A stretch of DNA of 63,957 nt, the filler included, from Albugo candida (lineage: Eukaryota), in NCBI GenBank assembly GCA_040437565.1. It is 6 parts of 6 records of this genome, joined end to end, with 100 filler letters (N's around TTAATTAATTAA, not from the genome) between each part and the next. Parts side by side here need not be neighbours in the genome. Positions count along the whole stretch, not along the records: positions 11,437 to 22,439 come from JBDOQK010000112.1; 5 more parts are not named here. The stretch is one strand, 5' to 3'. Positions 1 to 63,957 of the stretch are shown piece after piece. Each line of letters begins with the position of its first letter. Position 1 is the first letter of the stretch. The notes under the pieces were generated by a model. The model was not told the DNA's origin and did not search any database. It worked only from the letters and a program-made list of their open reading frames with translations. The translations under genes were made by a program, and so were the position numbers.

Positions 1-519
1 AGGATTCGCGGCGCTTTCAAGGATCAGAGCGGACTCTGGACGTTGCAAGAGTTTGAGATGATACTCTTCTCGGAGCTATAAGAGAAACTTCACTGCTAAT
101 CGAATGGCAAGAATTGCGTACCACAAGTGTGATAACTGCTACCCAACGCACCATATCTTCTCGGTTATTATCCGCAATCGTATAAAGCGATCGGCCAAAC
201 CTCAAAAGAAAATGAGCGAGGACACTAAATATGACCGAAAAATATACACACCAAAACTGCGAATTTTCGTGCATCAGCAATACTGGAAGGTAACACTGCA
301 TTCACAGACGCGAGATGGCTAGCACCAAGCTCCCGCTTTTCAATCTGTGTCTCAATATAGCGGAATACCATTCCATTGAGAACAAACGAGCGACGACGAT
401 ACGTGTTTCCGGGCACGCACCAATCGCCTGAAGCATCCCACCGGTGCGAACACGCTTACAATTTGCGTTCGAAATCAGATATCAATAAGAAGCCTTCCGG
501 ATTCTCAAGCCTGTCATAA
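1..519 (+). pseudogene. C-terminal part of decayed 'family D' gene (large CCG-like putative effector), cut by window start
   Basis: Manual translation: RIRGAFKDQSGLWTLQ resembles TIRSSFQMTLTRTLWKSQ (~60050-60110); YWKVTLH resembles YTQHVTFH (~60470). Stops and frameshifts present; same position relative to gene B as in contig 6. Confidence 0.35.
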
Positions 520-557
520 TAGATAGCGCCTGTGCTGGTCATTTGATGCACATCGAG

Positions 558-1808
558 TTAGAGTTTCTCGTAAGCATTTTCAGTATCGCGTGCCTTCGCC
601 GTCGAAGCAGATGATGGCACGCTTGTAACGTCTATGGTGTTGAAAGTTGAACGTGTTGAAGATGTGATGACGAAGCCATATGGAAATGCGTGGACTACAT
701 AACATCGTTGCGTGGAGCACAGCGTTTTATATTTAGCTGACAAAAAAGAATAACTCAGTATACCACTTTTTTCTATTTGAAACTGAAGACCGTGTTCTAG
801 TTTGCTTCCCCTGTGTCGTGTCTGTCGTAATAGCACCAGGGTTGAACAGATGGAGCGCGGTGCATTTACATAGCTCTGAGGATTTGTGATGGGCCATGTA
901 CAAAGACATTCCAATCTTCGTATTCTCGCAAAGCCCGACATTCATGAGCCAGATACCATTAGCTACGTCAGAATAGCCGTTATAAATATGGGCTGAATAA
1001 TCTTGTGGATTGCGGAAATACACAATACATCTTCAATTCCTCAAAGTCAAAAGATCTCAATCACTCATTTCACTGCTGTACTTTTGTAAAATGTTCGAAG
1101 AATTCTCGAAAGACCGGGTATCTGTACCGGAAAAACGAGCTGTTCATGCACGCCGTTAAACATGATCAGCTCATCAAAAACACACAAAGTGCTGTTCTTA
1201 TTGTGTAATGCAAGCATTTCGTCGTCACATACAGCTGCAATTCCCTCAATTCACCAGGAGCAAGACGAACGCGTGTGTTATTTTAAAGTTCTTGTTCAAG
1301 TGATTCCACCGCACCAATTGCGCGGAGTTCAAGCGGTCGAAGGAAGGCAAATATCACCTCTTCGCGTACTACTTTCCAGTTTTTTAATTTGATTTCGACA
1401 CACTTTTTAGATTTGTGGTGAGCACAAGACGGATACCACGCTCTTTATGAGATTCCATCGATTGGATACTGAAATCAGTGTAACCCAAATCTCCATTCGA
1501 ATGGAAACAGCGGAATTTCTGCGTAAAGGCAGTGCAGAAACGCACGCTTAGATGGCGATACACTCATTTCCAAATGTACCTCAAACTGTATCCGGTTTCC
1601 AGTGTCGATATATGTCGCAAATGCAGTCCTACGAATCTTCTAGTCAGAGGAAACGACTCTGAATAGGCATCAACTGATACATTAGCCAATTGAATTCTTG
1701 ACACTTATCCTGCGTACCTACGAGTCCATCAGGGAAAAAGCTCGATTACAGTATTATGCACCCACGCGTCTGACCTGCATATCGGGATGTTAGATCCAAA
1801 GTTCTCGC
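558..1808 (-). pseudogene. 3' part of decayed 'gene B' (repeat-containing protein), separated from its 5' part by the Copia insertion
   Basis: Removing the Copia and one CTCGC copy gives a continuous frame (LPHNA-RTLDLTSRYAG). Contains AFATYIDTGNRIQFEV (~1620), SAHIYNGYSDVANGIWL and CKCTA, matching FLAFYSGY..LDSIWL and HKCIA at ~60800-61010 on the minus strand. Confidence 0.5.
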
Positions 1809-2038
1809 TGTTGGAAAGTAACGACTCCACATTGCCATCCGTCGGACGTTTTGGTAAAACGATCCAAGGATCTAAATAGTGGTTTCGTATTCCTTCCGTT
1901 ATGGCCTGTCCCGACGCGGTGGTTTCATAAGTGAGGAAGGCCGTATGATGAGATACTAACGGTCATACATAATATAACTACTTCTATTTTTCCTCCCTTC
2001 AGTGAAGAAACTTTCCATTCTGTGCGGCATTTTCGACA
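1809..2038 (+). repeat. 5' LTR of Copia element 1
   Basis: Direct repeat of 6563-6792, 12 substitutions in 230 bp by manual count, TG...CA ends. Confidence 0.97.
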
Positions 2039-2051
2039 GGTTATGAGCCCA
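2039..2051 (+). promoter_or_regulatory. Primer binding site GGTTATGAGCCCA (complementary to the anticodon arm of initiator tRNA-Met, half-tRNA priming type)
   Basis: Immediately follows the LTR; resembles the Drosophila copia-type PBS GGTTATGGGCCCA; near-identical motif after the LTRs at 30786 and 44693 (minus). Confidence 0.85.
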
Positions 2052-5000
2052 ACGCCTATGGAACAAGTTGCTCGAGATCAAGCCCAAGCGCCAGCCACGA
2101 CTCACACCCACAACGATGGAGCCACTACGGTTTCAAGTGCGGGGGAGGACATGGCAAGGCTACTGGATATTGTCACTGAACTGAAAGGTGACATTGGAGC
2201 TCGCCTCAGCAGGCTTGAAGCTCGGTGATTCGAGGATGGCCAAGCTTCGGTTGTGTCCGTCGGCAGCAGCACCTTTCGCGCTTATGCCGAGTCGCGCGCG
2301 GGACTTGGCTGACAAACGACTTTATTTTCGCTTGAAGACGAAGTCAAACCAAATCCAGCACGACACCACACTGCAGGACAATTACATCAGCGCATGGAAA
2401 GGGCAGACGATAGGTAAGGCCCACCTATCCAACCGCCACGGGACACGGGATATAGAACGGTTCCAGCACCGACGCATTTTGCGACGCAAAGACCGCTGTG
2501 GATAAGAGACCTGAAACATGCCATCGAAAATTTTGATGGCAAGTAAGTTTACCCAAGTCTCGGGGCAGAGTTTGAACCCTGGAGGAAGAGGTTCTTGCGG
2601 CAGATAGCTATTTCAGAAAGCCTCAGCAAGTGCATTTGGACTGAAGAGAACAAGATGGATGTCCTCGTTAGGCGCTTAACTGTCAAAGCGGGACAGTATT
2701 ACCGTAGCCAAGTGGACAGCTGGTACAATGAGAATCCTCAGTTGTGGTACTCGATAGACCGAATGAACACAAAGTTTGGTACATGAATTTCGAAGTCACA
2801 GGCGTTAAAGCTATTCGCATCGAAGATACAGGAGAATGCTTGTGGAATATCCACATGCTTTACCTGATGGCGTTAAGTGATGCTGTTGGCGGTGCTCACA
2901 ATCAAGTCCTGGAAAACATCGCCAAGTTTGCTAGCCCTTCGAGTGAGTTTCAGAGCGTGCCACTAGCACGACTAAATCCTCATCGTGAAGACTACCTACG
3001 ACAAGCGGAAGAGCTGGTCCATTTTGCGCAGCTAAATGATTCAAGCATTCGCCTCACAAGCAAGCCAACGGTGGTCGCTGTTAAGAGCACTTATGTCGGG
3101 CGACTTAGAAACAGTAAAGAGCGCCAAAGGAGAAAACCAGGTTCCTGTTTTAAGTGCGGAAAAGAAGGTCATTACAAACGATACTGCAAGCAAGAACTCA
3201 AGAAGGATTTTACGCTGGCAGTTGCAGACAATGTCGACGCCACATGGCAATGAATTTTGGACAGTGGATCGAGTCGTCACCTATTGATGACACCATTACA
3301 ACTTTACAATACAATGGAATGTTATGGAGAGTGCCTGCTTCCAAAAAGAGAGACTGGAAATGCAATTCAACCGATTTTGTAGTACGCGTCGATGGTGATC
3401 TTCGTCGCATCAAGCTAAGAGACGTCTACTACTCGGCAGATCTTCCGTGGAATATACTTACGTATGGAAGAATCGAAGAAAAATATATGACTTCGTAATG
3501 ATGGACGTACAAGCTCGATGGTCCGACGCAGTGACGGTTTCAAGATCTTAATGTTGTCAAGGACAACAATAACGTATTTGTGATACGTGTTGTGACCGAG
3601 GGTGCAGTTGGACTTGGTGCCAGGAAAGATGAAGACTACACATTTGCAGCTCTCGCTCAAGCTGTTAATTCTACAATCCCCTATACACACAAACGGGAAG
3701 TCTACTGGATTTTCACTTGCGATTTGCACATCTGGATTATGACACCATCGAGAGGATGTCAAACGGCTCAGAGAGTGGCATAATTCTTACGAATAAGGAA
3801 AGGTCAGCGTGCATAACATGCGCACAAGACAAGCAGACGCGCAATAATTAATCGACCAAAGACTCTGGAATGAATGCTCCTATCGACCGAGTAGGTGGCG
3901 TTATCTTTAGCGATATCAAGGGTCCAATCACTCCAATCGACAATTGTGGAAACAGCTACCTTATTAATTTCGTGCATTACAAAATCAACTACTACCATGT
4001 GTTTCTGACAAAACGAAGGACAAGGCGACCAAGTCATTCGTAAAAATTTCTCGTATACTTTGAGAAGCGCTTCAACTGTAAGATTCACTTCCTACGCACC
4101 GATGGTGGAGACGAGTACAGGGTCGTCGCCCCGTTTTGCGAAAAATCCGGAGTGCGACGTCAGGTATCGGAAGCGGGGAAGCAAGTGTCGAACGGGAAGG
4201 CGGAGCGTCTACATGAAACAGTAATGAACATGGTGCGCTCCATGATTTTCGGATCGGGGCTGCCATTAAGCTTTTGGGGTGACGCTGCATAACATGCGTC
4301 CTACATTCTCAACCGCTGCCCGACGCGAGGAAATGAGAATCGCGCTTCGCCGATTGAAGTTCTGACGGGTTCCAGCCCAAAGCTGACGGATATTGTTATT
4401 TTTGGCTCCCCGTCCACCGCAATTCGGACCCCGAAGCATAAGACTCTCGATCGGCGTGGAGAACAAAGCCTTATTATTGGAAAGAGCGATGAAATAAAAG
4501 GGTACAACGTGCTGTTTACCAAGGATCATGTGGTGCGAATAACGCAACATGTCAGAAATATTAAAACCCTCAGCGAGGATGCAAACGACCAACTTAAAAT
4601 ATGCAAACAACGCGGAAGACGCTAACAAGAAGAAGACCGCTGATCCCATCGACATTGACGTCGAGTCAACAGCTGAAACGTGTACGTCTGGTGATACACT
4701 ACCAGAGTCAAGTGGCGATGTTGGACATCGGAAGGAGGCATGAGTGGGATCAGGGAAGATCAAGAAGCGCGACAAGCGTGGCGGAAGGAAAATATTTACA
4801 ATAAAGTTTCAGTCAATCAGCCAGCAATGACCATGAGGACGAGATGTAATGAAACAAAGATCCTGCCATGCGAGATTATTGGTGCTCTTTACCATGTGGA
4901 TCCGAAGAATTGGAGAGAAGCCATGAACAGTGACAAGTTTGTGGAGTGGGAACGCGCTGCTGAGTCGAAGTTAGATTCACTTAAGGCCAATGACACGTGG

Positions 5001-6495
5001 GAGATGGTATTCGCACGGATGAAATGCACCCTCTTAACACAAAGAGGGTTTTCAAGACAAAAACAGATGCTGACGGAAACGTCGAGCGCTACAAAGCACG
5101 GATGATGGAATGCGGGAATGCGCAGTCGTTTGGTAAAGACTATACACTAACATTCGCCACCGGTATGAACATGACGACTGGGAAGGTTATCCTTGCACTA
5201 TCCGAGATATGGGGTGTACCGGCGCGTCATGGAGATGTGCCTAATGCATATGTCAAGGCCTCAACCGCCCGGATCTGGATATTCACCTATACGTTCCACA
5301 AGGTATGAAAGTGAGTGAGATGGATTTACAGCGTTGCGGTGCCCAGCACACAAAAGAAGTGGTACTTCGACATCAGCGCAGCCTTGATGGATTAAAACAA
5401 GCTGGACGACTCTGGGAGAAACTTCTACATTCAGAACTACTTCGTTTCGGATTCATACAATGTGTCACAAACTCATGTCTCTATTACAAAGAGATCACGA
5501 TGGAAAGACTGTCGTTGGAGTATATGTTGACGATTTGCTGCTGATCGGGACATCAAAGAGTCGAGTGGATGATGTGTTTAAACAATTAGTAACGCTCCAG
5601 ATCAAGGACCTGGGCGTCGTTAGCAAGTTTCTAGGGATGCGACTTACTCATTCTCCGTAGTTTGGTTATAGAATTGACCAAGAAGCGATGATCGACGACC
5701 TATTATGAAAATTCGGTCTGTAAGATGCGCACCAAGTGGCGACACCAATCGGGTTCCATCGTGATACCGACATGCGCGAAGCTGACCCGATTCTACCGTC
5801 GGATGGGCCAGTCGCATCAGCATCGCTAAAACAGTCTCAGTCGATAGTAGGATCGCTGTTATGGTTGGCTCGATGCACACGAACGGACATCGCTTATGCT
5901 GTGCACCGAGCTACGCGCGAGCCCATGCGCCTCGGTGAGCGACTGGTAATTCAGCAAAAAGGTGCCAGGTATCTGAAAGGAACTAAGAAAGTCAAGTTTC
6001 AACTTGGACAGAAACAGGTTCAGCAAATCACACTGTGCAACTTTCAAGCGCAAGCGATGCGTACTATGCAGGGGACAAGATTAGCCGCAAGTCGGTATGC
6101 GAAGCGATCTTTCGTGTGGGTGATATGATAGTGGGCTGGACGTGCCGCAAGCAAGCATCAGTATCTCTATCGACTATGGAAGCGGATTTCACGTCGGCTT
6201 CACATTCCGGTCAAGAGCTTTTCGGAGTACGCGAGCTAATTGTTGAACTGGGATAAACGCGGAATTACCTATCCGGATTGAGATAGACAATCAAGCAGCT
6301 ATCCGCCAGATGGAAAACGAAGAAAGTTCGACGCGAGCGAAGCACATCGACATCAAGCTCAAGTTCATCCAAGATTGTGCTAAACGAGGCATGGTAAAGC
6401 CCTGTTATATGCACACCGAAATGATGGCGGCTGGTTTGCTTACGAAGGCATCTAGCGCTGTTCGACTACAACAATTGATGGGGCTATGTTGGCTA
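2043..6495 (+). pseudogene. Copia gag-pol, multiply frameshifted with stops
   Basis: Zinc knuckle CFKCGKEGHYKRYC (~3145), protease ILDSGSSRHL (~3254), integrase remnants, RT GLKQAGRLW and GVYVDDLL (~5520), RNase H RAKHIDIK (~6330). Confidence 0.93.
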
Positions 6496-6550
6496 ATACG
6501 TGAAAATATAAAGGATCAGTATATGATTGAGGTAACAAAAACACGGCGCC

Positions 6551-6562
6551 ATGAGGAAGGAG
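6551..6562 (+). other. Polypurine tract of Copia element 1
   Basis: ATGAGGAAGGAG directly 5' of the 3' LTR. Confidence 0.85.
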
Positions 6563-6792
6563 TGTTGGTAAGTAACGACTCCACATTGCCATCCGTCGGA
6601 CGTTTTGGTAAAACGATCCAAGGATCTAAATAGTGGTTTCGTATACCTTCCGTTCTGGACTGTCCCGACGCGGTGGTTTCGTAACTGAGGAACGCCGTAG
6701 GAAGAGATACTAACGGTCATACATAATATAACTATTTCTATTTTTCCTCCCTTCAGTGAAGAAACTTTTCTTTCTGTGCGGCATTTTCGACA
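6563..6792 (+). repeat. 3' LTR of Copia element 1
   Basis: Direct repeat of 1809-2038, followed by TSD CTCGC. Confidence 0.97.
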
Positions 6793-7200
6793 CTCGCATT
6801 ATGAGGCAAGTAGTAGATACGTGTTCTTTCATTTGAAAATTTCCACAATTTATACGATACTGCGCACCTATGTGTTTCACCCGTGTGTTCTAGACTCGCA
6901 AAGTACGTTTTCGATAATTTGAAAACACTGTCAGTATGTCTAATCTGCGAGGCGTGCAACCTTTTTGTCATCACTCTCACAATTAGAATCGCATGAATGT
7001 TGGAAATTCCGCGTACAGGGCAGGGATAAACCTCACAATTGACAGGGTGTAAATGAACGGCTTGTGTGCTTTCACAGTGAGAGCTGGTGATTTGATCAAG
7101 GATTCATAAAGTAAAAGTTTATAGTAATCAATAGTGGACACAATGAAGAGCCAACCATTAGTCGCGTGCGGTAAAAACCCACCTATTTGATGAGATACTT
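6793..7200 (-). pseudogene. 5' part of decayed 'gene B' (contig 1 copy)
   Basis: RVMTKRLHASQIRHTDSVFKLSKTYFASLEHTGETHRCAV aligns to SVFTERVQRCKVLPIGKVSELSKPYFASMEANRD*ADETHRCIV (62010-62140 minus); shared DNA ACTCGCAAAGTACG; frameshift near 7050-7105; true start uncertain. Confidence 0.55.
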
Positions 7201-7217
7201 GACCACTTGCCGGAACG

Positions 7218-8340
7218 ATGACTCGATCGTTTATCTAGTATGCGCTCGACTTCGTAGACATCTTGCTCGGATCACCAGCAGCGTATAGCTATCACAACGG
7301 CAAGTACTACCTGAGATTTAAGCCTTTATGGTCGGAGGAAGATTTGCAATATAAATGCGGGCTGCATGCGGCAATAGCACCGATAAATGACGATGAATAT
7401 CTGATGGTATTGCATTTGGATGATACTACTGACGAGTACAAGAATTACAAACGCTGCTTGCCTAAAACAGAATTTACGCTACATTCAAAAACTCTGCATG
7501 TTCCTCACGCAACATACGATACAATTTATCTGCCCACATATCCTCCGGTATTTGACTCGACGGATCTGAACTCTCACTATGACATCGATAGGCGATTCTT
7601 ACCAGGTTGTTGGAGAATATCTGCCGTAGACCTGAAGACTTCGGAAAATGAAGGAAATGTGTCACATTGGGCTAGCATGGCCATTCTCCATGTTGACAAG
7701 TTCCTAGATCTGGCTCCTAAAGGGATCTATACATTTGGAAGGTACAAGTCGTCTTCGATTATCTACGCTGTAGATCTCAAATATATGACTACTGTAGTCC
7801 AGAATGCTAAATCTAATAGCGATCTTATACTTCCTGATTTCTCAATTGTTGATTCAAATTATGTGTTGCAACGTATCAGAAACAAAAAGCTCGAGTTCTT
7901 ATCGGTGATGAAAAGATGAAGCTACCAAACAGAACAAACAGAATGCATCGAATGGTCACAGACGGGATCAATCGGAGCGGTTTTGATGTTGTCGATAATA
8001 AATCGAAGAAAAAGAAGGATACAAAGTCGATAACAATAAATTCGTGGGGATGAAAATTGCATTTTCAACGAACGCGATGACAATTGTCAAACTACAAGAA
8101 TTGTTCGGTCAGCCTTTCACAGGGAAGTCGGCCCAATTTCTTCCTAGCGCTAGCGACCACTGGGTGCTGGGCGTAAGCATTTTGGAGTTGTTGAGAATCA
8201 GGATCGATACAAGAAGTGAACGTAAAACATATGCAATTTCTACCAACATAAAGAGCACAGAAGAGACGATCAACGAAAGGAGAAGAGCATCAGCGGAGAG
8301 GGCACCTCAGGAACGAGCACCCGAAGGCAAAGGCAACTAA
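7218..8340 (+). pseudogene. Decayed secreted-type 'gene A' (contig 1 copy), about 370 codons
   Basis: ATG 7218 in frame with ORF 7263-7919, with a TAG in the hydrophobic leader (MTRSFI*YALDFVDILLGSPAAYS). Motifs AAIAPI, KRCL, CWRIS, DKFLDLAPKGIY, SNSDLIL and, in ORF 8044-8340, PSASDHWVL...IRIDTRSERKTY all recur in order at 62278-63471. Confidence 0.7.
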
Positions 8341-9071
8341 ATGAGAGCGCAATTGATATGCGATGAAGATGAGGAGGATGGATGTGTAATGGATTATTGG
8401 TTGGTACACCATCCTACTAATAAGAAAAGACGCAGCGTATTCAGAGAGACTCAGAGGCTCATCCATAATTTGATATTTTGCGTGCGCAAGTTTAAATAAT
8501 ATACTCGACTCGCAGAAGCTGTTTTGTTGCGCATCTGTTGGCGACATAGTTGCTGGCATGAGGAAGAGAAGCTGAGTTGAAGTATTCGAAGGATACCTTC
8601 TGCTGCCTCGTTGCTGTTGGGCTTTGATTACAGTACCCATATTGATCCCGTGAGCTGAGCTTGTACGTTACCTCGTGTAAACACAAAAACAAACCGAATG
8701 TAGTCTCTCTCGATTACCAGCCACGTGTAAAATAGTATGATTGTTCCACCCCTTTGTGATGTTAAAATATTTGGATGAGCTTGGTGGGTGTCGAGTATAG
8801 AAACAAGCTGCCCAAGGCGTAAGTCCAGAAAGCTCCCTCCCGTCTTTATAGATATCGACTCTTGATGTAGGCCACTATTCGGCATACGCTTTCTAGCTGG
8901 CACGGAATGGTATATTGCATCCGAGTCGTTTTTCGAGATGAACCTGTTCGACTCTATCGACAGATTTCATCAAGACAATAAGAGGTAAAGGTGGTCTAGG
9001 TGACGAAGGCGCATTCTGGGACTCGGCGCGCTGTAAATTTTGCTAACAAGAACAAATGAGACAACCGTCAT
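8340..9071 (-). pseudogene. Decayed 'gene C' (contig 1 copy), unknown function
   Basis: Fragmented ORFs 8290-8640, 8492-8692, 8628-8903; LSLSEYAAS resembles VSLNIYSAS and KVSFEYF resembles DVLFREV in ORF 63595-63891 (minus), in the same position relative to gene A. Confidence 0.35.
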
Positions 9072-9810
9072 GCTAAAACAGCAGTGTTCGCGAGAGATCA
9101 ACATACCAAACTTGGTGCACTACCTAAGAAACCTTTGTAGTCATCGAACTTACACCACTTCTACTTGATGTCCATAGTTGACTAGAATCAGAATTTCATA
9201 ATCAGTAGACAAAATAATATGAGCGCATCCTCTTAATATTTATAATAAACACTGTGTTTATCTGATCGAACTACTTCTAAGAACATCGTACAAACGGTTT
9301 GCAAGCAACCTTTTGCCACGAAGGGGTGATCATGGAAGATCGCATATATCACGGTAATTTCACGGATCTTTGAGAGTGTAAACAATCGAGAGACTTCACC
9401 TTCAATTTTTATGTCAAATCGACGTCATTATCGAATTCTGAGACTAGGCTCTAGCGTGTGTTCACCTAGACCTATTAATGCGACATGTATCATTACTGTT
9501 TCGCAAGCGCGTAATATTACAAGACGTAATTGGCGAAAGACGTTATTTGATTGGTGGACGTTTATTGAATCAAACAATCTTATACATGCATGTGAAATTG
9601 TAGTAAGTACTTGTTCTATGTAGCTAATTGGCTGAGGGTTGGTAGAAGAAGTCCACCAGTCAAACAACGCACGAGGAATGTGACAATGCCGTCACGCGAC
9701 TACGACATCGTTCCAGGTTTCTGAGCCGCATTCTCTTTTCAACTCGGTTAGGGAAGGCTCTGCTCAGAGAAACCAATTTTAGTCATTCATCACATATCAG
9801 TCACATAACG

Positions 9811-10416
9811 ATGCTAAGAAGCGGGGACCAGTGTACATTACACAAGAGCCAAACAACTCGTCGGCTTTGCGATATCGTGAAATTGGATGCAAACGATGAT
9901 GATAAGCATAGTGCATGTATGAATGGAGATAGTTTTGCGTCCGTGCCATCTAAAAATCAGGATGAATGGTTTATTGGCGAGGACTCGGAGGACGATTGGA
10001 CTAACTTCGTGTCACCGTTCAGCAATACGGGACCAATCGATACGGTACAGACTGATACGCTACTCCAACAAGCGTTCAAAGAAGGTGACTATGACGAGTC
10101 GTTCGACAATGATGTTACTGCGTGGACGTACCCAACATGCACAAATGTTAGTCCAAAAGCGAGTCGTGCCATTCCCGTCCCGATTCCGGTTCGTCCGTCC
10201 TTCAAGGCTACTTCATTTGGCACGGCATTTCAAAAAAATACATCAAAATGTTACGCATTTAGACCAGATTTCATGCCAGCATCAAAGCATATTCAGTCAC
10301 ACAACACCGACCCGCACTCGAACACCGTCTGGATCCAGCCTGAAACCATCAAAAGTGCATGTTATAAAGGAAAGTCGGAAAATGGTACAGACGACGAGCT
10401 GTTCCGAATGGATTAA
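9811..10416 (+). CDS. Hypothetical 201-aa low-complexity protein
   Basis: Uninterrupted ATG-TAA ORF with acidic stretches, SRAIPVPIP and terminal DDELFRMD; no family recognised. Confidence 0.6.
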   Translation: MLRSGDQCTLHKSQTTRRLCDIVKLDANDDDKHSACMNGDSFASVPSKNQDEWFIGEDSEDDWTNFVSPFSNTGPIDTVQTDTLLQQAFKEGDYDESFDNDVTAWTYPTCTNVSPKASRAIPVPIPVRPSFKATSFGTAFQKNTSKCYAFRPDFMPASKHIQSHNTDPHSNTVWIQPETIKSACYKGKSENGTDDELFRMD

Positions 10417-10647
10417 GTTCTCGAAGTAGCGCCATTTATGTTAGACCGCAAGCAAATTTGTAATAGATATCATGATCATCTTTTTTGTTGCTTCTGTATC
10501 ATATTACTTCTATCCCACCACATGTTAATAAAGCATTTATCTATTATTACCATTGACACACGACAGACTTCTACTACAAATGTCCCACACTACCGGCATA
10601 TTCAGGCTGCCGCTATCCTACGGTACATCTCACCGCCACATCTGAAA

Positions 10648-11336
10648 CTACCTGAGGTCGATTGTCTGTTTCTTGTATTGACTCACACCAACCGCTGAGC
10701 ATGCGGAGACGCCAGCGCCAGCAAAAACCCAAAAGCGCATGACTTCGCCCAACGACACCGACACGAACAGCACGACACAGCGCAAGTCGAAATTGAATGT
10801 CGTCCAACGTGGTTCGCGTCGGTGGAGCCAATGCAACAAGGACGAATTTTGCTCGACAAAAAGCCTTGAATGCGGGAGCTTCATCGACGATGACTCGCGG
10901 TAAGGTCTTTTAAATATTGACAAATAAAAGAGAGCCAGCATGAATTTACAATGATTGAACGAAGACACATCATTATATCCATAATCGACGATCAAAGTAG
11001 CGCCGCAATTCGCTGACATTGTCTTCTTTTTTCATGATTGTTATGCTGGCAGGTGATATGTTGGGCTGATCGCCGATTTGAGCTTGTTTCAGCGATTGCA
11101 AGCTTCTATTCTCAAATGCAGCCGATTAATTCAAATTTCGAAGATTTTGCCGGGCCGATGAAGATTCTGATTACCGCTGTTGGACTTGGCGATGATGAGA
11201 ATCGATAGAACTCGTTCACATGATCATCATGGGAGTCAGTCAATTTGCTCACACCAGCGACTGGATAGAATTTGGATGTGAATAGATCAACCCTCCAAAT
11301 CATCCAAATCAAATTACGTACCGTTCTTTTATGCTC
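10648..11336 (-). CDS. Hypothetical multi-exon protein with C-terminal hydrophobic segments, 5' truncated by contig end
   Basis: ORF pieces 11112-11312 and 10648-11019; hydrophobic CVVLFVSVSL and FWVFAGAGVSA; exon structure not resolved. Confidence 0.4.
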
Positions 11337-11436
11337 NNNNNNNNNNNNNNNNNNNNNNNNNNNNNNNNNNNNNNNNNNNNTTAATTAATTAANNNNNNNN
11401 NNNNNNNNNNNNNNNNNNNNNNNNNNNNNNNNNNNN
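11337..11436. other. Artificial contig linker (44 N, TTAATTAATTAA, 44 N)
   Basis: Identical 100-bp spacer with stops in all six frames, five copies in the window. Confidence 0.99.
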
Positions 11437-11774
11437 TAAAAATACGGTTTGATTTACTCATCTATGTATTGCAAAAAATTGTCTCAAGCAAAAAAAAAAA
11501 AATGCGACCAAAATTCAGCTTAAGTCAAAAGAGTGAGGTATATATGAGCTAGAAAATAATAATCACCAATCCATGTTCAGCTGTCAAGACATATTATACA
11601 TAGATATTATACACACTACAATCCTATATTTTTACAGCTCTATTGAACGATTATACAATTTTTTATTATCTTTTTATCTAACTGTTTTCGTTCTCTAGAA
11701 GAGCTAGAGAGGGCCCATTTTTAAAACAATGCTGAAGCTGGTCCCTCTAAAATTTTAGGGTACACAAAGAATTT

Positions 11775-12132
11775 CCTTCTATGTCGAGTAAACGAAAAAT
11801 ATTTTGGTCCTCGTATCAAGCTGAAACTTTGCATACATACTTGCCCCAATATCAATAAACGTTGATAAAAGTCTCAATCTGTTTCGATGAAAAACTGTGA
11901 AGATATATCTATTTATTCAAATTTACTCGACATATATGGTAATCTGTATACCTTCCATCTATGTCGAGTAAATTTCGACCTCTTCCTTTTAAGCTTAAAT
12001 TAAGTGTCAATAGTTATCATGTTATTATAAACCTGCGGTACAAGTTTCAGATGAATCGTCTAAAAAATGGTCTTTTATTTCAACTTTTCATTTTTTATCA
12101 AATTTTACTCGACATAGAAGGAAGGTATACAG
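11775..12132. repeat. Nested inverted repeats (core TATGTCGAGTAAA, four copies in alternating orientation); MITE/foldback-like
   Basis: Copies at ~11780(+), ~11920(-), ~11960(+), ~12104(-); 11944-11972 pairs with 12104-12132 with one mismatch. Confidence 0.7.
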
Positions 12133-13242
12133 TGCCCATTCATGGTTAGTATCCCCTCTGGGAGTAGCACAAATCTATAAAAGGCGATTTTCCAGGCAGG
12201 GGGAGAGCTAACAACTTACAAAATGTTAAACGAGATTATTACCAGCGTATGTAAGGTGCTCAATGAGGAGGAAACAGAAGAATTATTCCTACCTGTAGTA
12301 GATAAAAGAGGAAAGTCATCACCCATATCCCATATGAAATAAACAATCCAGGGTTTCTGCTAGGTCATCAAATAATATTATGGCATTATTGGAAAATGTA
12401 GGTGGAGCTTCGGAAGCAAAGTTGCTGGCGAACCGAATGAAAAAAATCATAAGCTGTTATATTAAAATAGAGAGCTTAAGGGATCACCGCGTTGTTGGAT
12501 AATAAGGTTAGTAGTAGCAGTGTGTACATTATTGATATTACATAATTTGAATATTATTGGTATATATAAAAAAAAGGATGTAATATTTTAAATAATAGCC
12601 ATAGGCATATTGAATTGTTCCATAATGCGCTGTAGGTATTGAAAATGAATGCGGTCATACACCTTTTCTTGATCTGAAAGTAAGGCAATGGTTGAAGAGT
12701 TGTTATTATAAATAGCAGGTATTTCAAACAAGAAGTAAATCAAAAAAGCAAAAAAACAGCATATTCTTTTATCATTTTTTATTGGTCGAACAAGAGATTT
12801 CAGAAAAGGATCTCTGCATATATTTTTTTTACTTCTTTTTCTTTTTTACTTATTTTTTTTACTTTTTTTATATATACCTTTGCAGTTTACTTAACTCGCT
12901 GAATGCCCTGGAGCTGTTACCACTGGTAAGAAGGTCTATATCAGAGCCAATTTCTTTCAAGTTATCTGTTTCCCTACTCAAAGCATCTACCATTATGATG
13001 TCGCCATTGATCCCCCTAATGCTCCACGTAAGGTATGAAAGTCTTTTGAAGACGCTAATGCAAGTATTCTCGCTAGCTATCCACATAAACAAAAATGATT
13101 ATCGGTTATATGACATTAAGATAAAATCTTCCAAAGAAGTTAGGATTTATAATTGATTAATAACAATAATGCCACAGTAGTCAAAAAATAAAAATCAAAA
13201 ACAACTAAACTTTATTATTATGTAGGTAAAAAAACATCTTCT

Positions 13243-15201
13243 TCAATTATTTTCATCAATTTTCTCCTTTCTGACAGCAACTGGACTTTCACATTCATCT
13301 CTTCTAAATTTTCTTCTTTCTTCCTCCTTTTCATCTCTTCCTTCTCCTTCGATTGCTTCATACAATCTGTTAACGACTCCTTCGACAATTACCTATTTTG
13401 AGTTGTTAGAATATTAGCTTTTTCCTTGGTTAATTAATTATTGGATCAATTTTATATTTTACCTGGATTTGATGTAATTTCTCCATGATGCCAGGTACAA
13501 GCAAAAAATCGTCGAAACTATCTCTCACAAGGAAGAAAGTACTAAGCTCAATCATTCTATACTGACCATCGTATTCTAAATCCATTTTGAATACGGTGGC
13601 TTTGTAGCCTATTTTATATGTAATCAGTGACACCATTTATGTGTAATTGCTAAAATCACCATCTTATTACCTTCAACCAACAAAGAAACAATCATGGGCT
13701 TTCTCACATTACTTTCTATTAACTTATCTAAAGCCAATTTCATTTCTTTACCAAGCTTTACAATATCGGTTTCTAAATGACCGTTTGATACATTGCCTGG
13801 CTTTTTTACCTCTACAATGAATAGCTCAAAGTTACCAGTAGTAATTGGATTAACATACAAGGTAAAATCGGGAATCATGACTTGGCCCTTCTTTGATATC
13901 ATTCTGTATGTCATCCTAATGATTGTGTCAATGATTAAAATCTATCGTATTATTTACATGTACAATAATATATATATACCATTCTGTCTTTAATCCTTTT
14001 GTTTTAAATACAATACAATTTAAAAGAAAAGGTCTTAATGTCTCTACTGTTAAATTTGATTCGGATTCTTTTGTATTATTATGATTTGTAACAGTATATA
14101 ACAAAGATGAAATAATCTTAACTGCTGCTTTTTGATCTTTATTGCTTGTAGTAACAATCATTTCATCCAACTTATTGTTGTATTCGTCTTCTTGAATCAT
14201 TTTAATTATTCTATGACATGCGATTACGACGCTTTCATCAACTGCTTTATACTCCTTCTTGACTTCGAGGCTCTTTAAGATCAATGACTTTTCTGTTGGA
14301 TTCATTTTATATAATATGGAAGATTGGTTTGACTTAGAAAATAAAAAAATATAGGATAATGACCTTAAAAGACAACGTTAATAACCTAACTGGATAAAAT
14401 TACTATAACTTACAAAATACGGCTATTTGATAAGATTTTGCGCATTTGTGCGCCTTTGATAGATTCATTGCGGTAATCGCGCAATGAACTTGAAATATTT
14501 TTGCCATTAATAAACCACTACATAAAAAAGCATCAGTAAAGATACCAAACCCTCATTCTACGCATAATAATCTTACACATCCTTCAGAATCAGCACCAAA
14601 ATTAGTCTCAGCATATGTTCTACTAACGTATACCTTGACGAACTTCCTTGCTTGCTTGGGCTCTGCACTGCCCCACGAACTGATACTTCTTCCATCTACT
14701 TCTTCTGCTTCTTTTCTCTTGCCTAAAACTACTTTTCAATATAAAAAACATTAGTCATGTATTAGCACTACGTTAGTATTTAAAGTACCTTGGGAAGCCT
14801 CAGAAAGGGTTTGGTTGTTAACAACAACATTAATGGAGTCGTTGATGATAAAGTTGTTGTTGTAAGTAGCATTGCTACTGCTTGCATTCTCCTTCTTCTT
14901 TCCGCTAAACTTGGGTAAGAACTTTGATGTAATGTTCTTTTTTGTAACAGTAAGGATAAGCATTTGTAGAAATTAAATTTTTTTAAAAAAAAGTATTTAC
15001 CTCCCAGTTTTCCAAATATTTTCTGGCTACTGCCGCTTTTTCACCGTCGTCTTCCTCCTTAGATACTTCCACTAATTGTTTTTTCAAATAGTGTAGTATA
15101 TTGCGTACAGGTAACTGCGGTTCATCTTGTTCAATTTCTTCAAAAGCGGATTTCATGGACCATTGGTCGACGTTAGTATTTAGGAAGTAGTTAGAAACCA
15201 T
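13243..15201 (-). CDS. Intron-rich PD-(D/E)XK restriction-endonuclease-fold protein of the type expanded in Mucorales (Crinkler/CR-REase-like)
   Basis: Exon 1 15201-15001 (GT..AG intron 15000-14937), further short GT-AG introns; motif IPDF...FELFIVEVKK...DIVKLGKEMK.ALD...LLVEG...MDLEYDGQYRM; stop TGA at 13243-13245. Confidence 0.75.
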
Positions 15202-16458
15202 TATTAATAGAGGAAGCGGGAAAGAGCAAGAGAAAAAATAGTAAACTCTTTTAATTTATGTTTGCAGCTCTTCATGAATAAATACAAACAATATGAATAG
15301 TCAAAATGAGAGGTGAGAACATTACATTACATAACAGAGCATCAGCAAACTTTTACACAGTTCGGGTAGGTGTTACACAACTAGCTTAAATAATCAATAG
15401 TCGGAAATAATTAAGGGATCTAGTACACCTAATTATTTTATGACTAAAATGTTTGATTTTGTATAGAAGGCATGTTCAAAGTGCAAAAGATTAATAGATA
15501 GCTGTTGGCCGTATTATGTTACTCGAACAAGGGGATGAGTATACGGCGTAACCTAAGAGAATATATTATAGCAACAACTGTTTCGTTATTCGACCAAATA
15601 GGGAGGGAGAGCTTACTCAAGTTTATATAAGCATGAACCAATTTGTTGGTTTTCATTTTTTTTTACTAATCCGGCGATCGCTAGTAGCCCACTACAAGCG
15701 ATCGTTGGTTACGTTTATTTATTTATTTTTTTGCTTTTGCTTAGTAAAATATGTCTCAGAGATAAGTTACCATTGTAAAAGGAAAAGCTTGGGTGCTATA
15801 GTAAAATACTTTTATTTTTACTGCATGTGATGCGTAGTTAAACTGCTATTAAAATAGTTTCCTTCTTTTCACAATTATTTAACATTAGTAGACATAGCAA
15901 CTATTTTTTTGGTGAAGACGCTAAGTAATCACCATATTCTATGTAAGTATGTAAATAGTAAATAGCCTATCGGTATATTACAGCAGTATCTAACATTTCT
16001 TTTTTTATAAGGAGAAGATTTTGTTCATTAAACGTAATTTGTATAACTAGCATATTATTGACATAATATGTTTTGTGTAGATAGTGGTTAACTCTCTACA
16101 TTACCCTTTCGGTTGCTAGCATATGTTTAATATTTTACAAACGCAGTGAATTAAAAAAAAATGGTTTATTGTAATAAAAAAAAATAGTTTATTTTGATAC
16201 TAGTGTGTAATTTGTTGAGTCAAAAGTAGCGCAAAAATAAAAGAGATAGTACTAGATATTTGAAGTAAAGCATTTTGATGTTCTTTCCATTGTTCTGCTT
16301 TTGAACCAGAGTCTCTGAAAGTGTTACCATGGGGGCCAGTTAAATATCAAGGTGAAGAAAGAATCTATTTTTTAATTGCATTTGTTAGTTGGCTACTAAA
16401 AAATTAATCATTAGTACTTATCTTTAAAAAAGGGGGTTTCTTATCTCTCTAGTAAGCT

Positions 16459-16610
16459 GGAACAAGTGCAGATCTTACTAGTCATCAGGTCTACCAAAGT
16501 CGAGCGGAAACAAGTGCAGACCTCAGTCTTGGCTTACCCAGATAATGATACCGGAACAAGTGCAGATCATAAATGTGAGGACCCCATCGGGTTCAGTGGA
16601 ACAAGTGCAG
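16459..16610 (+). repeat. Regularly interspaced short direct repeats: 4 x GGA(A)ACAAGTGCAG with dissimilar 33, 32 and 31 nt spacers
   Basis: Repeats start at 16459, 16506, 16553 and 16598 (period 47, 47, 45). Confidence 0.9.
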
Positions 16611-16746
16611 CTTACTACCTCTGTTGATGATTAGAGAAAAGAACCCAACTTTTTATTTTTTCCAAAAATCCTCCCTTTTTATTTAATTCATAAATACTTC
16701 GATGACATCATCATATCAAGTTTGCCCAATTTACTAGAGGGATTTG

Positions 16747-16854
16747 GCATCCCCTTATACCATTGCATTTTTAGAAGGGGTTTGAATTTTTCCCCAGCAG
16801 CAGTACCGTATAAATTTAAACCCCTTCTAAAAATGCAATGGTATAAGGGGATGC
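16747..16854. repeat. Near-perfect palindrome: 43-bp arms, one mismatch, 22-nt spacer
   Basis: GCATCCCCTTATACCATTGCATTTTTAGAAGGGGTTTGAATTT (16747-16789) versus 16812-16854. Confidence 0.95.
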
Positions 16855-17416
16855 AGTTTTAAGTTTAATTCTGCATCGTTTGGTTTACTTTATTGATATA
16901 CCTATATATGTCTAACAAAAAGACGGCTTATTATCCGTTTTTTGAATTTTTGGTTTTTCTATAATACTCGCGGCATAATAGATAAAATTAAAGAATTCTA
17001 ACATAGACACCTACATTTTGCTGTTATATTGCATGCAAACAATATCCACCACTCTCGCTATTCGATGACACCTTTTATTGCTTCAGTAGTATTGATTTAT
17101 TTCATATCTCTGATTTTCGCAAGGGGACACTTTTGCAAAAGTCTCAGCTAATAATATTTGCAAATTCAAACACTCCTTAATTTTGGAAGATTTAAGTAAA
17201 TCGCAATATTTTTATAAATACGTTTTCAGTTTTGAAAGGAAGTATATATCCAGCATAGCTGGTTAAATCTGATTTATTTTCTTTTTGTGTTTTTTAATTT
17301 TTTTTTTTTTTTTTTTTTGTGTACTTTGTTATTTGAAATTACAACACTTTTTTTTAATCAAGCCAAGCCTATTTACTTTTATTCTGTCCACTCTATTTTT
17401 TTACTTACCCTGTGTG

Positions 17417-19870
17417 ATGTCTGGTCCTTCTGGTAACTCTAACTCTGTTTCTTCTACTACTATGGAAGTTGGTCCTATTCCTACGTCTCTTGCTAAATAT
17501 ATTGCTGAAATGATGGTTTTGATCAAGCGTAACTCTGATGAAACTTCGACTATTGCTTTCCAATTAGACGATGTCTCATTATCTGAAGAAGCTCGTCAAT
17601 AATTAGATGATAGGTAGGCTGTTTCCGAGTCAAGTATTGAAAGGTTGTCTGGCTCAGTGCTTCGTTTACAAAGGGCTGCTGCTGCTACTACTCCTGTTGC
17701 AGGTCCTGTTGTGAAGCAACAACCTAATGTTTGTCCTCGTAATCTACCTCTTTTCCAGTGGGAAAATGCAATTTTTGATCACCCTTCTTCTGTTTGCGTT
17801 TCTGTCTCTTGCTCGCGTAAGTTCGAAAATGTCTTGTTAGCACATGTGGTTTAATTTTAGATGATATTTTTTTGAGTTCGGTTCATTGGTTGTTTTTGCA
17901 TCATCAACACGTACTCTGTGGGTATGAGCAGTTTTTATTCAGTACAAAGTACGATGTGAAAGCAGCTCCTTTTACTTAGGTTGATTTCAAGATTGCTGTT
18001 ACTAGTCGTTATGGTCGTACAGTGGATGAAGATCGTGCTACGTATGCTGTTGAACTGGTGAACATTGTTACGAATAATGATGAATTTTTGTTCAATTTTA
18101 TTGATCGTTTTAGTGATCTTCGAATATTCGTCGTCATACTGTTGACCAGGTATTGCCTTCTTCTGTATAGATTGATAAGTTTTTGCGTGCTCTTCGTGAA
18201 AAGGTGATTGTGTCTAAATTGGTTATCCCATTTCCACATTTATTATAATAGGAAAAGAATTTTAGCCAAATCTGATTTTTTTACTACTGATAAGGATCCT
18301 TTTATTATTCTTGGAACAGATTTTTCGCCTAAATTGGGATTAGGTATGTAGACGGATTAGTTTCATTATGATTTGATTACGCTGATCTTCAGTTACCTTC
18401 TCCAATTGATCCTAATCTTGTTCAACCAAATAATACTCCTGTTGGTACTAATAGTGACCGACGCATTATACTTGCTACACTTCAGCCTTTGTTTGATGCT
18501 AACGTTGCTATTGATTCTAAATCTACTTCTTGTAATCTGAAAGGTGCTATAATTAAGTTAGAAATTCACCCTAAGCAAGTTGCATATAGAAAGCATTACC
18601 CTGTGCCATCGGCGTATAAGGAAGCTGTTATGAATCAATCAGAAGTTTGGAAAGAGGAAGGCGGTATTGAGCTTGCTCAAAGTTTTTCTGGTTTTAATAG
18701 TCCACTTCTTGTTGTTAGTAAAAATGATAGTACTGGGTGCTTATTCGTACAAGAAACCTCGTGCTGTTGCTGATGTGAGCCTTTAGATTCAATTCTCCTT
18801 TCTGTCGATAAACTCAATATCCCCTTACTTTCTGACATTTACCATCGGTATAGTAATGCTGATATTATTACCTGTATTGATATCAAGTCTTGTTTTACTA
18901 ATTTTCTTGTCAATCCTGCAGATAAACACAAGTTAGCTTTCACTTGTCATTTTACGAATGCTCAATACGTTTTTCGTAAAGTTTGTTTTGGTATTACCTT
19001 TATGGGTAATTTGGTTCAACGAGTTTTAACAACTCTCTTTCGTGGTTTACCCTATGTTTCTATTTATATGGATGATATCGGTGTTACTACTAATGGTGAT
19101 ATTAAACATTATACTGATTGTGTTGCTGAAGTTATCCGTCGCCTTACTGCTGCTAATTTAAAGATTGCTCCTAAAAAAATTGTTCTTGCTCAAAATAGTG
19201 TACATATTCTTGGTTGGACTATCGTTCAAGGTAAATTGATGCCTGATCCTCGTAAGGTTGCTACTGTTCACGCCTGGCCTCTTTCCAAGACTGGTAAAGA
19301 TGTCATGCATAATATGGGTTTCTTCAATTACTTTCGTTCGGCTATTCCTGGTTATAGTAAATTGGCTGCTCCTTTGGATTATTTACGTTCTTACAAGTCG
19401 TTGGATGGTGTTTTGACTGCGGTACGTGCTCAAGCATTTAAAAATTTACAATTGGCGTTAGCCTCTGCTCTTACTTTAACCTCTCCCAATTTTTCTTACC
19501 ATATGTACATCGCTACAGACGCTTCCTTGACTGGTATTGGTGGTATTATCTATTTCATTAAAGGTAATATTGTTAATTACGTGGCTATGGCTAGTTGCAT
19601 GCTGTCTACCTCAGAAATGAATTATTCCATTACGAAACGCGAACTGTTAGGCATTGTTTACATGTTGATCAAGTTCCATAGATGGTTGTTTGGTATTTGT
19701 TTTACGTTGCACACTGATCATTGTCGTCTCAGTCAGTTCCAAATGCTATGATGTTAAATTAGTATAAAGTTATTTTTGATATTGTTCGCATTCCCGGTAT
19801 TACCAATATTATTCCTGATGCTCTTAGTCGATTGTTCTCTGATGGCGATGTCGACAATCTGGAAGGCGGT
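17417..19870 (+). mobile_element. Decayed Ty3/Gypsy retrotransposon (gag, RT, RNase H; integrase not seen)
   Basis: gag-like CPRNLPLFQWE; RT FNSPLLVV and SIYMDD (~19065); RNase H ATDAS, YSITKRELLGIV, LHTDH, then IPDALSRL; frameshifted; LTRs not defined. Confidence 0.88.
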
Positions 19871-20099
19871 AAGTTATTGAACAAAAATAAGAAAAAGAAA
19901 GTTTTTTATAATAAAAAAAAAACAGAATGATCCCCAAGCGATGATTGCTTCGGTAATCAAAAAAATTAAAATTGTAATCGCTGATGCAACCCCCAATTTT
20001 TTGACGAAGACGAAGATAGAAAGGATATAGGTTGCAACCAACCTAGCTGAAGAGCAGAGAGCAGGTTGCTGTATAGCTATATTATAGATTGCTAAGCAG

Positions 20100-20450
20100 A
20101 CCTAAAGCCCCGTTGAAATCTTGGTAAGCAAACAGTATTAAAATCGACCTTCTTCTTGCACTATGTCGTATAATAGCCATTATAATAACAAGAAGGGTCA
20201 TCTTCTTGGAATATAAGGCGTGTCCTGTGTTTCTCAGAATGTATTTTCTCAAGCTAGGAGAAAAAATCATTGTTCAAACAATGGACATATCTGTCCTGAT
20301 TGACATCGCCACGCGTAGTCACCAAAGCACCTTACTTTCTAGCCCAAAACGCCTCCAAATCATGATAGAACTTTTACCTAATTTGAAGGTAGATAATATG
20401 AATCTTTCATGCAGTCTCTCACCCACCTTAGTTGTACATATTGCTACACG
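20100..20450 (-). mobile_element. Tc1-like transposase fragment
   Basis: Manual minus-strand translation: GERLHERFILSTFKLGKSSIMIW ... GDVNQDRYVHCL ... LIFQEDDPSC, resembling the Tc1 DDE core; frameshifted. Confidence 0.7.
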
Positions 20451-20473
20451 GTAAAATAAATAAGTGTTTTTAC

Positions 20474-21776
20474 TGGAGCGAACCAATTTTTGACAAACTC
20501 TACCGCCTATAGGGCCTATTTAAATTGAATCCTGCATCCTTTTTCTTGTTGTTGGAAGTTTTTAAAAAAAGAGAAATGTAAAAAGGCAAAAAGTATATAT
20601 ATTTAAACAAATTCATTCAAGTTTTTATCTTTAAATTTTACAATTAGTTGTTATACACTTAACATTAATTTTTTTATCGTTATAATAATCTATTTTTTAT
20701 TCCGTATATTTGGTTATTACTTTATACTTTTTTATTATCATTTTACATTACACTTTGAATCCGCTGGTTAATACTTTATTCCATTGTACTTAGTTTACTT
20801 TTTTTTACTCTACTTTGTTGTACAATTTAAGCCGTCCTACTTCTTCAACAACAGGAACTGGCGCTCGCTACTTTTATCTCTTGTTTCTACTATATAACTG
20901 CTTACTATCACAAAAACTAAAATTTACAACACACAGAGATAATATCATATATACTACTATTTACACACCAATTTCACTTCACTACCGCTAATCAATAGTA
21001 CATATTATATACGTTTACCTGTATATAACACCAATATTCTACAGATGCAGGTACAAGATATCTTCGAATATCTATGACTAATCGTTATGTTATGTCTGAA
21101 CGAAATGACAAATTCTATATTCGCTTGGCGGTAACCTCATCCAGTTTATTTAAATAGAGAACATGTTTATAATAAAAAAGTCTTTGAGATACCTTTTTGC
21201 AGCCGATTAATTCTATACCTTTTAATTTTCTCTGTTTTTTGTATGCAGTTTCAAATCATAACAACGCAAAAGAATCTGAGTCAGATTTGACAGTAGAGAT
21301 ATGAAGATCTATTTTTATTTTAAATTGCGTCGTACACAAGACAAAAGGCTTAAAACCCCAATGGTATATGTCGTATATGGAAATAATACGGTATATTTAA
21401 TCACTGACACAAGCTTTAGGATGACTTATAGAATGATATCCGCTATCCGCGAAAGGGTGAATTGTGATCCTTAATTTTCTCGTCTCAACCAATGAGACTA
21501 TGATGGTACGACGATTCTTGTCGCTTGAAGACCATGAACATTGAATTTCTTTATAAACATTGTCGTCAATAACTTTGTATGTATTGTTCCTCGCTGAAGG
21601 TAAAGAGCCAGGCAACATGTCTATAGCCATTTGGAAACAGACATCGTCAAAATTGCAAATATAAAAATAAAAACAAAAATAAAGATAAAAGACCGAGAGA
21701 TTGTTGCTTTGTTATTAGTGGAAAGTATATAACAAGTTGGTTTACATAGCAGTTGTAAAAAAGTGGTTGCGCTCCA
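20474..21776. mobile_element. Putative non-autonomous TIR element with ~24-bp degenerate inverted repeats
   Basis: TGGAGCG-AACCAATTTTTGACAA (20474-20496) versus reverse complement of 21753-21776, TGGAGCGCAACCACTTTTTTACAA; no TSD identified. Confidence 0.4.
21239..21363 (+). pseudogene. Isolated exon fragment paralogous to the PD-(D/E)XK gene at 13243-15201
   Basis: LYAVSNHNNAKESESDLTVEI*RSIFILNCVVHKTKGLKPQW versus LYTVTNHNNTKESESNLTVETLRPFLLNCIVFKTKGLKTEW, followed by the same GTATAT donor. Confidence 0.85.
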
Positions 21777-22439
21777 ATTGTTTTTTTCCAGCAGGCAGAC
21801 ATATAAAAAAAATTTATGAGAAGAGTTTAACTATTTTACGCTTATTGTAAGCATTCTGGCATGACGCCTCTCAATTTCTTCCGCTTTTATAGAGACTCAC
21901 TTATTACATTGTGTTTAAATAAGACCATGATGGTTTTTTTACAATACAAATAATAATCACTTCATTCTATTAAAAATATAACACTTTTGTTTAAACAAAA
22001 GATATAATAAAAGTTGTAGGCACCACTTAGATTTATTATCGCTGGAGTTCCTTTCAATCTGCTTAAACTGTGTCTGGTAGGGAGACTGCCACTGTTTTAC
22101 TGTTGTAATTTATTAAAGCGTTAGATCCTGTTGTGTAAATGGATAATACTACCTCTTGTAAAAGACTAAAATCGGATATATTATTACGTATATAAGGCGC
22201 AAGTCGCCGGGTTGTCTAACATTTCGAGTAAGTTGCCGTGTAGGAGGAAGAGAAAATTTAGCAATCAAAACAACCAAAATAGATCATCATGGATCTAAAT
22301 ATACAAAAAAAAAAAAAAAAAAAGCTTTTATTAAATTTGTTATATTTTGGTAAAAGCGGTATAAACCAAGCAGTTATACAATCTGATCTCATACTGCCTT
22401 CTCGTTAAGTAGTGTTATTGAGTGCAAAATTGGGCTTAA

Positions 22440-22539
22440 NNNNNNNNNNNNNNNNNNNNNNNNNNNNNNNNNNNNNNNNNNNNTTAATTAATTAANNNNN
22501 NNNNNNNNNNNNNNNNNNNNNNNNNNNNNNNNNNNNNNN
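22440..22539. other. Artificial contig linker
   Basis: 44 N, TTAATTAATTAA, 44 N. Confidence 0.99.
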
Positions 22540-23389
22540 ACCCGACTATTTGATAGCATTGCGATTGTATAGAAAGAGCTTCAGCTACGGATTGAAAATG
22601 GGATTTAAGCGATGGGTGAATATATGAAAGCCTTTCTTCAATTGAAAGTGTGCTCATTTTTTGATGGAACGGTGGCGTTCTTCTAGAACGATGCGCTTCT
22701 GACGACATCTCATCCTTGAATGAGTTGCATTGGTCATTAGCATAAATGAATGTTGGATAATTGCAAAATTCTGTGTCCTGGCATTTCTCTTTGTATACGT
22801 TGGCATTTGAAATTTCATCACATAAAGAGAATTGGGGGCATGCGAATTAGATTGGAGTAGAGTGTATTTTTCGATGCTGCCCGAATCACTCCATTTCTGC
22901 ATACATATCTCGCATAAAGAGGAATAGAAAAAGAAATCTTGAGTTGATAGAAGGCACAAGTAATTAGATACTTTGCTACTTCCTTCAGCGGGGTTGTCTG
23001 CAAGCAGAAGGGGATTTTGCTGTTCCACGTGCATATTTTTATGTGAATGATAGGTAGTTGGGGGAGTGGAGTGCGTCCCGCCAATATCTTCATTGGGAAT
23101 CGCACGTTCGGAATCTTTGACTGTCAGTATGAGACAGATTCCGCTACCATAGCAATTGGCGAAATTTGTTAGAAAATACTCCGATGACCCAATATCTGGT
23201 GATAAATATGTTTTGATTGTTGACAGGCACCTCTTCCTCTTCGACGTGAACTGCGCCTGCGTGTAACAGACACTCTTGACATCGAGAGACGTACGGTAAA
23301 CCAACGGTGATATCAAAAGACATCAAATTGGCGGAGTGCCCAGAATGCCATAGGAATACGAATAAGTCAAGGAGGAGTGCGGCTTTCAT
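22540..23389 (-). pseudogene. CHxC/CCG-like secreted effector, frameshifted, 3' truncated by contig end
   Basis: Signal-peptide-like MKAALLLDLFVFLWHSGHSA, CQECLLHAG at residue 37 (23281), frameshift ~23180 into FLTNFANCYGSGIC, second CEICMQKWSDSG motif, second frameshift ~22700. Confidence 0.65.
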
Positions 23390-24069
23390 CCTGGTAAATG
23401 AATAATGAAACATGGTGACCTTACTTTTCCGTTGTTGTCCCGTGCCAACCACACATTCATCCGATTTCCTGGTAGCACGTACCCTCTTCTAGATGCTACA
23501 TGAAAATAATACAGTGTGTGGGAATAGACATGCCGGCGTACTCCGATACAAAATAACGTCCGACAAATGATATTACTAATGAGTTAGCTGTGACATTTGA
23601 CGAGTTGGCTATATGAGGCTTCCCGGTGAGCAAATGCCACGATTACAGCGTGTCTTTATCCAATCCATTACGCCAAAACGGGTAGTTGAGGGAGTAGGGA
23701 TGTCGATCGACGATCTGGTGCGTCATTTCCACTTGACTCAGCACAAAAATTACGCAACGGTTATATTCGGTCCAGCACTTGTGGGTTCCTATCACCTGTG
23801 GGACCTAATATTTCCAGCAGTTTGAACGGGCCTTTGTCGTGTTAAGGCGCAATTCTTGCCGCCTAAACTTCTTCGTAAATTCATCCTGTAAGGTTCCCAG
23901 TAGCTATTCATACTCTAAAACCAGCCACTTCGCACCTTATCATCCGGATAGCTCGTCAAAATCAGTACGATTCTTCATGAAACCAGCCAACAAAATCCAG
24001 CTGCATATCATCAGCTTGTATCCTTCTCATTACATCTTCTTTTACCTCACACATTAATCGTATAAATGC

Positions 24070-26621
24070 TTAGAGATCGATATTAACAAGACGATTCAGA
24101 TACTGTATAAAATGATACACTTTAAATCCATTGACTTCTGCGCTAGAAATGCGCCAATGATCCAATGCTTGGCTGCAGTCACTGGCATTCTCAAACTGCA
24201 TGGAAAAATGCATATTTGACGAAGAGGATTCCATCATCTGCAAAATGCAATCGTTCTGTTTGTCTATCGAGCACTTTGTCGTATGAATTGGGAGGAAAAA
24301 ACGGACAGAAGTCGATCCCAATTCTCTGCTCCCTTGAGCGAGAATGATTGCTTCGGGACTGATAATAAACGCTCCGGAAACGCTCTTATTCCACACACAT
24401 GACAGCGATACCAAATTTTCCATTTCGATCGGTGTACCCTTTTGGAAACACTGATGTAGCTCCTGTGTCTTTATATGTCGAAATGTTACTATGCGATCCA
24501 AATCGTCGTATCTTTTTGGGTACAAACGTCGATACGCTTCACGCAGAGTGAGAAATACTCGCAATGCACGTCGCATTGACTTTACATCGCATTCATTTGC
24601 ATTTGTTTCGACCGGATTTCTCTCACGAATAAGGAAACGTGACGAAATGTTAGATGGAGCTCTGGATAATGAGATCTCATTCTCAATCACTTGCACGCAG
24701 TCACATGTCGGTATGCTTTCATTTACGCACAAAATGACGCGCTTAGCACTTTGACATAAAACCTTACTGAATGTGTGCGCTTGTTCGTCGTCAAGAGGTC
24801 GAGTGAGCTCAATGCTTTCACTGGACACAGTGTGAAGCAAAAGATGGACCGCCAGCTTCAAATTTCTCACAGGCGAATCGATTGGGTTCAGTGTAGATAA
24901 GATACGATCGATCAGACAGCTTCTCTCAACTTCTTTGGAGATGGATACAACACTGCTTCTCTGACGATCGGCTGACGCAACGTCGCAATCGCTCATTATC
25001 GACTCTGATGAGACTTCTTGCCGTACTTGCTGGTCGCTGTTTGAAATCTCAGAATCGCAACGAGTGGATTTACGAGCTTCTATGATGTTGACTTCCTTGA
25101 GGAGTGAGCGATCCACACTGATGTTCTTGCAAACGTGCCATACTAAAAGCATCGCGTTGTACGAAAGAAGCGGATCACTTGAAGTCACCAACTTCAAAAT
25201 AGACGCCCGGATACAGTTTTGATCTGAAATTCCAAGTCCGACGATCTCTTCGATGGGCCATTCTCCATACTCGAAACGTGTATCGAAATAACAGAGTGAC
25301 TTGGAGCATTCTTTTGATGTATGCTTGTGGAAGAGAAATTCGGACCGAGTCGGAGGAGTCGAGTTGGATTGTTTCGAGGAAGCTCCTGCGCCAAATGTCA
25401 TTGTTGCGTACGAACAGTCACGCAATGGCTCGATGGAGAACAATCTATCACACTTTCGATTAGCTATACGATGCGTAATTGAAACGAGCGTACGTACAGA
25501 AAGCATGTCGCATTGATCAAAGGTGCGTACTCGATAATCTGGAGAAGCTGAGCTAGAAGAAACGTTGCCAAAGCCGTACAAACACGCTGAGGCGGCGGTT
25601 GACATGCTGGAAGCAAGCTGCCAACCAAGAAGGCTTTGATGTGACGGTCGTAAATAGTGCTTCCCAATCGATACGCTAGCTCTGGCACGTCCACCTGTAG
25701 CAGATCTTGCAGGTAATATAACACGTTGCAATATCCTTCCAGACTTTGGTCTACCGACACAGCGTGGTTTCGATGTCGATGTGAAAGCTTTTTCTTCGGC
25801 TTAATGGTACCTCGTTCATGTAAGAGCTCCTGCGTCTTCAACGCCATTTCCATAAGGTTATCGACCAATTCCTCAAAGTATTGAAAACTGGATGAAAGCA
25901 GCAAAAACTGATGGACCCGTGGATCATTCACCTGCAAGATCTGAAGTAGAATCGTTTTGACTGCGGTTTGTATCATACTCTCTGAGCTCTGTCGAAACTT
26001 GAGCGCTTGCGCGAATAAGGCGAAGTCACGTCGTCTTTGATCCAAGAAGAACTGCACAGTCTCCGCGTCCAGGCGAGCTGCTAGAGCCTTGAGCAATGTG
26101 ACGTACCAATCGCGAACATCTTCGTCGGTCATAAGGGAAAATGGACACTGTAATAATCGATTTACGAAATTGTTCGATAAGATATAAAATAATACAGTCC
26201 GAGTGGCAATATTTTAAAACCAAATACAAAGCGTCTGAAGTATTTGAATTTGAACTGCAGCATCCAACGAAGCGTTTCCCATTTCGAGTAACAGCGAGAG
26301 TATGTTTTTCTCACCGAAGAAATCGAAAAAGGCTGCGGCTTTGATCGCTTCAGCGGAGCAGTTTTCTAGTCTGTGGTGCTGATCCGCAAAGACGAGATAC
26401 TCAGAGATTGCGCGAAGAGATTCGATAAGCAGATGGTTCGGGATTTTGCGAAAGTGTTTCAATTGAGAGTATGTATACGAAAGCTTATCGAGTGTCAATT
26501 CTTCGTCGTGATGAATTGGGTCCGCTGGTAAGGCGAGAATTGACTGTGTCCATAGGTTGGAGAAGAAAGAATGTGTTCGTTTGTCGTCGTGTTTGGATGC
26601 ACCCGTAATCCAATTCCACAT
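24070..26621 (-). CDS. CLEC16A/TT9/GFS9-like protein (FPL domain); one intron 25497-25445; single in-frame TAA at 26214-26216
   Basis: FFDFFGEKNIL, VQIQILQTL, FYILSNNFVN, DEDVRDWYVTLLKAL, ESMIQTAVKTILL are FPL-domain motifs; intron GTACGT..CTAAT..TAG joins ORF 25464-26132 to ORF 24070-25731. Confidence 0.85.
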
Positions 26622-26899
26622 TAGTTCTTGTATTATTTATTAGTTATGTAAAGCTGATGTGGTGTGTGTTTTCGCTCAATCAAAGCGACCAAAAAAGACT
26701 TGCGGTATGTATCGTGCGTAGCCTGTTGAGCTACTTCGTATGTTGTAAAGACAAGCGTATCTACACAGTTCTACATCCTGTGCAATCACTGAGCCTGGCA
26801 TCCGTTATGTACTGTCATGAGTTGTTGTGGTCAATGTAGAGCAGTACATATGGCTTCACCCTTTACACTAATGCAAACTTTTCATGTTTTTTAGCAAAA

Positions 26900-28427
26900 C
26901 TATCGACTATGGTAATCATAGAATAATAGAATCATGTCCATCAGTGCAAGCAGCGTAGGTCCGTTTTCTGATGGAGCAGGATGTCTCAAGTTATTGCGTG
27001 ATGTGATAGATCTTCGATTTAATGAAGCACGACATAACAACTTTTTTCGGAGAAAAAGATTTATTAGACTATCCGTAAAGGAAGAGATGCTGTCATATCA
27101 CATGCGAATGTATGTGCTCATAAGATGCCATCAAACCGAGTCAGAATGTATCAGACGTATTCTGCACTGCCTCGGGCCGAATTGGTACCGTTTTGACATA
27201 GAAACATCTCTGCTGCGCAAATAAAGAGGTGTGGATCTGAATGGTATTTCTCATTATCATGTTGTCATTTTCAGGAGCCATACGAGTAGATTTGATAATG
27301 TTGTCTGATGATAGTCACGGCATCTAATTCAAACGCCTTTGAGCTGTATCCCTGAGAACTTTTCAATCTACACTGATTGGCCGGGACTTCATGAGCAACT
27401 TTTGCTTTGACTCAAACAATGACACCTTTTCCGGTACATTATAGTGCAATTGAGATGCATCACTCGAGCCGTGATGAGAACATTCTGCAAATAGTCGAAA
27501 CCAGCTGATGCATTGGTACCACATCAAAGGATGATGGGGCGTCCTTAGCGTACCCAGACGACCCTCTCGCTTACTGTTTGTGCATGAATGATAGGAGACT
27601 TAAATGTTAATTTTCAACAGCTATAATTCTACTATTAAATCAGTTCGAGTCTGCTGATGCATTTGATAATGCAATTCTAATGGTATCGACTAAAGAAAAT
27701 ACACACAAAAGATCGTGACGAACTAGAAAAACAAGATGATTTCGATGTGATCAATGAAATCTATTAGTTCAAATGAACATATCTGACGTCTGTTTTGTGT
27801 GAAAAGAGCATCCCGAGAAGACGAACGGCTTTTTATGTCACGTTAAGTGATATCCACAATTCGATAAAGAGTATGTCTGAATTCGACTTTCTGCTCTAAG
27901 CACTTCTGTGAAGTATGAAATGGTCGTGTCTCGTACTTAAAAAAAAAGAGTCACAGGCCACAAAGCAATGCAGGAGCCGATCAAGATACGTTACAATGAT
28001 TATTGCAAAGAACGGCATCAGTCAGAAAATTCTACATTTCGGATGAGCTTGCCATCGCTTCCGTCTCAGCTGTCGTTGCGTACAATACCGCAACAATTGT
28101 CGAAGAATTCGAATGAATTAAAATGTTTCAGGGCGACTCTCTGTGCGCTAGACAGTCATCAAGCTGACCATTCTCATCAGAACGTGCACAATTTTCGTCA
28201 CGTCAGATTTAGTGTGAGATGCTTGTCACAGCGTACTTTTGCGATCGCTTTGTCAGAATAATTGATACAATCTAAAGGATCCAACGACATCGAATGCTTG
28301 CGTTCTGCATCGTTCTTTCCTTCTTTCCCTATGAGTGTAAACTTCCCAATTCTCATTTCCGTTCTGTTGACCAAAGCGCATTCAACGTCGATATCACCTC
28401 GATTTTATAAAATATCCTAAGTTTCAT
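26900..28427 (-). pseudogene. Heavily decayed paralog of the N-terminal half of family D
   Basis: EMRIGKFTLIG...RKHSMSLDPLDCINYSD resembles LRVNVQKIRI...CEQCMFLLNLF*CVACID (58520-58620); RSRDV...QCRIRLI (~27170) resembles HGKNV...HCQ(I)RLL (~59290). Weak. Confidence 0.3.
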
Positions 28428-28882
28428 AAGATAATTTCGGATGGTTTCCCGGTTGGCTCTGACTCCTACGTGTGCATGTATTGCAAGTCAGCTGTTAAGT
28501 ACAACAGAATCGTGTTAGATGTCTCAAAGATGGAATAAAAGAGATCATATTTTTACTGAAAGACGAGAAGATAAAACCCGCTGAGATGCTCTACTTGTGA
28601 GGAGACACACTAAATGCTGGCAAAGATGTGACACATCTCAGTAACGGATGCCAATGTGTACTTTATTTGAATGGTAAGCTTTCATGTAGCTTGCAATCAC
28701 TCTGTAGCCTCTAGCCTATTCATGCAAATTAGCAGCGGTGGGGCCCATCGGCGGAGTCAAAGACCCTCCTCTAAATATCAACCTACTTAATTAAGCTAAT
28801 TCAATATGGCTTGGAAACATGAATATGTACCGAAGATTTTATTTTATTAGCTTCAGACGATAATGAACTCTCAAATGAAGTA

Positions 28883-29041
28883 ATGCGCGAAAGTATTTAT
28901 TGAGTGGAGCCCAAACTCCAGAAAAATGGGTTTCTCTAGTGAGTAGAATGATTAAATAAGAATGATTAAAAATCATTCTACTCACTTGAGAAACCCATTT
29001 TTCTGGAGTTTGGGCTCCACTCAATAAATACTTTCGCGCAT
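28883..29041. mobile_element. MITE with ~71-bp inverted arms flanked by TA (Tc1/mariner-type)
   Basis: 28881-28953 is the reverse complement of 28971-29043 with one mismatch; TA at 28881-28882 and 29042-29043. Confidence 0.85.
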
Positions 29042-29594
29042 TAATCATAATGAAGAGTGTATATTGTTCTATCCTTACTTCACTATCAACTAAACGAAGC
29101 CTATCCACTCTATTCCTATGTCAGAACCACTGATCATGCTGTTTGAATTCTCTTTTACAATTAAGCAACGTTAGCGAGTTTTAGCGATGGAAGCGTTGGG
29201 TGATGATTTTTTTTTATGTTTGTACCCAGAAAGCTGCCATATCTATTCCATTTCCTCTATCACTCTCAGGTTTCGTTCGGTGTATATTTCTGAAAATCAA
29301 ACACAGAAAGCAGATTTTTAAATGTGGGGACCGAGTTAGATGGCAACCAAAACAATGAGTCAAGCCCAAAGCGCCCTTTTCAACAGCTATTAAACAACCG
29401 TACAGCCTTCATCGTTCGCCACAAACGACTTTCTCGACAAGTGATACAAAATACAAACAATTTGTGATTTTCGTTTTGTTTTAGTCAACCCTCAAACCTA
29501 AAATCTGCCACGATGTGCTTTATCATTCAGTAAAGTGCGTCAGAAGCAGCACATTAATCCATGAAAACCAGCCAGCAAAAGCCAGCTGCATATA

Positions 29595-30433
29595 TCAGCG
29601 CGCACTCTTCTCCTCAGATCTTTTCATAACCCCCCACATTAACTTTATGAATGCTAGTGACCACACTTGACAAAACCATTCAGATACTGATGACTTCGGC
29701 ACTACTAAACTTGCGGGTGACATAGTAACCGGCAACTCTAGAAATGCACTGAATGGATTCGCCAAACCACAAATGTTTCCGAATGCGATATCTGGCAACC
29801 TTCGATGCAAATGGGATGAATCAATAACGGAAGAGAGCCTGATTTCTAAGTACATTCATTTAGATCATCGGTTCACTCAATCGCTAATCTAAGCCTTTAC
29901 GAACTTTTATATCTTACCTAATGTCAGTTGTTGATTTATACCAGCCAGAGAGCTCCGAAGCTAAAAGAAGAGAACGTGACCCCCCCCCCCCGCCGTATCA
30001 ATAAGTCTACGATCTCATTCGCTGGTCTGGTGACACTTTCTCATGACATTCTTGATAATTAAGGAGAATTAATCCGGTCGATATACCATATTTTTCCTTT
30101 CTGCGCCTTAAATTAATGACGCTGAAATGCGCATCCATATTGAGTCTGATGAAGCAGAGCAAAGCGAGATTCGAAAGACTTCAAGCTCGAGTTTAAGCGT
30201 GATTCGTTACCTGCACTACACTATTTCAATTCTACATCCCCAAAATATTCTTTTTTAGTCGAATTGGAATCCAGATATTTGAGGAAGATACACCATCCAA
30301 CACACTGAGCAGTGCCTTGTCTTGGCTATTCATTCTTCTCTTTTCTACTTATTTTTCTGGTAACACACGGAGCATCAACAAATAAGTGATTTTCAGAGAT
30401 TCAATTAAGCAGAGTGACCTCGAAATGTCGCAT
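29595..30433 (-). pseudogene. Possible decayed CCG-like gene
   Basis: MRHFEVTLL leader then, after a frameshift, HCSVCWMVYL at ~30310; many stops; weak. Confidence 0.2.
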
Positions 30434-30599
30434 ACCCTTGCTTGACTACGTAATCAATATATCTATCGATTTTTTTTTCGAAATCTATTCCGAATATGCG
30501 AAGTCGAGTTCGCTGCCACAAATCTATTTGCGTGTTTTGAGCTGCAGAAGTTTTAGAATAGAATTTTCGTAACGTCAAGCGCTTTTTTCAGTTCGTGTG

Positions 30600-33081
30600 T
30601 ATTGGAAGAACAACGTTCGCTGTCAAAGCGTTGCGGTCGACCGACCACTTCAGAGTCACGGCTGTTTTGGACGGTGTAGAAAATCTAGGCGAAGATGATG
30701 TCTTGTGAAGAGACGAAACCGTCGTAGCATGTAGATAACAATAAATAACACTTCTACCTTTGCACTGGCATCATTCCTTTGAACAGTTTATGAGCCCAAT
30801 GGATAATGCCTCCCACGCGATGGAACCCACCGCGGGTCCTAAGACAGTTTCTGGTCGCGAAAGGGCCGATAGTCCACAAAGTGATAACTTAAAAATCAAG
30901 GCAGAGGCGATGCCACGGAACACTGATGACAGGATGGTGGACCTCCTAACGGGACTAGCGGAGCGAATCGTCAAGCTAGAGGCGTCACAAGAGGCCAAGA
31001 ACCAGTTACTGGTGAGGGAGTTCAGCGTGTTCGGCTTGGTGATCGGCCAGGGACAGCCTGTGAATCGGGGTGCTCTCGATGTGGCACCGCCGATGGCTCA
31101 GTCACCAAACTTGTCTCCAAGAACATACTTTGGGTTGAATCAATCTGGGTATGCAAGGGTGGCTAAAAATGTCGAGAAGGCACAGGCTCCGCAGCTGGGT
31201 TGCCACAGCACTATATGCCACCTCCAGTGTAGCAGCAGCGGCCGGTACCGCAGAACGTCCCGTCGCATGCGAGAGCGCCTGACGCAAGACAGCTTGAGCT
31301 GAATGGTCGTTACTTTGATGGGAAGGAGCTTTACCAGGGTCTGGGAAGTGGTTTCCTGTCCTGGGAAAAACGTTTGTGCGGAAAGTCTTTTTCTCTGAAA
31401 GAACAAGTGGATATGCGTGGACAGAAGATGTCAAGATAGACGTACTTGGGCATAACCTCACCGGAATGGCTGAGCATTACTATTTTCGCCAAGTTAAAGG
31501 TTGGTGGCAAGAGGAGCCGACATTGTAGCAAGCCATTCAAAGGCTCCTTCATACGTTCGCGACGAAGATCTCTCCAGCACAGAGCATGAAACCATTTACG
31601 ACCGCAAGAGTCCCAAGTGCAGCTGGGACGACCACTATTTGTACCTGGTCGCAGTAAGCTAGGCATGTCGTGGGGCAGACAGCTTGGTACAGGACAACAT
31701 TGTACATTATGCCGACTCATCAATATGAGTTCATTGCTGGTGCGCTTGAACTTGACAATGATTGATTACTTGCGTCAAGCAGAGGAATTGGCGCACTTCG
31801 CGCAGTCGACGGAGATCGAGTTGCATGGAAAGCACATTGAAAAAGACTTCGCGAACAACGTACGAAACGTGCGCAAAAAGTTGTGAAAGTGTCACAGTTG
31901 CGGAAAGCCGGGACACATACAGGCGACGTGTCCCACGAATAAGGTCGACAGAAGAATACGCGATGGCGTGAATTTTTTGCGTGCAGCGGACGACAGCAGC
32001 GCTGATCAAGTAAATTGGATTGTGGAGAGCGGCTTGATCCGTCGCTTGGTGAACGATAAAATAATGCTCGAGGATCCAGAAAACTTTCAAGGCTAGTGTG
32101 TCACAGCTACGGAGGACGCCTGTGCATCACGAAGCAAGGAAGTGTCACAATCACAATCACAGTGAACGGAAAGGTCACAAAAGTGCGGCTTTTGGACGTC
32201 CAGTTTGCCGAAAATCTTGAAAGGAACATTATTTCCTATGGCATTATGGAGGCCAAAGGGTTCATGATATCCTACATAGGGAATCACAGGGTCGTCACCA
32301 CCGTTGACAGTGGGATGGGCATCTTAGATGTCGAGAACGGCTAAAGAAGTCTCTTTAGGGGTTAAAAAGCGGGTCACCTTTGGAGCAACCTATTAAACTC
32401 GAAACTGAAAGAAAATGGGTTCACTCCCTGCTTGTCAGGCGCGTTCCTGTATTTTAATTGGGATTGAGGGGAGAGAACCATTGTCGGGGTGTATGTGGAC
32501 GATTTGTTGGTCACAGCATCTATCCAAACCAAGGTGGAATAGTTTTTCTAATCCATGAGCGTTCTGTCTTTCAAGGACATGGGTGAAGTTAAGGGATTCT
32601 TGGGCATGCGTGTGGCCTTGAAGAGAAGAATACGTACACTATTGACCAAACCGCGGCTTCGAAGAAACGCTGGGTCAATATGGGCTAATGGAAGTAAATG
32701 GTGTGAAAGTGCCTATCGGTGAAGAGAGTAACGACCTTGAAACGGAATTGATGTATTTTTGGCAAAACGGGGTAAAAATGGCGAGCTAACTATACGAGAT
32801 TTTCAGTCCCTGGTCGTCAGCCTTCTCTGGATTGCCCGATGCTCGAGACCTGCCTGACATCAGCTTCACGGTTCACAAGGCGACGAGACGTACTCCCCAG
32901 CCTACCGTCAGCGATTGGAAGTTGGTGAAGTCCGGAACTCGATACTTGAAAGCAACAAAAGACATGAAGATTTACACGATTATTGACCCACAAGATTGTG
33001 GTATCACGTTGACAAGCTGGAGCGACTCAGACTTCGCAGCAAACAAAACCAATCGCAAGGCAATAACTGGTGGGGTACTTG
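30600..33081 (+). mobile_element. Ty1/Copia element 2, internally deleted (no integrase), truncated by contig end
   Basis: LTR ~30600-30785 (TATTGG...GAACA), PBS GTTTATGAGCCCA 30786-30798, gag DYLRQAEELAHFAQ, knuckle CHSCGKPGH, protease relic, jump at ~32340 to RLKKSL*GLK, GVYVDDLL, SWSDSDFA. Confidence 0.9.
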
Positions 33082-33181
33082 NNNNNNNNNNNNNNNNNNN
33101 NNNNNNNNNNNNNNNNNNNNNNNNNTTAATTAATTAANNNNNNNNNNNNNNNNNNNNNNNNNNNNNNNNNNNNNNNNNNNN
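33082..33181. other. Artificial contig linker
   Basis: 44 N, TTAATTAATTAA, 44 N. Confidence 0.99.
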
Positions 33182-33938
33182 CAATTAGTGTACCACGTGC
33201 CAAATCAGGGGGGAAAACGATTTCGAATCCACGATCTTGCAGTTTTCGCAAAGTGTATTGTATTAACGCTAATTCCATCATGGCTGCTTCATTACGAAGG
33301 TATATAAATTTTGATCCAGCGACTTTAGCTCCACTCAAAGTGTCAATCAAGTCCAGGTCGTGCATAAGATCGGAATGATCTCTCAAGGGAAAGTCAAATT
33401 TGGGTTTCTCACCATAGGAAGCGATCAGTTTTGAGGCATTATCAGATCCAATTGGCGTGTGTGGATGCGTATCATTTGGGAGCTTCATGGCTTCCATCTC
33501 CAATTCACTGGTTATTTGCTCAAGCTCATTTTCTTTGGAAGTAATCGTTTCTTTCAGCTGCCTACCATTTCGTTGCATATCTTTCAATAAATCGTCCATT
33601 GTGTCCAATTCTTGCGATTTTCTTGCTCCGATCTGCTGAACAGAAATATTCCGCCTTGCTCGTAGGTGATTTAGCTCTGTTTCCAAGGTTCTTCGATGCT
33701 GATATAACACCGCTACCCGCTCGGGATTTGCATCGCATTTTCTATTTCGTACGTTTCGAACCCATTCATCTAGATTTTCCGTCACTTTCTTGTAGTCAAG
33801 GCGAGGTTTGACGGTAGAATACGTAACTTGACGATACAAGCTTTGAATCCTTTGGCCGTGAAGGCGCATGTTGATTACCGTTGTTAACCTGTTAAGTAAT
33901 ACAGGCCAGAGTGCTAGTAGCATGAAAACATGCGGCAT
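33182..33938 (-). CDS. Seryl-tRNA synthetase, probably mitochondrial; N-terminal part (start may be 33869), 3' truncated
   Basis: Coiled-coil arm, then KLPNDTHPHTPIG, RDHSDL, GAKVAGSKFIYLRNEAAMMELAL, GFEIVFPPDL. Confidence 0.92.
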
Positions 33939-34635
33939 TGGCTTCGATGTCCTATTTCTCCTTTTGATATCCGATTTAGAATTTACACATTCAGCATTCA
34001 GGGAGAGGATAGATCAACCCAGTTCAATGCTTGCATCTCACTAAATACGAGTTGAGTGTACACTTAGTTGTCCCCACTAAGTGGCGGCAATCGTCGACGT
34101 TATCTATCGCAGTCAATAAAGTCCGTGGAAAATCTCATTTCTTAGAGGTATTTGTGTCAAGGCAATAGATTCCATTGAGAAAAGACAGTTTTAATGAAAT
34201 GAGAAGCCATCGAAGCCGGCAATTTGTATTCACCCGTTTTTGACTGAAATGCAAATCCTTCGATTAAGCTGACCATAAAAATCAAAAAAATTGGACCGTA
34301 TACTTCCACGTGAATCGCTTCTTGAGCTATCCCAAACCACTTATATGCTCATGTAATACATTCTGCGAGTTGCGACAGCATGTCTCAAACAAAATGACTG
34401 GAAAACAATTACGTTGCTAAATTTTCGACGTCTCTCGATTATTCCATCGAAGAACACTTCTGGTTGTAAAGTGTACACTTTAGCCATATTTCGACCATAC
34501 AAAATTCAGTAAGAATATAAGTTTTCGTCTATTATCTGCGAATTGGTCGAAATTCGCTCGCCACCAGAGCACATTTACGTTACGCCCACTCGAAAAAGCA
34601 TGTGATGCAAGTGGACGGAGCAAAAGGTATATGCG

Positions 34636-35190
34636 CTACATACGGTAGATTTCATGACGTAATCGCGACAACCTCATCATAAGCATTCGCCTAATGTTTG
34701 CGTCAATATCCGGATCGATATCGCCTTCTGTAAGAAAGGCAATACTACTCAATGTTGTAAAACCCTTTTGTTCCAATGTCTGACCCAATGGGATCAGATC
34801 TGAGTGACAGGCGGACATCCATTGTACCACTTCGCCTTGATCGCATACAAATCCAAACAAATGCGCGTGTTCTTTCGCAGAATTCAACCTCTTTCGTATC
34901 CGTACATCCGGAGAGAGAATTCGATTTTCCTCTTTTCTCACGCAGCGTGAATCAGCTGCAAATTCTTTTGCTTCATGGCTCATACCGCACACTTTTGTTG
35001 ATTCCTTTACAGACAAAAATAGACAGCGAATAGAACAAGTCAGTATATCCTCTACCGTTTCTGCTACTTGGTATCCTTTAAAGAAGGCGTTTTTCTCTCC
35101 ACAGTACGTATACATCTTCCATAATGTGTCTGTGCCTTTTTTGTGATCCTCAGCCAATACATACCAAACTTTGAATTTTTTTCAACCCTA
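34636..35190 (-). CDS. Small protein with PH-like N-terminus and SAM-like C-terminus; 5' end unresolved
   Basis: C-terminal VVQWM...LEQKGFTTLSSIAFLTEGDI...RRMLM is SAM-like; KKFKVWYVL...LWKMYTY upstream; apparent +1 in a T7 run at 35176-35182. Confidence 0.55.
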
Positions 35191-35349
35191 AAATATGAAC
35201 CTGTCATTAGCACTGCCTGCTGGCGACCTTATCCGCATCACCAATAGAGAGCAAGTTTAAAAGGCTGCAGTCTGTGTCTTCGCTATAGTATAGTACAATA
35301 GCAGACTACCCTCGTAAGACCAGGTAGCAGCATAGCTCAGTTGACTGAA

Positions 35350-62300: not shown

Positions 62301-63471
62301 GCTCTGCATCGCCATCCTTGGGGTCTCAACGAAAGCAAATGATTTGGCCGGCGTAATCAGAATGAAAATGCGCCGCGTGCGGAATGATCGAGATCAACCG
62401 ATTTGGGGAATGAGTGTGGCGATAGCGCCAATAGAGCCGAGTGAAATTCATGTAATGGCGTTTTCGTTGGATCATTCGAATAATGTTGACGAGACTCTTG
62501 ATCGCTGCTTAAAATCGAGTCCTCTCTACGAACCAGAACGTAAGGATGACGAAACAGATCTGCTGAATTTCGATATGCATGGTGTAGCTTGCTGGAAAAT
62601 ATCTTCAGCGTTCAAGACGCAATTGTTCGAGAAAAATAAGCTTATGGATAATGAAGAAGAAAAAAGTGGTCGATTCTTGATAGTGACGAGTTCTTACGTC
62701 TGGGTGTCAAGGGAGTCTACATAATCGAACAAACAACATCCGAGCGACAAATGTCGTGTCTTTCAGGCTGTCCAATGCTGATGAGTCCAATTACGTGTCT
62801 GAGAGCGATCTTGTGTTAAGTAAGGTCAAGTTTTCTGGCGAGTCATTTCCAAAGCAGAAAGTGGAAATTCGATGCGGGGGTGAACTGGTCAAACTTCCAA
62901 AAATAATGTATGCATGTTTTACAGAATTCGTTCGCTTTCCCACGATCACCGCGGTCCTTTTTTGAGAGTAACTAAAGAACATACATACGAAAGACATGAT
63001 GGTATCCCTGGGATTATCCGTTGCTTAACCCCAACATTTGAGATTCCAGCGGAACGGGGCATCTGCATTGTACCACCCATACATATCGATACGTTGGTGG
63101 CGCACGACCGTCCGGCGCGTGTTGTTCCGAGCGGAAGTGATGCTCTGGTGCTATCATTTGCATATTTACAACCAACCACGGGGAAAATTGGGATTGATAC
63201 TACGGGCGAAACGAAGAAATATAACTTTTTCTGTGAAGAAAATAGTGAATGGAGAAAGCAAAGGGAGTTGGATTTCGAAAAGCAGTGCAAAGAGGTGGCG
63301 AAAAAAGCAGAGAAGAGAATAGAAGAGTATAGGTTGAGAGAAGAGACGAGCAAACGAAGACGAATAGTATCAGGTTCCACGATGGCAGCAGAGTCGAGCA
63401 GGAATGGTGCTGACGCGAATCAAGAGGAGATTGAATTGGAATACGAGCAGACGGATTCGGACGAAGACTAG
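62278..63471 (+). pseudogene. Frameshifted secreted-type 'gene A' (contig 6 copy), about 395 codons
   Basis: Signal-peptide-like MKIYKLKALCIAILGVSTKA; VAIAPI, DRCL, CWKIS, DEFLRLGVKGVY, SESDLVL, PSGSDALVL, IGIDTTGETKKY; at least three frameshifts (~62685, ~62750, ~62915). Confidence 0.7.
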
Positions 63472-63479
63472 CTAACAAG

Positions 63480-63957
63480 CAAATGGATCGCTTCTAAGAG
63501 AAGCTTAATGCTTCAAACACATCCTGATCCAAATTTCATGCGTTTAATCTTCTATCATAGCCTTGATTGCACGATCTATACCGTCTATACATCTCTACGT
63601 GCTCCTATTCACGAGTTGGTTCCAGTTACACGGGATGGAAGCGGAGTAAATGTTTAAGGACACTACGTCAGGGGCATACACCCCCACTACGAGTTGCGAT
63701 CGATGAGAAAAATGAATTCTTCGACAGAGCTTTAAGACTGCGAGATACAATGCACTTTGACGTTGTTTCACTTCTCGAAATAGGACATCTGCTTTAATTT
63801 GCATAAGTGCATCGACAGTCAGATGTCGCCACGATTCAAAGCATCGATAAGTGTTGTTTGACCTTCGACATTGACGATATTGGGTGTACACCCGGTAGAA
63901 TCATGCAACCTCGCCGTCGTGCGAAGTCATATTCACACTGTCAAGATCCGACATGCT
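63480..63957 (-). pseudogene. 3' part of 'gene C' (contig 6 copy), cut by window end
   Basis: ORF 63595-63891 has VSLNIYSAS and DVLFREV, similar to the 8290-8692 ORFs; convergent with gene A as in contig 1. Confidence 0.3.

What the first reader, a model, noticed from the sequence alone, without database searches (positions are those of the whole stretch)
16459..16610. CRISPR-like mini-array in a fungal-type contig: near-invariant 13-15 bp repeats with dissimilar 31-33 nt spacers
Seen: GGAACAAGTGCAG(A) x4 with spacers TCTTACTAGTCATCAGGTCTACCAAAGTCGAGC, CCTCAGTCTTGGCTTACCCAGATAATGATACC and TCATAAATGTGAGGACCCCATCGGGTTCAGT, GC-richer than the surroundings. Constant repeat and spacing with variable spacers is not what neutral decay of a tandem repeat usually gives. 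It lies between a PD-(D/E)XK gene and a Gypsy gag-RT. Speculative inference: a guide- or processing-type array. Mundane alternative: phased factor-binding sites (CAAGTG is an E-box) in an LTR U3, since a PPT-like AAAAAAGGGGG precedes it and ...GATGACA at 16707 could end an LTR. No cas genes are present, and I saw no spacer match in the window.
Basis: partly seen in the sequence, partly recalled or inferred. Interest (0 to 1): 0.8.

Follow-up and report, generated by a model that had tools for sequence, protein, structure and literature searches.

The report
Four phased 13-bp motif copies
Four identical 13-base motifs, about 46 bases apart with unrelated sequence between them, form a small GC-rich island in non-coding DNA beside a broken Gypsy retrotransposon on a Mucor-like fungal contig; they look most like a cluster of protein-binding sites, not a CRISPR-like array.

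Summary
GGAACAAGTGCAG occurs at 16459, 16553 and 16598, and as GGAAACAAGTGCAG at 16506. All four copies are on the + strand. The spacers are 34, 33 and 32 nt and are no more alike than shuffled sequence. The array is the GC-richest 152-bp stretch of its contig (48% against 30% in the flanks).

The context needs correcting. The window is six contigs joined by N linkers. The array contig (11437-22439, 33% GC) looks Mucoromycota-like, while another contig is Albugo-like.

The array lies in non-coding DNA about 0.8 kb upstream of the gag start of a degraded Gypsy copy. I found no cas-like gene, no Rfam family, no significant RNA fold, no coding signal and no spacer match.

LTR membership could not be shown. 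There is no second LTR copy, and no adjoining PPT or PBS.

Best reading (0.4): a same-orientation cluster of binding sites for a sequence-specific DNA-binding protein, acting as an enhancer, terminator or barrier, or as a TE-associated element. Rivals are a transcribed RNA array, subterminal transposase-binding sites, and others.

No fungal genome DNA and no RNA data were reachable, so copy number, conservation and transcription remain untested.

The parts
16459..16471 (+). Core copy 1, GGAACAAGTGCAG (followed by ATC)
16472..16505 (+). Spacer 1, 34 nt, 44% GC. Its start, CTTACTAG, is the inverse of the left flank's CTAGTAAG.
16506..16519 (+). Core copy 2, GGAAACAAGTGCAG (one extra A in the A run; followed by ACC)
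16520..16552 (+). Spacer 2, 33 nt, 45% GC
16553..16565 (+). Core copy 3, GGAACAAGTGCAG (followed by ATC)
16566..16597 (+). Spacer 3, 32 nt, 47% GC. It holds a small local hairpin, GGACCC-CAUC-GGGUUC (z -1.75, 13 of 200 shuffles fold as well).
16598..16610 (+). Core copy 4, GGAACAAGTGCAG (followed by CTTACTAC)
16450..16459 (.). Left arm, TAGTAAGCTG, of a perfect 10-bp inverted repeat that brackets the whole array. The right arm, CAGCTTACTA, is at 16608-16617.
   Evidence: I16
16608..16617 (.). Right arm of the bracketing 10-bp inverted repeat
   Evidence: I16
16425..16460 (.). Left flank, AAAAAAGGGGGTTTCTTATCTCTCTAGTAAGCTGG. It has two partial inverted copies to the right of the array, at 16629-16651 and 16731-16756.
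   Evidence: Local alignment scores were 24 and 22, reached by 14-15 and 7 of 1000 shuffles.
16629..16651 (.). First inverted partial copy of the left flank (AGAGAAAAGAACCCAACTTTTT)
16731..16756 (.). Second inverted partial copy of the left flank. It overlaps the left arm of the palindrome.
   Evidence: (I2)
16745..16856 (.). Near-perfect palindrome (arms 16745-16791 and 16810-16856, 43 of 47 matched). It is the source of all the sub-threshold miRNA-like Rfam hits. Multi-copy cover in run X1 starts in the bin that holds it.
17417..19870 (+). Degraded Ty3/Gypsy copy whose relatives carry a chromodomain. Putative gag ATG is near 17417; gag homology runs 17576-18230. The rest of gag and the protease region are deleted. 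RT-RNase H runs 18348-19870, and the copy is cut off near 19870.
13430..14305 (-). PD-(D/E)XK-like gene in three ORF pieces (introns or frameshifts). It belongs to a family of hypothetical proteins commonest in Mucoromycota. It is context only; no link to the array is shown.

Best explanation
The array is a DNA-level cluster of four same-orientation binding sites for one sequence-specific DNA-binding protein, of a kind that reads 13-16 bp (for example a multi-zinc-finger, Myb-like or transposase-derived domain). The sites sit about 46 bp apart inside a constrained, GC-richer island in otherwise AT-rich, TE-ridden non-coding DNA of a Mucoromycota-like genome. Bound protein at four equally oriented sites would act as a directional element. 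That could be an upstream activating or enhancer block for the retroelement or a neighbouring gene, or a polar terminator or replication-fork barrier of the RTS1 or Sal-box type.

Shown: the anatomy, meaning invariant cores, unrelated equal-length spacers, one orientation, a composition island and a non-coding position. Inferred: that a protein binds, and what the binding does.
For: 1. Conservation is at the nucleotide level and is sharply bounded. Three exact 13-mers and one copy with a single extra A stand against spacers that align no better than shuffles.
2. It is not protein-level conservation. The cores read EQVQ/KQVQ in one frame for copies 1-2 and GTSA for copies 3-4, and periods of 47, 47 and 45 break the frame. 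All four copies use identical codons, with no synonymous difference (reasoning).
3. Spacer length is held at 32-34 nt and all copies point one way. That fits a spacing and orientation constraint.
4. The whole unit, spacers included, is a composition island. It is the GC-richest 152-bp window of the contig, and the spacers are 45% GC against 30% nearby, p = 0.001. Old neutral DNA should have drifted to the local AT-rich composition.
5. The position is non-coding, between a minus-strand gene and a plus-strand Gypsy. No protein homology lies between 15255 and about 17417, and the array starts 959 nt upstream of the putative gag ATG.
6. The architecture has fungal precedent. Region B of S. pombe RTS1 holds four repeated motifs bound by the Myb-domain protein Rtf1 and acts as a polar barrier (passages of PMC10473836).
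Against: - No binding protein is known, and no motif match to a named factor was made.
- Identity of 13 of 13 bases in every copy is tighter than most transcription-factor sites need.
- The spacing of 45-48 bp is about 4.5 helical turns, so neighbouring sites face opposite sides of the helix.
- No homologous locus could be examined, so selection is inferred from a single locus.
- The GC-rich spacers and the inverted repeat that brackets the array would fit a transcribed RNA equally well.
- A recent origin by an unknown mechanism would also give identical cores without any selection.
Confidence: 0.4

Rival explanations
1. The array is part of a transposable element's own cis machinery. It could be the U3 part of the 5' LTR of the adjoining Gypsy, or the subterminal transposase-binding repeats of an unrecognised non-autonomous DNA transposon or foldback element whose ends are the inverted copies of the left flank.
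For: - The array starts 959 nt upstream of the putative gag ATG (about 17417). Contigs of full-length relatives carry only about 290-850 nt beyond the polyprotein ORF, so an LTR here is just possible.
- The left flank (16425-16460) has two inverted partial copies right of the array, reached by 7-15 of 1000 shuffles. A perfect 10-bp inverted repeat brackets the array.
- Motif clusters with unrelated spacers are how En/Spm TnpA sites and Tn7 end sites are laid out (recalled, not from a call).
Against: - The contig holds no second copy of the region.
- The contig holds no inverted copy of the 13-mer, even at up to 3 mismatches.
- The PPT-like run is 21 nt from the first TG, and no TGG-type PBS follows a candidate LTR end. 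TG...CA pairs with 5-7 bp terminal inverted repeats are about as frequent as a rough hand estimate of chance.
- No target-site duplication is evident at the candidate ends (read).
Confidence: 0.15
2. The island is a gene for a non-coding RNA in which the constant 13-16-nt repeat is a processing site or a protein- or RNA-binding motif. This is a sponge-like or punctuated RNA, and includes the reader's 'processing-type array'.
For: - A GC-rich island in AT-rich intergenic DNA is a classic signature of an RNA gene (the principle is recalled).
- The 10-bp perfect inverted repeat, plus a 12-of-15 outer helix (16435-16449 with 16632-16646), could close the array into one domain.
- Runs of T follow the array on both strands.
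Against: - The fold energy is not better than shuffles: z = -0.05 (+) and -0.67 (-) for 16430-16650. Of the eight sub-fragments, the best two give z = -1.75 and -1.65.
- No Rfam family reaches threshold. The only hit that touches the array is fiv_FSE at 16.5 bits, E = 1.9.
- T runs and TATA-like strings are common in 30%-GC DNA.
Confidence: 0.15
3. It is a decayed tandem duplication or minisatellite with no function, and the cores are identical by chance or by local gene conversion.
For: The unit length is near-constant and the copies lie head to tail.
Against: - The spacers are at random-level similarity while 13 contiguous positions are identical in all copies. Under equal neutral rates that is vanishingly unlikely.
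- TRF does not score the array.
- The spacers are not at the local base composition.
Confidence: 0.05
4. It is the remnant of a protein-coding repeat with motif (E/K)QVQ every 15-16 residues and one frameshift.
For: Two + frames are open across the array, of 70 and 50 codons. With one frameshift between copies 2 and 3, all four cores read (E/K)QVQ.
Against: - The four cores show no synonymous variation, while the linkers are unrelated.
- A search of 1.84 billion representatives with the 70-aa frame gave only 2 weak hits (E = 6e-6 and 2e-5). Both are unrelated internally repetitive proteins.
- Pfam is empty for the adjoining frame.
Confidence: 0.03
5. It is a true CRISPR-like adaptive array, in which spacers are acquired from invaders and repeats direct processing into guides.
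For: It has uniform repeats, spacers of 32-34 nt (a typical CRISPR spacer length), unrelated spacers, and an AT-rich stretch upstream.
Against: - The repeat is 13-16 nt, and there are only four copies.
- The contig is eukaryotic, with a Gypsy element and Mucoromycota-type genes.
- No cas-like domain appears in the 14 ORFs scanned.
- The spacers match nothing in the window or, as exact 28-mers, in IMG/VR.
- The same 13-mer pair elsewhere occurs only in unrelated sequence, mostly bacterial coding repeats.
Confidence: 0.02

Closest known systems
Homotypic clusters of transcription-factor sites, including repeated enhancer elements in retroelement LTR U3 regions (general knowledge, recalled)
   Same: Several copies of one short motif lie in one orientation within about 150 bp of non-coding DNA upstream of a retroelement gag. 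Only the motif is conserved.
   Different: LTR enhancer repeats are usually whole-unit duplications, so their spacers are alike. Here the spacers are unrelated, the motif is unusually long and exact, and LTR membership is not shown.
RTS1 region B of Schizosaccharomyces pombe: four repeated motifs bound by the Myb-domain protein Rtf1, a polar replication-fork barrier (passages of PMC10473836). The mouse rDNA Sal-box terminators bound by TTF-I are a similar case (recalled).
   Same: Both are fungal, with four copies of a motif in one orientation in non-coding DNA. Function comes from protein binding and depends on direction.
   Different: RTS1 region B spans about 450 bp, so its spacing is wider. 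I made no sequence comparison, and no Rtf1-like factor or mating-type or rDNA context is evident here.
Subterminal transposase-binding motifs of DNA transposons (En/Spm TnpA 12-bp motifs, Tn7 end sites; recalled, not from a call)
   Same: A 12-22-bp motif is repeated with unrelated spacers within about 150-300 bp next to inverted-repeat ends.
   Different: Those elements carry the motif at both ends and often in both orientations. Here there is no second cluster and no inverted copy in 11 kb, the terminal inverted repeats are weak, and no target-site duplication is seen.
CRISPR arrays
   Same: Constant repeats alternate with unrelated spacers of 32-34 nt.
   Different: The repeat is half the minimum usual length and has no dyad. 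There are four copies, no cas genes, a eukaryotic host and no protospacer match.
Centromere-specific 41-bp motif of Mucor circinelloides (bioRxiv 10.1101/706580; passages read)
   Same: A short conserved DNA motif next to AT-rich, gene-poor, retroelement-rich DNA in a Mucorales genome.
   Different: That motif is 41 bp, occurs once per centromere and is flanked by Grem-LINE1 elements, not Gypsy. Its letters are only in a figure, so I could not compare sequences.

Membership tests
CRISPR array | Direct repeats of about 23-55 bp (range recalled), often partly palindromic | tested here: not met
   The conserved block is 13-16 nt with no internal dyad.
CRISPR array | Unrelated spacers of uniform length | tested here: met
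   Spacers are 34, 33 and 32 nt. Pairwise z ran from -0.79 to 1.22.
CRISPR array | cas genes nearby, and a prokaryotic or viral replicon | tested here: not met
   14 ORFs of the 11-kb contig were scanned against Pfam, and only RVT_1 and RNase H hits appeared. The contig carries a Gypsy element and Mucoromycota-type genes.
CRISPR array | Spacers match mobile elements or viruses | tested here: not met
   No match beyond chance in the window. 0 of 3 exact 28-mers were found in IMG/VR. Fungal TEs and mycoviruses outside these sets were not searchable.
LTR of an LTR retrotransposon (U3 region) | A second, near-identical LTR copy flanking the internal region | tested here: not met
   No second copy of 16400-17300 exists in the contig. 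The element is cut off near 19870, so a 3' LTR may simply be lost.
LTR of an LTR retrotransposon (U3 region) | TG...CA termini, with the PBS directly after the 5' LTR or the PPT directly before the 3' LTR | tested here: inconclusive
   TG...CA pairs with 5-7 bp inverted ends occur about as often as a rough hand estimate of chance. No TGG-type PBS stands at a candidate end. The PPT-like run is 21 nt from the first TG.
LTR of an LTR retrotransposon (U3 region) | Same copy number and distribution as the element family in the genome | not testable with these tools
   No genome is held. The one DNA run laid gave no usable cover over the array.
Tandem repeat / minisatellite | Similarity across the whole unit | tested here: not met
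   TRF at score 30 finds nothing at 16459-16610. The spacers are at random-level similarity.
DNA-transposon subterminal repeats / MITE | Terminal inverted repeats with a target-site duplication | tested here: inconclusive
   There are imperfect inverted copies of the left flank, reached by 7-15 of 1000 shuffles. No target-site duplication is seen on reading the flanks.
DNA-transposon subterminal repeats / MITE | The motif is also present, inverted, at the other end | tested here: not met
   Within the contig, at up to 3 mismatches, there are only the four + copies and one 3-mismatch hit at 18399-18412 inside the Gypsy ORF.
Known RNA families (Rfam 15), including C/D snoRNAs and tRNAs | Covariance-model match at or near the gathering score | tested here: not met
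   0 matches at gathering score in the whole window. At E up to 10, only fiv_FSE (16.5 bits against a gathering score of 53) touches the array. ARAGORN finds no tRNA.
Protein-coding repeat | In-frame period, synonymous variation and homologous proteins | tested here: not met
   Periods are 47, 47 and 45, and the codons are identical in all cores. Only 2 unrelated repetitive proteins were found among 1.84 billion representatives.

The most novel reading that the evidence does not exclude
A eukaryotic (Mucoromycota) locus in which a constant 13-16-nt site punctuates unrelated units of about 33 nt with non-local base composition. One form is a transcribed array processed at the repeats into guide-like small RNAs. 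Another is a site that has repeatedly taken up heterologous DNA between duplicated copies of one recognition sequence. Both would be a repeat-spacer system outside prokaryotes. The evidence does not exclude this, because the spacers are compositionally foreign to their surroundings, the cores are exactly identical (consistent with recent origin), and no RNA or comparative data could be obtained.
Probability: 0.04. Interest if true: 0.85.

Novelty: new member of a known kind. Interest (0 to 1): 0.3.

Why it matters
If it is a binding-site cluster, it gives a ready 13-16-bp bait. That bait could identify a sequence-specific DNA-binding protein acting next to retroelements in an early-diverging fungus, a group whose cis-regulatory and fork-barrier elements are, to my recollection, barely described. 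If the cluster belongs to a TE, it would define that family's cis element.

The practical lessons for the scan matter as well. The window is a concatenate of contigs from at least two organisms, so context must be read contig by contig. And a repeat-spacer look alone does not make a CRISPR analogue.

Tried and rejected
- **Whole-genome search:** none is held for this window.
- **Sequencing runs:** one DNA run (X1) holds 0.86 of the sampled words of 16250-16900, and no RNA holder is listed. Laying X1 at 80% likeness on 13000-21000 gave depth 0 over 14068-15402 and 15937-16737. From the bin starting at 16738 onward, summed depth was 42-288. I use it only as a hint that the multi-copy Gypsy part starts near the palindrome.
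- **Pattern scans for two cores 28-38 nt apart:** Genome contigs gave 3 hits and viral contigs 0. Metagenome contigs gave 2 hits with a looser pattern. Four of the 5 hits are bacterial coding tandem repeats whose spacers are alike; the fifth is a lone pair in GC-rich sequence. None resembles the array.
- **Gypsy relatives in viral contigs:** none.
- **Protein-level proxies for other copies:** the 70-aa frame over the array gave 2 unrelated hits. The 75-aa frame to the right of it gave no candidate.
- **Cluster look-up of the closest Gypsy relatives:** no organism names.
- **Literature search for the 13-mer and its reverse complement:** 2 irrelevant papers (listing only) and 0 papers.
- **RNA ideas:** folds are not significant. 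C/D-box reading by eye found scattered UGAUGA and CUGA strings on the minus strand, but not in snoRNA order.
- **LTR termini and PBS scan:** nothing convincing.
- **The idea that the complement of TGGAACAAGTGCAG is a tRNA 3' end (a PBS):** untestable, as no tRNA genes are in the window.
- **Mucor centromere motif:** its sequence is not in the text.
- **Naming a factor from memory (E-box, HMG, Ste12, Zn2Cys6 CGG):** no consistent fit. Dropped.

Full report
**1. What is there**

Reading 16000-17100 and a mismatch search confirm four + strand copies of GGAACAAGTGCAG. Three are exact, at 16459, 16553 and 16598. The fourth, at 16506-16519, carries one extra A in the A run. Three copies continue with A(T/C)C.

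Unit lengths are 47, 47 and 45 nt, and the spacers are 34, 33 and 32 nt. Tandem Repeats Finder at its lowest score does not see the array, which already shows that the units are not alike as wholes.

In 200 first-order Markov simulations of the contig, no 13-mer reached three exact copies within 160 bp; the maximum was 2. Ten pairwise alignments of spacers and flanks gave z from -0.79 to 1.22 against shuffles. Fifteen reverse-complement comparisons gave z of at most 1.76.

The array is the GC-richest 152-bp window of its contig. It is 48.0% GC, and only 0.055% of windows reach that value, all of them overlapping the array. The spacers alone are 45 of 99 G+C against 30.3% in the surrounding 2 kb, p = 0.001.

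**2. Context, corrected**

The window is not one molecule. It is six contigs of 9.9-11.3 kb joined by N44-TTAATTAATTAA-N44 linkers. The array lies on the second contig (11437-22439), which is 33% GC against 43-45% for the others.

A ClpX-like ORF on the fourth contig is 89% identical to Albugo laibachii ClpX, with the next best oomycetes near 60%. The array contig, by contrast, is Mucoromycota-like:
- Its RT-RNase H ORF (18774-19748; Pfam RVT_1 and RT_RNaseH) has best named relatives in Mucor velutinosus (55%) and Circinella minor (51%). Unnamed relatives reach 72% and 69%. These relatives carry gag, integrase and chromodomain families.
- The upstream PD...EVK ORF falls nearest to three Atlas clusters of hypothetical proteins whose commonest phylum is Mucoromycota.

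tblastn with the relatives shows a degraded + strand Gypsy:
- gag homology runs 17576-18230, and the putative ATG is near 17417;
- the segment matching about residues 305-632 of a 1715-aa relative is missing;
- RT-RNase H runs 18348-19870;
- nothing follows after about 19870.

Nothing protein-like lies between 15255 and about 17417. On the minus strand, 13430-14305 holds a PD-(D/E)XK-like gene in three pieces. Its Pfam support is sub-threshold only (HSDR_N E = 0.084, TnsA-like E = 0.15).

**3. Fine anatomy around the array**

- A perfect 10-bp inverted repeat (TAGTAAGCTG at 16450-16459, CAGCTTACTA at 16608-16617) brackets the four cores.
- The left flank (16425-16460) has two partial inverted copies to the right, at 16629-16651 and 16731-16756. 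Their alignment scores were reached by 14-15 and 7 of 1000 shuffles.
- The second inverted copy overlaps a near-perfect palindrome (16745-16791 with 16810-16856). That palindrome accounts for all the sub-threshold miRNA-like Rfam hits.
There is no other similarity between the two places.

**4. Tests of the readings**

*CRISPR-like array.*
- The repeat is 13-16 nt and has no dyad.
- The contig is eukaryotic.
- Fourteen ORFs of the contig give no Cas-like domain.
- The spacers have no match in the window beyond chance. Their longest exact matches are 10, 10 and 9 nt, against a null mean of about 10.5.
- As exact 28-mers, 0 of 3 spacers occur in IMG/VR.
- Scans of public collections for two cores 28-38 nt apart found only unrelated sequence, mostly bacterial coding repeats.

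*RNA.*
- There is no Rfam match at gathering score in the window.
- Only a 16.5-bit chance-level hit touches the array, and there is no tRNA.
- Folding z-scores are -0.05 (+) and -0.67 (-). The sub-fragments are not significant.
- No RNA run is listed, so transcription is untested.

*Coding.*
- Two + frames are open. With one frameshift, all four cores read (E/K)QVQ.
- The period breaks the frame, however, and the four cores use identical codons while the linkers are unrelated.
- The 70-aa frame finds only two unrelated repetitive proteins among 1.84 billion representatives.

*LTR.*
- The contig has no second copy.
- The PPT-like run is 21 nt from the first TG.
- There is no TGG-type PBS, and no termini better than a rough hand estimate of chance.
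- The distance to gag (959 nt) is at the upper edge of what relatives allow. Their contigs exceed the polyprotein ORF by about 290-850 nt.

*DNA-transposon end.*
- The inverted flank copies are suggestive.
- The motif has no inverted copy within the contig, and I see no target-site duplication.

**5. Interpretation**

Three features together argue for constraint on DNA or RNA sequence as such. The cores are invariant at the nucleotide level. Spacer length is fixed, but spacer sequence is unrelated and not at the local composition. All copies share one orientation. Neither protein-level selection nor neutral decay explains that combination.

The simplest known kind of object with this anatomy is a homotypic, directional cluster of binding sites for a sequence-specific DNA-binding protein. 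Fungal precedent exists in RTS1 region B, where four motifs bound by the Myb-domain protein Rtf1 form a polar fork barrier (passages of PMC10473836).

I cannot say whether the cluster serves the adjoining Gypsy (as an enhancer or U3), a host gene, or replication or transcription termination. Binding itself is inferred, not shown. I give this reading 0.4.

The other readings get these weights:

| Reading | Weight |
|---|---|
| TE-cis-element version (LTR U3 or subterminal transposase sites) | 0.15 |
| RNA-gene version | 0.15 |
| Neutral decay | 0.05 |
| Coding repeat | 0.03 |
| True CRISPR-like array | 0.02 |

The rest is left open.

**6. Limits**

- No Mucorales DNA other than this contig could be reached.
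- The single DNA run gave no usable cover over the array.
- Copy number, conservation and strain variation of the spacers would decide between the readings, and all three remain untested.
- The Mucor centromere 41-bp motif (10.1101/706580, passages) could not be compared, because its letters are only in a figure.

**7. Verdict**

This is a real and unusual small feature. It is not CRISPR-like in any defining respect beyond its look. It is most likely an ordinary kind of element, a phased binding-site cluster, in a poorly studied lineage. Interest is 0.3. The repeat-spacer reading keeps about 0.04 probability.

Noticed in passing
window 11337-11436, 22440-22539, 33082-33181, 43604-43703, 53919-54018: The window is a concatenate of six contigs (11336, 11003, 10542, 10422, 10215 and 9939 bp) joined by N44-TTAATTAATTAA-N44 linkers. 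Context must be read contig by contig.
   Followed up: yes
window 39138-40673 (-), contig 33182-43603: A ClpX-like AAA+ ORF is 89% identical to Albugo laibachii Nc14 ClpX. The array contig is Mucoromycota-like. The assembly therefore mixes at least an oomycete and a fungus.
   Followed up: partly
window 1809-2038 and 6563-6792: A 230-nt direct repeat pair, 95% identical and 4754 bp apart. It looks like the LTR pair of a 5-kb element on the first contig (45% GC) and is unrelated to the Gypsy family of the array contig.
   Followed up: no
window 28881-28953 and 28971-29043: A 73-nt inverted repeat, 99% complementary with a 17-nt loop, on the third contig.
   Followed up: no
window 16745-16856: A near-perfect 47-nt-arm palindrome just right of the array. 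It gives many sub-threshold miRNA-precursor Rfam hits, the best being 52.5 bits against a gathering score of 83. Multi-copy cover in run X1 begins in its bin, so it may be a foldback or MITE-like repeat.
   Followed up: partly
window 17417-19870 and 19815-21000: The Gypsy family is multi-copy in run X1, with summed contig depth 42-288 against about 0.4-17 in the flanking bins that have cover. This copy lacks the segment between gag and RT. A different multi-copy contig (depth 74) starts at 19815, where the Gypsy homology stops.
   Followed up: partly
window 13430-15255 (-): A PD...EVK (PD-(D/E)XK-like) gene is split into several ORF pieces. Its relatives are short hypothetical proteins in Atlas clusters of 59-117 members, commonest in Mucoromycota. 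It may itself be a repeated, TE-associated gene family.
   Followed up: partly
L001 6473-6533, L002 2686-2749, L003 1899-1959, L005 5703-5761: The same 13-mer recurs in bacterial coding tandem repeats reading EQVQ or GTSA. This shows that a pair of identical 13-mers about 30-40 nt apart is not specific to the array.
   Followed up: yes
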